DNA of 59,996 nt, filler included. It is 7 parts of 7 records of this genome, joined end to end, with 100 filler letters (N's around TTAATTAATTAA, not from the genome) between each part and the next. Parts side by side here need not be neighbours in the genome. Positions count along the whole stretch, not along the records: positions 8,618 to 14,409 come from SRR31156797_66069; 6 more parts are not named here. The stretch is one strand, 5' to 3'. The position numbers were made by a program, and so were the translations under genes. Under the pieces are notes generated by a model. That model did not search any database. It was not told the DNA's origin and saw only the letters and a program-made list of their open reading frames with translations. Of this stretch, positions 1 to 59,996 are shown piece after piece (within the stretch, counting starts at the first letter, position 1; each line of letters starts with the position of its first letter).

Positions 1-30
1 GTGCGTGTCTACCTATTCCACCACTTCGGC
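1..30 (-). tRNA. tRNA-Leu, 5' part only (truncated by window start)
   Basis: Reverse complement reads GCCGAAGTGGTGGAATAGGTAGACACGCAC, a typical tRNA-Leu acceptor and D-arm. It lies just downstream of secG, matching the conserved secG-leuU arrangement. The anticodon is outside the window. Confidence 0.85.
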
Positions 31-119
31 GTGTTATACTTTCTTGCGTTTGAATCGATTCCGCTTAACGTTATTGCAGGTAAAACAGGATCAGTTCAAG
101 TGCAAATATCTATTGCAAA

Positions 120-419
120 TTACTTGCTGTCTGTTCCAGCAGGCTGCTCAATGGGAGCAGGCGCATCAGGCATGACAGATGTCTGGGAGCTGTGGCTTGA
201 CCTGTAAGCAAGAGTAAGGGAAGTGAGCATGAAAATGATGGCAATTCCCGTTGTGATTTTGCTTAGAAGTGTCGCAGGGCCGGAACCGCCGAACAGGGCC
301 TGTGACGAGCCGCCTCCCAGGGAAGCACCCATCCCCGCTCCCTTTCCTGTCTGGAGCAGAACAATCATGATCAGGAGAATACAGGCAATTACGTGTACTG
401 ATAATATTAGGGTAGTCAT
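120..419 (-). CDS. secG: Preprotein translocase subunit SecG
   Basis: VLLQTGKGAGMGASLGGG-SQALFG motif, two TM segments, downstream of tpiA. Confidence 0.97.
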   Translation of the reverse strand: MTTLILSVHVIACILLIMIVLLQTGKGAGMGASLGGGSSQALFGGSGPATLLSKITTGIAIIFMLTSLTLAYRSSHSSQTSVMPDAPAPIEQPAGTDSK

Positions 420-425
420 ATTTTT

Positions 426-1184
426 TTATCTATCATACCTTATGATTTGAATGAATGTATCAGGATCAAGACTTGCTCCGCCAACCAGAGCACCGTCAAC
501 ATCGCCAATGGACATCAGTTCCGAGACATTGCCAGGCTTGACAGAACCGCCATACAGTATCCGGATCGACGTCGCAAGTTCGTTTCCAAACAATTTATTG
601 ATCAAAGATCGGATGTACCCGTGAATCTCAGCTACCTGGTCCGGCGTTGCCGTCTTACCGGTTCCGATCGCCCAGACCGGTTCGTAGGCAATGACAAGGG
701 AGCCCAGATCACGAGAACTAAAGCTGTTTAACCCATTTGTTATCTGTTTGTCAAGAACAGAAAAAGTTTTTCCGTCCTCCCTTTGGGCTTCCGTCTCTCC
801 GATGCAGAGGATGGGGACGATACCCCCGTCAATGGACGCTTTTACCTTTTTGCATACGCCCTCGTCCGTTTCTCCGAAGTACTGCCGGCGTTCGGAGTGG
901 CCGATGATGGCATACCCGGCGCCGGCGGCTTTTACCATGCCGGCCGAGACTTCCCCGGTGTAGGCGCCCTCGTTTTCATAAAAGAGATTCTGGACCCCAA
1001 GTTTTACGTTGGATCCCGCCACAGCTTGTGAGACAAGGGGGATGCTCAGGAAGGTGGGGGCGATCATGATATCGGTATTGGTAACATCAGCGGCAAGCTC
1101 GGCCAGGCGGGTTGCCGCGGCAACCGCTTCAGGCCCTGTTTTGAACATCTTCCAGTTGCCGGCGATTAACGGTGTTCTGCTCAT
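426..1184 (-). CDS. tpiA: Triosephosphate isomerase
   Basis: AGNWKM, GHSERR, AYEPVWAIGTG, YGGSV, LVGGASL motifs; start placed at MSRTPL (1184). Confidence 0.98.
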   Translation of the reverse strand: MSRTPLIAGNWKMFKTGPEAVAAATRLAELAADVTNTDIMIAPTFLSIPLVSQAVAGSNVKLGVQNLFYENEGAYTGEVSAGMVKAAGAGYAIIGHSERRQYFGETDEGVCKKVKASIDGGIVPILCIGETEAQREDGKTFSVLDKQITNGLNSFSSRDLGSLVIAYEPVWAIGTGKTATPDQVAEIHGYIRSLINKLFGNELATSIRILYGGSVKPGNVSELMSIGDVDGALVGGASLDPDTFIQIIRYDR

Positions 1185-1236
1185 AGTGGTTTCCTTCGGT
1201 TGATACAAGTTCCGTACAAGTGCTGTTTCCCAGGGC

Positions 1237-2241
1237 CTATAAAGATTTTCCCACCATGGCGGCAAGATCCACCAGCCGGTTGGAGTAGCCCGCCTCGTTG
1301 TCGTACCAGGAGTAAACCTTTACCAGGTTGCCGATGACATCGGTGCAGGATGCGTCAACAATGGAGGAAGAGGGACTTCCGTTGTAATCGATGGATACCA
1401 GGGGAATCTCACCGAACTCCAAAATGCCGGAAAGCGCCTGTTCCGACGCTTTTTTCAGGGCCGAGTTGACGTCTTCCCGGGTCACGTTTTCCTTTTCCAC
1501 CTGGACCACCAGGTCCACGAGGCTCACGTTGGGGGTCGGCACCCGGACCGAGAGACCATTGAGTTTGCCCGCAAGTTCCGGCAGTACCAGGGAAACGGCC
1601 TTGGCAGCCCCCGTGGTTGTCGGGATCATGGAGAGGGCGGCGGACCGTGCCCGTCTCAAATCCTTGTGGGGTAAGTCCACAAGCCGCTGATCGCCGGTGT
1701 AGGCATGGACCGTGGTCATCATGCCGCTGACAATGCCGAAGCTTTCCAGCAGTACCTTTGCAACCGGTGCCAGGCAGTTTGTTGTGCATGAGGCATTGGA
1801 GATGATGTCGTGCTTTGCAGGATCATAGCTGTCATGGTTGACGCCCATGACGATGGTGATGTCGGGCTCCACGGCCGGGGCGGATATCAGCACCTTTCTG
1901 GCGCCTGCCTTGAGGTGTTTTCCCGCACCCTCCCTGTCCCTGAAGATGCCCGTGCACTCGAGTACCAGGTCCACGCCTGCATCCTTCCACGGAATATGGA
2001 CGGGGTCCTGGATGGAGGTGACTTTGATCTCCCTGTCACCCACGACAATGGCGCCCTCATTGGCCGTGACCGTTGCATCGAGCCGTCCGTGCACTGAATC
2101 GAATTTGAGCAGATGGGCCATGGTGGCAGTGTCGGTAAGATCGTTAATGGCGACCACTTCAACATCGGGCCTGGATAATGCCGCCCTGAATACCATCCTG
2201 CCGATCCTGCCGAAACCGTTAATACCAAGTTTGATTCCCAT
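1237..2241 (-). CDS. gap: Type I glyceraldehyde-3-phosphate dehydrogenase
   Basis: GINGFGRIGR, SNASCTTNCLAP, WYDNE motifs. Confidence 0.98.
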   Translation of the reverse strand: MGIKLGINGFGRIGRMVFRAALSRPDVEVVAINDLTDTATMAHLLKFDSVHGRLDATVTANEGAIVVGDREIKVTSIQDPVHIPWKDAGVDLVLECTGIFRDREGAGKHLKAGARKVLISAPAVEPDITIVMGVNHDSYDPAKHDIISNASCTTNCLAPVAKVLLESFGIVSGMMTTVHAYTGDQRLVDLPHKDLRRARSAALSMIPTTTGAAKAVSLVLPELAGKLNGLSVRVPTPNVSLVDLVVQVEKENVTREDVNSALKKASEQALSGILEFGEIPLVSIDYNGSPSSSIVDASCTDVIGNLVKVYSWYDNEAGYSNRLVDLAAMVGKSL

Positions 2242-2317
2242 GATTATGATACCTCCTGAACAATTTTTTTAAAAATAATGCCGGTTAGGAGCCTGGAACC
2301 CGATCATGGGGAAGCGG

Positions 2318-2731
2318 TTATGCCCGTTTACTTCCTTTCAGGATTCCGCTTGCAAGGGAGATACTTTTTTTTCCATGCTCCACCAGGGTTGCCGCAGCCG
2401 TTGACAGGTCCTGTTTTTCCCTGATGGAGAGCGCCTTGAGAAGAATAGGGAGGTTGACCCCCGATATTACTTCAACGGCTCCCTCTTCAAGGAACGAGTA
2501 GCTGAGGTTGGAAGGTGTGCCGCCGAACATGTCGGTGAAGATGATGACCCCTCCGTTGTCGTTGACCTTTTTGATGCCGTTCTTGATTTTTTTGATCAAA
2601 GTATCCGCGGGTTCTTTGATGTCGATTGAAACCGATACGATGTTCTCTATGGTTGAATCAAGTATAAATTCGGCCGACTCGATCAGAGCCTCGCCGAGTG
2701 TTGAGTGTGTGACTATCAAAATTCCTGTCAT
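2318..2731 (-). CDS. PTS EIIA, mannose/fructose family
   Basis: GILIVTH...DMFGGTPSN...GVNLP; start at MTGIL overlaps rapZ stop. Confidence 0.92.
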   Translation of the reverse strand: MTGILIVTHSTLGEALIESAEFILDSTIENIVSVSIDIKEPADTLIKKIKNGIKKVNDNGGVIIFTDMFGGTPSNLSYSFLEEGAVEVISGVNLPILLKALSIREKQDLSTAAATLVEHGKKSISLASGILKGSKRA

Positions 2732-3609
2732 TGCTCTTTTATGTCCCTGTCTATGTCTCTGTGGATAATGCCGGGCTCGAACCCCTTTTGTCCCAGGTGT
2801 TCGAAAATGCTCCTTGCTATAGCAACGCTCCTGTGGCGGCCTCCGGTACATCCAACAGCTATTGTAAGATACGCCTTCCCCTCTTGTGTGTAAAGCGGAA
2901 TCAGATATTCTAGGAGATTTAAGTATTTCTCTAGGAAGATTTTTGCCGGCGTGGTTGATAATACAAATTCCTGAACGTCCTCGGATTCTCCATCCTGCTC
3001 CTTGAGTTCCGGCACAAAAAAAGGATTGGAGAGGAACCGCATGTCGATGACAAGGTCGGCATCCTTGGGTATCCCGTATTTAAAGCCAAAGGAAAGGACG
3101 TTGATCTTCATGGACACCCGTTTATGGGAATGTCTTTCAGCAAGCCGCTGGATTTCGGCTTTCAGCTTGTGAACATTGTATTGGCTGGTGTCGATGACCC
3201 GTTTGGAAAGCCGTCGAATGGGAGCCATGGCTTTTTTTTCCGACTTGATGCTCTCAATGAGGCTCTTGTCGTGACCGACCGGGTGGTGTCGCCGGGTCTG
3301 GCTGTACCGCTTGAGGAGGGTGTTTTCATCCGCCTCGAGGAAGATGATTTCCGGGCGGTGCCCCTTTTTTTTCAATGCCTCCAGTGTGGCGGAGAACTGG
3401 GAAAGAAAACGGGATGCCCGGATGTCCATGACAAAGACAAAACCGTTGATTCCGGGATCGCTTTCCAGGGGAAGGTCGAGAAATTTCGGCAGAAGCTCAA
3501 TGGGCATGTTGTCGACGCAATAGAAGCCTGCATCTTCAAATGCCGCCATGGCCGTGCTTTTCCCCGACCCCGAGAGGCCGGTGATGATGAAGAGTTCCTG
3601 GTGGTTCAT
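2728..3609 (-). CDS. rapZ: RNase adapter RapZ (YhbJ/YvcJ P-loop protein)
   Basis: GLSGSGKS, SFGFKYG, GCTGGRHRSV motifs; rpoN-operon context. Confidence 0.96.
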   Translation of the reverse strand: MNHQELFIITGLSGSGKSTAMAAFEDAGFYCVDNMPIELLPKFLDLPLESDPGINGFVFVMDIRASRFLSQFSATLEALKKKGHRPEIIFLEADENTLLKRYSQTRRHHPVGHDKSLIESIKSEKKAMAPIRRLSKRVIDTSQYNVHKLKAEIQRLAERHSHKRVSMKINVLSFGFKYGIPKDADLVIDMRFLSNPFFVPELKEQDGESEDVQEFVLSTTPAKIFLEKYLNLLEYLIPLYTQEGKAYLTIAVGCTGGRHRSVAIARSIFEHLGQKGFEPGIIHRDIDRDIKEQ

Positions 3610-4068
3610 TTAAAACTCTTCATCAATGTCGTGGATGATTTCCTGGATTTCATCGATGGATTCCGCTTTGATCAGGCTCTCTTTAAAGTGTTCCTTTTTG
3701 AGAAGCTTTGAAATCTGGGCCAGAACCTTGAGATGGCTTCCCGTAGAATTCTCAGGCGTGATTAACAGGAAAAAAATATGGACGGGTTTGTCGTCCAGGG
3801 AGTCAAATTCGACTCCCTGGCGGCTTAATCCAAAACCGACAACAATGGACTGGGTGGAGGCGAGCTTTCCGTGGGGAATACCGATCCCGCCTCCGATTCC
3901 GGTGCTGCCGAGTTGTTCCCTTTCCAGAAGAACCCTGACGATCTCATCGCTTCCGGTTTGAGCCAGGGGGGCGACCGATGCCGCCAGTTCTTCCAACACT
4001 CCTTTTTTATCTGTTGAGGAAAGGTTCGGGATAATCGCATCCCTGGGTAAAATGTCTGATAGTTTCAT
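3610..4068 (-). CDS. ptsN: PTS EIIA-Ntr
   Basis: EREQLGSTGIGGGIGIPHGK motif. Confidence 0.93.
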   Translation of the reverse strand: MKLSDILPRDAIIPNLSSTDKKGVLEELAASVAPLAQTGSDEIVRVLLEREQLGSTGIGGGIGIPHGKLASTQSIVVGFGLSRQGVEFDSLDDKPVHIFFLLITPENSTGSHLKVLAQISKLLKKEHFKESLIKAESIDEIQEIIHDIDEEF

Positions 4069-4092
4069 AGGTTCCTGGTTCTTAAATCGTTA

Positions 4093-4629
4093 TCAGCTGG
4101 GCTGAATCAGTCCGAGTTTGCCGTCCCTGCGCCTGTAGAGAACGTTGACCCGCTCCGTCCTCGCATTGTTGAATACAAAAAAGTTGTCCCTGCCGGAGTT
4201 GAGTTCCTCCACGGCGTCATCGATGTCGATGGGTTTGACATTGATGGCCTCCATGATCACTTCCTGGCCGGATGAATGTTCGGATGCCTCAGGGGGGGTG
4301 AGGGAGATCTCGCTATCCTTAATGCTCGACTTGTCGCCGGACATGTGGCGTCGCACTTTTTCCTTGTTTTTCTTTATCTGGGTCGCAATTTTGTCCATGA
4401 GGGTGTCGATGGAGGAGTACATGTTCTCCGACTCCTCTTTTGCATGGATCTTCAGCCGGTCGCAGGTCAGGGTTATTTCCGCAATGTGTCGAATTTTCTC
4501 CACAGACAGCACCACGTTTGCTTCTCCAGGACTTTCCAGCATTTTGTCAAACCGGTCCACCTTTTTCTGTACATAGGATTTTAATGCATCGGAAGGATCA
4601 AGTCGTTTAAACGTTACTGATGTGTGCAT
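4093..4629 (-). CDS. hpf: Ribosome hibernation promoting factor, long HPF/RaiA type
   Basis: MYSSID motif and C-terminal FFVF..NVLYRRRDG; follows rpoN; start at MHTSV. Confidence 0.95.
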   Translation of the reverse strand: MHTSVTFKRLDPSDALKSYVQKKVDRFDKMLESPGEANVVLSVEKIRHIAEITLTCDRLKIHAKEESENMYSSIDTLMDKIATQIKKNKEKVRRHMSGDKSSIKDSEISLTPPEASEHSSGQEVIMEAINVKPIDIDDAVEELNSGRDNFFVFNNARTERVNVLYRRRDGKLGLIQPS

Positions 4630-4639
4630 AAAAACCTCC

Positions 4640-6079
4640 CTAAAATTGTTTGCGTTTACTGGACGGGAGAATGTGGAGCATCTCCCTGTATTTGGCAACG
4701 GTTCTTCGGGCTATGTTGATGTTGGCCTTTTTAAGAAGCTCTGTGAGTTTTTTGTCACTGTAGGGATGCTTGGGGTCCTCGTTGTCAATGATCTGCTTGA
4801 TTTTATCCTTGACGCTGGCCGAAGCCATGGAGTCCCCGTCTGTTCGGGATATGGAACTGTTGAAAAAATATTTCAGCTCGAACAACCCCTGGGGCGTGTA
4901 GGCGTACTTGTTGGTGGTGACCCGGCTGATGGTGGACTCGTGCATCTCGATATCTTCGGCAACGTCCCTCAGGATCATGGGTTTCAGGTGGGTGATTCCC
5001 TTGAGGAAGAATTCCCGCTGGAACTTGATGATGCTCTCCATGACCGAGTAGATCGTCTTCTGGCGCTGGTGGATGCTCTTTATGAGCCAGGTGGCGCTCT
5101 GCATCTTTTCGTTGAGGTAGGTCTTGGCCTCCTTGGATATCTCGGTGCCGTTGGATACGGCCTCCTTGTAGACCCGGTTGATCCTGAGCTTGGGCAGGCC
5201 GTCGTCGTTCATGACGATCTTGAAATCGTCTCCCTCCCGGTATACGTATATATCCGGAATGATGTAGTGGGGTTCTTCCGTGCTGAACTCACGGCCGGGC
5301 TTGGGCTCCAGGCATTTGATGACATTGACGGCTGAAACCACATGGTCGATGGAAACCCCCAGATCCTTGGCAATCTTTTTATAGTTTTTGTTCTCGAGAT
5401 TTTTCATGTGGTTGGTGATGATTTTCTCGAGCATGGGGTTGTCGATGCCCAGGTGCTGGATCTGAATGAGGAGCGCCTCCCTGAGATCCCTTGCGCAGAC
5501 GCCGGGAGGATCAAAGGTGTGCATCTGTTTCAACATGGTCTCAACGGCCTCGGCCTCGAATGGGCCGGATTCGGCGATCTCTTCCACAGTGGCGCACAGG
5601 TAGCCGTCAAGGTCCAGGTTGCCGATGATCATGCTGCCGATCTGCTCCTCCTCCTCGGAGGGGCTGCTCATGAGAAGCTGCCACTGGAGGTGGCTCTCCA
5701 GGGTTTTTTTGTCGCCGATAAAGGCCTCGTAGTTCGGAGCCTCCTGGTGATCCCGTTCGGTGTGAACCCTGCCGGTGGAGTTGTATTCGTTGATGTAGCT
5801 TTCCCAGTCGGTGTCTTCGGCCACCTTTTCATCGATGGTGACCTCCTTGACCGTCTCTTCGCCTGCATCGTTCTTTGCTTCAGCTTCCGGAGTCTCCCCG
5901 GGAGCCGCCAGCTCCTGCGCCTTCTCTTCAAGGGCAGGGTTCTCCTCGAGCTCCTGCTGAATCATCCCGGCAAGTTCGATGCGGGAGAGCTGAAGAAGTT
6001 TTATTGCCTGCTGCAGCTGGGGCGTCATCACCAGCTGCTGGGTCAGGATCAAGTTTTGTTGTAGTCCTAATAAAGCCAT
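4640..6079 (-). CDS. rpoN: RNA polymerase sigma-54 factor
   Basis: MTPQLQQAIKLLQL, HESTISR, and RpoN box ARRTVAKYRE. Confidence 0.99.
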   Translation of the reverse strand: MALLGLQQNLILTQQLVMTPQLQQAIKLLQLSRIELAGMIQQELEENPALEEKAQELAAPGETPEAEAKNDAGEETVKEVTIDEKVAEDTDWESYINEYNSTGRVHTERDHQEAPNYEAFIGDKKTLESHLQWQLLMSSPSEEEEQIGSMIIGNLDLDGYLCATVEEIAESGPFEAEAVETMLKQMHTFDPPGVCARDLREALLIQIQHLGIDNPMLEKIITNHMKNLENKNYKKIAKDLGVSIDHVVSAVNVIKCLEPKPGREFSTEEPHYIIPDIYVYREGDDFKIVMNDDGLPKLRINRVYKEAVSNGTEISKEAKTYLNEKMQSATWLIKSIHQRQKTIYSVMESIIKFQREFFLKGITHLKPMILRDVAEDIEMHESTISRVTTNKYAYTPQGLFELKYFFNSSISRTDGDSMASASVKDKIKQIIDNEDPKHPYSDKKLTELLKKANINIARRTVAKYREMLHILPSSKRKQF

Positions 6080-6081
6080 AA

Positions 6082-6804
6082 TCAGAGCCTAAATTTCTCT
6101 CCAAGATAGATTCTTCTTGCAATTTCGCTTGAAATGATCTTTTCAGGGGGACCCGATTCGATCACGGTTCCCTGATTCATGATATATGCGGAATTGCACA
6201 CACCAAGGGTCTCTCTAACGTTGTGGTCAGATATGAGAACGCCGATTCCCCGCTCCGTGAGCTGGGTGATGATCTTCTGGATATCTGACACGGCCAGGGG
6301 GTCGATTCCGGCAAAGGGTTCGTCCAGCAAGATGAACTGGGGGTCTGTGGCAAGCACCCTTGCAATCTCAAGCCGTCTTCTTTCTCCTCCGGACAGGACG
6401 CTTGCCTTTTGATCCGCAAGGCGGGAGATGCCAAGTTCATCCATGAGCCGGTCTGCCTTGCCCTGGATGTCGGGATCGACATCCGGGAGGACTTCCAGAA
6501 CCGCCGTAATGTTTTGCCGTACGGTGAGTTTTCTGAATATGGACGCCTCCTGGGGTAAGTACCCAATGCCTTTTCTTGCCCTCATGTACATTGGATAGTC
6601 TGTTATGTCGCTCTGGTCAAGGAAAACCTGACCTTTATCCGGCTGGATCATCCCCACAGCCATGTAAAAGGTGGTTGTCTTGCCGGCGCCGTTGGGTCCG
6701 AGAAGTCCTGTGACTTCACCCTGGTTGACAACAACCTCCACACCGTTGACCACCTGCCGGCCATTGTAGACCTTGACCAGATTTTTCAGAACAAGGCTTG
6801 TCAT
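6082..6804 (-). CDS. lptB: LPS export ABC ATPase LptB
   Basis: GPNGAGKTT, LSGGERRRLEIAR, DEPFAGIDP, DHNVRETL. Confidence 0.97.
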   Translation of the reverse strand: MTSLVLKNLVKVYNGRQVVNGVEVVVNQGEVTGLLGPNGAGKTTTFYMAVGMIQPDKGQVFLDQSDITDYPMYMRARKGIGYLPQEASIFRKLTVRQNITAVLEVLPDVDPDIQGKADRLMDELGISRLADQKASVLSGGERRRLEIARVLATDPQFILLDEPFAGIDPLAVSDIQKIITQLTERGIGVLISDHNVRETLGVCNSAYIMNQGTVIESGPPEKIISSEIARRIYLGEKFRL

Positions 6805-7334
6805 TCACCCTCTTTTTTTTCAATTCTGTCTTTGGAGTTGAACAGCGCTTCAACGCGTTTTTTCTTCCCGCTTTCCACGACAACCCTGCCGTCATTCCTG
6901 AACACGGTGATTTTTTTCCCCGTGACAAAGCTTTCCCCGGTGATCACCTTGGGAGAGCCCCCGGTAAGGATCAGGGTCTGGTCGGCGGTGGTGAATACGG
7001 CCTTTTCCGCAAAGGCCTTTCGATCCCCCGAGATAAACCTGACGTTGCCCGTGGCAAGTATCTCTTTGATATTCTGCTCGTCCTCTTTTTTCAGTTCTTT
7101 CTTCTCCGCGTCCTTGTATAAGAAAACCTTGATCGAGTCCGCATGGACAACGGAATCCTGGCTGGTTGCCTTGGCGTTGCCGACAAATTCGACAAAGGCG
7201 GCATCCCGTTCTGAAATCATGGTGTCTGAAGTTACGTGGAGGCTTCTGTCTTCTGAAACCGTATCCCCTGCGGCCCAAAGGGCGACAGGATTAAGGATTG
7301 CTGTCCATACCACTAAAAAAATCAAATGTCTCAC
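6801..7334 (-). CDS. lptA: LPS transport periplasmic protein LptA/OstA family
   Basis: Signal peptide, ATGNV and LILTG beta-jellyroll motifs, position between lptC and lptB. Confidence 0.85.
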   Translation of the reverse strand: MRHLIFLVVWTAILNPVALWAAGDTVSEDRSLHVTSDTMISERDAAFVEFVGNAKATSQDSVVHADSIKVFLYKDAEKKELKKEDEQNIKEILATGNVRFISGDRKAFAEKAVFTTADQTLILTGGSPKVITGESFVTGKKITVFRNDGRVVVESGKKKRVEALFNSKDRIEKKEGE

Positions 7335-7896
7335 TGAATCTTCCTCTTACATTTCCTTTGAGCCTGGTGGTGCTCCTGTTGAGGTCCGTCTCCATTGCAT
7401 CGGCTTCAAGGAGAGATTCCTTATCCATGATCCTGATATGGACCGTTGAATATAGTATATGTCTTTTCTTCTCATAATGCAACTCGTCAGTTTCCAGGGT
7501 GTAGTCTCCATAGGTGACAACGACATTATCCGAAAAGCGCATGTCATGGGTCTTGGTGTCAAGGGCGCCCCTGGCTGAGGAGAGGTGGATCTTACCGCCG
7601 CTCTCCATGAAGAAGACCACGCTGACATCCTCCAGCAGGGCACTGTTCTTGTCCTTCAGGAGTTTTGCCGAGGAGGCATCCAGGGTCCATTCCCTGATCC
7701 CGTTCCTTGTGGAGGTCTGGTGTATGGAGTCCAGCATCAGTGCGGCCTTGGAATCGATGGAGATTTCCTTGAGCACGACTTTTCCCGAGGTGATCTTCTC
7801 TTTATAGTAAAGCGCTCCCAGGCCGATAACTAGGAAAACAAGGAGAAGGATGAAAATGCCTTTTACGGTTCTTGGTTGGGATCGTCCGGACTTCAT
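7291..7896 (-). CDS. lptC: LPS export protein LptC
   Basis: Single N-terminal TM then beta-rich domain; synteny kdsC-lptC-lptA-lptB. Confidence 0.88.
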   Translation of the reverse strand: MKSGRSQPRTVKGIFILLLVFLVIGLGALYYKEKITSGKVVLKEISIDSKAALMLDSIHQTSTRNGIREWTLDASSAKLLKDKNSALLEDVSVVFFMESGGKIHLSSARGALDTKTHDMRFSDNVVVTYGDYTLETDELHYEKKRHILYSTVHIRIMDKESLLEADAMETDLNRSTTRLKGNVRGRFSETFDFFSGMDSNP

Positions 7897-8426
7897 TGGG
7901 AAAACCTGGTTACGATGCCGTCCCAGAGCCCCTTGGCCTTGAGGGCATCTTCACAAATTTGACGGACCGCTCCCTCTCCGCCCCGCTGGGGAGTGATGAT
8001 CCGGGCGGTTTCTTTGACCTCCTGGGAGGCGTCGGCAACGGTGATGGCAAGTCCCACCCGCTTCATGACACAGAGGTCGGGAAGGTCGTCTCCCGCAAAG
8101 GCGGTTTCCCCGGCCGTAATCCCGGTTTGCCCAAGGATGGTTTCAAGGGCCGAGACCTTATCCTTGATGCCGTCAAAGAGCAGGTCGATACCGAGATTGT
8201 TGCATCTTGCCTCAAGGGCCTTGGAACTACGGCCGGTGATGATCCCGACCCGGACGCCCGCATCCATGAGCAGTCGCAGGCCGAGGCCGTCTTTGACGCT
8301 GAAGCTTTTTATCTCGTCCCCCTGGTCGGTGTAGGTGATGGTGCCGCTGGTAAGGACACCGTCCACATCGAGGAGGAGGAGCTTCAGGGTCTTTAATTTT
8401 TCCTGAACTTCGGTTGAATGGGTCAT
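7893..8426 (-). CDS. kdsC: KDO-8-phosphate phosphatase (HAD)
   Basis: LLDVDGVLT, KDGLG, GDDLPD, GGEGAVR. Confidence 0.96.
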   Translation of the reverse strand: MTHSTEVQEKLKTLKLLLLDVDGVLTSGTITYTDQGDEIKSFSVKDGLGLRLLMDAGVRVGIITGRSSKALEARCNNLGIDLLFDGIKDKVSALETILGQTGITAGETAFAGDDLPDLCVMKRVGLAITVADASQEVKETARIITPQRGGEGAVRQICEDALKAKGLWDGIVTRFSQ

Positions 8427-8517
8427 ATGACAGGTACCACGGCCTTCCTGATGGCAAGCAGGGTTTCAAGGAACGGTTTCATCTGGCCCAGGGGCAGGGA
8501 ATTGGGGCCGTCGCACA
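8423..8517 (-). CDS. kdsA: KDO-8-phosphate synthase, 3' end only
   Basis: Translates CDGPNSLPLGQMKPFLETLLAIRKAVVPVI*; stop overlaps kdsC start; cut by contig end. Confidence 0.85.
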
Positions 8518-8617
8518 NNNNNNNNNNNNNNNNNNNNNNNNNNNNNNNNNNNNNNNNNNNNTTAATTAATTAANNNNNNNNNNNNNNNNNNNNNNNNNNN
8601 NNNNNNNNNNNNNNNNN
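8518..8617. other. Artificial contig spacer (N run with TTAATTAATTAA)
   Basis: 100-nt N linker with stop codons in all frames. Confidence 0.99.
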
Positions 8618-8775
8618 GTTGTGAAAAATAGGCGGTGGATTTGGGTTTCTGTAGATTTATTGCTTTTTTGTATTTTATTTTGTAGCGTAGAAACTATTCA
8701 CTAAAAAATGATCATCTTTTCTGATTAATGCAAAGATGGTTAAGCCAACAATTATCTTAACTACGGGTGCTTATT

Positions 8776-11700
8776 ATGGCAATTAAACCCACGTATGAGG
8801 AATTAGAGAAACGAATCCAGGATTTGGAAAACGAAATTTCTCTATCCCACAAAGAGTATGATTCGTGGAGACAAGAATCTAAGTACGGAGCAATATTCAA
8901 TCAATCATTCCAATTTGCTTTGGTTTTGGATTCGAACGGTATCGTCATAGAGATGAATGAGCTGTGTCGGGTGGTATGCGGCCCATACGCAGAAAATGTG
9001 ATTGGGGGGCACTTTAGTGAGGCTGGTTGGTGGAAGGAGTTTGATGAGGTAAAAGAAAAAACCGATAAAGCAATATCTCAGACGCTTGAAGGTGAAGTAG
9101 TACGTGACGAGGTATTCTTTATCGATAAAGGCAAAAACGTCAGGCATGGCACTCGTATTTTTTCTCCGATTAAAAATGTTATAGGTGAGATAATAATGAT
9201 ATCTGTCGTTGGCCTTGATATATCAGATATTAAAGCGGTGAGCGAAAGACTCACCAAATCCAACCAAAGATTAGAGCAGGCACATAAGATAGCAAGGATC
9301 GGTCATTGGGATTGGGAAATGTCGACAGGAGAATTGACTTGGTCAGATGAAATTTTTGATATATTTGGACGAGACAAAGACAGTTTTAAGCCAACTACAG
9401 AATCCTTTGAGGCTTGCATACATCCTGATGATTATCGAGATTTTATAAATGAAAGAGAAGCTGCTTTGGCGGCAAATAGATCGGTTGACATTGAACACCG
9501 TATCAGCCTACCAAATGGTACGATTCGGTATGTTCAGGAACTGGCAGAGGTTTTCAGGGATAACGAAGGAAAGGTCATCAGGGTATTAGGAACTGTACAG
9601 GATATCACTGAGCGTAAACTGGCAGAATTGTCATTACGAAAATCAGAAGAAAAATATAGAACCCTTTTTGAGGGTATGGCGCAAGGCGTTTTTTATCAAA
9701 ATTGTGATGGACAACTAATTGATTTTAACAAGAAAACATTGGAAATATTTGGACTTACCAAAGATCAGTTATTAGGTAGAACTTCTCTTGATCCGACTTG
9801 GAAGGTGATAAATCAGGATGGCTCCGACTTACCGGGCGATCAACATCCCTCAATGGTTGCTCTTAGGACGGGCAAGCCAGTTTTAGATGCAATTGCTGGA
9901 GTATTTAATACTATTAAAAAAGAATATGTTTGGATCAATATAAATGCTATTCCACAATTCCGCATTGGTGAAGTAGAGCCTTATCAGGTTTTTGTATCAA
10001 TGCATGATATATCGGATCTCAAACAGTCAGAGGATACTCTTCGACAGAGTGAAGCCCTTATGGAAAGTGTGTTCCGGGCAGCCCCGACTGGTATCGGAGT
10101 TGTAGGTGACCGGGCAATTAAAGCGGTAAATGATACATTCTGCAATATGTTAGGATATAGCAGAGAAGAGTTGATTGGTCAAAGGTCGACAATTGTTTAT
10201 CCATCAATTGAAGAGTTTGAAAAGGTTGGTCAGGAAAAGTATGAACAAATAAAGGAAAAAGGTACAGGAACGGTTGAAACCATTTTCAAACGTAAGGATG
10301 GAAATACAATTGATGTTATATTGAGTTCGACACCCATCGATATAAATGACCTAAGCAAAGGTGTCACGTTTACAGCGCTTGATATCTCAAAGAAAAAGAA
10401 AGCGGAAAGCTCACTGATAAAAGCTCATAAGCTTTTTTTAACAGTACTTAACGGTATTGATTCAACCGTGTATGTGGCTGATATGGAAACTTATGAAATC
10501 CTTTTCATGAATAATAGTATGATTGAGAGTTTTGGTGAGGATTACACAGGTGAAAAATGTTGGAAAGTCTTCAGAAGAAAATCAGGGCCTTGTTCATTCT
10601 GCAGCAATTGCAAATTGATTGACAATAATGGTAATCCTACAGGTGTACATACCTGGCACGATGAGAATCCGATTACCGGAAAATGGTATATTAACCATGA
10701 TCGTGCAATCGAATGGATAGACGGGAGAGTGGTACGCCTGCAGATAGCAACCGATATCTCAGAGATAAAAAAAATGGAGCAACAGCTGCTTCAGGCCCAA
10801 AAAATGGAGTCAGTAGGTAGACTTGCAGGAGGGATTGCTCACGATTTTAATAACATGCTTAGTATTATCCTCGGCAATGTAGAAATTATTATAGATGACA
10901 TTGAGACCTCAAGTCCCTTGGTTAGCAATCTCGAGGAAGTCCAGAAAGCCGCAAAACGATCTGCGGATTTAACCCGACAGCTTTTAGCGTTTGCCAGAAA
11001 ACAGACAATTGCCCCCAAAATTCTTAATTTAAATGAAACGATTGATGGTATGCTTAAAATGCTGAGGCGGTTAATCGGTGAGGACATCGGACTGCTTTGG
11101 CAGCCTGGAAATAATGTGTGGCCGGTGAGGGTTGACCCCAGCCAGATAGACCAGATTCTGGCCAACCTATGCGTCAACGCCCGAGACGCTATAGCAGATG
11201 TGGGTAAAGTCATCATCGAAACGAGCAACACTGAATTCGACGAGACTTACTGCAGCGATCACCCGGGCTTTTTACCTGGTGAGTTTGTGCTTTTGGCTGT
11301 TAGCGACAACGGTTGCGGCATGGATATCAAGACTCTTGAAAACATTTATGAGCCTTTTTATACAACCAAAAAGCTCGGTGAGGGGACTGGCCTGGGGCTT
11401 TCCACGGTATATGGTGTAGTCAAACAAAACAATGGTTTTATCAATGCGTATAGCGAACCAGGTCAAGGGACGACATTCAACTTATACTTTCCGCGATATA
11501 AGACCAAGGCGGGCACTTCGCCGGAAAAGGAAAAGGACCACCCGATCGAGCGCGGCCATGAAACGATATTTCTGGTTGAGGATGAAGTTCCGATTTTGAG
11601 GATGACGGAACAGATGCTTGAAAGACTGGGTTATCAGGTAGTATCAGCCAGAACACCAGGCGAAGCAATTCGCCTGGCACAAGAATATGAAGACGAGATT

Positions 11701-11925
11701 CATCTGCTCATGACCGATGTTGTTATGCCGGAAATGAATGGGCGGGATTTGGCAAAAAATATTCTGTCTATACACCCTGATCTCAAACGCCTGTTCATGT
11801 CGGGCTATACTGCAAACGTTATTGCCCATCATGGTGTTTTGGATGCAGGCGTGAACTTTATCCAGAAGCCGTTTTCCAGGGAGGAACTTGGCAAAAAGGT
11901 GCGCGAGGCGTTGGATATGGATTAA
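8776..11925 (+). CDS. Multi-PAS hybrid sensor histidine kinase / receiver
   Basis: N-terminal KPTYEELEKRIQDLE coil, several PAS/PAC repeats, H-box GRLAGGIAHDFNN, GTGLGL G2 box, receiver TDVVMPEMNG. Confidence 0.95.
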   Translation: MAIKPTYEELEKRIQDLENEISLSHKEYDSWRQESKYGAIFNQSFQFALVLDSNGIVIEMNELCRVVCGPYAENVIGGHFSEAGWWKEFDEVKEKTDKAISQTLEGEVVRDEVFFIDKGKNVRHGTRIFSPIKNVIGEIIMISVVGLDISDIKAVSERLTKSNQRLEQAHKIARIGHWDWEMSTGELTWSDEIFDIFGRDKDSFKPTTESFEACIHPDDYRDFINEREAALAANRSVDIEHRISLPNGTIRYVQELAEVFRDNEGKVIRVLGTVQDITERKLAELSLRKSEEKYRTLFEGMAQGVFYQNCDGQLIDFNKKTLEIFGLTKDQLLGRTSLDPTWKVINQDGSDLPGDQHPSMVALRTGKPVLDAIAGVFNTIKKEYVWININAIPQFRIGEVEPYQVFVSMHDISDLKQSEDTLRQSEALMESVFRAAPTGIGVVGDRAIKAVNDTFCNMLGYSREELIGQRSTIVYPSIEEFEKVGQEKYEQIKEKGTGTVETIFKRKDGNTIDVILSSTPIDINDLSKGVTFTALDISKKKKAESSLIKAHKLFLTVLNGIDSTVYVADMETYEILFMNNSMIESFGEDYTGEKCWKVFRRKSGPCSFCSNCKLIDNNGNPTGVHTWHDENPITGKWYINHDRAIEWIDGRVVRLQIATDISEIKKMEQQLLQAQKMESVGRLAGGIAHDFNNMLSIILGNVEIIIDDIETSSPLVSNLEEVQKAAKRSADLTRQLLAFARKQTIAPKILNLNETIDGMLKMLRRLIGEDIGLLWQPGNNVWPVRVDPSQIDQILANLCVNARDAIADVGKVIIETSNTEFDETYCSDHPGFLPGEFVLLAVSDNGCGMDIKTLENIYEPFYTTKKLGEGTGLGLSTVYGVVKQNNGFINAYSEPGQGTTFNLYFPRYKTKAGTSPEKEKDHPIERGHETIFLVEDEVPILRMTEQMLERLGYQVVSARTPGEAIRLAQEYEDEIHLLMTDVVMPEMNGRDLAKNILSIHPDLKRLFMSGYTANVIAHHGVLDAGVNFIQKPFSREELGKKVREALDMD

Positions 11926-12376
11926 TTGTACATTTGTGCTTTAGATAACGTTCTCATTGATGATATTTTCTAAACATAAAGAGGAAAGAATTTGAGGAAA
12001 ATTCGACCCAGCACTATGTCTATCATTCCGGGATAGCCTCGTCTTCCAGTCCCCGATGGCTTCCATCAGTATTGTTGCGAACCAGGAAATCCTTATTAGG
12101 CAACACTTTTTTAAGTAAGGCTCACCCAATTGAATTGGCCTGATCGTATTGTCGTATCAGCATTTAACACCACCAGCAATATCCATCAACCATCAACCTC
12201 AAGCCAGTATCTGCCATCAAATTGTCTCATTGATAAATTAAAACCCATAATCCTCAAAACCCTTTCTATTCAAGCTTTATCCTCCCCGAAGTTCATAAAT
12301 CCATCCAGGTATTAATGTAACCTTTCTTAAATACAGAGGGACATTTTTCCCGAATTTTAATCACCAGGAGGATTTT

Positions 12377-12613
12377 ATGAAAAAATCATTGAGTATCAGT
12401 GATGCAAGCCAGGAGACCGGCCTTTCCCAGAAACAATTGAGATCCTATGAGGCACGGGGATACATATCTGAGCCGTTCAAGGTCAGGTGTGGAGAAATTG
12501 CCTACAGGCGATATACCCCCCAGCACATAGCCGAAATCAAAGCATTCAAGCGTTTCGTGGACGAGGGGTTCACCCTTCAGGCTGCATCAAGAAAAATAAA
12601 GGAGAAAGTTTAA
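12377..12613 (+). CDS. Stand-alone MerR-type HTH protein (regulator or excisionase-like)
   Basis: SISDASQETGLSQKQLRSYEARG...YRRYT...GFTL; RBS AGGAGG upstream; no effector domain. Confidence 0.85.
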   Translation: MKKSLSISDASQETGLSQKQLRSYEARGYISEPFKVRCGEIAYRRYTPQHIAEIKAFKRFVDEGFTLQAASRKIKEKV

Positions 12614-12615
12614 CT

Positions 12616-12819
12616 ATGGCACGTTTAGATAACACCCAGTGCCCATTTATCAAGAAGGATTGTCTGCAGGCCAAGTGCAGCCTCTATGACAGCCGCCTTG
12701 ATAACTGTGCATTTCATCTGGTCATTTACAATTTATATAAGCTGGACAGAGCGATATCCAAGCTCCAGCCGAAAGATGAACCAGATCAACCAGGGAAATT
12801 CCCGTTTAATACGAATTAA
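12616..12819 (+). CDS. Small Cys4 protein, putative Zn-binding
   Basis: CPF-x4-C-x4-C-x9-C; RBS GGAG inside the MerR 3' end. Confidence 0.7.
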   Translation: MARLDNTQCPFIKKDCLQAKCSLYDSRLDNCAFHLVIYNLYKLDRAISKLQPKDEPDQPGKFPFNTN

Positions 12820-12827
12820 AAAAGAGT

Positions 12828-12849
12828 GCCTGCCCTCAAAGGGCGGGCA
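12828..12849. terminator. GC-rich hairpin flanked by A-runs (terminator-like on minus strand)
   Basis: GCCTGCCCT-CAA-AGGGCGGGC, with AAAAAAGAGT before and GAAAAAA after. Confidence 0.5.
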
Positions 12850-12859
12850 TGAAAAAACT

Positions 12860-12939
12860 ATGGGTGGTAGCTCCTTAATTGGGGGAATGACTTCCGGTTT
12901 CATTCTCCCTGCCCATTATCAACCGGAGGCAATAAAATT
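12860..12939 (+). promoter_or_regulatory. Structured 5' leader: hairpin whose loop is complementary to the Shine-Dalgarno region (predicted pseudoknot)
   Basis: Stem GGGGGAATGA (12881-90) / TCATTCTCCC (12900-09). Loop CTTCCGGTT (12891-99) pairs 9/9 (one G-U) with AACCGGAGG (12921-29), which contains the SD 10 nt before ATG 12940. Confidence 0.6.
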
Positions 12940-14409
12940 ATGTTCATACCGCGTTACAGAAAATCAAATCATATCAACGTTCATTTAACCACCACGGATA
13001 CCGATACCCAGAACCTAATCGACGAAATTTTGGACGAGATTTCCGACATCAAGAAAATAACCGAAAGGCCCAAAGCCAGAGAAGCTTTGAAAAAAGTACT
13101 TTTGAACCTCATTCATGCGGATGAAATTGGGGGTTGTATTCGTATTTCCAGGGATAGAAACAACTATTCTCACCACCGCATGTATGGCAAGCTCTGGCTC
13201 AAACATAAATGGTTTATCGAAATTGCCGTTGATGGCCTCATTGAACTTGGCTATGCCGAGTATTTGAACGGCTCTTGGGACAAAGAAAAAAAACGTGGCT
13301 ATCAATCTAAAATCTGGGCTTCTGACAAACTTCATTCCCGGATACTGGGGATAATTACGCCCAGCAAAGGCAAAGCAATAGATCGCGCTGAGCCAGAACA
13401 GGTCATTCAGTTAAAGGATAGTAGTAAAAAATTAGTTCGTTACACTCCAACAAGATCCATTACATTAACAAAAAAACGTCTGACACAATACAATGAATTC
13501 ATCCGGGACCAATACATCACGGTAAATCTCACCGAGTCCGTACAGACGGATAATGAGTTCTGGTGCAACAATTTACTGAACGGACTGCTGAATGGAAGCT
13601 ATACACTGGATGGGTTGAAACTAAATCAAGAACTCAACATCACAGACACTGAGAGCAGACACTACCATATCGTGTACATTCATCCAGAAAGGAGCACTCA
13701 TCCAAGAAGTACTCATGTTCAATGTAACATCACCAGTTCTTCATCTATCACCACCAGTACCAATACACCAGCACCTCCATCATCATCCATCAGTACCACA
13801 ACCAGCACTACTTCATCCACCTCCAACACCAGTACCCATACACCTACATCATATACCACCATCACACATAACTCTACATCCACCAGTACTCTTCTCTCAC
13901 ATATAAAGAACCTAATACATCTATACAGTACTCAGACGAATCAGCCAAAACCATTGACAGATAAGGCTCTTATGGTTTCAGAGAATAAGCTCATAGAATA
14001 CTTTTTGAACTGGTTATTGTTCCTGAATCATGAATTGAAGATAGGGAAAAGTGATGATCAAGTTAAATGGGCGTACCGCATCAGAGGTGGTCTTGGAAAG
14101 CAAGGGATCTCAGAATTGATTTTTAGGCTGAAATATGAAGCTTGCCACAGGGTTTTCAATAAATCTTCTTTCAAGAATGGTGGCCGATTTTATGGTGCTT
14201 CCCACCTTGACATCCCAAGCCACATGCGTGGATTTATCCGCATCAATGGTGAGCCTGTTGTTGAGCTTGATTACGATGCCCTTCATGTGGTCATGCTTTA
14301 CCATCTCCGGGGCATTGACATTGATTTAGCCCAGGACCCTTACGATATGATTGTTGGCCAGGAAGACCGCTCAATCAAGAAAATAGCCTTGCTCACGGCC
14401 ATCAATGCC
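12940..14409 (+). CDS. Divergent PolA/T7-RNAP superfamily polymerase-like protein of mobile elements; 3' truncated
   Basis: RVFN..SF..GGRFYG...IP...R..IRINGEPVVELDYDALH (motif A-like) ...DPY...R..KK...LTAINA (motif B-like); large Ser/Thr-rich internal insert; motif C is beyond the contig end. Confidence 0.6.
13731..13931 (+). repeat. G-depleted tract with degenerate CACCAGYAC direct repeats inside the polymerase-like gene
   Basis: Exact CACCAGTAC at 13752, 13827, 13881; variants at 13731, 13766, 13788, 13800, ~13924. Only 7 G in 13731-13907, all within CAG(T/C). Confidence 0.75.
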
Positions 14410-14509
14410 NNNNNNNNNNNNNNNNNNNNNNNNNNNNNNNNNNNNNNNNNNNNTTAATTAATTAANNNNNNNNNNNNNNNNNNNNNNNNNNNNNNNNNNN
14501 NNNNNNNNN
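14410..14509. other. Artificial contig spacer
   Basis: N linker with TTAATTAATTAA. Confidence 0.99.
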
Positions 14510-14510
14510 C

Positions 14511-15893
14511 TATGGCCTGGACAAAAAAGGCGAAGAAAAGATCGCCGTGTTCGACCTTGGCGGCGGCACCTTCGACGTATCGGTACTCGAGATCGGTGAC
14601 GGCGTATTCGAGGTAAAATCAACCAACGGCGACACCCATCTGGGCGGCGAGGACTTCGACCTTAGAATCATCGACTACATTGCCGAAGAGTTCAAGAAAG
14701 ACCAGGGCATCGACATCAAGACAGACAAGATGGCCCTCCAGCGCCTGAAAGAGGCGGCCGAAAAGGCAAAAATGGAGCTCTCCACAGCGGTTGAGACCGA
14801 CATCAACCTGCCCTTCATCACGGCAGACGCAAGCGGCCCCAAACATCTTGACGTGAAGCTCACCCGGGCAAAACTGGAATCCCTTGTGGCCGATCTGCTG
14901 GACAACCTTGAGAACCCCTGCAGAACCGCCATGAAAGATGCGGGCCTCTCTGCGGGCGAGATCAACGAGGTGGTTCTTGTTGGCGGCATGACCCGTATGC
15001 CGGCCGTCCAGGAGCGCGTGGAGAAAATCTTCGGCAAAAAACCCCATAAGGGCGTAAACCCGGACGAGGTGGTTGCCATGGGCGCCGCCATCCAGGCCGG
15101 CGTACTCCAGGGCGATGTCAACGATGTACTTCTCCTTGACGTGACCCCCCTCTCCCTGGGTATCGAGACCCTGGGCGGGGTCATGACACGGCTGATCGAG
15201 AAGAACACCACCATCCCCACCAAGAAGAGCCAGGTGTTCTCAACCGCGGCAGACAACCAGCCCGCCGTATCCATCCACGTCCTCCAGGGCGAGCGAGAGA
15301 TGGCCGCCGGCAACAAGACCCTTGGCCAGTTCGAGCTGTCCGACATCCCGGCGGCACCCAGGGGCGTACCCCAGATCGAGGTCACCTTTGACATCGATGC
15401 CAACGGTATCGTCCATGTAGCGGCCAAGGACAAGGCCACCGGCAAGGAGCAGTCTATCCGCATCACAGCGGCAAGCGGTCTTTCCGAGGACGAAATCGAG
15501 CAGATGGTCAAGGATGCGGAAATGCATGCCGACGAGGACAAGAAAAAACGAGAGCTTGTGGACGCAAAGAACACCGCCGAGTCCCTCATCGACCAGACGG
15601 AGAAGACCCTGAAGGAGCACGGAGACAAGGTTGACGATGCCACCAAGAAAGGCATCGAGGCCGCCTGCGAGGCCCTGAAGCAGGTCAAGGACGGCGAGGA
15701 TGCCGAGGCGATCAAGCAGAAGAGCGAAGAGCTGACCCAGGCCTCCCACAAACTGGCCGAGGCCATGTACCAGCAGGCTGCCCAGGAGGGCGGAGCCCCC
15801 GGCGCCGGCCCCGAGGGCCAGGCAGGTCCCGCCGGCCAGGATGACGATGTGGTCGATGCTGATTTCGAAGAGGTCAATGAGACCAAGAAATAA
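14511..15893 (+). CDS. dnaK: Chaperone DnaK, 5' truncated
   Basis: [44 protein letters not shown]-terminal VVDADFEEV. Confidence 0.99.
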
Positions 15894-15910
15894 AAAATAA
15901 AACCGCCTTG

Positions 15911-15955
15911 AAAAAAAATCCCACTGTGCACTATACTGCCCAGTGGGATTTTTTT
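15911..15955 (+). terminator. Rho-independent terminator after dnaK (bidirectional-type)
   Basis: AAAAAAAATCCCACTG...CAGTGGGATTTTTTT. Confidence 0.85.
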
Positions 15956-16018
15956 ATATCGGGCATACCGTTAACCTTAAAAACAAAAGCGCAACCGCTT
16001 GGGGGCTGGATGTAGAGA

Positions 16019-17608
16019 ATGATAATAACTGAGATTTTAGCAAGAAACAGCCGGAGATACGGGAACGAGATCGCCCTGATCGAACGGGCGCCTGCCGAGG
16101 ATCTTCGCCAGGAGATCACCTGGATGGAATTTTACCAGGAGTCCAACCGCCTGGCCAATGCCCTTGAACGACGGGGCATCAAAAAAGGGGACCGGGTGAT
16201 CCAGCTCATGACCAATTGCATTGAGTGGCTTCCCATCTATTTCGGCATCCTGAGCACCGGCGCCTGGGCCGTGCCCCTGAACTTCAGGTTTGAATTCGAC
16301 AAGATCCGGCTCTGCACCGAGGTTGCCGAAGCAAAGGTGTTTATCTTTGGCGAGGAGTTCATCGACAGGATCGAAACGGGCAAGGTCTTCCTCGACGCCC
16401 ATGTGAGCCTCTGGATATTCACGGGCCCCCCGGAAAACTGCCCGGACTGGGCCGTTCCCTACCGGGAGTTTATCCGGTCCGAAAGCGGGGAAGCCCCGCC
16501 GGATGTGCCACTTTCCATCGAAGAAGACGCCGCCCTCTACTTTACCTCCGGCACCACCGGCACCCCGAAGGCCGTACTCCTGACCCATAGAAACCTGGAA
16601 CACGCCTGTTATGTGGAGAACCGCCACCACAGCCAGAGCCGAGACGACACCTTTCTGTGCATCCCGCCCCTCTACCACACCGGCGCAAAAATGCACTGGC
16701 TGGGCAGTTTTGTGGTAGGAGGCAAGTGCGTCATTCTCAAGGGGGTCAAGCCGAAATGGATACTGGAGGCCGTGTCCGAAGAGCTTGCCACCATTGTCTG
16801 GCTCCTGGTGCCCTGGGCCCATGACATCCTCATCGCCATCGAGGGGGGGAGCGTGGATATTTCCAAATACCGGCTCGACCAGTGGCGCCTGATGCACATC
16901 GGCGCCCAGCCCGTGCCCCCGAGCCTGATCAACGAGTGGAAACAGTATTTCCCCGGCCATGCCTACGACACCAACTACGGCCTCACCGAGACCACGGGGC
17001 CCGGCTGCGTTCACCTGGGTGTTGAAAACCCGGACCATGTGGGTGCCATCGGCCAGCCCGGATTTGACTGGGAGTGCAAGATCGTGGACGCAAGCGGCAA
17101 CGAGCTACCCGGCTGCGAAAGCGGGGAACTCATCGTCCGGGGTCCCGGAGTGATGAAAGAGTACTACAAGAACCCGGAAGCCACGGCAAAGACCATCATA
17201 GACGGCTGGCTCCACACCGGCGACATCGCCCGCTACGACCGGTCCGGCTTCATCTGGCTGGTGGACCGGAAAAAGGACGTGATCATCTGCGGGGGCGAGA
17301 ACATCTTCCCGGTGGAGATCGAGCACTTCTACATGCAGCACAAAAAGATCCAGGATGTGGCCGTGATCGGCATTCCGGACGAACGCCTGGGGGAGATCCC
17401 GGCCGGCATCTTTGCCGCCAAGGACGGCTGCGAACTCACAAAAAAGGAGATCGTCGAGTTTGGCGAGGCCCTTCCCCGGTACAAGCGGCTCAGGAAAATC
17501 ATTTTCGGCGAGGTGCCGAGAAACCCCACCGGCAAGATCGAAAAACCCAAGCTAAGACGGCTCTACGCCAAGGACAAGAGGAAAGACATTGCAAAGCTTC
17601 TCAAATAG
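16019..17608 (+). CDS. Class I adenylate-forming enzyme (acyl-CoA synthetase)
   Basis: YFTSGTTGTPK, YGLTE, GWLHTGD, PRNPTGKIEK. Confidence 0.95.
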   Translation: MIITEILARNSRRYGNEIALIERAPAEDLRQEITWMEFYQESNRLANALERRGIKKGDRVIQLMTNCIEWLPIYFGILSTGAWAVPLNFRFEFDKIRLCTEVAEAKVFIFGEEFIDRIETGKVFLDAHVSLWIFTGPPENCPDWAVPYREFIRSESGEAPPDVPLSIEEDAALYFTSGTTGTPKAVLLTHRNLEHACYVENRHHSQSRDDTFLCIPPLYHTGAKMHWLGSFVVGGKCVILKGVKPKWILEAVSEELATIVWLLVPWAHDILIAIEGGSVDISKYRLDQWRLMHIGAQPVPPSLINEWKQYFPGHAYDTNYGLTETTGPGCVHLGVENPDHVGAIGQPGFDWECKIVDASGNELPGCESGELIVRGPGVMKEYYKNPEATAKTIIDGWLHTGDIARYDRSGFIWLVDRKKDVIICGGENIFPVEIEHFYMQHKKIQDVAVIGIPDERLGEIPAGIFAAKDGCELTKKEIVEFGEALPRYKRLRKIIFGEVPRNPTGKIEKPKLRRLYAKDKRKDIAKLLK

Positions 17609-18299
17609 CCCGGCAAACGTTGAATCTTCCGGACACAGGTCCAGGCGTCACTGCTGCCGGGGCCTCCTGGTCCTCCTGATATTCCTGTTCCTCTCCCCGG
17701 CCGCCTTTGCCCAGGACAACGCAAAAGACCTTGAGACCCTGCTGACAGGGATCGAAAAACGCTATTCCGGCACGGATTTTACGGCGACCTTTTCCCAGCG
17801 GTCCCGTCTTGCCGCCATCGACATTACGGAAACCGCCAAAGGCAAGGCCTATTTCAGCCATCCGGGCAAGATGAGGTGGGAATACCTGGAACCGGAAAAA
17901 CATGAGATCATCACCAATGGGAAAACCCTCTGGATCTTCCGGCCGGAAGACAACCAGGTGGTTCAAGGGGAGGCCCAAACCTTTTTCAAGGCAGGGGCCG
18001 GCGGCGCGTTTCTCTCGAACATACGCCTTGTCCGGAAAGCCTACACCATCACCCTAGAAAGAAACGATAAGGGCGTTGCCGAGCTTCTCCTGGTGCCAAA
18101 GCAGAAAAATCCCGAAATCAGCACCATCAGAATACGCCTTCTCCAAGGCACCTTTAAAATCGACCGGGTGGAGACGACAAACATCTACGGCGACACCACG
18201 ACCCTTGAGTTCAAGGATATCGACTTTCGGAAACTGGACCCGTCCCTGTTTGATTTTGTTGTGCCCGAAGGCACGGACCTGCTCTTTATGAACGGATGA
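17589..18299 (+). CDS. lolA: Outer-membrane lipoprotein carrier LolA family (start uncertain)
   Basis: Signal peptide, F.A.F.Q, PGKMRWEY..P, NGKTLWIF, F.F..PEG motifs. Confidence 0.88.
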   Translation: MQSFSNSPANVESSGHRSRRHCCRGLLVLLIFLFLSPAAFAQDNAKDLETLLTGIEKRYSGTDFTATFSQRSRLAAIDITETAKGKAYFSHPGKMRWEYLEPEKHEIITNGKTLWIFRPEDNQVVQGEAQTFFKAGAGGAFLSNIRLVRKAYTITLERNDKGVAELLLVPKQKNPEISTIRIRLLQGTFKIDRVETTNIYGDTTTLEFKDIDFRKLDPSLFDFVVPEGTDLLFMNG

Positions 18300-18332
18300 G
18301 GGGCGCGCCCCCTCTTTGGAAGGGAAAATGCC

Positions 18333-18371
18333 GGACCGCGGTTGAGGGCAATCACCGCCTTACCGCGGTCC
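18333..18371. terminator. Hairpin between convergent lolA and yebC
   Basis: GGACCGCGG...CCGCGGTCC inverted repeat; no clear U-tract. Confidence 0.5.
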
Positions 18372-18388
18372 AACAGCAAGAACGGTTC

Positions 18389-19132
18389 TTACAGGGCGTT
18401 CAGGACTTCGTCGGGGATATCGGCATTGGAATAGAACTTCTGGATATCGTCACAGTCGTCCAGGGCTTCCATGAACCGTACCATCTGCTCCGCCTCTTTT
18501 CCCTCCAGCTTTGTCTGGGTCTGGGGAATCATGGTCACCTCGGCGAAATCGATCTTGATGGAAGCGTTCTCAATGGCTTCCCGCACGGCCTCAAAATCCT
18601 CCGGCTCGGTAATGATCTCAAAGCAGTCGCCCTCGTCCTTCACATCCTCGGCACCGGCATCGAGCCCGACTTCCATGAGCGTATCCTCGTCCGATTCGTC
18701 TTTTGAAACGGAGATCAGCCCTTTTTTATCGAACATCCAGGAAACGCATCCATCGGTGCCGATATTTCCGCCGGCCTTGCTGAAGATGTACCGGACATCG
18801 GCAACGGTGCGGTTCTTGTTGTCCGTGAGGCACTCCACGAGCACAGCCACGCCCCCGGGGCCGTAGCCCTCGTAGGACATCTCCGTGTAATCAACCCCCT
18901 CGAGTTCTCCCGTACCTTTTTTGATGGCCCGCTCAAGGTTGTCCTTGGGCATGTTCTGGTTCTTGGCCGCAGCAATGGCGGACCTCAGCCTGGGATTGCT
19001 ATCGGGATCCCCGCCGCCCATCCGGGCCGCAATGGTGACCTCCTTGATCAGTTTTGTGAATATTTTGCCCCGCTTGGCATCTGCGGCGCCTTTTTTATGT
19101 TTAATTGTCGACCATTTACTATGTCCTGACAT
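18389..19132 (-). CDS. yebC: YebC/PmpR family protein
   Basis: [30 protein letters not shown]. Confidence 0.97.
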
Positions 19133-19144
19133 TATGCCTCCTTG

Positions 19145-19756
19145 TTATTTTTTACCTATTCCGATAATATATATCTCTTTGCTTGATTTTCTGCAACTCT
19201 CGGGCTTGAAAATCTTGTGCTGACCGAACCGCGATTTCACATCCTTTTCAAGCTGTTTAAACTCGGCGCCCTGGAAGATCTTGCACACAAAATTTCCCCC
19301 CGGGGCGAGCAGGTCACAGGCGACCCGCAGAGCTGCTTCGCAAAGATCAAAGGACCGTGCGCTATCCACATCCTTTCGCCCGGTGGTAGCCGGCGCCATG
19401 TCGCTCAACACCGCGTCATACCCCTCCCCCACGGCCTGGCCGAGGGTGGGTTCCATCTCAAAGATATCCCCAACATGGGCAACGGCATTGTCCGGAAGCG
19501 CTGATTCCACAGGCTTCAGATCGATGCCCACGGCACTTCCCGACCCGCCGGCTGTCTTGGCGGCATAGATGAGCCAGGAGCCGGGGGAGCAGCCCAGGTC
19601 AAGGACCCTGCCGCCTTTTTTGATCACCCGAAAACGCTTCTGTATCTCCATCAGCTTGTACACCGACCGTGCAGGATAGTTTTCCGCCTTGGCCTTTTGG
19701 GTTAAGTGGTCCGCCCACTGTGTCTTCTTATTTTTTGGCTTGCCTCTTTTTTTCAT
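19145..19756 (-). CDS. rlmE: 23S rRNA Um2552 methyltransferase RlmE/FtsJ
   Basis: RSVYKL, VLDLGCSPGSW, SDMAP, K.FQG, KP.S.R..S.E.Y. Confidence 0.95.
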   Translation of the reverse strand: MKKRGKPKNKKTQWADHLTQKAKAENYPARSVYKLMEIQKRFRVIKKGGRVLDLGCSPGSWLIYAAKTAGGSGSAVGIDLKPVESALPDNAVAHVGDIFEMEPTLGQAVGEGYDAVLSDMAPATTGRKDVDSARSFDLCEAALRVACDLLAPGGNFVCKIFQGAEFKQLEKDVKSRFGQHKIFKPESCRKSSKEIYIIGIGKK

Positions 19757-19774
19757 TTACCTTCCCAAACCGCG

Positions 19775-20456
19775 TTAAAAAACCAGCGCCATGATCTGCT
19801 TTAGAGAACTGACGCCCTGAATCTGTATTCCTTTTGTCTCCGGCACCTGCTTGAGGGAATTTTCCGGCACAAGACACCGGGTGAACCCCATCTTTACCGC
19901 CTCTTTTATTCGCTGCTCTGCATGGCTTACGGCCCGGATCTCACCGGTGAGCCCCACCTCCCCGAGCACGGTTGTCCCTTCCGGAACGGGCCGGTCCAGG
20001 AAGCTCGATGCCAGGGCAATGGCGATGCCAAGATCGGCCGCGGGCTCGGTCACCTTGACGCCGCCGGCCACATTCATGAAAATATCAAGCCCCGAAAGAT
20101 TCATCCCAAGGCGCTTCTCCATCACCGCGGCAATCAGGGCCACCCGGTTGTGGTCCAGTCCCAGGACCGTCCGCCGGGGCGTCCCGAAACCGGAACTCGA
20201 GGCCAGCCCCTGGATCTCCACCAGGATGGGCCGGGAGCCCTCCATGCTGGCCGTGACCACCGACCCGGGCGTATTCACCGGCCGTTCCGAGAGAAACACG
20301 GCAGAGGGATTGGGCACCTCTTCAAGGCCCTTCTCCTTCATCTCAAACACGCCGATCTCGTTGGTGGATCCAAACCGGTTCTTCACGGCCCTCAAGATCC
20401 TGAACACATGGCTTCGATCCCCTTCAAAATAGAGAACCGTATCCACCATGTGCTCC
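19775..20456 (-). CDS. radA: DNA repair protein RadA/Sms, C-terminal part
   Basis: KNRFG motif and Lon-like C-terminus GEVGLTGEIR; cut by contig end. Confidence 0.97.
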
Positions 20457-20556
20457 NNNNNNNNNNNNNNNNNNNNNNNNNNNNNNNNNNNNNNNNNNNN
20501 TTAATTAATTAANNNNNNNNNNNNNNNNNNNNNNNNNNNNNNNNNNNNNNNNNNNN
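20457..20556. other. Artificial contig spacer
   Basis: N linker. Confidence 0.99.
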
Positions 20557-23500
20557 CAATTGTCATTGCAGTCGGGTGTGCCGTCCCCGTCGCTGTCAAG
20601 TGGAGAAACGTTGATGGTCATGGTCTGGGGTAAACTGTCGTTTGTTCCGTCATTCACCGTAAACGAGAAACTGGCGTATGGGCTGCCGCTTTGGCCCGGA
20701 GCCGGTGTAAATGTCAGGTCGGGCAGCCCGGCAGCCGGGAGATCCTGCCCCGGGGTGACGGGGGTGCCGGCGAGGGCGAGGGTGCCCGGGTTCGGCGTGG
20801 TAACGATACTTACCTGCCGGAGGGCATCTCCTTCCGGATCGCTGAAGGGAAAATCAGCGGCGTTGAAGCTGTGAATCCCATTGACGGCAATGGTGATGGT
20901 CCGGTTTTCCGAGGAGGGGGGAAGGTTGGCGGTAACCGTGATTTTGACATCACTTGGGGCCGATGCGCCGCCGTCTCCGTCGGTGAGCACGAACCGGACC
21001 GTCCGTGTGGATTCCGTTGCTGCGGTGGTATTTGTATTGTGGTAGGCCAGGGCTCTTATGATTTCCTGGATTTGTGAAAGGGTTGTATTCCCGGGGGCCT
21101 GATTAAATGAAAGCTCAAGGTCGTTGCCCGTGTTGCCGTCGGCGGTGATTTCGGCAACCGGTTCCCCCGATACGGAGACGATATGCCCCATGGTGACACT
21201 GCCGTCATTGTCAATGGAGACGGCATCCCCGGTGTCAATGGTCAGAACGTCCTCAAGGGGTTCCTTGTTGATGGGAATGGATACGGTCAGAATGCCGCCG
21301 TAAAAATCAATGGAATCCGCATCGGTCACCGTGGCTTTTGCCGGCTGATCCATCACTGTTTGGTCGTCGCCGATTCTGTAAAAACAACTGTCGCCATCCA
21401 GGTCGTTGATGACCGGTGCATCGTTGACCCCGTTGACGGTGATGGTAAAGATTTGTTCCGTGGGGACCGGGACGCCGTCCTCCCCGCCGTCGGCCAGGGT
21501 AAAGAGAAATGTGTCGGACAGGGTCTCGCCGCCGTCGTGGGTGTATCTCAACCGGTTGTTGTCCAGGTCCGCCTGGGTAAAGGTGGCGTCTTTCGTGAAT
21601 TCTTCGCCCGGGGTAAGACGTCCGTCCCCGTCGGCATCCATCCACAGGGTGCCGTTGACCGGCAGGGCGGTCACGGTATAAAGAAGCCCGGTTCCTTGAT
21701 CGTCCGGGTCTAAAGCGGTGAGGTGGGTTGGGTTAATGGCGGCGGTTGCGCCTTCGTCAAGGGCGTGGGCACCGGTCAATCCGGGATTGGTCAGGGCGGG
21801 CGCCTGATTCACCGGCGTGATGGTGATTGTCGGTGTGGCGGTTGTTTCCAGGCCCTCCTTGTCATTGAGGGTAAAGGTCACCGTCCGGATGGCGGCGTCG
21901 GCCGTGGGTGCCAGGGAGGTGTTCCGGTAGGTAACGGCCCGTACCAGTTCCTGGACAATGGTGTTGGTGGCGTCTGCCCTGAAGTTGATCGCCAGGATGT
22001 CCCCATTTGTTGCGATGCCGTCGTTGTGGGTGCCGCTGGTGTCGGCCAGGGCGGCGATGACGGTGCCGGAATGGAAGAGATTACCGCTGGAAATGGTGAA
22101 ATTACCAGTGGTGTCAATGGCCAGCTCGTCATGGGCATGGGCCCCATCGGTGATCTGAATGGTGAGGCCTGCGCCGGTGTCCCAGTCCGTGTCCCCGTCG
22201 GCGTCCCCGGCGGTGCCTGCTGCATCCACGTCCGTGGCCGGGTGGCCTTCGGTAAAGGCGCCATGGGCCACGGAGAGGTGGGGCCGGCGGTTGGCGTTGA
22301 TGACTTCCACCGGGTTACCTGTGGGGTCCGAGGTGTCGCCCATGGTGAATCGGGTACACCAGTCGTCTGCCGCCGATAGATTGTAGGGGGTTCCGTCCGA
22401 CGCGGCCATGCCGTCCTTGTCCATGATGGCCATTAGGGCGGCCCGGTCGGCCGGGGCCATGGCCACCGTGAACCCGGTTTCCGAATCCCGGTTCACATTT
22501 GGGGTGAGGGGTGTGAGGGGGTGGGAGCCGGCCCGGCCCGTGAGGGTCAGGAGGGAGACATTGATATCCATGGCGTGCTGGGCCGGGATGTGGGTCCCGG
22601 TTACCATGAGCACCCCTTCCTTGGCCGAATACACGGCCGAGATTATTCGGGGGGGGATAGGGCAAAAAGCGGGGTCGAATTTCACATTGCACAGCTGACA
22701 ATCCTGGCCGCCTGCGGGGGCAAGGTCAATGGAACCGATTCCGGCGTACTTCGTCAGGTCGATGGTTTCCCGGTTATTATCGTCGGCTGCCGCTTGGACA
22801 AAGATGGCGATGGCGGTTCCCGCGGGATCGTAGACGGTGATTTTGATACTGTCGTTCTGTCTGCTTCGGAAGTCCCCCATGGTGATCAGCAGGTTGTCAA
22901 CACCGTATGGCAGTTCGGCTGGGTTAAAACTAATGGTGAGAGCCCCGTGATCCTGCGCGTCAATTTTTGTGTCGGATCTTCCGCCGCTAATTCCGGCGCC
23001 GTCGCTATTCAGCCGGGCATTGCTGCTCAGCTCCAAATTGGTGGCGGCCCAATCAATTCCGTTTTTGGTTGCCAGATCCTCCGATTTGCCGGAGGGCAAG
23101 GGGATTACCGTCACCGTTGCCGTGTCCCTGTGGGAAGCGCCGGTGGCGTCGGTGACAAGGAGGCCGATGGTGTAGGTGCCGCCCGCGTTCCAGGTAAAGG
23201 CGGGGGCGACCCCGGTGGCGTCGTCATAGGAGCCGTCGTTGTCAAGGTCCCATTTATAGGTCTGGATATTGTTATCCGGGTCGCTTGACCCGTGGGCGCT
23301 GAGGGTGATGGCCGCTCCTTCGTTTCCGGTGTAGGGCCCCCCTGCCTCGGCCGTGGGGGCGTTGGCCGTGGCCGCCCTGACCCCGTAGGGCGTTCCGTTG
23401 GCGGCCGTGCCGTTGAAACTGATCCAGCCCAGGCTTTCGCTCCAGGCATGGCCCGAAAACCGGCCGGTGGCAGGATCGATGCTGACACCGCCGTGGGTGG

Positions 23501-23864
23501 GGCTGAAGTTGATCCAGCCGATATTTTCCCCCCAGGCATGGCCCGACAGATGCCCGGCCCCGTCGTTGTTGACGCCGTAGGTGCCGGGACCGTTGTTGGC
23601 ATAGGTATGGGCCCCGCCCCCGGTATGGGAGCCCAGCCGGATGAAACCCGTATTCTCCGACCAGGCATATCCCTCCAGGTGGTCGTCATAAACAGCCGCG
23701 GGGTGCCCCTTTGAGGGGTTGAAATTGATCCAGCCCGTGTTCTCCGACCAGGCCCATTTGTTCACGGGGTCTATCCCTGCGGCGGATGCGCAAGGGCTCC
23801 AGGCCAGTGCCAGCATAAACGCCAGAACCAGGGTTTTCATGAATTTAAGTTCAGGCTGGACCAT
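20557..23864 (-). CDS. Large secreted/surface protein with AWxENxGWI repeats, PKD and cadherin-like/Ig domains; 3' truncated
   Basis: Signal peptide; four AW(S/G)E(N/S)xG(W/F)I repeats; NAPTAEAGGPY...Y.WDLDNDG (PKD); FTQADLDNNRL.Y.HDGGET and VNDAP (cadherin-like); DSDGDG at the break. Confidence 0.85.
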
Positions 23865-23900
23865 GTCAAAAATCTCCGGTTGAAGTGTTTAATTTGTGAT

Positions 23901-24731
23901 TCAAGGTACCCATCGTCTATTGCGAACGGGACAGATATAGGCTGATGAGAAATCGGGCGTCCCATCTTCAACACCAAAAAGCAGTGTCGCAAACAGGATA
24001 CCGTTTTGGTAGGCTATCGGATCGATCGTGCTTGTCCAATAACGGCCATTCGGGAAAGTTGCAAACCCACGTTTATTCCCGGGGCCTGCAGCTTCCGGCC
24101 CTGCTTGCAAACTGTTCAATTCTTTTTCCGAGGGTAATCGCCAGTCTTTCCAATTGGAACCGTCATTAAGCGACTGCACCCCATTAGCGCCGTCATATAT
24201 GCCATGTGTTGCCACACTGGCTCCGTAGGCTGAGGTTGGGGTGATGTTCAATTGCGCGATATCCTTAAGCCACACTAGCCCCGTTGTCATATCGGTTATG
24301 GTGCCGTCTCCATTGTCGCACCATCTGGTGCCGTGGAGGGTGCCTTCGCATGTCAGGCAGCTTGTGGCGGTGCCCGTGGCCACTCCCCATGTGCCGTCCG
24401 TGCGCAGGCTCCAGAACTTTTTACCCTTGGCGACCTCTTCGGGTTTTGCCCCATCCGTATTATCCGGGGCGGGCATTTTTGCCATAACCGCATTCAGGGT
24501 GTGCATGGTCGATGATGACGGAGGCACCGACGGCCCGGTAAATCCCCCCGAAGGAGGCGTGCCTTCAGCGCCCGTGTCCAGGCGGTTATAAAGGTCCTCC
24601 AGGGTATGCATGGCACCGGCAGTCTCATCGGGCGATGCAGGCGGATCAAGCTCGCCCCCATTTGGAATTCCCGGCAGCAGAATAAAAACCGCTGCGACTA
24701 AAAGTGTTGCCACGGGTTTTAATGTGTTCAT
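23901..24731 (-). CDS. Secreted protein: conserved N-module + DUF1566 (Lcl C-terminal) domain
   Basis: DNGDGTITD..TGLVW, DWRLP..KEL, YWTST, ..VR are DUF1566 hallmarks; signal peptide. Confidence 0.85.
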   Translation of the reverse strand: MNTLKPVATLLVAAVFILLPGIPNGGELDPPASPDETAGAMHTLEDLYNRLDTGAEGTPPSGGFTGPSVPPSSSTMHTLNAVMAKMPAPDNTDGAKPEEVAKGKKFWSLRTDGTWGVATGTATSCLTCEGTLHGTRWCDNGDGTITDMTTGLVWLKDIAQLNITPTSAYGASVATHGIYDGANGVQSLNDGSNWKDWRLPSEKELNSLQAGPEAAGPGNKRGFATFPNGRYWTSTIDPIAYQNGILFATLLFGVEDGTPDFSSAYICPVRNRRWVP

Positions 24732-24843
24732 TTAAATCTCCTTGCAAAAGCGGACTGAATTGCCGTAAGCCTTGTCTGGTCATTATTATGGCTTGCTTGT
24801 GTGAGCAAATATATTTTCCGTTAAATTCTGTTAAAATGGCGTA

Positions 24844-24879
24844 AGCGCTTGAAAATACTCTTAGGATTTTCAGGGCGCT
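24844..24879. other. Intergenic inverted repeat
   Basis: AGCGCTTGAAAAT...ATTTTCAGGGCGCT. Confidence 0.5.
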
Positions 24880-24946
24880 CCGTGGTGGCCCTGTTTCTTA
24901 TCTGAATGGTGAAGCATGGCGGCCACGGGAATGGGTTCCACAGGAG

Positions 24947-25678
24947 CTAATGACAATTTTTCTGGCTGGCTACGACCTTGGTTCCCCCCACGGTAGGTTG
25001 ATTTGCGAAATCCAAAGCAGCGCCGTTGCACAGCTCGGAATTTGAGTAAATAGTCAGGTTGCCTTTGACGTTTTTCAGGTTTCTCAGGCTGTTAAGGGTT
25101 ATTACACGGGTGAAATCGATGAGCAGATTCCCGGTAATGGTTTCAAGACACTCCAGTCCTTCAAGGGTCGTTACCTCGGGGCCGGTAATTCTCAGATTAC
25201 CATCCACTGAAGAATAACCGGTTAAATTTTTCAGTTGGGCCGATGAGGTGATTTCAACATCTCCCTTAGACGTCCCTTTGCCGCATGTGACAGCAACATT
25301 CGGTTCTTTGGTGCCTGTTTGCAATCCCCAGGTATTGTCGGCTTTATTTAATCCCCAGAATGTTTTGCCCTTTGCCACATCACCGGGTGTAGCTCCGTTC
25401 ACGTTGTCGACATGGGGGGCGGCATCCGTGATTTGTGTGAGTGTGTGCATGGTGTTTTGGGGAGAATGTGTCGGTTCCGTGAAGGGGCCGGGCCGTTTTA
25501 CCCCCATGGTACCGGTGCGGAGAAGATTGTGGAGATCTTCCAGGGTGTACATGGCGGAGGCGGTATCCGTGGGGGAAGCGGGGGCGTCCAGGTCGCCGCA
25601 AAACGAGGTCCCGGGGGACGTCATGGGAATAATGAGCAGGAAAAATATGAGTATCTGGCATTGGCGGCGGATGTTCAT
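24947..25678 (-). CDS. Secreted protein: same N-module + receptor-L/LRR-like beta-solenoid C-terminus
   Basis: Repeats VDGNLRI / ITGNLLI / VKGNLTI with L..L..L spacing; N-terminus homologous to 23901..24731. Confidence 0.8.
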   Translation of the reverse strand: MNIRRQCQILIFFLLIIPMTSPGTSFCGDLDAPASPTDTASAMYTLEDLHNLLRTGTMGVKRPGPFTEPTHSPQNTMHTLTQITDAAPHVDNVNGATPGDVAKGKTFWGLNKADNTWGLQTGTKEPNVAVTCGKGTSKGDVEITSSAQLKNLTGYSSVDGNLRITGPEVTTLEGLECLETITGNLLIDFTRVITLNSLRNLKNVKGNLTIYSNSELCNGAALDFANQPTVGGTKVVASQKNCH

Positions 25679-25709
25679 TGCACGGCTCCTTCATGGATTG
25701 ATTCATTGA

Positions 25710-26113
25710 TCAAAATTTAAAATTGGCCATTGGGTGGTTCGAAGGGCTGGTATTGCTGATCTCATCCCCTGAGTTTACGTTGACAATCGGACCATAGGGG
25801 TTCCCGAGTGCAATCTCATAATTTTGGCCGTTGGCCTCGACGGCATTCCGGACCACCAGATTGCCGCTGCCCTCGACCTTGATCTTCACGGTGCCGGACG
25901 TACAGTGATTGGCTTCGATCCGGCTGCCGGAGCCCGTAATATGGATTTCCGCCAAACCATTTTCATGGGATTTATTTCCGGTAAGGGCGCCTGCCCCGTC
26001 TCCCCTGAACCCATCTCCGTCATTGTAGGCGGCAAGGCTGACACGGATGGCACATGCCGTTTCATAGTCAAACCCGTTTCCATTTTGAGATGCGGAACAG
26101 GTCATTGCGGAAC
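25710..26113 (-). CDS. Right-handed parallel beta-helix protein, C-terminal part
   Basis: Repeated N.G.G/GN motifs and ending GNLVVRN...NY.I..GN..GPI...HP.ANF; cut by contig end. Confidence 0.65.
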
Positions 26114-26213
26114 NNNNNNNNNNNNNNNNNNNNNNNNNNNNNNNNNNNNNNNNNNNNTTAATTAATTAANNNNNNNNNNNNNNNNNNNNNNNNNNNNNNN
26201 NNNNNNNNNNNNN
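26114..26213. other. Artificial contig spacer
   Basis: N linker. Confidence 0.99.
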
Positions 26214-26342
26214 AAGATCCCCTTTTGAGTCCCTGTTCCGGCAGGAGCTGAGGACGGGGCAATCTATTGGGCGCCTCTGTTTTTGTGCCCTTCGGTCAAT
26301 TTTTCTTCAAGCCGCCGCCGATTCGATTGTCCGGAATACATC

Positions 26343-27866
26343 TCATTCCGAAAAACTCCATGCAAACTCAGATGATGTCACGACCCGGTTTCGTCCGGTC
26401 CTTTTGGCTTCATACAGAGCATCATCGGCTCTGCTGAGTATGGCTCTGTAACCTAGGTCGGCAGATCCTTTAGATGAGTTGAAAATACCGATGGAAACGG
26501 TCAGCGGAACAGTCTTATCCGATACCGCAAGCGGTGAGGCTTCAATGTTTCTGCGGATGCGCTCGGCAATGATCTCCGAGCTTTCAGCTCCCTCGCAATG
26601 TAGGAGAACAGCAAATTCTTCTCCACCAATTCGCGCGGCGAAGTCACATTCCCGTAAGGCAACCTTTATGATTCGGGAAACGTGTTTCAAAGCCTGATCT
26701 CCTAAATCATGTCCCCATGTATCGTTGACCGCTTTGAAATGGTCGATATCCAGGAAAAGCAAGCTGAACGGTCGGCTGCTCTCTTTCCGGCTTTCATGAA
26801 TCATTTGGGTGAAGCGCTTATCAAAGGAACCTCGGTTGGCAATCCCTGTAAGCGGGTCAAGGGTCGCTTTGCGATAAAGCTCCTCCTCTTTCTTCTTGCG
26901 CTCCGGAATATCGATAATGATACCTGCCATTTTTTCCAGACGGCCTTCATCGTTCAGGATTATTCTGGCGATGACTTCGCTCCATATATATTCGTTGTCG
27001 CGGAGAATCCGGAGGTCTTGGCGTAAGTTCGTATCCCCGCATTTGAGAATCCTGCGCAGGCTGTCAAAGGTCTCTTCCATGTCAGCGGGGTGTATGTATT
27101 TTAAGATTTGCAGCAAGGGCAGGTGGCGATTGTCTTTCAGTCTTTTTATATGGGAGAGGATCTTTGAGTTGAACCAGCAGTATCCGCTGTTGAAATCGAT
27201 CTCCCATGTGCTGGACTCCATAAGATGGGATAATATCTCAACCTGTCTATTCGTAGAGCTTAATCGACTGTGGATTACGGCGCTGGAAATCATGTGAGAT
27301 GCCAAACTCAGCAATGCAATTTCCTCGCGGCTCCATCGGCGCGGCCGCGTGCAGTCATCCAATCCGAATAAGCCCCACCACTCACCCCGGACTATAACCG
27401 GAATGCTCACGGTTGACTGCACTTCCTGAGCCCTCTGGTAGTCTTTAAAATCACACTCGTCCAGTTCATGGATGATAACGCTTTGCCATTCTCCCTTCCT
27501 GCGGCTATTGACCAGGGCGCGATATGTTGGTGAGCACGTTTCGAATTCCCAGTGCTTTGTGTCAAATCGTGGTCTCTTCTTGAGGGCGTATTTCTGATCA
27601 TCTACCCATTCGAAGGGAAAGTTCATAGTCATGTGCTTATCATTCAGCTCCAGAACCTGGAAGAGCCAGACACGATTCGCACCCGTAATGCGGCCAAGCC
27701 TGGCGATCAGTTCGGAAACCCCATCGGGCCATCCTTTCCCGCTGCTGAGTTCTTCAGCACTAACGGCAAGGGCGGGGAGAAAATGAGACCTTTCGTCCGG
27801 TTCCAGTTGAGGAAGCTCAGAAGTTTTTCCGGTACGTATACCGGGTATCTTTTCTATTGCGTTCAT
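26343..27866 (-). CDS. GAF-PAS diguanylate cyclase
   Basis: DPLTGIANR, DIDHFKAVNDTWGH..GD, RxxD I-site (RECD), GGEEF, ADDALYEAK..GRN. Confidence 0.95.
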   Translation of the reverse strand: MNAIEKIPGIRTGKTSELPQLEPDERSHFLPALAVSAEELSSGKGWPDGVSELIARLGRITGANRVWLFQVLELNDKHMTMNFPFEWVDDQKYALKKRPRFDTKHWEFETCSPTYRALVNSRRKGEWQSVIIHELDECDFKDYQRAQEVQSTVSIPVIVRGEWWGLFGLDDCTRPRRWSREEIALLSLASHMISSAVIHSRLSSTNRQVEILSHLMESSTWEIDFNSGYCWFNSKILSHIKRLKDNRHLPLLQILKYIHPADMEETFDSLRRILKCGDTNLRQDLRILRDNEYIWSEVIARIILNDEGRLEKMAGIIIDIPERKKKEEELYRKATLDPLTGIANRGSFDKRFTQMIHESRKESSRPFSLLFLDIDHFKAVNDTWGHDLGDQALKHVSRIIKVALRECDFAARIGGEEFAVLLHCEGAESSEIIAERIRRNIEASPLAVSDKTVPLTVSIGIFNSSKGSADLGYRAILSRADDALYEAKRTGRNRVVTSSEFAWSFSE

Positions 27867-28107
27867 TCACCTTCACATCTTTAAACATGGCAACGGCATA
27901 TATTACTGTTAATCACAACACCCATGGGAGGTGTTTGGAAAATAACCGCATTATATCTTTCCACAGGTCGGAGTGTCTATTTTTTTTCGGGATTTAAAAT
28001 AGGAATCCGCGTCCGAGAAGCAAGGGAAGGAAGTATTAGTCTTGAGACCGATGTGGCAGATCCCGGTCAAAGGGAGCGGAATGCTGTTGGGGAGCCACAT
28101 GATGGCT

Positions 28108-29187
28108 TCATTTCCTGGTATAGATCCACGAGGCGATCACGGCGGTTAGCGGGGCGACCAGGACAAGCCCCGTACTGCCCGACAGTATCCTCAGGACCTC
28201 CGCCGAGACAAGCTTGAAGTTGATCATCCTGCTGAAGCTGGTCTCCTGACTGTAGAAGAGCATAAGCAGGGTGATATAGCCACCCGAGTAGGCCAGAAGA
28301 AGGGTGGTGGTCATGGTCCCTATCACGGCGCGGCCGATGGAGAACCCCGATTTGATCAGATCCTTCAGACGCATATCCGGCCGCTTCAGGTGGATCTCTT
28401 CAAGAGAGGCGGCGATGTCCATGGCGATGTCCATGGCGGCGCCCGAAGCCCCCAGTATGATGGAGCAGAAGAAGACCTCCCGCATATTGATATGCATGTA
28501 TCCCTTGATCAGAAGGGTCTGGGAAAAGGGAGCGGTCATGCCCTTCAGTCCCATGGGGACGCCGAAAAGACGGGTGATCAGAACAGTCAGCACAAGTCCC
28601 GCGAGGGTTCCCAGAAAGGCGGCCAGTCCCTTGCGGTTGAAGCCGGCTATGGAAAAGAGGATGATGGCCGCCAGCAGCACCAGCACCGCCACGGTCAGAG
28701 GGAAGGGGGGGATGCCGGCCAGAAGGCCTTTGATCAGCAGATGCCAGATCACGAAGACGCTGGCCAGAAAGGAGATCAGAGCCCGGACACCTGTTTTTCC
28801 CGCAAACACGAGGAGAGCCGCGACAAAGAGGCCCATAAGCAGCAATTCCAGCGGCCAGCGGTAGAGGTCCACGGCCATCGCGGCTTTGATCTCGCCGTCC
28901 TTCTCTTTTATGGCCGCGATGATCCTGTCGCCCTCTTCGTAGAAATTGTCAATCTCCATGCTTCCGGTGAGGTGGTTCGTCGCCACGGCCTCTTCTCCCT
29001 TGTGGGAGCCTTCGAGAAGGCGGACAGTCAATTCCTGGTAGCCCAGACGGCCTACCCCCGACTCGATGACCTCGTCGTTTCTGGCCGCCAGCACCCGGGC
29101 GGTGATTTCGTCCTCATCGGGACCGGAGAGGAAAAAAAACAGGCCGGCCAGTACAGCCAGCAACAGTATGGGCAGTGAATTCTTCAT
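28108..29187 (-). CDS. YibE/F family membrane protein
   Basis: GASGAAMDIAMDI, G.A.IGTMTTTLLLAYSG, multiple TM segments. Confidence 0.9.
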   Translation of the reverse strand: MKNSLPILLLAVLAGLFFFLSGPDEDEITARVLAARNDEVIESGVGRLGYQELTVRLLEGSHKGEEAVATNHLTGSMEIDNFYEEGDRIIAAIKEKDGEIKAAMAVDLYRWPLELLLMGLFVAALLVFAGKTGVRALISFLASVFVIWHLLIKGLLAGIPPFPLTVAVLVLLAAIILFSIAGFNRKGLAAFLGTLAGLVLTVLITRLFGVPMGLKGMTAPFSQTLLIKGYMHINMREVFFCSIILGASGAAMDIAMDIAASLEEIHLKRPDMRLKDLIKSGFSIGRAVIGTMTTTLLLAYSGGYITLLMLFYSQETSFSRMINFKLVSAEVLRILSGSTGLVLVAPLTAVIASWIYTRK

Positions 29188-29207
29188 AGGGTTTCTTTAA
29201 GGAAGAG

Positions 29208-29245
29208 TCCGGCCCTCCGTTCCCCGGGGAACGGAGGATGCCGGA
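29208..29245. terminator. Perfect 24-bp palindrome / stem-loop between alkaline phosphatase and yibE/F
   Basis: CCTCCGTTCCCC-GGGGAACGGAGG (29214-29237), extended by CCGGC/GCCGG. Confidence 0.6.
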
Positions 29246-29260
29246 TTCATAGTATCGGGA

Positions 29261-30691
29261 TTAGTCCAGGGTGACGTCCAGGAGTCTGGCGATCATCATG
29301 CCGACTTCCGTATTGTCCTTCTGGCCCCCGAAGTTCAGGGAACCAGCTCCGATGGCTGTCAGGGGAACGGTGGTTCCGGTGTGGGCGTATGTGGTCCAGA
29401 ACAGATTGGCCCGCTCGGAGACGATCTCGCTGACCGAGGCGTTAACGGGGCTCATGTAGCTGGACATATGGGCGGGCTTGGTATCCGCGTCGGCCATGTC
29501 CATCGCCGCGTTGACCCTGGCCATTTCCTCTTCGCTCATCTCGCCCAGACCGTAGTCGTTCTTGATGAAGCTGAAGAAGGCCTCTCTGTCGCCCTTGTAT
29601 TTCATGGCGTCGGCAGAACCGGTGATGGCTTCGAGGCTCTCTACGTCCAGAAAGTAATCGTTCTTGAATCCCAGGCCCAGCCCTCCGGTCTCGTGGTCGC
29701 CCAGCACGATGATCAGGGTGTCTGCGGGGTTCTCAAGGTAGAACTCGTAGGCCTCTTTGACGGCGTCGTCGAAGGCCAGAACGTCGTAAACCACACCGAT
29801 GGGATCGTTCGCGTGGCTGGCGTAGTCGATCTTTCCGCCCTCTACCATGAAAAAGAATCCGTCGGGATCTTCTTCCAGAACGTCAATGCCCTTGGCGGTC
29901 ATCTCGGCCAGGCTGGGCTCCTTGGCGGGATCCCTGTCCACTTCGTACTTCATTTCCGAGTAGGTGAGGGGGGCGAACACCTTGACTTCCTCTTCAGCAG
30001 AGAAAGAGCGGAATCCCTCAACGTCGTTCAGGAAGGTAACGTAACCGGCATCCTCGAACTCACTGACGAAGTTGCGGTCGTCCTTTCTCTTGGATTTGAG
30101 ATCACCGTTCTGGGGAACGAAGTGACGGAATCCGCCTCCGGCGATAAAGGTGGCGCCGCTGGCCAGAACGTCTTCGGCCATCTCGTTCTCGTTGTAGCGG
30201 CTTTCGTTGTGAGCCAGAAAGGACGCGGGGGTGGCGTGGGTGATACGCATGTTGGAGATGACACCGGTGGCCATTCCCTTGTCCCGGGCGGCTTCCACCA
30301 GGGTTTTCAGGGCCGTGCCGTCGGGTGCCTGGCCTATCATCTTGGAATTGGTCTTGTGACCGGTGGCCAGAGAGGTCGCGGAGGCGGCCGAGTCGGTTAC
30401 CAGAGAGTCCTGGCTGTAGGTGGTGTTCATTCCGGCGATGGGGAATGTGTTCATCATGAGCTTGGCCGCCTCGTCGCCGGACTGCTCTCTCAGGAAGTAC
30501 TCTCCCAGCTGTCTCTGGGAGGCTCCCAGACCGTCTCCGATAAACAGGAAGACATGCTTGGGAGCTTCGAAGCTGATCTGTTTCAGGATCTCCTCTTCCG
30601 GGGCCACCCTCTTGTCCTTCTTGCCGCCTGCGAACACTGCCGTATTAACGACAAGGCAGAGTGCGATCAGAAATAACGCGCTTTTTTTCAT
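29261..30691 (-). CDS. Alkaline phosphatase (PhoA family), secreted
   Basis: FIGDG, VTDSAA (catalytic Ser), THATPA, EGGKID..SH.ND, DHETGG, HT; start at MKKSAL with signal peptide. Confidence 0.95.
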   Translation of the reverse strand: MKKSALFLIALCLVVNTAVFAGGKKDKRVAPEEEILKQISFEAPKHVFLFIGDGLGASQRQLGEYFLREQSGDEAAKLMMNTFPIAGMNTTYSQDSLVTDSAASATSLATGHKTNSKMIGQAPDGTALKTLVEAARDKGMATGVISNMRITHATPASFLAHNESRYNENEMAEDVLASGATFIAGGGFRHFVPQNGDLKSKRKDDRNFVSEFEDAGYVTFLNDVEGFRSFSAEEEVKVFAPLTYSEMKYEVDRDPAKEPSLAEMTAKGIDVLEEDPDGFFFMVEGGKIDYASHANDPIGVVYDVLAFDDAVKEAYEFYLENPADTLIIVLGDHETGGLGLGFKNDYFLDVESLEAITGSADAMKYKGDREAFFSFIKNDYGLGEMSEEEMARVNAAMDMADADTKPAHMSSYMSPVNASVSEIVSERANLFWTTYAHTGTTVPLTAIGAGSLNFGGQKDNTEVGMMIARLLDVTLD

Positions 30692-31287
30692 ACTTTCTCC
30701 TTGATTATTTGTGGGGGATAAAAATTTAACATAAATACGGGTATTCTGGTATATCGAAATCGATTGGTTAGACAAGAAAATGTTAATGTAATCGATTATT
30801 ATAATAAACTTGCTTTGACGATACGCAAAGCGATCAGATCGAAGCAGAATTTTGTTTAGGATGGGCCTGAGATATACGCAATCGCCCATGCCTTACGCAT
30901 ATAGTCTCATTTCTCCCAGCTTCCTTCAGACCTGTTACGGTAACGCAAATTCCCTATTAGCGCATTCATATGCTGCCTATTTCAATCCTACAGTGACAAG
31001 GGCTATGATGAGCTTCGCCGTATACGAGAACAGCAAGGCCCTGCCTGCGCTTGGAAAGGGCAGGGGCGAGGCCGAGGGATTCCGGCTGCTTTACAGCTTG
31101 TTCAATATGCCACCACGGTGGATGCCGGCAGTTCCATCTCCACGATCAAGGCTGGAGATTATGCCATACTGAAGACTGACGGTCTGAAATCCCTATGAAG
31201 CCAAGACTCCCGGATGAGCTCACCACACGGCTATTGAGCCGATCAGTTCCGGGTGTGATCCCTTTTGTCTTATTCGCCCTCTCCAAA

Positions 31288-31379
31288 TCGACAGAAATTG
31301 TCGGTTTTTGTCTTTTTTAATTATTGACAACTTCTGTCGGTATCGTTAATCTAAATAAACCGACAAAAGTTGTCGGTTT
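31288..31379 (+). promoter_or_regulatory. Sigma70 promoter overlapped by three (C/T)GACA-N5-TGTCGG palindromic operators
   Basis: TTGACA (31324-29), 17 nt, TAATCT (31347-52); operators at 31289-31304, 31325-31340 and 31357-31379 (AAACCGACAA-aag-TTGTCGGTTT, perfect 10-bp arms). Confidence 0.85.
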
Positions 31380-31403
31380 GTGCTCAGGTTACGGAGATGC
31401 CAT

Positions 31404-32054
31404 ATGGATACGCAATATGAAAAGTTTGATCACATAGATTTCGCTCATCCTAAAGTAGATAAGATAATCAATTGTGCCTATGAGGTCTTTGCAAGAAATG
31501 ACCTGTCCAAGGCCTCTACTAACCAGATCGTTAAGATGGCGGGCATTTCAAGGGGGCTTTTGTATCATTACTTCAAAAATAAACAGGAGTTGTATGATTT
31601 TCTTGTCTTCTTCGCCATGAAAGTCGGTGTGGTGGAAATGAATGATAAAATGAATTGGGATGATTCGGATTTTATCAACAGAATGATCTGCGTCACAAGG
31701 ATCCGCTTCGAAATAATGAAGACCTATCCCTACATGTCGAGTTTCTTTCAAAAGTATATAAATCAATTAGATAAAAATGAGATGAGGGCTATCTATAATA
31801 AAATCCATCCGGGAATGCAGGATAAATTTTATTCCTATAATCTTGATTTCAGTCGGTTGAAAGACGGGGTGGACAAAGAAAAAGTGATATATGTTGCGAA
31901 ATGGACTGTAAAAGGGAAGCTGGCGGATTGGAAAGAGAAAGAACAGGCCGGTCAGGATACAGCCGATGTTGATCGGTTGATAGCAGAATGCATTGATTAT
32001 CTGGAATTCCTGAGAACTGTTTTTTACAAACAGGACGGGAGTGATGAAACATAA
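31404..32054 (+). CDS. TetR/AcrR family regulator
   Basis: ASTNQIVKMAGISRGLLYHYFKNKQELY HTH; RBS GGAG. Confidence 0.93.
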   Translation: MDTQYEKFDHIDFAHPKVDKIINCAYEVFARNDLSKASTNQIVKMAGISRGLLYHYFKNKQELYDFLVFFAMKVGVVEMNDKMNWDDSDFINRMICVTRIRFEIMKTYPYMSSFFQKYINQLDKNEMRAIYNKIHPGMQDKFYSYNLDFSRLKDGVDKEKVIYVAKWTVKGKLADWKEKEQAGQDTADVDRLIAECIDYLEFLRTVFYKQDGSDET

Positions 32055-33345
32055 GGGGAGCATCCTCGAACGGAATCTGGTCCTGCTGCTATCCGGGAGA
32101 GTCGTTTCCGATATGGGCTCCGGCATTCAGCTGTTGATCATGCCCCTTTTTATCATTGACAAGGGAGGGGACGCCGGCATGATCGGTCTGTTCGCCTTTC
32201 TATCTTTGATGCCAATCATTATCATCTACCCATTCGGGGGAGTCATCGGCGACAGGTTGAACCGGAAGGGCATACTGGTTGCCGCGGACCTGACAAGCGC
32301 TGCTCTGGTGCTTTCACTGTCGTTGTTTTCTTTCCTGGGAATGATGAGTTGGGAAATCCTTTTTGGATTACAAATCCTCGTTTCTTCGGCCTACGGCTTT
32401 TTTGATCCGGCGTCAAAGGCTATGGTTCCGAAACTGGTCGCCCGAGATAAGCTGGGGCAGGCGAATTCGCTCATTGCCACATTGAGGCTCCTTTCCGGTA
32501 TCGCGGCACCACTGACAGCAGTTCTTCTGTATACCGCATACGGAATCACCCTGCTCTTTGTGATCAATGGTGCTTCCTTTCTCATTTCAGGGATATTCGA
32601 ATCCTTTATCCGTTATGAGCATATAGCGCAGAGAAGGCCTCAAGGGTTCAAAGGGGTGTTACAGGATTTAGGCTCGGGAATCGAGTTTATCCTTCACCAT
32701 CGGCTTATCAGAAATATGAGTGTATTCTTTCTGATCATATTTGCCTTAATACAGCCGGTTTTTACAGTTGTTTTACCTGTTTTTTTCAGAACGAATCTGG
32801 ACTATATCGATTCCCGGTACGGCATGATTCAAGTTGTTCTGTTTATGGGGGCTTTCATCGGGAGCGTATTGCTTGGATTTTCGAGCAGGCAGGGAGAACT
32901 GAAGACGCCCTTTGTCATCGGAATCTCGGCAGTTTCCGTTCTTATATTGATCTTTGCGGTCCTTCTCTATCCGGGGATCGTTAACCGTCTGAATAAGGGC
33001 AGCCTTGTTTATCTGCTTTTGTTTACGGGGATACTTTTTTTGCTGCACATGGCCATAATGTTCATTGCGATCCCTATTCAGACAATTGTTCAGAGATGCG
33101 CTGATGAAAAATATATGTCCAGAGTGTTTTCAATTTTCGGATTGATTACCAAAGGGGGGATGCCCCTGGGAGCTCTTCTTTATGGGCTTCTTTTAAATCG
33201 AATCCCGGTTTACGCGACAGTATGCTTGGCTGCCGTTATAATCACTGTTTTGTCCGTTTTGTTTCTATCCTCTGAAACTATTCCCATGATCAGAGACATT
33301 GAAGAAATAAGACGTGCACCAGTAGGAGGACAATATGATTTATGA
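32041..33345 (+). CDS. MFS transporter (macrolide-efflux / DHA3-like)
   Basis: About 12 TM segments, GGVIGDRLNRK motif A, ..RVFS.. Confidence 0.9.
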   Translation: MMKHKGSILERNLVLLLSGRVVSDMGSGIQLLIMPLFIIDKGGDAGMIGLFAFLSLMPIIIIYPFGGVIGDRLNRKGILVAADLTSAALVLSLSLFSFLGMMSWEILFGLQILVSSAYGFFDPASKAMVPKLVARDKLGQANSLIATLRLLSGIAAPLTAVLLYTAYGITLLFVINGASFLISGIFESFIRYEHIAQRRPQGFKGVLQDLGSGIEFILHHRLIRNMSVFFLIIFALIQPVFTVVLPVFFRTNLDYIDSRYGMIQVVLFMGAFIGSVLLGFSSRQGELKTPFVIGISAVSVLILIFAVLLYPGIVNRLNKGSLVYLLLFTGILFLLHMAIMFIAIPIQTIVQRCADEKYMSRVFSIFGLITKGGMPLGALLYGLLLNRIPVYATVCLAAVIITVLSVLFLSSETIPMIRDIEEIRRAPVGGQYDL

Positions 33346-35899
33346 TTTCAGAACCAGTGCGGTCCCTTCGCTGTCTCAGGTCGGGGGGAAAGCCAGAGCC
33401 CTTATGGAAACGACCGCCGCCGGATTTCCCGTACCGGAAGGCTTTGTTCTGTCAGCAGACTATTTCGAGCCCTGGATAAAGAAGATCATGGATTCGGAAA
33501 ACTGGACCGCGTTTACCAATACGCCGGAAAAAGCAATATGCGAGCTGTTGATGAAGCAGGCCGCTCAATTTGAGTTTACGGATCATCAGAACGAAACCCT
33601 TAGGGAGGCCCTGGCCGGATACCCAATGGCATCTGTATTCGCGGTCCGCTCCTCCTCGCCTGAAGAAGATCTGGAGGAAGCCAGCTTCGCCGGTCAGTAT
33701 GAATCGATTCTGGGGGTACCATTCGGGAGACTGGAAAACGCCGTGGCGGAAGTGTTCTCTTCTATGCTGGACTACCGGGTAATGGAGTACAAAAAACTGA
33801 ATAACCTTCCGCTGGATATTCCGCGTATCGCTTTAATCGTACAAAGGCAGATACCCTCTGATGTCAGCGGCATCGCTTTTTCGCTGAATCCCAATAACAA
33901 CTGTTATGACGAAGCGGTGATCAATGCAAGTTTCGGTCTGGGAGAAACGATCGTTTCGGGACAGGTCTCGCCGGATAGCTATGTGGTAGATAAGGCCAGG
34001 GGTGAGATACTGGATAAGAAAATATCTGCCAAGAAGATCGGCTTATGGCTGAAACAGGACGGCGGAACACGACAGCAGAGTAATCCGGATCCCCTGGCCC
34101 CTGCTTTGAGTGATGACCAGATCATGAAGGTTGCCGATTTAGCTGCGGCCTGTGAAAACCATTACGGCAAACCCATGGATATCGAATGGGCGATCTTCAA
34201 CGACAAGCTGTATCTTCTCCAGGCGCGGCCTGTCACAACTCATTTTCCTCTGTATCCGGAATATCAGACCCGCCCTGGCGATACAAAGCATCTTTATGCG
34301 GATTTAGTCAAAATGTCCCAGGGGTTTGAGAGCTCTCTTTCGGTTCTGGGTGCGGAGCTCTTTTCCAGTATGATCACCAATGCAAAAATGGGGCTTATGC
34401 CCCAGGGAAAGGACGGGGCTTTTTATACCGTCAACGGTAGAATCTATATGGATTTCTCCAATATAGCCAAGGCTTTGAGCCCCGGCTATATCAAGAAGTT
34501 CGTAGGGAATTATGACAGCCCCACCAGGGAGGTGATGAAGGACTTTGACTTCAAACAGGGATACACACTTGCCCGGAAGCCGGGCAAACTCAAATCCATG
34601 ACCCTTGATGGGATTAAAATGATCTTCAGGGTCATTCCGGCAATCAAAAGGGCATCCAAAGATCCAAAAGGGGAAAGGGAGTACTATTTCAATCAGGCGG
34701 AGAAGGGATTTCAAATCATTGATGATCTTGTGGAGTCCGATAAAACCTTCTGTCAGTGTGTTGACGTTTTTATGGAGCAATTCCGATGTATTATGAGCCA
34801 TGCTATGGGGGTCACCGCGGCAGTTCTAAACGGGGATAAGATCAAAAAAATGTTCAAAGGTATGGACCTGGATGACGAGATCATTGCCCTTACGATAGAT
34901 CTACCCGGCAACCCGACCAGCGAAATGGGTCGCAGTCTTGTGACGCTGGCCTCGTTTCCGGAAATTCAGGATATGGAAAGCCCGCTTGATTTTGTCCGGA
35001 CTATAACAAATCGAAGTCTCTCAAAAGAATTCCTCAGCGCCTATGACAAGCATATGATGAAATACGGCTGCCGTTGTGCCGGTGAAATCGATATTGCCGC
35101 CGTGAGACCTTATGAAGATCTGGAAGGTTTTTTCAAGCAACTGAAGCTTATCAATGTTGATCGCAACGCCATGCAGGATTCCAAAATGAAAAAGGAAACG
35201 GCCTATGCCAAGCTGCTGGATGCCGCTCGGGCAAAGGGTAAGGAAAAACAGTTTGTCCGGTCAGTTGAGATCTTCAATATCCTGGGGATACGTGAACACC
35301 CGAAATATCTGTTTGTTTATGCAAACAACAGATTGCGTCAAATGGCTCTTAAGCTGGCTGAGGGTTTCGTCAGCGAGGGGCGTCTTAATGAGGTTGAAGA
35401 CATCTTTATGGTTGATTCCGCATCCATATCCAAAGCCCAGACTGATAAAAACGTGGATCTGAAGCCCATGGTCGTGAAGAATAAAAAAGCCCGTGAGCTC
35501 ACTAAGAATGTTAAGTCCTGGCCTACCATCATCGATTCCAGGGGAAAGATCTTCCGTGTGAAAAGGAAGAGCGAATCCGGTGATTTAGTCGGAGATCCCG
35601 TTTCGCCGGGTGTGATCAGAGGCCGGGCCAAAGTCCTGGGTACACCCTTTGAAAAACCTATCCTTCCAGGAGATATCCTGGTTGCCAAAGCGACCGAGCC
35701 GATTTGGACCCCTGTGTTTATAAATGCCTCCGCAGTTGTTATGGAAGTGGGCGGCCCTTTGCAGCATGGCGCCATTATCGCGAGAGAATACGGCATCCCC
35801 TGTGTTACGGGAATAGATGAAGCCACTCAGTTGATCAGGGACGACGACTTGCTGGAAGTGGATGGTTCCAGCGGTCTTGTTAAGATCGTCAATGAATAG
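33335..35899 (+). CDS. PEP-utilising enzyme, rifamycin phosphotransferase (RPH)-like architecture
   Basis: N-terminal ATP-grasp (VGGKA, AVRSS..ED...SFAGQY, DIEWA, LQARPVT); middle YG.RC.GEIDI and G.RE.PKY; C-terminal His domain GGPLQHGAIIAREYGIP. Confidence 0.85.
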   Translation: MIYDFRTSAVPSLSQVGGKARALMETTAAGFPVPEGFVLSADYFEPWIKKIMDSENWTAFTNTPEKAICELLMKQAAQFEFTDHQNETLREALAGYPMASVFAVRSSSPEEDLEEASFAGQYESILGVPFGRLENAVAEVFSSMLDYRVMEYKKLNNLPLDIPRIALIVQRQIPSDVSGIAFSLNPNNNCYDEAVINASFGLGETIVSGQVSPDSYVVDKARGEILDKKISAKKIGLWLKQDGGTRQQSNPDPLAPALSDDQIMKVADLAAACENHYGKPMDIEWAIFNDKLYLLQARPVTTHFPLYPEYQTRPGDTKHLYADLVKMSQGFESSLSVLGAELFSSMITNAKMGLMPQGKDGAFYTVNGRIYMDFSNIAKALSPGYIKKFVGNYDSPTREVMKDFDFKQGYTLARKPGKLKSMTLDGIKMIFRVIPAIKRASKDPKGEREYYFNQAEKGFQIIDDLVESDKTFCQCVDVFMEQFRCIMSHAMGVTAAVLNGDKIKKMFKGMDLDDEIIALTIDLPGNPTSEMGRSLVTLASFPEIQDMESPLDFVRTITNRSLSKEFLSAYDKHMMKYGCRCAGEIDIAAVRPYEDLEGFFKQLKLINVDRNAMQDSKMKKETAYAKLLDAARAKGKEKQFVRSVEIFNILGIREHPKYLFVYANNRLRQMALKLAEGFVSEGRLNEVEDIFMVDSASISKAQTDKNVDLKPMVVKNKKARELTKNVKSWPTIIDSRGKIFRVKRKSESGDLVGDPVSPGVIRGRAKVLGTPFEKPILPGDILVAKATEPIWTPVFINASAVVMEVGGPLQHGAIIAREYGIPCVTGIDEATQLIRDDDLLEVDGSSGLVKIVNE

Positions 35900-35948
35900 C
35901 CGGCACGGACTTCCTACAGGATCTGATCAGAAGCAAAAGGAAGATACT

Positions 35949-36422
35949 ATGATGACTCTGATAAATGACAGGCTCTACCGGATCTCAATGGATGGAATCA
36001 GCCTTGAAGACTATAAGATGCTGAGACATCTTGCTGCTTGGGATATGCCTCCGGATAATGCCATCGAAAGCGCCCTGGCGCATTCGGAATTCCTGGTCGC
36101 AGTTTATCATGAAGAGGAAATCGTCGGTATGGGGCGTATTGTCGGAGACCACGGTTTTATCTATTTCATTGCAGATATTATCGTTCATCCGCATTATCAG
36201 GGGGAAAAAGTCGGAACGGCAATTATGAAGGAAATCATGGCGTATCTGAATAACAGCGCTCCCCGCCATGCCTATGTCACACTGATGTCGGCTCATGGAA
36301 AAGAAGGTTTCTATGAAAAATTCGGATTCTTTAAAAGACCCGATTCCCAATATGGTCATGGAATGATGATCTTGCTGGATAATGACAGTCCAGAGAATCC
36401 CCCGGATCAGAAAAGCAATTGA
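35949..36422 (+). CDS. GNAT family N-acetyltransferase
   Basis: VGMGRIVGD, DIIVHPHYQGEKVG, FYEKFGF. Confidence 0.9.
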   Translation: MMTLINDRLYRISMDGISLEDYKMLRHLAAWDMPPDNAIESALAHSEFLVAVYHEEEIVGMGRIVGDHGFIYFIADIIVHPHYQGEKVGTAIMKEIMAYLNNSAPRHAYVTLMSAHGKEGFYEKFGFFKRPDSQYGHGMMILLDNDSPENPPDQKSN

Positions 36423-36467
36423 ATTGTCGACACTCGAAATCACTCACATACGCAGGAGGTCTCTCTC

Positions 36468-37493
36468 ATGACGAGGAATGAATTGAACCCATCGGAAACG
36501 CTTATGCAGTATCTTATCGCAAACTGGATCAACTATCCGCTCTATGTGGTCTGTAAACTGGGTATCCCGGACTTGCTCAGGCAACGAACTCTGCATATTG
36601 ATACCTTGGCTGAGCAGGTAGGGGCGAATGCAAGGATCCTGTACAGGATCATGAGAGCCTTATCGTCAGTCGGGATATTCCATGAAGAGCCTGGCCGTTC
36701 TTTTTCCAATACCCCCGTGGCCCGGGAACTGGCAAAAGACAGGATGCAGCCTGTCGTCCTTATGTTTTTATCCAGCTGGCACAATCAGGCCTGGGATCAG
36801 CTGCTCCATAGTGCGACAAGCGGTGACATCGCCTTTGAAACCGCCTTCGGAAAACCTAGTTTTGAATGGTTTAAGGACAATCCTGAAGAAGCCAGAACCT
36901 TCAACCTGGCAAATCAGATGAAGGCGTCAGCGAGTCATGCGGTTATCGCAGACCTGTATGATTTCACCGGTATGCACACAGTGGTAGACATCGGTGGGGG
37001 ATACGGAGGGCTGCTCTGTGAAATCCTTCGCAGGAATCCGGAAATCCAAGGCCTTGTCGCAGAACTGCCTTACATGCAGACGGCCGTTGAGGCCGCCATT
37101 TCAAGGCAGGACATGGCAAAGCGTTGCGGCTACAGGGCATGCGATTTCTTCAGGGGGATCCCTGAAGGCGGGGACGGCTATATCCTTTCGAATATCCTTC
37201 ATGACTGGGATGATGAGGAATGCGGCATCATACTGGGAAACTGCCGCGCCGCTATGAAAGACGAGGCGAAGCTCTTCATCATAGAGTCCTTGATCCCGGG
37301 GAGAAATGAGTTTTCCATCTCTCAGTTTCTTGATCTTGAGGTTCTTGTCATGGGCGGGGGCAAAGAAAGGACGGAGCAGGAATATGGAATCTTACTGGAG
37401 GACGCGGGCTTGAGAATGGATAGGATTCATTCGACGGAAGGAGATCTCTCGATACTGGAATGTTCGAGAAAACCGCAGCAGGAGGCGGAATGA
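36468..37493 (+). CDS. SAM-dependent O-methyltransferase (Methyltransf_2 with dimerisation domain)
   Basis: VVDIGGGYG, DFF, ILHDW.D, GGKERT..EY. Confidence 0.93.
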   Translation: MTRNELNPSETLMQYLIANWINYPLYVVCKLGIPDLLRQRTLHIDTLAEQVGANARILYRIMRALSSVGIFHEEPGRSFSNTPVARELAKDRMQPVVLMFLSSWHNQAWDQLLHSATSGDIAFETAFGKPSFEWFKDNPEEARTFNLANQMKASASHAVIADLYDFTGMHTVVDIGGGYGGLLCEILRRNPEIQGLVAELPYMQTAVEAAISRQDMAKRCGYRACDFFRGIPEGGDGYILSNILHDWDDEECGIILGNCRAAMKDEAKLFIIESLIPGRNEFSISQFLDLEVLVMGGGKERTEQEYGILLEDAGLRMDRIHSTEGDLSILECSRKPQQEAE

Positions 37494-37655
37494 TCCGGGG
37501 CTCGCTTCAGATCTCCGGTGGATTATTCTATCATTATTAGCAGAATTCCCATAAAGATTGCCATATTGATAAAAAAATAACGAATTGTTCAGATCCGCCC
37601 TTTCCGCAAATTGACAGGGGGGGAACATCCGGTCTAGTTTTGACATGGAAATGAT

Positions 37656-37708
37656 GGCACTGCGAGTCCGGCCCGGCATGATTAGACCGGGTATTCTCGC
37701 ATTGTGCC
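37656..37708 (+). promoter_or_regulatory. Long imperfect hairpin in the leader of the AAA gene
   Basis: GGCAC/GTGCC, TGCGAG/CTCGCA and CCCGG/CCGGG nested stems; TTGACA at 37611 upstream. Confidence 0.45.
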
Positions 37709-37727
37709 TTATCGGGAGTCGAATAAG

Positions 37728-38804
37728 ATGAGAATCAGCGAAGCGAAAGACTGTATCAAAGAGCTTTACAGAAATACATCCGAAGTGACCGCTCTCATCA
37801 GTGAGAGGGGAGTGGGAAAGACCTCAGCCTATAGGCAGTGTGCCCAGGAGTTGGGCATCGGGTATATGGCTCTATACGCCGCCGCTCTCGAGGGACCGGA
37901 CTTCATGGGCCTTCCCGATAAGAGCAGCGATTCAGGGATTACGCGCTATCTGGCTCCCCAGTTCCTGCCCACGGCGAAAGCCATAGAGGCAGAACTCTTT
38001 CCTGAAAGGGGGATACTGATTTTTGAAGAGATCAACAGGGTTCCCAGCGATACGGTTTCCGTTCTTTACCCGCTTCTTCTGGAGGGGCGAATCAACAATC
38101 ACAGCCTGGCACCGGGCTGGAGGATCGGAGTGACCATGAATCCCGATAACCTGAACTATACGGTGAATGCCCTGGATGATGCGCTGATAGACCGTTTCAT
38201 CTCACTGGAGATTACGGCGGACATCGAGGATTATGTAAACTATTCTGTCAAGGTCGGCAGCAATACCGATGTGCTGGCCTTTCTGACGGCCTGTCCCGAT
38301 ATGCTTCTCATCACCAGGGATTCGGCAGAATCCAATCCTCTGGCCAAGAACCCGACTCCCCGGGGATGGACGAAGGTTCAGGCCATTCTGAACCGCTGTG
38401 ATCTTGGGCGGAAGCAGATCGAACAGCTTGTGTCGGGTATCGTCGGTCCCGAGGCGGCGGCCTCTTTCTTCGGATGGCTGAGGACGAACAGCGTTAAGAT
38501 CCCAGGAGCTCTGGAAAGTCTCGAGGACTTCGACGCGCAGAAAGAACTCTATGCTGACCTCCTCGATAAGAACCGCGTCGATATACTGAACATCGTTCTT
38601 AAGAATATGGTCCCCGTTCTGACGACCGGGGAAAGGCATATGAAGAACCTGAACAGTCTCCTGGAGTTTCTTCCTGATGAGTTTTCCATCATGTTCTTCA
38701 AGCACTTTATCTCAAGGAGGGGGGACGATTTCGATGCGCTGGCCTCGTCTCTTCCCGTTTTCGACCAGGTCGCCGACAGCATTGTGGACTTCGTTTCCGC
38801 CTAG
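37728..38804 (+). CDS. MoxR/dynein-related AAA+ ATPase
   Basis: SERGVGKT (Walker A variant), D.MGLP, IFEEINR (Walker B variant), D.AL.DRF, PTPRGW. Confidence 0.85.
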   Translation: MRISEAKDCIKELYRNTSEVTALISERGVGKTSAYRQCAQELGIGYMALYAAALEGPDFMGLPDKSSDSGITRYLAPQFLPTAKAIEAELFPERGILIFEEINRVPSDTVSVLYPLLLEGRINNHSLAPGWRIGVTMNPDNLNYTVNALDDALIDRFISLEITADIEDYVNYSVKVGSNTDVLAFLTACPDMLLITRDSAESNPLAKNPTPRGWTKVQAILNRCDLGRKQIEQLVSGIVGPEAAASFFGWLRTNSVKIPGALESLEDFDAQKELYADLLDKNRVDILNIVLKNMVPVLTTGERHMKNLNSLLEFLPDEFSIMFFKHFISRRGDDFDALASSLPVFDQVADSIVDFVSA

Positions 38805-38815
38805 GAGCTCCTCTC

Positions 38816-39952
38816 ATGGATATGAACAGGATCATCGTCAACCTCCTGCTGAGGCAACCGTTCTACGGCTATATTCTGTCCAGCCTGAATCTTGTCGGAA
38901 GCGGCAGTGTCGATGAGATTAGAGTGAATATCGGGGCTACGGTACAGATGATATACAATCCTGAGTGGCTGGACGCCCTGGAAGAGAGTGAGGCCTACGG
39001 CAGGGTTCTGCATGAGATCCTTCACCTTATTCTGATGCACTCTTTCAGAAGAGGGACCAGAGACCCACTGGTCTGGGCCATGGCCGGAGATCTTGCGGTT
39101 AACGAACATATCTCAAAAGGGATGCACTGGGAAGACGTTCTGACAGTGGAGAAGGCCAACCGAATCCTTGCGGTCGGAATGGAGCCGTTCAAAACGGCGG
39201 ACTACTATTATGATCAGTTATTGGAGGCGGCCCCTCCTTCGACCCTTCCCTTTTCAATTCATAGAAACAGGATGCTGCTTCATTTTCCCGATGAAAAGGA
39301 GCTGGGGGTGAACATCGAGTCTCAGGAGGATCTGTCCGAGCTGAATATGAAGGCCGCCCAGAGCAAACTCGAGGAGATTACAAGACAGGCCGTTGCGGAG
39401 GGCGAGGTCACACCCCGGCTGATGGGGCAGATGGGCGGGATCTATGCCTCTGCCAGAGTGAACTGGCGGAATATTCTGAAGCAGTTTATGACGGGGAAGG
39501 GGCGCACTCAGAGCCATAAGACGGTGAAAAGGGTGTCCAAGAGGTTTGATGACATGCCGGGGAACAAAAGGCACAAAGGCCTGGAAGCCCTTGTGGCCAT
39601 TGATGAGAGCGGATCCATCAACGATGAGGATGTACTGAACTTCTATAAGGAGCTGAGGGGGCTCAAGAGGGTGGTGAAGGCAGATCTGATGGTTACCCGC
39701 TTCGATACCGACTGCACACGCCCCGTTCCCCTGGAGCGCTACCTCAAATCGGCGGACCGGGCCAAAAACGGCGGAACCGACTTCCGTTCCGTTTTCAATC
39801 TGGCGGATTCCCTGAATGCCAGGATCGTCCTGATCTTTACGGACGGCGAAGGGATATTGCCGGAGTCGGTGAGGCAGAATGCTTTATGGCTTCTCACGAA
39901 AAAGACTGATATTCCCCCGAATCTGGGAACGACGGTCTCCTATACAGGGTAA
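38816..39952 (+). CDS. HExxH metallopeptidase-vWA protein (DUF2201 family)
   Basis: HEILH...H..R, A.D.A.N, VNWR..L, DESGS MIDAS, GGTDF, IFTDG. Confidence 0.88.
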   Translation: MDMNRIIVNLLLRQPFYGYILSSLNLVGSGSVDEIRVNIGATVQMIYNPEWLDALEESEAYGRVLHEILHLILMHSFRRGTRDPLVWAMAGDLAVNEHISKGMHWEDVLTVEKANRILAVGMEPFKTADYYYDQLLEAAPPSTLPFSIHRNRMLLHFPDEKELGVNIESQEDLSELNMKAAQSKLEEITRQAVAEGEVTPRLMGQMGGIYASARVNWRNILKQFMTGKGRTQSHKTVKRVSKRFDDMPGNKRHKGLEALVAIDESGSINDEDVLNFYKELRGLKRVVKADLMVTRFDTDCTRPVPLERYLKSADRAKNGGTDFRSVFNLADSLNARIVLIFTDGEGILPESVRQNALWLLTKKTDIPPNLGTTVSYTG

Positions 39953-39956
39953 CGGT

Positions 39957-40077
39957 ATGAGTGTCGTATTCTATATCAGCGGAGGGGAGCTCCGTTTCGA
40001 CAAAAAGATCTTTATAAAGGAGATGCTCCGGCCTGATTCGGCCATGAAGCTTCTGCTGAATTACCGGCTCGAGGATC
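39957..40077 (+). CDS. Hypothetical protein, 5' fragment (third gene of the AAA-vWA operon)
   Basis: ATG 4 nt after the vWA stop; open to contig end. Confidence 0.5.
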
Positions 40078-40177
40078 NNNNNNNNNNNNNNNNNNNNNNN
40101 NNNNNNNNNNNNNNNNNNNNNTTAATTAATTAANNNNNNNNNNNNNNNNNNNNNNNNNNNNNNNNNNNNNNNNNNNN
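40078..40177. other. Artificial contig spacer
   Basis: N linker. Confidence 0.99.
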
Positions 40178-43018
40178 ATGCAGGCCGGGCCGAGAATAGC
40201 CATAGACGCCGTAGCAGCGGGAAAAGAAGCGGCCGAATCCATAGCCCGGTATATCCAGGGCGGTGATATGGCCGAAGGCAGGGCGCCCCTTGCCTTGAGC
40301 GGAGACGAAGACTGGCGCCTGATTCCCAACGACGTACAGAAAAAGGCGCGGCTTTCCATGCCCAAGCTGCCCGCGGAAGAGCGGGTTAAGGATTTCCGGG
40401 AAATTGAACTCGGATTTGATCCGGAATTGGCCAAGGAAGAGGCCGGCCGCTGCCTGTCATGCGGAACATGCTGCCGTTGTTACCAGTGCGTCAAAGCCTG
40501 TCTGCCCGAAGCCGTGACTTTCGAAACGCATAATATGCAGGACGAAATAGTGGAGCTGGAAATCGGGTCCGTGGTTTTGGCGACAGGATTCGATCCTTTC
40601 GATCCCACGGTTTTCGACACCTATAAATATAGTGAACTGCCCAATGTTGTATCGGCCATGGAATTTGAGCGGATTCTTTCCGCTTCAGGCCCGTACCAGG
40701 GACACCTGATTAGACCTTCTGATCACGAAGAGCCCAAAAAGGTGGCCTGGCTGCAGTGCGTGGGGTCCAGGGATCTGAACCGGTGCGACCGTCCTTACTG
40801 TTCTTCCGTATGCTGCATGTATGCCATCAAGGAAGCGGTCATTGCCAAGGAACATGCCGGCGGAGATCTCGACACCACGATTTTCTTCATGGACATGAGG
40901 ACCTACGGCAAGGATTTTGAAAAGTACTATAACCGGGCCCAGGAAATAGGCGTCCGGTTTGTTCGATCGCGGGTTCATACGATCAATCCCAAGCCGGACG
41001 GCGGATTGGTCATGCATTATGCCGATGAGCAGGGCGCCATGCAGAGCGAAGAGTACGACATGGTCGTTCTTTCCGTGGGTATGGAGCCTCCCCAGGGCTT
41101 CCAGGAAGCTGCAAGCCGTTTGGGGGTTGAGCTCACTTCAGAAGGATTCATCGACGCTTCATCCTTTTCGCCGGTCAGTACTTCACGCCCCGGCATTTAC
41201 GCCTGCGGAGCGGTCAATGAGCCCAAGGACATCCCCTTGTCGGTCATGGAAGCGTCGGCCGCGGCCAGCGGGGCGGCTTCCGGTTTGGCCGAAGCCCGTT
41301 TTACCAGGACAAAAATCCTGGAATACCCGGATGAAAGGGATATTGTGGATGAGGCGCCCAGGATCGGCGTGTTTGTCTGCCACTGCGGCATAAACATCGG
41401 CGGCGTGGTTGACGTTCCTTCGGTGGCCGATTATGCCAAGTCCCTGCCGTTTGTCGAATATTCGGATGATAACCTATTTACCTGTTCTTCGGATACCCAG
41501 GGCAAGATAACCGAGGCCATTGTCGAACATAACCTCAACCGCGTGGTTGTGGCTTCTTGTTCGCCCAGGACTCACGAGCCCATGTTCCGGGAAACCCTGA
41601 TGCATGCCGGGTTGAACAAATACCTGTTCGAAATGGCTAATATCCGGGACCACAATTCCTGGGTGCACCAGATGGAACCCGAAAAGGCTACGAAAAAGGC
41701 CCGCGACCTTGTCCGGGCGGCCGTGGCCAAGGCGGCCCTGCTTCAGCCCATGCACCAGACTCCCATGGGGTTGACCAAGGAAGCCGTGGTTGTCGGCGGC
41801 GGCGTGGCCGGTATGAGTGCGGCCCTGGCCCTGGCCGAGCAGGGCTACCCTGTTCATTTGGTTGAAAAGTCGGAGAGCCTGGGCGGTAATGCCGTCCGCC
41901 TTAACGCCACCTGGAAGGGCGAAGATATCAAGTCTTTTACCCAAGGGCTGGTGGACGAGGTCGAATCGGCTGAATTGATAAACGTCTATAAAAATGCATT
42001 TATAAAATCCAGCAGCGGTTTTCTGGGCAACTTCGAGACGGTTGTTTCATCGCCGCAAGGCGATGTCACGGTCCTGCACGGCGCGGCTATAGTCGCCACC
42101 GGCGGAAAGCCGTACTCACCTGAAGAATACTTGTACGGTCAGCATGACCGGGTGTTCACCACCCTGGAAATGGACAGCGTCCTGTCTGAAGACACGGAAA
42201 AAATCCGGAATGCATCGGCCGCGGTTTTCATCCAGTGCGTGGGCTCCCGCGAACCTGACAGGCCGTATTGTTCGAAAATCTGCTGCACCCATTCAGTGGA
42301 GAGCGCCTTGCGCATCAAGGAAATCAATCCCGAGGCCAAGGTTTATATCCTTTATAGGGACATCAGGACCTATGGTTTCCGTGAGGAGATTTACAAGGAA
42401 GCAAGGGCCAAGGGCGTAATCTTTATCCGTTACGATATAGAAAGCAAACCGGTTGTTGAAGCCGCCGGGTCCGACAAGGTCCAGGTGACTGTCACCGATC
42501 ATATCCTGGGCTTGCCCGTTCAGATAGAAGCGGACCTGCTGACCCTGGCAGCGGCTATTCAGCCCAATGAAGCCAGGGAAGTCACCGAGTCTTTCAAGGT
42601 CCAACAGAATGCGGAAGGATTCTTCCTTGAAGCCCATATGAAGCTCAGGCCGGTTGATTTTGCAAATGAAGGAATGTTCCTGGCCGGCCTGGCCCATTAT
42701 CCCAAGCCGATTGAGGAGTCAATCGCCCAGGCCAAGGCCGCGGCTGCGCGCGCTTCAACCATCCTGGCCAAGGATTCAATCGCCGTCGGCGGGATTGTGG
42801 CCACGGTAACGCCGGAAAAATGCGCGGTCTGCCTGACTTGCGTAAGGACTTGTCCTTTTGGGGTTCCTTACATAGGAGAAGATGGATACGCGGTTATTGA
42901 ACCGGCTATATGTCAAGGATGCGGGGCCTGTGTTTCGGAATGTCCGGGCAAGGCCATCACATTACAATTCTTTACCGACGAGCAGATCCTGGCCAAAACC
43001 GAGGCTCTGGTCGGCTGA
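40178..43018 (+). CDS. hdrA: Large heterodisulfide reductase A-like flavoprotein (HdrL-type fusion), 5' truncated
   Basis: GltD-like tail (AVAAGKEAA..I), then two HdrA modules (QCVGSR...YCS..CC, GVFVCHCG.NI, SCSPRTHE, EMANIR, GGGVAG) and a C-terminal 2x[4Fe-4S] ferredoxin. Confidence 0.9.
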   Translation: MQAGPRIAIDAVAAGKEAAESIARYIQGGDMAEGRAPLALSGDEDWRLIPNDVQKKARLSMPKLPAEERVKDFREIELGFDPELAKEEAGRCLSCGTCCRCYQCVKACLPEAVTFETHNMQDEIVELEIGSVVLATGFDPFDPTVFDTYKYSELPNVVSAMEFERILSASGPYQGHLIRPSDHEEPKKVAWLQCVGSRDLNRCDRPYCSSVCCMYAIKEAVIAKEHAGGDLDTTIFFMDMRTYGKDFEKYYNRAQEIGVRFVRSRVHTINPKPDGGLVMHYADEQGAMQSEEYDMVVLSVGMEPPQGFQEAASRLGVELTSEGFIDASSFSPVSTSRPGIYACGAVNEPKDIPLSVMEASAAASGAASGLAEARFTRTKILEYPDERDIVDEAPRIGVFVCHCGINIGGVVDVPSVADYAKSLPFVEYSDDNLFTCSSDTQGKITEAIVEHNLNRVVVASCSPRTHEPMFRETLMHAGLNKYLFEMANIRDHNSWVHQMEPEKATKKARDLVRAAVAKAALLQPMHQTPMGLTKEAVVVGGGVAGMSAALALAEQGYPVHLVEKSESLGGNAVRLNATWKGEDIKSFTQGLVDEVESAELINVYKNAFIKSSSGFLGNFETVVSSPQGDVTVLHGAAIVATGGKPYSPEEYLYGQHDRVFTTLEMDSVLSEDTEKIRNASAAVFIQCVGSREPDRPYCSKICCTHSVESALRIKEINPEAKVYILYRDIRTYGFREEIYKEARAKGVIFIRYDIESKPVVEAAGSDKVQVTVTDHILGLPVQIEADLLTLAAAIQPNEAREVTESFKVQQNAEGFFLEAHMKLRPVDFANEGMFLAGLAHYPKPIEESIAQAKAAAARASTILAKDSIAVGGIVATVTPEKCAVCLTCVRTCPFGVPYIGEDGYAVIEPAICQGCGACVSECPGKAITLQFFTDEQILAKTEALVG

Positions 43019-43040
43019 TCGTATTTTCTGTGAGGTGGTT

Positions 43041-43469
43041 ATGTCCGAGTTTGAACCTAAAATTGTGGCCTTCTGCTGTCAGTACTGAGCTTACAGCGCC
43101 GCGGACCTGGCAGGTTCGATGAGACTTCAGTACCCGACCAATGTGGAAATAATAAGAGTGCCTTGCACGGGAAGAGTTGATATAATTCATCTTCTCAAGG
43201 CGTTGGAAGACGGCGCCGACGGTGTTTATGCGGCCGGTTGCGAGGAGGGGGATTGCCACTATCTCACCGGCAATCTCAAGGCTCGCAAGAGAGTCGAATA
43301 CGTTCAAAAAGTGTTGGAGGAACTGGGCGTTGAAAAGGAAAGGGTGGCCATGTACAACCTTTCCGCAGCCCAGGGACCGAGGTTTGTGGAAATAGCCAAG
43401 GAATTTACTGAAATTATCAGGGGATTAGGTTCCAGTCCTTTCAAGAAGCCTACCGCAAAAGCGGCTTGA
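43041..43469 (+). CDS. mvhD: MvhD/FlpD [2Fe-2S] subunit containing selenocysteine (in-frame TGA at 43086)
   Basis: MSEFEPKIVAFCCQY-U-AYSAADLAGSMRLQYP...PCTGRV...GC..GDCHY..GN; the TGA is at a conserved Cys position; RBS GAGG. Confidence 0.92.
43102..43118 (+). promoter_or_regulatory. Candidate bacterial SECIS hairpin
   Basis: CGGACCT-GGC-AGGTTCG starting 13 nt after the UGA. Confidence 0.65.
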
Positions 43470-43491
43470 ACGACGCCCGGAAAGGAATGCC

Positions 43492-44160
43492 ATGATTGTT
43501 GCGGAGAGAAAACCGATAGAAGAAATCCTGGAAATGGTAAAGGATTTCAGGAAGGTGCTAGTTGTCGGCTGCAAGGGGTGTGTCACGGTCTGTAACGCGG
43601 GCGGACGCAAGGAAGTCGGCATCCTGGCCTCGATTATCAGGCTGGCCAGGGAAAAGGAAGACAATCCTATCGAGGTGGATGAACACACTCTCGAACGACA
43701 GTGCGACCCGGAATACATTGAACAACTGGATGCAATGGCGGCGAATTACGACGCCATATTATCCATGGCCTGCAGCATCGGGCCGCAGTTCATTTCCGAA
43801 CGTTTTCCGGAAGCGATTGTTTTTCCCGCTCTGAATACGAATTTTCTCGGAGGCGCCATTGAGCACGGCGTGTGGGGAGAATTCTGCCAGGCATGCGGAA
43901 ACTGTAAAATTCACCTTTTCGGCGGTCTGTGCCCTATAGCCCGTTGCTCCAAGAGCTTGCTCAACGGGCCGTGCGGCGGGTCGGCCGGAGGCAAGTGCGA
44001 AATTCACAAGGAAGTGGATTGCGTCTGGCACCTGATTGTTGAAAAATTGATGAAGCAGGGAAAACTGGCACAACTGGTCGACGTCAAACCGGTCAAGGAC
44101 TGGGCCTCTAGCAGGGACGGAGGGCCTCGCAAGATCGTCAGGGAGGATCTCAAGCTATGA
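43492..44160 (+). CDS. metV: MetV (methylene-THF reductase Fe-S/Zn subunit)
   Basis: GC.GC..VC, RQCD, C..CG.C, CP..RCSKSLLNGPCGG...CE...C.W. Confidence 0.9.
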   Translation: MIVAERKPIEEILEMVKDFRKVLVVGCKGCVTVCNAGGRKEVGILASIIRLAREKEDNPIEVDEHTLERQCDPEYIEQLDAMAANYDAILSMACSIGPQFISERFPEAIVFPALNTNFLGGAIEHGVWGEFCQACGNCKIHLFGGLCPIARCSKSLLNGPCGGSAGGKCEIHKEVDCVWHLIVEKLMKQGKLAQLVDVKPVKDWASSRDGGPRKIVREDLKL

Positions 44161-45086
44161 AGTCTGGTAGTAATCTGGAAAAGATGCTGGCCGCGGGTCA
44201 TTTTGCCGTCACCGGTGAGTGCGGCCCTCCTCGAAGCGCGGATGACAAGATAATTCGTGAAAAAGGGAGCCATCTCAAGGGAATGGTAGATTCGGTCAAC
44301 ATGACGGACAACCAGACCAGCGTGGTCAGAATGTCTTCATTGGCCGGCAGTCTGGTTCTGCAGCAGGAAGGTCTGGAAGCCAATATGCAGATGGTCTGCC
44401 GCGACCGAAACCGCATTGCCATCCAGTCCGACATTCTCGGCGCTTATGCCCTGGGCATAAGAAATCTCCTGTGTCTGTCGGGCGATCATCAAAAATTCGG
44501 CGATCATCCGGCCTCAAAAAATGTGTTCTGTCTGGATTCGGTGCAACTGATCCAAACATTAAAAATGATGCGGGATGAAAGAAAGCTTCTTTCAGGCCAG
44601 GAAATGGAAGAAGGAACCGAACCGAGAATATTTATCGGGGCGGCCGTGAATCCGTTCGCCGACCCCTTTGAATACAGGGTGCATCGGCTGGCCAAAAAAG
44701 TAGCCGCCGGCGTTGATTTCGTTCAAACGCAGTGTATCTACAATATGCCCAAGTTCAGGGAATATATGAAACAGGCCGTGGATATGGGGCTGACGGAAAA
44801 GGTTTACATTCTGGCCGGAATCACACCCATGAAGTCTTTAGGTATGGCGCGATACATGAAGAATTTCGTACCCGGCATGGACGTGCCAGATGATGTTATA
44901 GATCGTATAAAAGGCTCGCCCAAGAAGGAACAGGGCAAGGAAGGCATAAAAATGGCGGTCGAGCAGATTGAGGAGATGAAAAGAATTCCCGGCGTGGCCG
45001 GAGTACATCTCATGCTCATCGAATGGGAGGAACGCGTGCCCGAACTCGCGGAAGCCGCGGGACTCCTGCCCAGGCCGGCTGTCTAG
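44157..45086 (+). CDS. metF: Methylenetetrahydrofolate reductase MetF
   Basis: E.GPP, TDN, CRDRNR.A.QSD, LSGDH, KK..AG..F.QTQ. Confidence 0.93.
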   Translation: MKSGSNLEKMLAAGHFAVTGECGPPRSADDKIIREKGSHLKGMVDSVNMTDNQTSVVRMSSLAGSLVLQQEGLEANMQMVCRDRNRIAIQSDILGAYALGIRNLLCLSGDHQKFGDHPASKNVFCLDSVQLIQTLKMMRDERKLLSGQEMEEGTEPRIFIGAAVNPFADPFEYRVHRLAKKVAAGVDFVQTQCIYNMPKFREYMKQAVDMGLTEKVYILAGITPMKSLGMARYMKNFVPGMDVPDDVIDRIKGSPKKEQGKEGIKMAVEQIEEMKRIPGVAGVHLMLIEWEERVPELAEAAGLLPRPAV

Positions 45087-45136
45087 GCAGCGCTATTAAG
45101 TTGACGGGCTCACTGCCCTGAAAAACCAAGTATCAT

Positions 45137-45176
45137 AAAAAAGGCCGGAGCCGTTGTAAGCGGCGACGGCCTTTTA
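45137..45176. terminator. Bidirectional terminator between metF and gabD
   Basis: AAAAAAGGCCG...CGGCCTTTTAT. Confidence 0.75.
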
Positions 45177-45213
45177 TTACAGTATAAACAGGCTCTGAAA
45201 CATTGCCTGTCTT

Positions 45214-46641
45214 CTATACCGAAATCCCGACAAGCTTTGTATCCAGGTATTCCCCTATCCCCTCTTTTGCGCCTTCCCGGCCCAGGCCGCTTTCCTTGAC
45301 TCCGCCGAAGGGAGCCGAGGCCGCCGTAGGATTGATGTCATTGATGCCGATAATGCCGAAATTCAGGCCCTCAGCCGTGGTTACGGCCTTGGAAAGGTCT
45401 TTGGTATAAATATAAGCCGCCAAGCCGTAATCCGTGTCATTGGCCATGGCCAAAAGATCATCTTCGTCATCATAGGATATAACGGGCGCCAAGGGGCCGA
45501 AAGTCTCCTCCCGGTAAATCAGCATTTCTTTCGTAACGCCGGTCAGGACCGTGGGGGCATAAAAGAACCCCTTGTCCAGATCGTTTTCCGTCAACCTCTT
45601 TCCACCGCAAACCACCGAAGCGCCCTTGGAAATTGCGTCGGCAACCTGGTTTTCAATCTTGGCCATCGCCGCCTCGTTGACCAGGGGGCCTACGCCCGTC
45701 CCCTTTTCAAGCCCGTTTCCGGCCACAAGCTTTCCGGTGCGTTTTGAAAACTCGTCCACAAAAGCATCCACCGAATCCTTGTGCACATAGATCCGGTTGG
45801 GGCTGATACAGGCCTGCCCGGTGTTTAAAAACTTAACCAAGACGCATCCCTTGGCCGCAAAGACCGGGTCCGCATCCTTTAAAACCAGAAAAGGAGCATG
45901 GCCGCCCAATTCCAGGGAAACCCGTTTCATCTGCCGGGCGGATGCCTCGGCAATCATTTTGCCCACGGGGGTCGATCCGGTAAATGTGATTTTGCGGACG
46001 CGTTTGTCCGAAAGCCAGGCCGAGCCCACTGGCGCCGGGTTTTTGGCTGTCACCAGGTTTACCACTCCCGGCGGAATCCCGGCTTCCTCAAAAACCTTGA
46101 AAATCTCGACAGCGCACAAGGGGGTGTCCTCGGCCGGTTTCAAAACCAGGGTGCACCCGGCGGCTAAAGCCGGGGCCGCCTTGCGGGTGATCATGCTCAT
46201 GGGGTAATTCCAGGGTGTGACGGCCGCCACAATCCCTACCGGCTTTTTCATGACGATAAACCGCTGGTCCTTGCGGGGGGCTGGAATCGTCTCCCCGTAG
46301 ACTCGTTTGGCCTCTTCCGCGAACCATTGTAAAAAATCAGCCCCGTACTTTACTTCGCCCTTGGAAAATCTCAGGGGTTTGCCCTGCTCAGTGGTCATGA
46401 TCTTGGCCAGATGATCCCAGCGGTCCATCATGATCCGCCAGGCCTCGTATAAATAGGAAGACCGCTCATAGGCCGTGAGCCCGGACCAAAGAGGAAGTGC
46501 TTCGGCGGCCGCGTCCACGGCGCGGACAGCGTCTTCGGTCCCGCCGTCCGGTGCGGTCCCGATGACCTCGCCGTTAAAGGGATTGATGACGTCGAAGAAC
46601 TTTCCCCCGGCGGCGTCCGTCCACTTTCCGTTAATGTACAT
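45214..46641 (-). CDS. gabD: NAD(P)-dependent succinate-semialdehyde dehydrogenase
   Basis: TPWNYP, FTGST, LELGG.AP, GQAC, EETFGP, PFGGVKESGLGREG. Confidence 0.88.
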   Translation of the reverse strand: MYINGKWTDAAGGKFFDVINPFNGEVIGTAPDGGTEDAVRAVDAAAEALPLWSGLTAYERSSYLYEAWRIMMDRWDHLAKIMTTEQGKPLRFSKGEVKYGADFLQWFAEEAKRVYGETIPAPRKDQRFIVMKKPVGIVAAVTPWNYPMSMITRKAAPALAAGCTLVLKPAEDTPLCAVEIFKVFEEAGIPPGVVNLVTAKNPAPVGSAWLSDKRVRKITFTGSTPVGKMIAEASARQMKRVSLELGGHAPFLVLKDADPVFAAKGCVLVKFLNTGQACISPNRIYVHKDSVDAFVDEFSKRTGKLVAGNGLEKGTGVGPLVNEAAMAKIENQVADAISKGASVVCGGKRLTENDLDKGFFYAPTVLTGVTKEMLIYREETFGPLAPVISYDDEDDLLAMANDTDYGLAAYIYTKDLSKAVTTAEGLNFGIIGINDINPTAASAPFGGVKESGLGREGAKEGIGEYLDTKLVGISV

Positions 46642-46893
46642 GGAATCCTCCTTATTTTAAAATATCCTGAGGTTTGGTCCTGTTAACCAGGCATTGATAT
46701 TGGCTGGAAGGTTTGAGCGTCGCCCACAAGAGGCAATTTCCCGCCTGTTTCCTTAAAAGAATCCTTTTCCAAATTTAAGGTATAGTAATTCATCGCCGGT
46801 TTTATGGTCAAGCCGAAACCTTTTTTCATCTTGCATTAATATAATGGATGGCATTAATATTGCCCCCTATAATTCGTGATGGGTTGGTAGACT

Positions 46894-47520
46894 ATGCGAA
46901 GAAACAAGTATGAAATAACAGACCGGGATGAAATGATCCGTATAATGGCCGAGGCCAATGTCGGCCGTATGGCCACGATTGACGCGGATGGATATCCTTA
47001 TATTACTCCTGTTAATTTTGTCTTTCATGAAGGGGCCGTTTATTTTCATTGCGCCCTGGAAGGCGAAAAGCTGGATAATATTGATCGGGATCCCAGGGTC
47101 TGCTTTGAAGTCGATATTCCTCTGGCTTACCTTGAGGTTGCTTTTAATGAGAAAAACAGCCCCTGCAACACACACCAGCTTTTTCATTGCGTGGTTATGA
47201 GGGGTAAGGCCCGCGTGCTTCCCGACGGCCAATTGAAGGTTGAGGCGCTTAATGCGCTGGTGGCCAAGCACGAAGGGAATGAAGATTTTACTCCTGTAAG
47301 CGAGGATATGCCCGCCTACAAAATCTGCAAGGTTGTTGAGATTATACCGGAGAGTATGACCGGAAAATCTGACCTTGCTCAAACCAAGCCCAAAGACGGA
47401 GAACGCAAGGATATCGCTGAAAAGCTGATTCGGCGCGGACATGCCGCCGATCTGGAAACCGTCCGGGCCATGGGGTACGAACTAGAAGGCGACGACAACA
47501 AAGGCCTGCGTGTGAAATAG
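46894..47520 (+). CDS. Pyridoxamine 5'-phosphate oxidase / NimA-like flavin-binding protein
   Basis: MRR, PYITP.NF, YFHCA.EG.K, VCFEV. Confidence 0.85.
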   Translation: MRRNKYEITDRDEMIRIMAEANVGRMATIDADGYPYITPVNFVFHEGAVYFHCALEGEKLDNIDRDPRVCFEVDIPLAYLEVAFNEKNSPCNTHQLFHCVVMRGKARVLPDGQLKVEALNALVAKHEGNEDFTPVSEDMPAYKICKVVEIIPESMTGKSDLAQTKPKDGERKDIAEKLIRRGHAADLETVRAMGYELEGDDNKGLRVK

Positions 47521-47523
47521 ATT

Positions 47524-48048
47524 ATGGGCGAACTTACCTTGATACTTGGAGGAGCCAAAAGCGGCAAGACTACCATGGCTCTGGAACTATGCGGCCGCTA
47601 CCCTGCTTCGCGTCTGTACCTGGCCACTGCCGAGGCCGGCGACAACGAAATGAAAGAACGGATTAAAAGGCACCAGGCCGAAAGAGGTCCGGAATGGTTT
47701 ACAGTGGAAGAGTCTCTTGATCCGGCCGGAATAATTAGCGGATTAGAGAAGGATTACGCCTCTGTTGTCTTGCTTGATTGCCTGACTTTGTGGTTGAGCA
47801 ACCTCTTGGCCGGCAGCGGTTTGAATACGGATGAAGCGGTTGACCGTGTGAAAAAACTGGCCGATGCAATCGCTTCCGCTCCATGCCCCGTGGTGATAGT
47901 TAGCAATGACGTCGGCATGGGTATAGTTCCCGGGAACAGACTGGCCAGGGATTTTCGGGATGCTTCAGGGGCGGCCCACCAGGTTCTGGCCAAATGCGCA
48001 AAAGAAGTGTTTATGGTTACGGCCGGGTTGGCGCAGAAACTTAAGTGA
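47524..48048 (+). CDS. cobU: Adenosylcobinamide kinase / guanylyltransferase
   Basis: GGAKSGK, EM.ERI.RH, DCLTLWLSN, VSN.VG.GIVP, FRD..G. Confidence 0.95.
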   Translation: MGELTLILGGAKSGKTTMALELCGRYPASRLYLATAEAGDNEMKERIKRHQAERGPEWFTVEESLDPAGIISGLEKDYASVVLLDCLTLWLSNLLAGSGLNTDEAVDRVKKLADAIASAPCPVVIVSNDVGMGIVPGNRLARDFRDASGAAHQVLAKCAKEVFMVTAGLAQKLK

Positions 48049-48071
48049 TAGATCCGGAGATTTAATAAACC

Positions 48072-48821
48072 ATGTTGCGCAGTTTGCTGATCGCCATACA
48101 GTTCATGACAATTTTCCGTTTCCGCAATGATTTGAATGAAACTTCGGAAGATATGGCCGCGTCCGTGGGTGCGTACCCCTTGGTCGGACTTATCCTGGGA
48201 TGCCTGTTAACCATTTGCTGCCTGGTTTTTGTTCGTTTATTTCCCCCGACAATTGTCGGTTTTCTGGCGGTTTTAGTTCTGGCGATTTTTACCCAGGGCC
48301 TCCATTTGGACGGCGTCGCCGACACGGCCGACGGGCTTCTCTCCCACAGGGACAGGAAGCGGAAGCTTGAAATAATGAAGGACAGCACCGTGGGCGCTTT
48401 TGGGGCCGTAGCCCTGATATTCATTATCCTGATAAAAGGCGTTGCACTGTCCGAACTTGTTCGGGTTGAAATGTGGGGCGCCGTGGTTCTGTTTCCGGTC
48501 TGGTCGAGATGGGCGACATCCATAACGGCCTGCCTTTCAAATTACGCCAGGCTCGAAGGCGGATTGGGGCGGCCTTTCATTGAAATGACCGGCAATGGCC
48601 AGTTGATTTCATCCGCCGCAACGGCCCTGCTTCTTTCAATACTTATCATGGGGACGGCAGGTTTGATAAGCGCCCTGGTCGTAGCCCTGGCCGCCGTGCT
48701 GGGCGTTCATGTCTGGAACCGTCAAATCGGAGGAGTCACCGGCGATATCCTCGGCGCGGTAATAGAATTATCGGAATGCCTTGGGCTGCTTGCCGCCGCG
48801 GCCTGGATAAAATGTTTCTAA
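48072..48821 (+). CDS. cobS: Cobalamin synthase
   Basis: GLHLDG.ADTADG, IMKDS.VG.FG, GGVTGDILGA. Confidence 0.95.
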   Translation: MLRSLLIAIQFMTIFRFRNDLNETSEDMAASVGAYPLVGLILGCLLTICCLVFVRLFPPTIVGFLAVLVLAIFTQGLHLDGVADTADGLLSHRDRKRKLEIMKDSTVGAFGAVALIFIILIKGVALSELVRVEMWGAVVLFPVWSRWATSITACLSNYARLEGGLGRPFIEMTGNGQLISSAATALLLSILIMGTAGLISALVVALAAVLGVHVWNRQIGGVTGDILGAVIELSECLGLLAAAAWIKCF

Positions 48822-48961
48822 AATGTAATCGGTTTGCCCTACTCTTACCCGGTTCTTGTGGGAAAAATTCCTTAATATTTAAGAACTATTCGGTTAATAC
48901 AAGCCTTCAACCCGATTGTTGAGGCGCGGTAATTTTATTATCAATGGTCCTGGAGGTATAA

Positions 48962-49687
48962 ATGGCCAGGCGGTATGCATTATTTTTTTCTCCTGAAATC
49001 GGATCTCCCCTGGATGATTTTGGCAGGAGGTGGCTGCGTAGAGACGCCGGCGGCGGCGATTTGCCGGCGCCGATAACCGCGCCGGGTATAAAGGATGACA
49101 GATTGGCGCAAATAACTTCTTCGCCCCGTCACTACGGCTTCCACGGCACGCTCAAGCCGCCATTCGAATTGGCTCCCGATCAGAGTGCAGAAAGGTTTTA
49201 TGAAGCCGTTGAAAAATTTACCGTCGATTGTCTGCCCTTTCATATCAAGGGATTGGTTCCCCAATGGATAGGCAGGTTTCTGGCCCTTGTCCCGTCGGAA
49301 AGGGATCATCGCCTGATGGAGCTGGCTGATAACTGCGTTCGGAATTTTGATGTTTTCAGGGCGGAGCCTAAAACTGAAGAACTTGAAAAACGACGTGCGG
49401 CCGGGCTGTCGCCCCGGCAGGAAGAACTGCTGCGAAAGTGGGGCTATCCTTATGTGCTGGATGAATTCGGGTTTCATCTCACCCTGACCGGCCATATGGA
49501 AAATGAATCGGAAAAAGAATTGATCTATAAGGCTGTGGCGCCTCATGTCGCCGGGTTTGCCGACGCCCCTGTCCGCGTGGCCGAACTTTGCGTATATGAA
49601 CAGGAAGACAAGCAGACTCCTTTTGTTATCACTAAAAGATATCCATTCGGCCGCTCATCTTCTTTAAAAGGCGCCTATCCCTGTTAA
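48962..49687 (+). CDS. DUF1045 family 2H phosphoesterase-like protein
   Basis: RYA.FF.P, PRHYGFHGTLKPPF, WGYPYV...F.FHLTLTG (two HxT motifs). Confidence 0.88.
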   Translation: MARRYALFFSPEIGSPLDDFGRRWLRRDAGGGDLPAPITAPGIKDDRLAQITSSPRHYGFHGTLKPPFELAPDQSAERFYEAVEKFTVDCLPFHIKGLVPQWIGRFLALVPSERDHRLMELADNCVRNFDVFRAEPKTEELEKRRAAGLSPRQEELLRKWGYPYVLDEFGFHLTLTGHMENESEKELIYKAVAPHVAGFADAPVRVAELCVYEQEDKQTPFVITKRYPFGRSSSLKGAYPC

Positions 49688-49970
49688 ACGCATTTTGTCT
49701 TCCAGGGCCGTGAATTTATTCCGCAACTTACTGAGCCGGATCCGGATTAAGCGGTAAGTCATGAAAGGATTTATTTGGCGCCCCTGTTTACGCCCGAGTT
49801 CCTGACAATAGTTGCAGCAATTTAAATGCTTGATAACACCCTGTAATAACAGCATAAAGAACACAGTCGCCTTATGGTCAAGTTGACAGTTCCTTCCTGA
49901 GTTTCACCACGACCATTCACTCATCCGCCTGTTAAGACAGCCTTTAAAAGTTGTCTAGTCATCTCTGTAT

Positions 49971-49999
49971 TTGTCTTGGGGTTGTCATCTTTTCGTCGT
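49971..49999 (+). promoter_or_regulatory. Pho-box-like 11-bp-phased direct repeats upstream of PHP-phnC
   Basis: TTGTCTT (49971), TTGTCAT (49982), TCGTCGT (49993). Confidence 0.55.
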
Positions 50000-50057
50000 G
50001 AAAAAGAGCATGTATTCTGTAAAATCAAATTAAAAACTATCGGGGGTAAACCGGATT

Positions 50058-50891
50058 TTGCATCAGAGAGATTTACACGTTCATACCAAGTATTGCCGAC
50101 ACGCCGAAGGCGAGATGGAAGACTATGTCAAGGCTGGTATTGAGAAGGGGCTGGTCGAAATCGGCTTTTTGGCTCACGCGGAATCGGGAATAAACAGTCC
50201 AAGGCGCTTATGGTTGACCGAGGAAGAGTTGGATGAATACTGGTTGGAAGGCCGGAAACTGAAAGAAGAGTACAAGAACAGGATTCACGTTTCCACGGGT
50301 TTGGAATTGGGGTTGAATCCAAAAGACATGCCCGGTATTGAAGGTATTTTGGATAGACATCCCTGGGATCGAATCGGACTCTCGTTCCACTATGTTGATT
50401 ATAAGGGCGAACTGCTTAATATTTGTTCCCGAAAAAGCATAGAGAGATTGAAAAATGTGGATCCTTATATCATTAATATGGAGTATTATTCCTGCCTGCT
50501 TCAACATCTTTCCATAATCAAGCCTGATTTTGTCTGCCATTTCGATGTGGTCAGGAAGTTCATGCCTGACGTCTCCGGTGCGGAGGCAGTCAATTCACTT
50601 ATTATAAAAATTCTCAGATTAATGGCTGAACTGGGGGTCGCCCTGGAGGTAAACACTTCCGGATATAAATGGATTGACTCCCCATATCCGGCGCCATGGA
50701 TCCTCAGGGAGGCGGCGGACCTTAACATACCCCTGGTTTTGTGCTCGGACAGTCACCATCCCGGGGATGTTGGACGTTATTTCGATAGGGCTAAAACTTA
50801 TGTCGATGAGGCGGTCGGCTTCGTAGGGATAATTTCCGAAAAAACCGGACCGGCCTGCCGAATAGAAAGGACGGGAGCTGAAAAATGCTGA
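50058..50891 (+). CDS. PHP-domain phosphatase, HisJ family (start uncertain)
   Basis: DLHVHT..C.HA, H.E, H.D, LEVNTSG, SDSH. Confidence 0.88.
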   Translation: MHQRDLHVHTKYCRHAEGEMEDYVKAGIEKGLVEIGFLAHAESGINSPRRLWLTEEELDEYWLEGRKLKEEYKNRIHVSTGLELGLNPKDMPGIEGILDRHPWDRIGLSFHYVDYKGELLNICSRKSIERLKNVDPYIINMEYYSCLLQHLSIIKPDFVCHFDVVRKFMPDVSGAEAVNSLIIKILRLMAELGVALEVNTSGYKWIDSPYPAPWILREAADLNIPLVLCSDSHHPGDVGRYFDRAKTYVDEAVGFVGIISEKTGPACRIERTGAEKC

Positions 50892-51709
50892 AAATAAAAA
50901 ACCTGGCCAAGGATTTCGGCGCGGTTCGCGCTGTTAACAACATTACCACCCATATTGATTCCGGAGAAATGGTCGGAGTTATCGGCCTATCGGGCGCGGG
51001 TAAATCCACACTATTAAGGTTGATAAATCGATTGAATGATCCTACTTCGGGCGAAGTTAGTTTTGGAGACGTTCAGGTCAGCGGCTTGAAGGGCGGCGAA
51101 CTGCGCAATTGGCGTTCAAAGTGCGCCATGATTTTTCAGCAGTTTAACCTGGTCGGCCGGCTTAATGTGCTAACGAATGTTCTTATCGGTCGTTTGGGAT
51201 ACAGGCCGACAATTCCTTCCCTGGTAAAAAGATTCACTCCGGTTGAAAAAGCCATGGCCGTTGAGGCCCTTGACCGTCTGGACATGCTGCCGACTGCTTT
51301 GCAAAGAGCGGATACACTGTCGGGCGGTCAGCAGCAGCGCGTGGCCATAGCCAAGGCCCTGGTGCAGGAGCCGGGCATTTTGCTCGCCGATGAACCCATT
51401 GCTTCCCTGGATCCGCACAACGCGGCCAAGGTCATGGATGCACTGGCCGATATCAACCGGGAAGACGGCATTACGGTGATATGCAATCTTCACCATCTTA
51501 ATACAGCCAAATCATATTGCCGGCGGATCATAGGCATGTCCCACGGTCGAATAGTTTTCGACGGGCCTCCCTGTGATCTTACGGATGAAAAAATAAGCCT
51601 TATATACGGATGCGACAATAATAGCGATGAAATGGCCCGGGCGCTTTGGCAGTCGCCCGGAGGCGCCGAAGGACCGGCGATGGGGATGCCCGCCGCGGCG
51701 CTCGCCTAA
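50885..51709 (+). CDS. phnC: Phosphonate/phosphite ABC transporter ATPase
   Basis: GLSGAGKSTLLR, MIFQQFNLV.RL.V..NVL.GRL, LSGGQQQRVAIA, DEPIASLDP. Confidence 0.93.
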   Translation: MLKIKNLAKDFGAVRAVNNITTHIDSGEMVGVIGLSGAGKSTLLRLINRLNDPTSGEVSFGDVQVSGLKGGELRNWRSKCAMIFQQFNLVGRLNVLTNVLIGRLGYRPTIPSLVKRFTPVEKAMAVEALDRLDMLPTALQRADTLSGGQQQRVAIAKALVQEPGILLADEPIASLDPHNAAKVMDALADINREDGITVICNLHHLNTAKSYCRRIIGMSHGRIVFDGPPCDLTDEKISLIYGCDNNSDEMARALWQSPGGAEGPAMGMPAAALA

Positions 51710-51792
51710 GTTTTAACCTTTATACAACATAGCCTGGGTGTATTGCAGAGGCTTTAATTAGCGCCTGTCCATAAATGGCTATTTTTCCCAAT

Positions 51793-51892
51793 NNNNNNNN
51801 NNNNNNNNNNNNNNNNNNNNNNNNNNNNNNNNNNNNTTAATTAATTAANNNNNNNNNNNNNNNNNNNNNNNNNNNNNNNNNNNNNNNNNNNN
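51793..51892. other. Artificial contig spacer
   Basis: N linker. Confidence 0.99.
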
Positions 51893-52297
51893 ATGATGTG
51901 GAAATACAAGGATCCCCAGACCGGTGAACTCAAAGCCTTGAAAATCGATGAACGCTTTATCGCCAGTGTGGAAGAAAGACTGGGTCTCAAGACAAAAGAG
52001 CAGAAAGAGACGTTTCGGACTTCCATCCGCAAGATTTACGGACAAAAGATTTCCGTACGTCCCGATTATGATTTCATGGACAATCTGGAACTGGTCAAGG
52101 CGGTCACCGATGTTCGGCTTAAATCGGATATCTCGGGGGCCGGAAGCCTCATCGGCGCCCTTGCCAATCGCACCAATGAAGAAAACAAAAGGCTGTATGA
52201 TCGCATGGTGGATACCATGCTCAATAAACTCAACTATTGCAGGACATGCGCTCAGAAAACCCTGGAGTACTTCTGTACCCAGGAGGATGATCAATAG
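51893..52297 (+). CDS. prkA: PrkA/YeaG serine kinase, C-terminal fragment
   Basis: DERF..S.EE.LG...FR, M...L.YC..CA...L.Y; upstream of the yeaH-like gene. Confidence 0.8.
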   Translation: MMWKYKDPQTGELKALKIDERFIASVEERLGLKTKEQKETFRTSIRKIYGQKISVRPDYDFMDNLELVKAVTDVRLKSDISGAGSLIGALANRTNEENKRLYDRMVDTMLNKLNYCRTCAQKTLEYFCTQEDDQ

Positions 52298-52315
52298 GGA
52301 ACCGGAAGGTGTACC

Positions 52316-53551
52316 ATGGATAGAGATCCTTCTAAAAACAAAGCGCTGGAGCATGACCTGCCTTCCATTGAGGTGGTCACGGGTTCGGATCGAAGCTACA
52401 CCGCCCGTATCCATACGGTGGATGAACTGCTTGAAAGGGACAAACAGAGAGAGGAAGACGGTTTCCCCCGCAAGATCCGGGTGGGACGGATGATTAAGCC
52501 GGGCAAGGGGGACAAGGACAAAATCGTCATCGTTCCCACCACCGTGGAAGAAAAATTCATCCACGACCGGTCTTATGAGGAGGAAGAAGAAGGCGCATCG
52601 GGAGGGACGGGGGAAGGGGAAGAGGGGGAGGTCATCGGCGAACAACCGGTTCAGGATGAAGCCGGGGAAGGCGGGGCAGGCGAAGGGGAAGGCGGCCCCC
52701 ACGAAATGGAATCCAGCGCCTATGACCTGGGGAGGGTGCTGACGGAGCAGTTTGAACTGCCCAACCTGAAGGAGAAGGGGAAAAAACGGTCTCTTACCCA
52801 TTACAGCTATGACCTCACCGACAAAAATCGCGGGGTCGGCCAGGTTCTGGATAAAAAAGCCACCCTGAAACAGATCGTGGAGACCAACATCCATCTGGGA
52901 AACCTGCCGGACCGGGAAGACATTGACCCGACCCGTTTTGTCATATCCCCCCGGGATATGATTTACCGGATTTTGTCCCGTGAAATCGATTACGAATCCC
53001 AGGCCCTGGTATTTTTCTTGAGGGATTACTCCGGGTCCATGCTGGGGAAACCCACGGAACTGGTGGTCTCCCAGCATGTGTTGATCTACAGTTGGCTCCT
53101 GTATCAGTATGCAAGGCAGGTGGAATCCCGTTTTATCCTCCATGATACGGAGGCAAAGGAGGTCTCCGATTTTTACACCTATTACAACTCCAGGGTGGCC
53201 GGTGGGACAAAGGTGGTGGCGGCCTACCGGCTGGTGAATGAAATCGTCCGAAAAGAGGACCTGGCAAGGGACTATAATATCTACATATTCCACGGTACGG
53301 ACGGTGATGACTGGGACAGGGAGGGAAAAGAGACCGTACCCGAACTGAAAACCATGCTCACCTACGCCAATCGGATCGGCATCACCATCGTGGAAAGTTC
53401 ATTTCGAGCGGGTGGAAAATCAGAAATGGACAAATACATCGCCGCCTCAAAACTTCTTGAAGAAAACCCCACGCTGCTTCGGGTGGATACCATGAAAGAA
53501 GACGCTGATGAAGCGCGTCTCATTGAAGGGATCAAAAAGCTGATCGATTAA
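52316..53551 (+). CDS. DUF444 / YeaH-YhbH family vWA-like protein
   Basis: G.G.GE.GEVIG...GEG.AGEG, LELPNL, D.SGSM, GGT, FHGTDGD. Confidence 0.88.
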   Translation: MDRDPSKNKALEHDLPSIEVVTGSDRSYTARIHTVDELLERDKQREEDGFPRKIRVGRMIKPGKGDKDKIVIVPTTVEEKFIHDRSYEEEEEGASGGTGEGEEGEVIGEQPVQDEAGEGGAGEGEGGPHEMESSAYDLGRVLTEQFELPNLKEKGKKRSLTHYSYDLTDKNRGVGQVLDKKATLKQIVETNIHLGNLPDREDIDPTRFVISPRDMIYRILSREIDYESQALVFFLRDYSGSMLGKPTELVVSQHVLIYSWLLYQYARQVESRFILHDTEAKEVSDFYTYYNSRVAGGTKVVAAYRLVNEIVRKEDLARDYNIYIFHGTDGDDWDREGKETVPELKTMLTYANRIGITIVESSFRAGGKSEMDKYIAASKLLEENPTLLRVDTMKEDADEARLIEGIKKLID

Positions 53552-53562
53552 GGGCAACCGGC

Positions 53563-55227
53563 ATGGAACTGATCAACCAGCATACCAAAAAAATCATGGA
53601 AGGGTGTAAGGAGCGGGCCAGGGAAGCCGGGCTCAGTTTTCAGGACCAGACCCTGGAATACATCGTGACCAACAGGGACCTCCTTGAATTGTCCCCGAAA
53701 CTCATGATCCCCACCCTTTACGACTACTGGGTCCATGATGTGGAGGTACTCAGGGAAAAGGGGAGGTATGAGCTTTACCCGTCTAACCCTTATGAAACGG
53801 TCATCAACACCCGTCCCGCCATCTCCTTCTACAACGACAACAACCCCGACTGGTTGAACGTGATGATTTTCTATCATGTGATTGCCCATATGGATTTTTT
53901 TCAGAACAACCTCTTTTTCCGCAATACCTGGAATTACGATTTCAACGGTCAGGCCCTTTCCGATAAACGGGCCATCGCCAAGCTCAGGAGCGAGAAAGGG
54001 CGGTGGGTCGATTATGTCATCGAGTTTACCCGGGGGATTGATAATCTGGTGGGGTATTTTGAGGAACTCTCCGGCTTGAGCCGGCTTCCGGAACCGGATT
54101 GGTCAAAGCGTCTCAATTTCTACTTCGATGTTTTCCTGCAGACCGTCAAGAAGGTAAAAGTAGGCGAATACATAAAGGAAGTGGAGAGATACAACGAATG
54201 TATGGAAGCGTATGGAAAGGCCCGGGCCGAGGAATTTTTCTTCTCGGAGGTCAACAAGGAATCCCCGGAATTCGGAGCGCTTTTTGAAAAAAGCCTTGAA
54301 GAGCGCCCCAAAAGAGAATTTGATCTGATCCACCATCTCATGGCCCATTCGGATTTTCTGAATAGAGAAGAAAACCGGTGGATGAAGATCGTCATGCAGA
54401 TCGTTGGAAAGACATCCCTCTTTTTTCAGCCCCAGATACGAACCAAAATCATGAATGAGGGGTGGGCGAGCTACTGGCATGAAACCCTTTTCCTGAAGGA
54501 CGACCGGATAGATGGCCATGAGGTGGATTTTGCGCGGGTCAACGCAAAGGTGACGGCCATGCCCCGGGTGGGACTGAACCCTTATGCCCTGGGGATGCGG
54601 CTCTTCTATTTCATCGAGGAAATGGGGGACAAGGGAAAGCTCTCCTTGGAATATGAGCGGATCAAGGATCTGGAAAAACGTGAAAAATTTGATGCGGGGA
54701 CATGCAAAGGGCGCGACCTTATTTTTAAGGTAAGGGAGGATTTTTCCGATTTTTCCTTTATTAACACCTTCCTTGAAGATGATTTCATACGGCAAAACAA
54801 ACTCTTTGTCAGTGGGAAAAGATTGAATCGAAGAAAGGGGGTCTGGGAGTTTTTCGTAAAAAGCAGAGACCCGGAAGATTATCGCCGGATGCTGCTGGAT
54901 TCCCTGTACCATCCGCCCCATGTGGAAATTGACGCCCTAAAGAGCGTGGACCACAATCTCTACCTGGTCCATCGCTTTGAAGGAAAACCGCTGGTAAAGG
55001 AATTTATCGCCAATACCATGATGGGGATTGCGTTTTTGTGGGATGGGCAGGTCCAATTGGAGACCAGTAAACCGGTTTTGCCTTCTCCCGTGGAAAAACA
55101 ATCCGCAAGTGCATACCAGCTTGCTCCTTTCAAGCAGGAGAAAAAAGAAAAAAAGACTGAATGGCAGCGGGTGCTTTACACCATGAAGGACCGGAAGCTC
55201 TCGGAAAGACCGCTCATTCGCCATTAA
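53563..55227 (+). CDS. SpoVR / YcgB family protein
   Basis: YE.VIN, HV.AH.DFF.NN, PQI.TKIMNEGWASYWH, NPY.LG. Confidence 0.93.
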   Translation: MELINQHTKKIMEGCKERAREAGLSFQDQTLEYIVTNRDLLELSPKLMIPTLYDYWVHDVEVLREKGRYELYPSNPYETVINTRPAISFYNDNNPDWLNVMIFYHVIAHMDFFQNNLFFRNTWNYDFNGQALSDKRAIAKLRSEKGRWVDYVIEFTRGIDNLVGYFEELSGLSRLPEPDWSKRLNFYFDVFLQTVKKVKVGEYIKEVERYNECMEAYGKARAEEFFFSEVNKESPEFGALFEKSLEERPKREFDLIHHLMAHSDFLNREENRWMKIVMQIVGKTSLFFQPQIRTKIMNEGWASYWHETLFLKDDRIDGHEVDFARVNAKVTAMPRVGLNPYALGMRLFYFIEEMGDKGKLSLEYERIKDLEKREKFDAGTCKGRDLIFKVREDFSDFSFINTFLEDDFIRQNKLFVSGKRLNRRKGVWEFFVKSRDPEDYRRMLLDSLYHPPHVEIDALKSVDHNLYLVHRFEGKPLVKEFIANTMMGIAFLWDGQVQLETSKPVLPSPVEKQSASAYQLAPFKQEKKEKKTEWQRVLYTMKDRKLSERPLIRH

Positions 55228-55243
55228 CAGTAAATCCTGAATT

Positions 55244-57607
55244 TTGGTGAATACAATGGAAACCGGAGAAAACACCAGAAGGGCCATGGAGATCATCACC
55301 GGCAACAGGGGTGACGGGGATCAACGGACGCCGCTTCCCTTTGAAACCTTTGTGGAACAGCTTGCCGAAAAACCGGCTTTCCTGTTGCGTAACATCTTCC
55401 AGATTTTTCACGACATGGTAAAGGGGCACCTGGGGGAAGGGGCCGACGAGTACCCGGATGACCATGAGTCCATCGGTTTTTATGAATACGATTGCACCTC
55501 CCTTTTTGTGGAGAGAGTGGACCATCCGTTTTTTGCCGACCGGATTTTTGCAAACCGGCTGATGGATCTTGTCAATGCCATGAAAAGGAGCGCCCAGCAG
55601 AACAAGATCTATATTTTTGACGGACCGCCGGGATGCGGTAAAAGCACCTTTTTGAACAATCTGCTCACAAAATTCGAGGAATATGCCAACAGTGAGGACG
55701 GATTCCGCTTTGAAATCATGTGGCGTCTGGACAGAAAGGGACTGGGGTGTGCAATGGAAACGCCGGCCAACCCGCTGCTGAAAAGACTGGCCCAATTGCT
55801 GGAGGAAGGCTCTGAAACGGACCGGATGGGGGCTTCGCATGTGGCGGATTATTCCCGCCGGATAACCGGCGAAGATTGGGATGGGGGAGAAGCCGCGGCT
55901 ATCCGTACCGGGGAAAGGATCATTGAGATTCCCTGCCCATGCCATGATCATCCCGTCCTGATGATCCCGAAAGGTGTGCGACACCTCTTTTTCAGGGAAC
56001 TGTTCAGGGGGCATGGCTTTAAGGAAAAGCTTTTCAAGGAAAAAGAATACGGCTGGGTCTTCAGGGATAACCCCTGTACCATCTGCAGTTCCATTTTTTC
56101 AGCGCTTCTGGAGTGCCGGCAGAGCCTTTCGGAAATCTTTAAAATGCTTTATGTAAAGTCGTACAGGGTCAACAGACGCCGGGGGGAAGGGATCACCGTT
56201 TTTAATCCCGGCGACCCGTCCATGAAGCCGCATTCCCTGTCCAATCCCATGCTGCAGAAAAAAATAGACCGGCTGTTCGGGGACAGCAACCTGGTGAAGT
56301 ACGTTTTTTCCCGGTACGCCAAAACCAACAACGGCATTTATGCGCTCATGGACGTCAAGTCAAACAACAGCAAGCGGCTCATCCGGCTCCACAACATCAT
56401 CAGTGAAGGCGTCTACAAAGTGGAAGACCTGGAAGAAAACGTCTATTCCCTCTTTTTAGCGGTCATGAACCCGGAAGACAAAAACGAGATCAAGGATATC
56501 CAGTCTTTTGCGGACCGTATTGAATACATCAATATCCCCTATATCATGGATCATGTAACGGAGGTGGAAATCTACCGAAGCGTTTTTGGAAGGCAGATCG
56601 AGAAAAGCTTTCTTCCCCGGGTGCTTCACAATTTTGCCAGGGTCATTATTTCATCACGGCTGAATGTGAAATCGGAGGCCCTGCTGGAATGGATCGGTGA
56701 CCCGGAGAAATACCGGGCCTATTGCGACACCAACCTCCAGCTCCTGAAGATGGAACTTTATGCCGGGTTCATTCCGTCGTGGCTTTCGGAGGAAGATCTC
56801 AAATTATTTAATAAAAAGCGGAGACGAAAGATCCTTGCGGAAGCGGAGACGGAAGGAAGAAAAGGGTTTTCGGGCCGGGATTCCATCAAAATTTTTAATG
56901 AATTTTATTCTATCCTCGCCAAGGAAAACAAACTCATCAATATGAATATGCTGTGTCATTTTTTCACCAAGACCCGGCAGGATCTGGGAAAATCCATCCC
57001 TTCGGGTTTTCTGGATTCCCTCCTTCACATGTACAACTACACCACCTTGCAGGAAGTAAAGGAGTCGCTTTACTATTACAATGAGGAACAGATTTCCCAT
57101 AATGTTCAGAACTATCTGTTTGCATTGAATTTTGAAGTGGGGACCGTAGAGGTCTGTAAATTCACGGGAGAAAAAATACACATTACGGAAGAATACCTCT
57201 CCGGGATTGAAAAAAACCTTTTCAACGGTGAAGTGGATGAGGCCAGGCGCATCACTTTTAGAAAAGAGACCCAGAAGGAATATACCTCCAGAACCCTGAC
57301 CCAGGAAATCATGGTGGAAGGACGTACCATCGTTGAAACGACCCTGTATCAGTCCATGCATGATCGGTATGTGCACCATCTGAAAGAGAGCGTCCTGGAT
57401 CCTTTCCTCAAAAATGAAAACTTCAGGCGCGCCATCAAGGACTACGGTAAAGAGGATTTCAAGACCTATGACGAGAAAATCAGGGATGATGTGAGCTACA
57501 TGATCCATAATCTGTGCGAGAAACTCGGCTATTCGAGGCAGGGGGCCAAGGAAGTCTGTATCTATGTGGTGGACAACCAGCTCGCGGGTAAGGTCTCCGA
57601 CACATGA
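55244..57607 (+). CDS. Second, divergent PrkA-type AAA/serine kinase
   Basis: GPPGCGKST, CP..DHP, A..DR...I.IPY......E.EIY, EG..G.SGR, LGYS..GA.E. Confidence 0.85.
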   Translation: MVNTMETGENTRRAMEIITGNRGDGDQRTPLPFETFVEQLAEKPAFLLRNIFQIFHDMVKGHLGEGADEYPDDHESIGFYEYDCTSLFVERVDHPFFADRIFANRLMDLVNAMKRSAQQNKIYIFDGPPGCGKSTFLNNLLTKFEEYANSEDGFRFEIMWRLDRKGLGCAMETPANPLLKRLAQLLEEGSETDRMGASHVADYSRRITGEDWDGGEAAAIRTGERIIEIPCPCHDHPVLMIPKGVRHLFFRELFRGHGFKEKLFKEKEYGWVFRDNPCTICSSIFSALLECRQSLSEIFKMLYVKSYRVNRRRGEGITVFNPGDPSMKPHSLSNPMLQKKIDRLFGDSNLVKYVFSRYAKTNNGIYALMDVKSNNSKRLIRLHNIISEGVYKVEDLEENVYSLFLAVMNPEDKNEIKDIQSFADRIEYINIPYIMDHVTEVEIYRSVFGRQIEKSFLPRVLHNFARVIISSRLNVKSEALLEWIGDPEKYRAYCDTNLQLLKMELYAGFIPSWLSEEDLKLFNKKRRRKILAEAETEGRKGFSGRDSIKIFNEFYSILAKENKLINMNMLCHFFTKTRQDLGKSIPSGFLDSLLHMYNYTTLQEVKESLYYYNEEQISHNVQNYLFALNFEVGTVEVCKFTGEKIHITEEYLSGIEKNLFNGEVDEARRITFRKETQKEYTSRTLTQEIMVEGRTIVETTLYQSMHDRYVHHLKESVLDPFLKNENFRRAIKDYGKEDFKTYDEKIRDDVSYMIHNLCEKLGYSRQGAKEVCIYVVDNQLAGKVSDT

Positions 57608-57655
57608 TGCCATCCGGTTTCCTCACACCATTTGGGTAATTATACGGCAGGTGAG

Positions 57656-58759
57656 ATGTCGTTCAAACTTCCGAAATACAGCCATCCCGACTTCACTCGA
57701 CCGTTTCTTGCGGAGGCCCCTGAAGTTATCTTCAAAAAGGTCGAAAAGGCGGGGGTGGCCCCTTTAAACTATCACGCCACATCCATCTATCCGGAATATT
57801 TTCATCTGGGAAAAGGGGAATGGCGCCTTCTCAGGGAAACGCGCATGGACTGTGTGGTGACCCGGGAAAAAGACGGTTCCCTATCGGTCAGGGAATTCCG
57901 GCATCTGAAACCCGGCGACCGGGTGGCCTGCGGGAGGAAGGAAGACGGATCCGAGGGGGTCTTTGTAAATTCCGATCCTTTTGGTTGTGATGGGAACAAT
58001 GCCCACGGCTTCGCCTTTCGAACACGGATCACTCGGGAGACCTCCTTTTCCATCGACTACGATCAGCTTTATGATCTCCTTGTCCATGAGCGGAAAAACG
58101 GCTTCATCATCTGGGTCCTGGGGCCGGCCGTGGTCTTTGACAGGGATGCCCGAAATGCCTTTGTGCGCCTTGTGGCGCGGGGGTATGTGCATGCCATGCT
58201 GGCCGGAAATGCATTGGCCGTGCACGATGTGGAGGCATCATTTTTTAAAACGGCCCTGGGACAGGACGTCTATTCCAAAGAGGCCGCCCCCCTTGGGCAC
58301 TACCATCACCTTGATGCCGTCAATCTTATGCGGGCCATCGGCTCCATTGAAAAAGGGGTTCGTGAAGGATCGGTGAACACGGGCATCATGAGGGCGCTCA
58401 TCCAAAAGAGCGTTCCCTATGTATTGGCCGGTTCCATCCGGGATGACGGCCCCCTTCCGGAAGTGATAGGGGACGTCTACCTGGCCCAGGATCGGATGCG
58501 GGCACTGGCACGCCGGGGAACCACGGTCATTTCGCTGGCCACGCAGCTTCATGCCATTGCCACGGGAAACATGGTCCCTTGCTATCAGGTAACCGGGGAT
58601 AATCGGGTACGGCCGGTCTTTTTCTATACCGTGGATATGTCCGAATTTGCCGTGAACAAGCTGGCCAACCGGGGATCCCTCTCGGTCCGCTCCATCCTCA
58701 CCAATGTTCAGGATTTTGTGGTCACGGTGGAGCGGGGGTTGAGAAAGCGGGAACCTTAG
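57656..58759 (+). CDS. Ornithine cyclodeaminase-like protein (TIGR00300 / ArgZ-AgrE C-terminal-like)
   Basis: GV.P..Y.AT, RMD.VV, GPAVV, AGNALA.HD.E, GH.HHL, VLAGSIRDDGPLP, LH.IA.GN. Confidence 0.8.
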   Translation: MSFKLPKYSHPDFTRPFLAEAPEVIFKKVEKAGVAPLNYHATSIYPEYFHLGKGEWRLLRETRMDCVVTREKDGSLSVREFRHLKPGDRVACGRKEDGSEGVFVNSDPFGCDGNNAHGFAFRTRITRETSFSIDYDQLYDLLVHERKNGFIIWVLGPAVVFDRDARNAFVRLVARGYVHAMLAGNALAVHDVEASFFKTALGQDVYSKEAAPLGHYHHLDAVNLMRAIGSIEKGVREGSVNTGIMRALIQKSVPYVLAGSIRDDGPLPEVIGDVYLAQDRMRALARRGTTVISLATQLHAIATGNMVPCYQVTGDNRVRPVFFYTVDMSEFAVNKLANRGSLSVRSILTNVQDFVVTVERGLRKREP

Positions 58760-58814
58760 CAATCTTCCGGCCCGCCTTTTCCGAGTGCCGCTTTCGGACT
58801 GACGGAATGGTAAC

Positions 58815-59996
58815 ATGGACGTACAGGTGAAAATCCCTTTGATGAAGAGAGAGATAACACTGGGGAGCCAACCTTTGAATCTGGACGACTACATCCATGT
58901 GGTCCGTCATGGGGCCCGGGTCCGGTTGTCCCACCGGGCCCGTGCCGCCGTTCAAAAGACGGGCCGGCTCATTGACCGGTGGTTGAAAGAGGGCCGAACC
59001 ATTTACGGCGTCACTACCGGCTTCGGCGCTTTAAGCGATGTTTCCATATCCCCCCGGGATGCCGAGAGGCTACAGGTCAACATCCTCATGAGTCACGCGG
59101 CGGGCGTGGGCGACCCCCTGGATGAAACGGCCGTTCGAGGTGTCATGCTGCTGCGGGCCGGGGAGCTGTCCCTGGGGCATTCCTGCGGCAGCGTGGCAGG
59201 CATCGACCAGCTGATTACCCTGCTTAACCACGGGGCCTATCCCCTCATTCCCGCACAGGGGTCCGTGGGCGCCAGCGGCGATCTGTGTCCCATGGCGCAC
59301 ATGGGTCTTTTGCTGATCGGCAAAGGGGAGGGATTCTTGGACAAACGCCGTTTGCCGGGAAAGGCCGTTTTAGATGCCTGCCGTCTGAGACCCCTGCGCC
59401 TGGCACCCGGCGAGGGACTGGCGCTGATCAACGGCACCCAGGTTATGACGGCCATCGGCGCCTTGGCTGTCCATGACGCCGTGCGGCTGGCCAAACTCAT
59501 TGATATTTCAGGAGCCATGAGCCTGGAGGTATTGATGGGGAGCCGTACGGAATTGGATGCCCGAATTCAACGGCTGCGCCCACACCCCGGCCAGGCCATG
59601 GTAAGCGGCAACATGTTGCAAATCACCCGGGAGAGTGAAATCATCTCCTCCCACAGGGACTGCAAACGCATTCAGGATGCCTACACCCTGCGGTGTTCGC
59701 CTCAAGTCCACGGCGCCAGCTATGACGCCGTCCAATATGCCAAGAAGGTCATCGAAACCGAGATGAACGCGGCCACCAACAACCCCCTGGTTTTCAGCGA
59801 CAGGGAGGATGTTCTGCTGGGCGGTAATTTTCATGGACAGCCCGTGGCCCTGGCCCTCGATTTCATGGCCATTGCCGTGGCCGAATTGGCCAACATCGCC
59901 GAAAGGCGCGTGGAACGTCTGGTCAACCCCATGCTCAGCGGCCTGCCGGCCTTTCTTGTCAAAGACGGCGGCCTCAACTCCGGTTTCATGATCGCC
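58815..59996 (+). CDS. hutH: Histidine ammonia-lyase, 3' truncated (absent from ORF track)
   Basis: IYGVTTGFG, SHAAGVG, GSVGASGDL (MIO-forming ASG), EGLALINGT, QDAYTLRC.PQVHG, GGNFHGQP, G.NSGFMIA. Confidence 0.93.
   Translation, partial: MDVQVKIPLMKREITLGSQPLNLDDYIHVVRHGARVRLSHRARAAVQKTGRLIDRWLKEGRTIYGVTTGFGALSDVSISPRDAERLQVNILMSHAAGVGDPLDETAVRGVMLLRAGELSLGHSCGSVAGIDQLITLLNHGAYPLIPAQGSVGASGDLCPMAHMGLLLIGKGEGFLDKRRLPGKAVLDACRLRPLRLAPGEGLALINGTQVMTAIGALAVHDAVRLAKLIDISGAMSLEVLMGSRTELDARIQRLRPHPGQAMVSGNMLQITRESEIISSHRDCKRIQDAYTLRCSPQVHGASYDAVQYAKKVIETEMNAATNNPLVFSDREDVLLGGNFHGQPVALALDFMAIAVAELANIAERRVERLVNPMLSGLPAFLVKDGGLNSGFMIA

Follow-up and report, generated by a model that had tools for sequence, protein, structure and literature searches.

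The window analysed here is a stretch of 59,996 nucleotides made up of seven contigs joined by runs of N around a TTAATTAATTAA spacer. One of these contigs, from 8618 to 14409 (5.8 kb), carries three genes in the same orientation, which code for a small MerR-type protein, a small protein with four cysteines (hereafter the Cys4 protein) and a long polymerase-like protein; all three ORFs were located where the original prediction had placed them, and they are preceded by a conserved non-coding leader (Table 1). The contig had been described as AT-rich, and its GC content is indeed 41.8%, compared to 50.6-57.5% for the remaining six. The polymerase frame was expected to run into a contig break and stays open up to the run of N starting at 14410; as the window was built from N-joined contigs, the break at 14409 is a contig end. 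The three frames are not chance ORFs, since the polymerase frame has relatives, the MerR/Cys4 order recurs and the cysteines are invariant. The order MerR, Cys4, polymerase is kept in the window and in six other loci (L001, L012, L048, L049, L050 and L051), and the small HTH gene that had been noted upstream of the polymerase is thus a recurrent feature of related loci. No recombinase, helicase or att site was seen on the window contig, a tRNA scan of the contig detected none, an Rfam search of it gave nothing at E <= 0.1, promoter and terminator scans yielded scores no better than those of shuffled sequence, and a repeat search around 12241 found no convincing att-like repeat.

Table 1. Features of the three-gene locus (coordinates in the window)
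Feature	Coordinates	Strand	Basis or remark
Conserved non-coding leader upstream of the MerR-like gene	12241..12376	+	blastn and alignment
MerR-type winged HTH protein, 78 aa, no effector-binding domain	12377..12613	+	Pfam MerR_1
Cys4 protein, 67 aa	12616..12819	+	start 2 nt past MerR stop
Minimal PolA/T7-RNAP-superfamily polymerase (by modelled fold), first 490 codons	12940..14409	+	ORF open to N run
Modelled N-terminal alpha/beta domain, about residues 1-200	12940..13540	+	alignment, model pLDDT 76.5
Ser/Thr/Pro-rich low-complexity linker	13732..13890	+	within clade-specific insertion, between N-domain and polymerase core
Catalytic core start	14146..14409	+	R-VFN and GGRFYG hairpin, motif A VELDYDALH, fingers Asp DPY, motif B RSIKK...LxxxN

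Nucleotide homology to L048, L049 and L051, as detected by blastn, begins at 12241 in all three cases, and a five-sequence alignment showed that the leader is conserved even in L001. The leader contains a GGAGG ribosome-binding site and, as seen by eye in the alignment, an imperfect dyad (AATGT..CT / AG..ACATT) at about 12314-12345, which was not recovered by the automated repeat search and might act as an operator. The MerR ORF matches Pfam MerR_1 with an E value of 3.4e-14 (its residues 6-76 cover positions 2-68 of the 69-position model), its closest solved relative is the DNA-binding domain of CueR (residues 2-64, E 3.7e-8), and its orthologs occupy the same position in L001, L012 and L048-L051. 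It has the HTH and the wing of the MerR family regulators, which also comprise a long dimerisation helix and a C-terminal effector-binding region; as the protein stops at residue 78, the effector region is absent. Judging from its sequence, it is a MerR-type DNA-binding domain only, whose role would most likely be operon control or the marking of a site.

In the window copy of the Cys4 protein, the conserved residues are C9, P10, C17, C22 and C32, followed by a helix-like LxxxNLYKL stretch, and the four cysteines and the proline are invariant across six Cys4 homologs. The protein has no family in Pfam, PHROG or NCBIfam and no match among PDB sequences. The cysteine pattern suggests zinc binding, and the translationally coupled protein may serve as a zinc-binding accessory factor. 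Its assignment to the C3RHD cysteine domain (PMC2579912) was considered and dropped, with no C3RHD sequence at hand for comparison. A complex prediction for the L048 polymerase (619 aa) and its Cys4 neighbour (67 aa) gave a score of 0.00 in two runs, in which the supplied alignments were unused and the fold of the partner was uncertain, and speaks neither for nor against binding.

The polymerase frame retrieved 54 relatives from the databases at E <= 1e-3, the closest being 82% identical. As full-length relatives are 577-673 aa long, the complete gene would comprise about 600-620 codons, and the contig end cuts it after motif B (AINA). The motifs quoted in the original prediction are all present, namely HRVFN (residues 403-407), GGRFYG (414-419), VELDYDALH (441-449), DPYD (466-469), RSIKK (477-481) and the terminal AINA. 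The protein appears to consist of three parts, an N-terminal alpha/beta domain, a clade-specific helical and Ser/Thr-rich insertion, and a minimal fingers-and-palm core. According to the alignment, the N-terminal domain is common to the whole family, including the phage forms of 400-450 aa. It was modelled as an alpha/beta fold with 3-4 strands; when modelled separately, a fold search of PDB gave no match at E <= 1e-3, and the weak top matches (E 0.1-0.8) were winged-helix regulators such as Fur, MarR, PerR and DnaD-N, which would be consistent with a winged-helix DNA binder. In the insertion, S, T and P account for 62.5% of residues 246-325; the length of this linker differs among close relatives, it is missing from the short family members, and the equivalent stretch in the full-length relative P0006 is modelled with a pLDDT below 50. 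The P0006 model also shows helices at 296-309, 326-345 and 350-357 ahead of the core, where short members have only about 25 residues.

The AlphaFold model of P0006 (pLDDT 83, pTM 0.80) was compared to PDB by Foldseek; there were 42 matches at E <= 1e-3, of which the top one had E 4.6e-5 and probability 1.0; the listed matches are all family-A DNA polymerases (apicoplast Pol, Taq, Klenow, Bst) or the yeast mitochondrial RNA polymerase. Against BFVD, the best matches of the same model were uncharacterised phage proteins of 400-450 aa (E 6e-22), with phage PolA and T7-like RNA polymerases ranking next. These matches to right-hand polymerases, obtained on the model of a relative, support the proposed membership of the long protein in the PolA/T7-RNAP superfamily by fold. 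At the sequence level, hhalign placed ELDYDALH onto Klenow ADYSQIELR, with motif A on D705, and motif C onto T7 RNAP IHDSFGT; the alignments to single sequences did not reach significance (E. coli Pol I, E 0.29; T7 RNAP, E 0.081; 26 columns each). Among PDB sequences, the family profile found no polymerase and a single chance match, a palmitoyl thioesterase, at E 1.1. No Pfam match at E <= 1, DNA_pol_A included, recognised the polymerase in the window protein or in eight relatives. The lack of a recognisable exonuclease domain, part of the original description, was borne out by the Pfam scan, which detected neither an exonuclease nor any other domain in the window protein and in seven of the eight relatives, the eighth (P0034) having only a HIRAN domain, and by the N-terminal domain, which is without PDB match at the above threshold.

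Conservation of the active site was assessed in an hmmsearch-derived alignment of 195 family proteins, with P0006 numbering. Two arginines, R382 and R394, are each present in 192 proteins, the other three being gaps, and lie at the model strands 381-384 and 392-396. The motif A aspartate D422 is found in 193 proteins and the motif C aspartate D550 in 191, again with gaps in the remainder, whereas D444, R455 and K459 are found in 181, 188 and 192 of the 195, respectively. In the window copy the first palm aspartate is D445, and the second falls past the contig end; an HD-type motif C had been anticipated there, and the full-length relatives do carry an HDS motif C. Three positions depart from the known enzymes: the position of Klenow E710 is a His in 192 of the 195 proteins, that of F762 is a Leu in 167 (with the motif B register deduced from the RxxxK spacing), and the O-helix tyrosine (Y766 in Klenow, Y639 in T7) is an Asn in the family.

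Several of these features recall T7 RNA polymerase, and the protein could be a single-subunit DNA-dependent RNA polymerase that transcribes the genes of the element or phage from its own promoters, as T7 does, rather than a priming enzyme. Its motif C is HDSF, as in IHDSFGT of T7 RNAP and unlike VHDELVF of Pol I, the conserved Gln lies 26 residues from the motif C Asp, as in T7 (33 in Klenow), and the steric-gate Glu of Klenow is not retained; moreover, phages carry one to three copies. Weak matches to phrog_2051 "RNA polymerase" (E 0.006) and one Atlas look-alike cluster automatically named "DNA-directed RNA polymerase family protein" point in the same direction, although neither an automatic name nor such E values weigh much. 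However, the O-helix Tyr, on which T7 RNAP and Pol I both depend, is replaced by Asn, and a size of 400-600 aa presumably leaves no counterpart of the promoter-recognition loop or the N-terminal domain of T7. The elements are 5-10 kb long, with host-type small regulators, and would have little use for a private transcriptase, and helicase-like genes adjoin the polymerase in L022 and L043. We consider a transcriptase unlikely.

As the window copy is truncated, it was also considered whether it is a dead remnant, or an artefact of assembly or binning, without function in this organism. The contig stops within the polymerase gene, its GC content is 9-16 points under that of the other six, its upstream context is unlike that of all relatives, with a sharp break of homology at 12241, and several of the relatives are themselves fragments on contigs of about 1 kb. 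Nevertheless, a contig end is no mutation, the 490 codons are all open, the family-invariant residues within reach are all intact, and both genes upstream of it are likewise conserved and intact, so that this explanation seems highly improbable. Since motif C and everything downstream are missing, the intactness of the window copy as a whole is deduced from relatives with 81-82% identity.

The family is very large, with 11,003 clusters at 50% identity, and goes unannotated in genomes because neither Pfam nor NCBIfam has a model for it. It corresponds to PHROG 4756, of unknown function, which the window protein matches with E 1.5e-28 and full-length relatives match over the whole profile with E 2e-56 to 1.5e-51; in phages it was found in 229 records, at 260 places, with one to three copies per phage. 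Of the 39 loci analysed, 19 have a tyrosine-recombinase cluster at a distance of up to 5 kb and 5 have a serine-recombinase cluster; Pfam confirmed these clusters in all members tested (4/4 tyrosine, 2/2 serine), and L005 contains one further serine recombinase. In 12 of the 17 loci scanned, the recombinase gene is located at most 170 nt from a tRNA or tmRNA gene. L021, from Azospirillum tabaci W712, is an element of 8,915 bp bounded by a perfect 62-nt direct repeat (att) at tRNA-Arg, and one Desulfobacter curvatus genome contains six family matches. The homolog neighbourhoods are thus those of mobile DNA, as had been predicted, and not fixed core-genome contexts: recombinases next to tRNA or tmRNA genes, att repeats, multicopy genomes and phages. 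In L043 and L022, the gene immediately upstream of the polymerase is helicase-like (DnaB_C-like or AAA_25), no D5-type helicase was found in any neighbourhood examined, and longer fused forms (1044-2980 aa) were not found either, which is weak evidence.

Two more specific proposals about the element were not upheld. The first described it as satellite-like; the window's clade has ArdC-like, RadC, DUF932, DUF2958 and HIRAN genes as its neighbours, within an island rich in defence genes, a setting that seems closer to that of an integrative or conjugative island than to that of a phage satellite. According to the second, the upstream kinase would be carried as cargo. In the three closest loci with sequence further upstream, nucleotide homology sets in at 12241, and the kinase is present in no related locus; being absent from all six loci with the three genes, it provides no support for a cargo role. 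The kinase belongs to a family with 46-61 paralogs in each Desulfobacterales genome, and a search for its orthologs returned only this large paralog family, the best member with 66% identity over the C-terminal 60%, and could not define an empty site.

The defence genes raise the question whether the polymerase is itself part of a defence or anti-defence system, making signalling or decoy nucleic acid, as do defence reverse transcriptases, rather than replicating an element. In L001 the three genes lie between a Type I restriction-modification (R-M) system and GmrSD with a SMODS nucleotidyltransferase; the genes found upstream, ArdC-like and RadC in L001 and DUF932 in L048, are typical of anti-restriction leading regions, and the L021 element carries ABC-3C genes. 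Yet the defence genes vary from locus to locus, as cargo does, and the one partner that stays the same throughout the family is a recombinase by a tRNA gene and no single defence gene, which makes such a role improbable.

The explanation we regard as probable is that 12940-14409 is the 5' four-fifths of a gene encoding a stand-alone polymerase that lacks an exonuclease, belongs to the Pol I/T7 RNAP superfamily and is of the TV-Pol (Transposon-Virus polymerase) kind found on integrating elements and phages. It builds on the fold as modelled, the conservation of the active site, the mobile setting of the family and the constant order of the three genes. Acting as a primase or primase-polymerase, the enzyme would initiate nucleic-acid synthesis on the DNA of its own element; such synthesis would be primer-independent, with NTPs or dNTPs as substrates, and could come after excision or on single-stranded DNA arriving via transfer, and host enzymes would then complete the element copy. 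Going further, the subfamily might be a third functional type within the superfamily, a site-specific initiator polymerase placed at an origin-like site by its N-terminal DNA-binding domain, whose altered pocket (His, Asn) might permit de novo starts with unusual substrates or fidelity, and with which, in the window's clade, the MerR and Cys4 proteins might complete a three-protein initiation module; this extended proposal is rather doubtful. The window copy alone is an ordinary, cut-short member of the family. As far as the literature cited below states it, assays exist for a single TV-Pol-type enzyme, the CcPol-MP of SCCmec, compared to 11,003 clusters in this branch, the carriers of which are tRNA-targeting integrative elements, defence-rich islands and 229 sequenced phages. 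The start mechanism, once known, would explain how many small integrating elements copy themselves although no primase or replicase can be recognised in them, and the invariant His and Asn at the sugar-choice and template-stacking positions of Pol I and T7 RNAP offer a cheap and well-defined biochemical target.

The closest known family, as originally suggested, is TV-Pol, described by Iyer, Abhiman and Aravind in 2008 (Biol Direct 3:39; PMC2579912), judging by its published defining features, and the polymerase fits that description feature by feature; no direct sequence link to a named member was obtained. Both have a minimal PolA/T7-RNAP-like core without nuclease domain, a beta-hairpin with an invariant Arg ahead of the palm (here probably R382 or R394), two invariant palm Asp in motifs A and C, and a fingers Asp with RxxxK. 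An extra N-terminal domain is present in some TV-Pols and also here, the neighbourhoods of both contain lambda-type integrases or resolvases and R-M-rich regions, and both occur in Desulfobacterota, Alphaproteobacteria and phages. There are apparent differences, however. TV-Pol genes have an integrase, resolvase or transposase nearby or are linked or fused to a D5-like helicase, the association on which their predicted primase activity rests (PMC2579912), whereas in this family no such helicase was seen nearby or fused. TV-PolN is predicted to be all-helical and is found by itself, too, in the form of a neighbour gene (PMC2579912), while the N-domain here is modelled as alpha/beta. The TV-Pol thumb consists of two antiparallel coiled-coil helices before the core, where short members of this family have about 25 residues and the window's clade has the long helical and Ser/Thr-rich insertion. 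The Microcystis phage Ma-LMM01 carries a TV-Pol element (PMC2579912); the family profile found no candidate in its whole record, in a search that was run without positive control and shows little. A literature search found no paper naming this polymerase subfamily.

CcPol-MP of SCCmec, listed among the TV-Pols, is an assayed dNTP primase (PMC7581432), and no TV-Pol besides CcPol had been assayed according to what is stated there; CcPol-MP and the PolA-SSB primases of Bacillota are described in PMC7581432 and PMC10061031. As far as these sources describe it, CcPol-MP is the only assayed PolA-type enzyme working as a primase and, like the present protein, an exonuclease-poor polymerase of family A that is carried by an integrating element, beside a small protein without family and near site-specific recombinases. 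CcPol, as characterised there, retains E710 and F762 of Pol I, whereas this family has His and Leu at these positions and Asn at Y766; since the sugar-choice residues of CcPol and Pol I are replaced, the activity cannot be carried over from CcPol. The partner MP is described as an OB-fold SSB encoded downstream, whereas the small partner here is the Cys4 protein, encoded upstream, and the same descriptions give CcPol-MP no zinc-binding domain. The T7 and mitochondrial RNA polymerases share the right-hand fold, the yeast mitochondrial enzyme ranking among the top Foldseek matches, and enzymes of this kind also prime DNA replication (PMC2579912). T7 RNAP is identical to this family in its HDSF motif C and Gln-to-Asp spacing, but it is 883 aa long, compared to 400-600 aa here, and the family has no Pfam RNA_pol match and an Asn as the equivalent of Tyr639. 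PHROG 4756, finally, is the same family as it occurs in Vibrio, Aeromonas and Rheinheimera phages, its members being proteins of about 440 aa that carry no annotation and do without the clade-specific insertion.

The window is made of seven contigs and is not one stretch of a genome, its joints being runs of 44 N's around the TTAATTAATTAA spacer. The MerR-type, Cys4 and polymerase-like genes are located on the second contig (8618-14409, 5,792 bp), which contains four genes, all on the + strand (see table). The three genes and each of the motifs quoted for them in the original prediction were found in place. The GC content of this contig is 41.8%, compared to 50.6-57.5% in the other six. As this low GC content extends over the entire contig, including the kinase gene, and as the closest relatives have a Desulfobacter affinity, the contig may come from another organism than the rest of the bin, and thus be mis-binned, or may be a foreign island.

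Location of the features in the window, in the full-length relative P0006 (residue numbering of the family) and in three more distant loci
Feature	Location	Strand	Description
Runs of N in the window	start at 8518, 14410, 20457, 26114, 40078, 51793		
Hybrid histidine kinase, 1,052 aa	8767-11925	+	several PAS domains, HisKA, HATPase_c, receiver domain
MerR-type protein, 78 aa	12377-12613	+	
Four-cysteine (Cys4) protein, 67 aa	12616-12819	+	start two bases past MerR stop
Polymerase-like frame, 490 codons	from 12940	+	open through the last base of the contig
Ser/Thr/Pro-rich stretch in the insertion	residues 246-325, nt 13732-13890	+	62.5% S+T+P
Arg ahead of the palm	R382, R394 (P0006)		kept in 192/195 each
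Motif A Asp	D422 (P0006)		kept in 193/195
Fingers Asp	D444 (P0006)		kept in 181/195
Arg of RxxxK	R455 (P0006)		kept in 188/195
Lys of RxxxK	K459 (P0006)		kept in 192/195
Motif C Asp	D550 (P0006)		kept in 191/195
Cysteine-rich protein upstream of polymerase	L002 2930-3109		
Cysteine-rich protein upstream of polymerase	L040 2028-2276		
Cysteine-rich protein upstream of polymerase	L045 5051-5401		

The polymerase-like protein matched no Pfam or NCBIfam model, and PHROG 4756, a group of unknown function, matched it with an E-value of 1.5e-28. A word-indexed search, in which 8,000 candidates were scored, yielded 54 relatives at E <= 1e-3. The close relatives (577-673 aa), among which is a protein recorded as hypothetical in Desulfobacter postgatei, are 57-82% identical to it across all 490 residues and run approximately 110-130 residues beyond the last residues encoded in the window (AINA). 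This additional C-terminal stretch contains the conserved sequences H-x2-I, G-x2-LQNxDS and PVHDSF. The HD(S) motif C predicted to lie past the end of the contig therefore exists in the family, in its full-length members.

The 596-aa protein of D. postgatei was modelled with AlphaFold2 from a family alignment of 28 sequences (A1); the model had a mean pLDDT of 83 and a pTM of 0.80, with disorder only at residues 235-292 and 310-322. Foldseek comparison of this model to the PDB gave 42 matches at E <= 1e-3 (best E 4.6e-5, probability 1.0), and the matches listed were all either family-A DNA polymerases (Plasmodium apicoplast Pol, Taq/KlenTaq, Klenow, Bst) or the yeast mitochondrial T7-like RNA polymerase. 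Their TM-scores were low (0.2-0.37), as expected of a partial, multi-domain match. Among predicted viral structures, the best matches were uncharacterised proteins of 400-450 aa from Aeromonas, Rheinheimera and other phages (E 6e-22 to 1e-12), which covered both domains, followed by phage PolA and T7-like RNA polymerases. The family profile found no polymerase among the PDB sequences. Comparisons to single sequences by hhalign had E-values of 0.29 (E. coli Pol I) and 0.081 (T7 RNA polymerase); the parts aligned were nevertheless precisely motif A (ELDYDALHVVMLYH on ADYSQIELRIMAHL) and motif C (PVHDSFIV on LIHDSFGT). Sequence alone does not prove the link to these enzymes; it is the predicted structure that shows a PolA/T7-type fold. 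No nuclease domain was found in the protein.

Conservation of the active site was counted in 195 family proteins aligned to the A1 profile (the 54 first hits and 141 further best cluster representatives). Nearly all exceptions at the key residues listed in the table are gaps in truncated entries, and this pattern is the one that would be expected of an active enzyme. The steric-gate position, five residues past the motif A Asp, is a His in 192/195 proteins, whereas Klenow has Glu710 here, which excludes ribonucleotides as a steric gate, and T7 RNA polymerase has Gly542. Similarly, in the O-helix the position Lys + 4 is occupied by Leu in 167 of the 195 (Phe762 in Klenow, Met635 in T7) and the position Lys + 8 by Asn in 191 (Tyr766 and Tyr639, respectively); the register of motif A was taken from hhalign and that of motif B was inferred from the RxxxK spacing. 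Motif C and the 26 residues separating a conserved Gln from the catalytic Asp are like those of T7 RNA polymerase, whereas this spacing is 33 in Pol I. The sequence therefore does not tell whether the enzyme uses NTPs or dNTPs. The His of motif C is replaced by Phe or Tyr in 10/195 proteins, and the polymerases of loci L005, L006 and L007 have (V/I)YDS in place of VHDS (columns 806-812 of family alignment A2).

The first ~200 residues form a domain common to the whole family, including the short phage forms. Modelled alone, this domain had a pLDDT of 76.5 and an alpha/beta layout, and its fold had no match in the PDB at E <= 1e-3. Its best hits were weak (E 0.1-0.8) and mostly winged-helix DNA binders (Fur, MarR, PerR, SlyA, DnaD-N), so that a winged-helix DNA-binding function is a lead only. 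In the clade of the window gene a long insertion separates this domain from the core, whereas short members are without it. The Ser/Thr/Pro-rich stretch of the insertion differs in length among close relatives and is predicted to be disordered.

The order MerR-like, Cys4 and polymerase gene was found in the window and in six related loci (L001, L012, L048, L049, L050 and L051). In the Cys4 proteins the residues C, P, C, C, C and an LxxxNLxxL stretch are invariant down to 25% overall identity, and a zinc-binding accessory protein may be encoded. The MerR-type protein consists of a DNA-binding domain only, with residues 2-64 of CueR as its closest solved relative, and is best read as a putative operon regulator or site-marking factor. 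Three less closely related loci have a different small cysteine-rich protein (YCxxC ... C-x4-CP-[LF]), encoded immediately upstream of the polymerase gene and similar to the Cys4 protein of the window in its C-x4-C-[PS]-L-Y stretch. The gene call of another relative, P0001, has 66 extra upstream residues that correspond to an overlapping frame of the Cys4-to-polymerase spacer of the window (12686-12988). This indicates that the DNA of the spacer is itself conserved; the additional residues are probably an artefact of gene calling.

Nucleotide homology of the window to L048, L049 and L051 begins at 12241 in all three, 136 nt ahead of the MerR start, and conservation extends through the leader up to the start codon. 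The leader contains an imperfect dyad, read by eye (~12314-12345, AATGT-n-CT ... AG-n-ACATT), which is present in the same three loci and partly in L001 and is a candidate operator. Upstream of the homology start, the relatives have ArdC-like, DUF932 and small zinc-ribbon-like proteins in common, to which L001 adds DUF2958, RadC and a stand-alone HIRAN protein. L001 is further surrounded by a Type I restriction-modification system upstream and by GmrSD and a SMODS nucleotidyltransferase downstream, with a short Phage_integrase ORF 8 kb downstream. In the window, the upstream position is occupied by the histidine kinase, which had been proposed to be cargo of a satellite-like element. This is unsupported, since none of the related loci has this kinase and since the gene is an ordinary one, belonging to a group of 46-61 paralogs in each of four Desulfobacterales genomes (best match 66% identity over the C-terminal 60%). 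More probably, the kinase gene is part of the flanking host DNA or is situated on the far side of a junction created by recombination or assembly. The satellite proposal found no support either, the neighbours in this clade being of the ArdC-like, DUF932 and RadC type; the mobile-element polymerase, and thus the larger part of the original prediction, stands. Downstream of the polymerase gene, L053, L048 and L050 have the same conserved 221-aa ORF, which belongs to no family, but the intervening sequence differs: 79 nt in L053 (1193-1271), ~620 non-coding nt in L048 (4578-5196) and, in L050 (2639-3844), a 401-aa ORF that likewise belongs to no family.

When 1.84 billion cluster representatives were searched exhaustively with the profile, the number of proteins detected was 11,003 for E <= 1e-3, 8,537 for E <= 1e-10 and 4,951 for E <= 1e-30. 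By tblastn, the family was found in 229 of 50,697 phage records, at 260 places, and in 3 of 72,556 plasmid records. The phages, some with two or three copies, are mostly of 85-145 kb and infect Rheinheimera, Vibrio and Aeromonas. In Aeromonas phage 2L372X (MK813938.1 10377-11642) the gene lies amid small hypothetical genes and not in an annotated replication module. A pattern scan of species-representative genomes identified 47 loci, in Desulfobacterota, Alphaproteobacteria, Ignavibacteria, Lentisphaerota, Bdellovibrionota, a Clostridia MAG, a Nanoarchaeota MAG and others. A single Desulfobacter curvatus genome has six family matches, two of them full-length, and a Desulfogranum genome has three, representing at least two copies. 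Several of the D. curvatus matches are on tiny contigs (L003 and L009, ~1.2 kb) that are identical over 91 nt at one end, an indication that elements present in several copies interrupt this assembly inside the polymerase gene.

The ORFs within 5 kb of the gene were surveyed in 39 of the 47 loci and clustered by BLASTP; L003, L009, L011, L027, L036, L037, L046 and L047, mostly short contigs or matches with little flank, were left out. The largest cluster, present in 19/39 loci, consists of tyrosine recombinases (Pfam Phage_integrase in all four members tested) and a second one, in 5/39 loci, of serine recombinases (confirmed in both members tested); L005 has one more confirmed serine recombinase. 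In 12 of the 17 loci scanned for tRNAs, the recombinase gene is at most 170 nt away from a tRNA or tmRNA gene, these recombinases being mostly assigned by cluster membership and not by individual Pfam test. L021, from Azospirillum tabaci W712, contains an integrated element bounded by the two copies of a perfect 62-nt direct repeat (8000-8061 and 16915-16976, 8,915 bp apart), which covers the 3' part of tRNA-Arg(CCG). Between the copies are the polymerase gene, a recombinase gene and a pair of defence genes of the ABC-3C type, for a CTD9 protein and an AAA/SMC protein. With recombinases, tRNA sites, a bounded element and multiple copies, the homologs are therefore not in fixed core-genome contexts. 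A DnaB_C-like or AAA_25 helicase-like gene is located directly upstream of the polymerase gene in L043 and L022. L008 contains two polymerase-family genes 4 kb apart, at 9908-11656 (+) and 15770-17449 (-), with tRNA-Leu and a DUF6538-type integrase between them, and looks like two elements adjoining at one tRNA.

The family is characterized by conserved catalytic residues, an extra N-terminal domain, a location in small tRNA-targeting integrative elements, islands and phages, and occasional replicative-type helicase neighbours. The enzyme probably starts synthesis on the DNA of the element, either as a DNA or RNA primase, the product of which would be extended by the host replisome, or as a short-range primase-polymerase. 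ArdC, RadC, DUF932, DUF2958 and HIRAN proteins are typical of regions that enter the recipient first as single-stranded DNA, and their company suggests that in the clade of the window gene the variant could be complementary-strand priming after transfer.

Transposon-Virus polymerases (TV-Pol) are defined by a nuclease-free minimal core, a hairpin Arg, two Asp, a fingers Asp with RxxxK and an optional N-terminal domain, and occur near integrases or resolvases and in restriction-modification-rich regions (PMC2579912). The family has all of these defining features, and on them the window gene is classed with this kind. However, no D5-like helicase was seen in the neighbourhoods surveyed, the TV-PolN domain is described as all-helical (PMC2579912) whereas that of the family was modelled as alpha/beta, and the thumb is doubtful in the family. 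The A1 profile did not match phage Ma-LMM01, which is said to carry a TV-Pol. The SCCmec primase CcPol-MP is the only TV-Pol that has been assayed, and no other is said to have been characterised (PMC7581432). It keeps the Pol I residues E710 and F762, whereas the family does not, and it is without the N-terminal domain of the family and uses an OB-fold partner. The window gene is not a PolA-SSB primase of the CcPol-MP type; it is a truncated gene for a mobile-element polymerase of the TV-Pol type, preceded by conserved MerR and Cys4 genes. The TV-Pol kind is known, yet almost unstudied, and the interest of the present family comes mainly from its size, as an unannotated family, and from the unusual invariant His and Asn in its nucleotide pocket.
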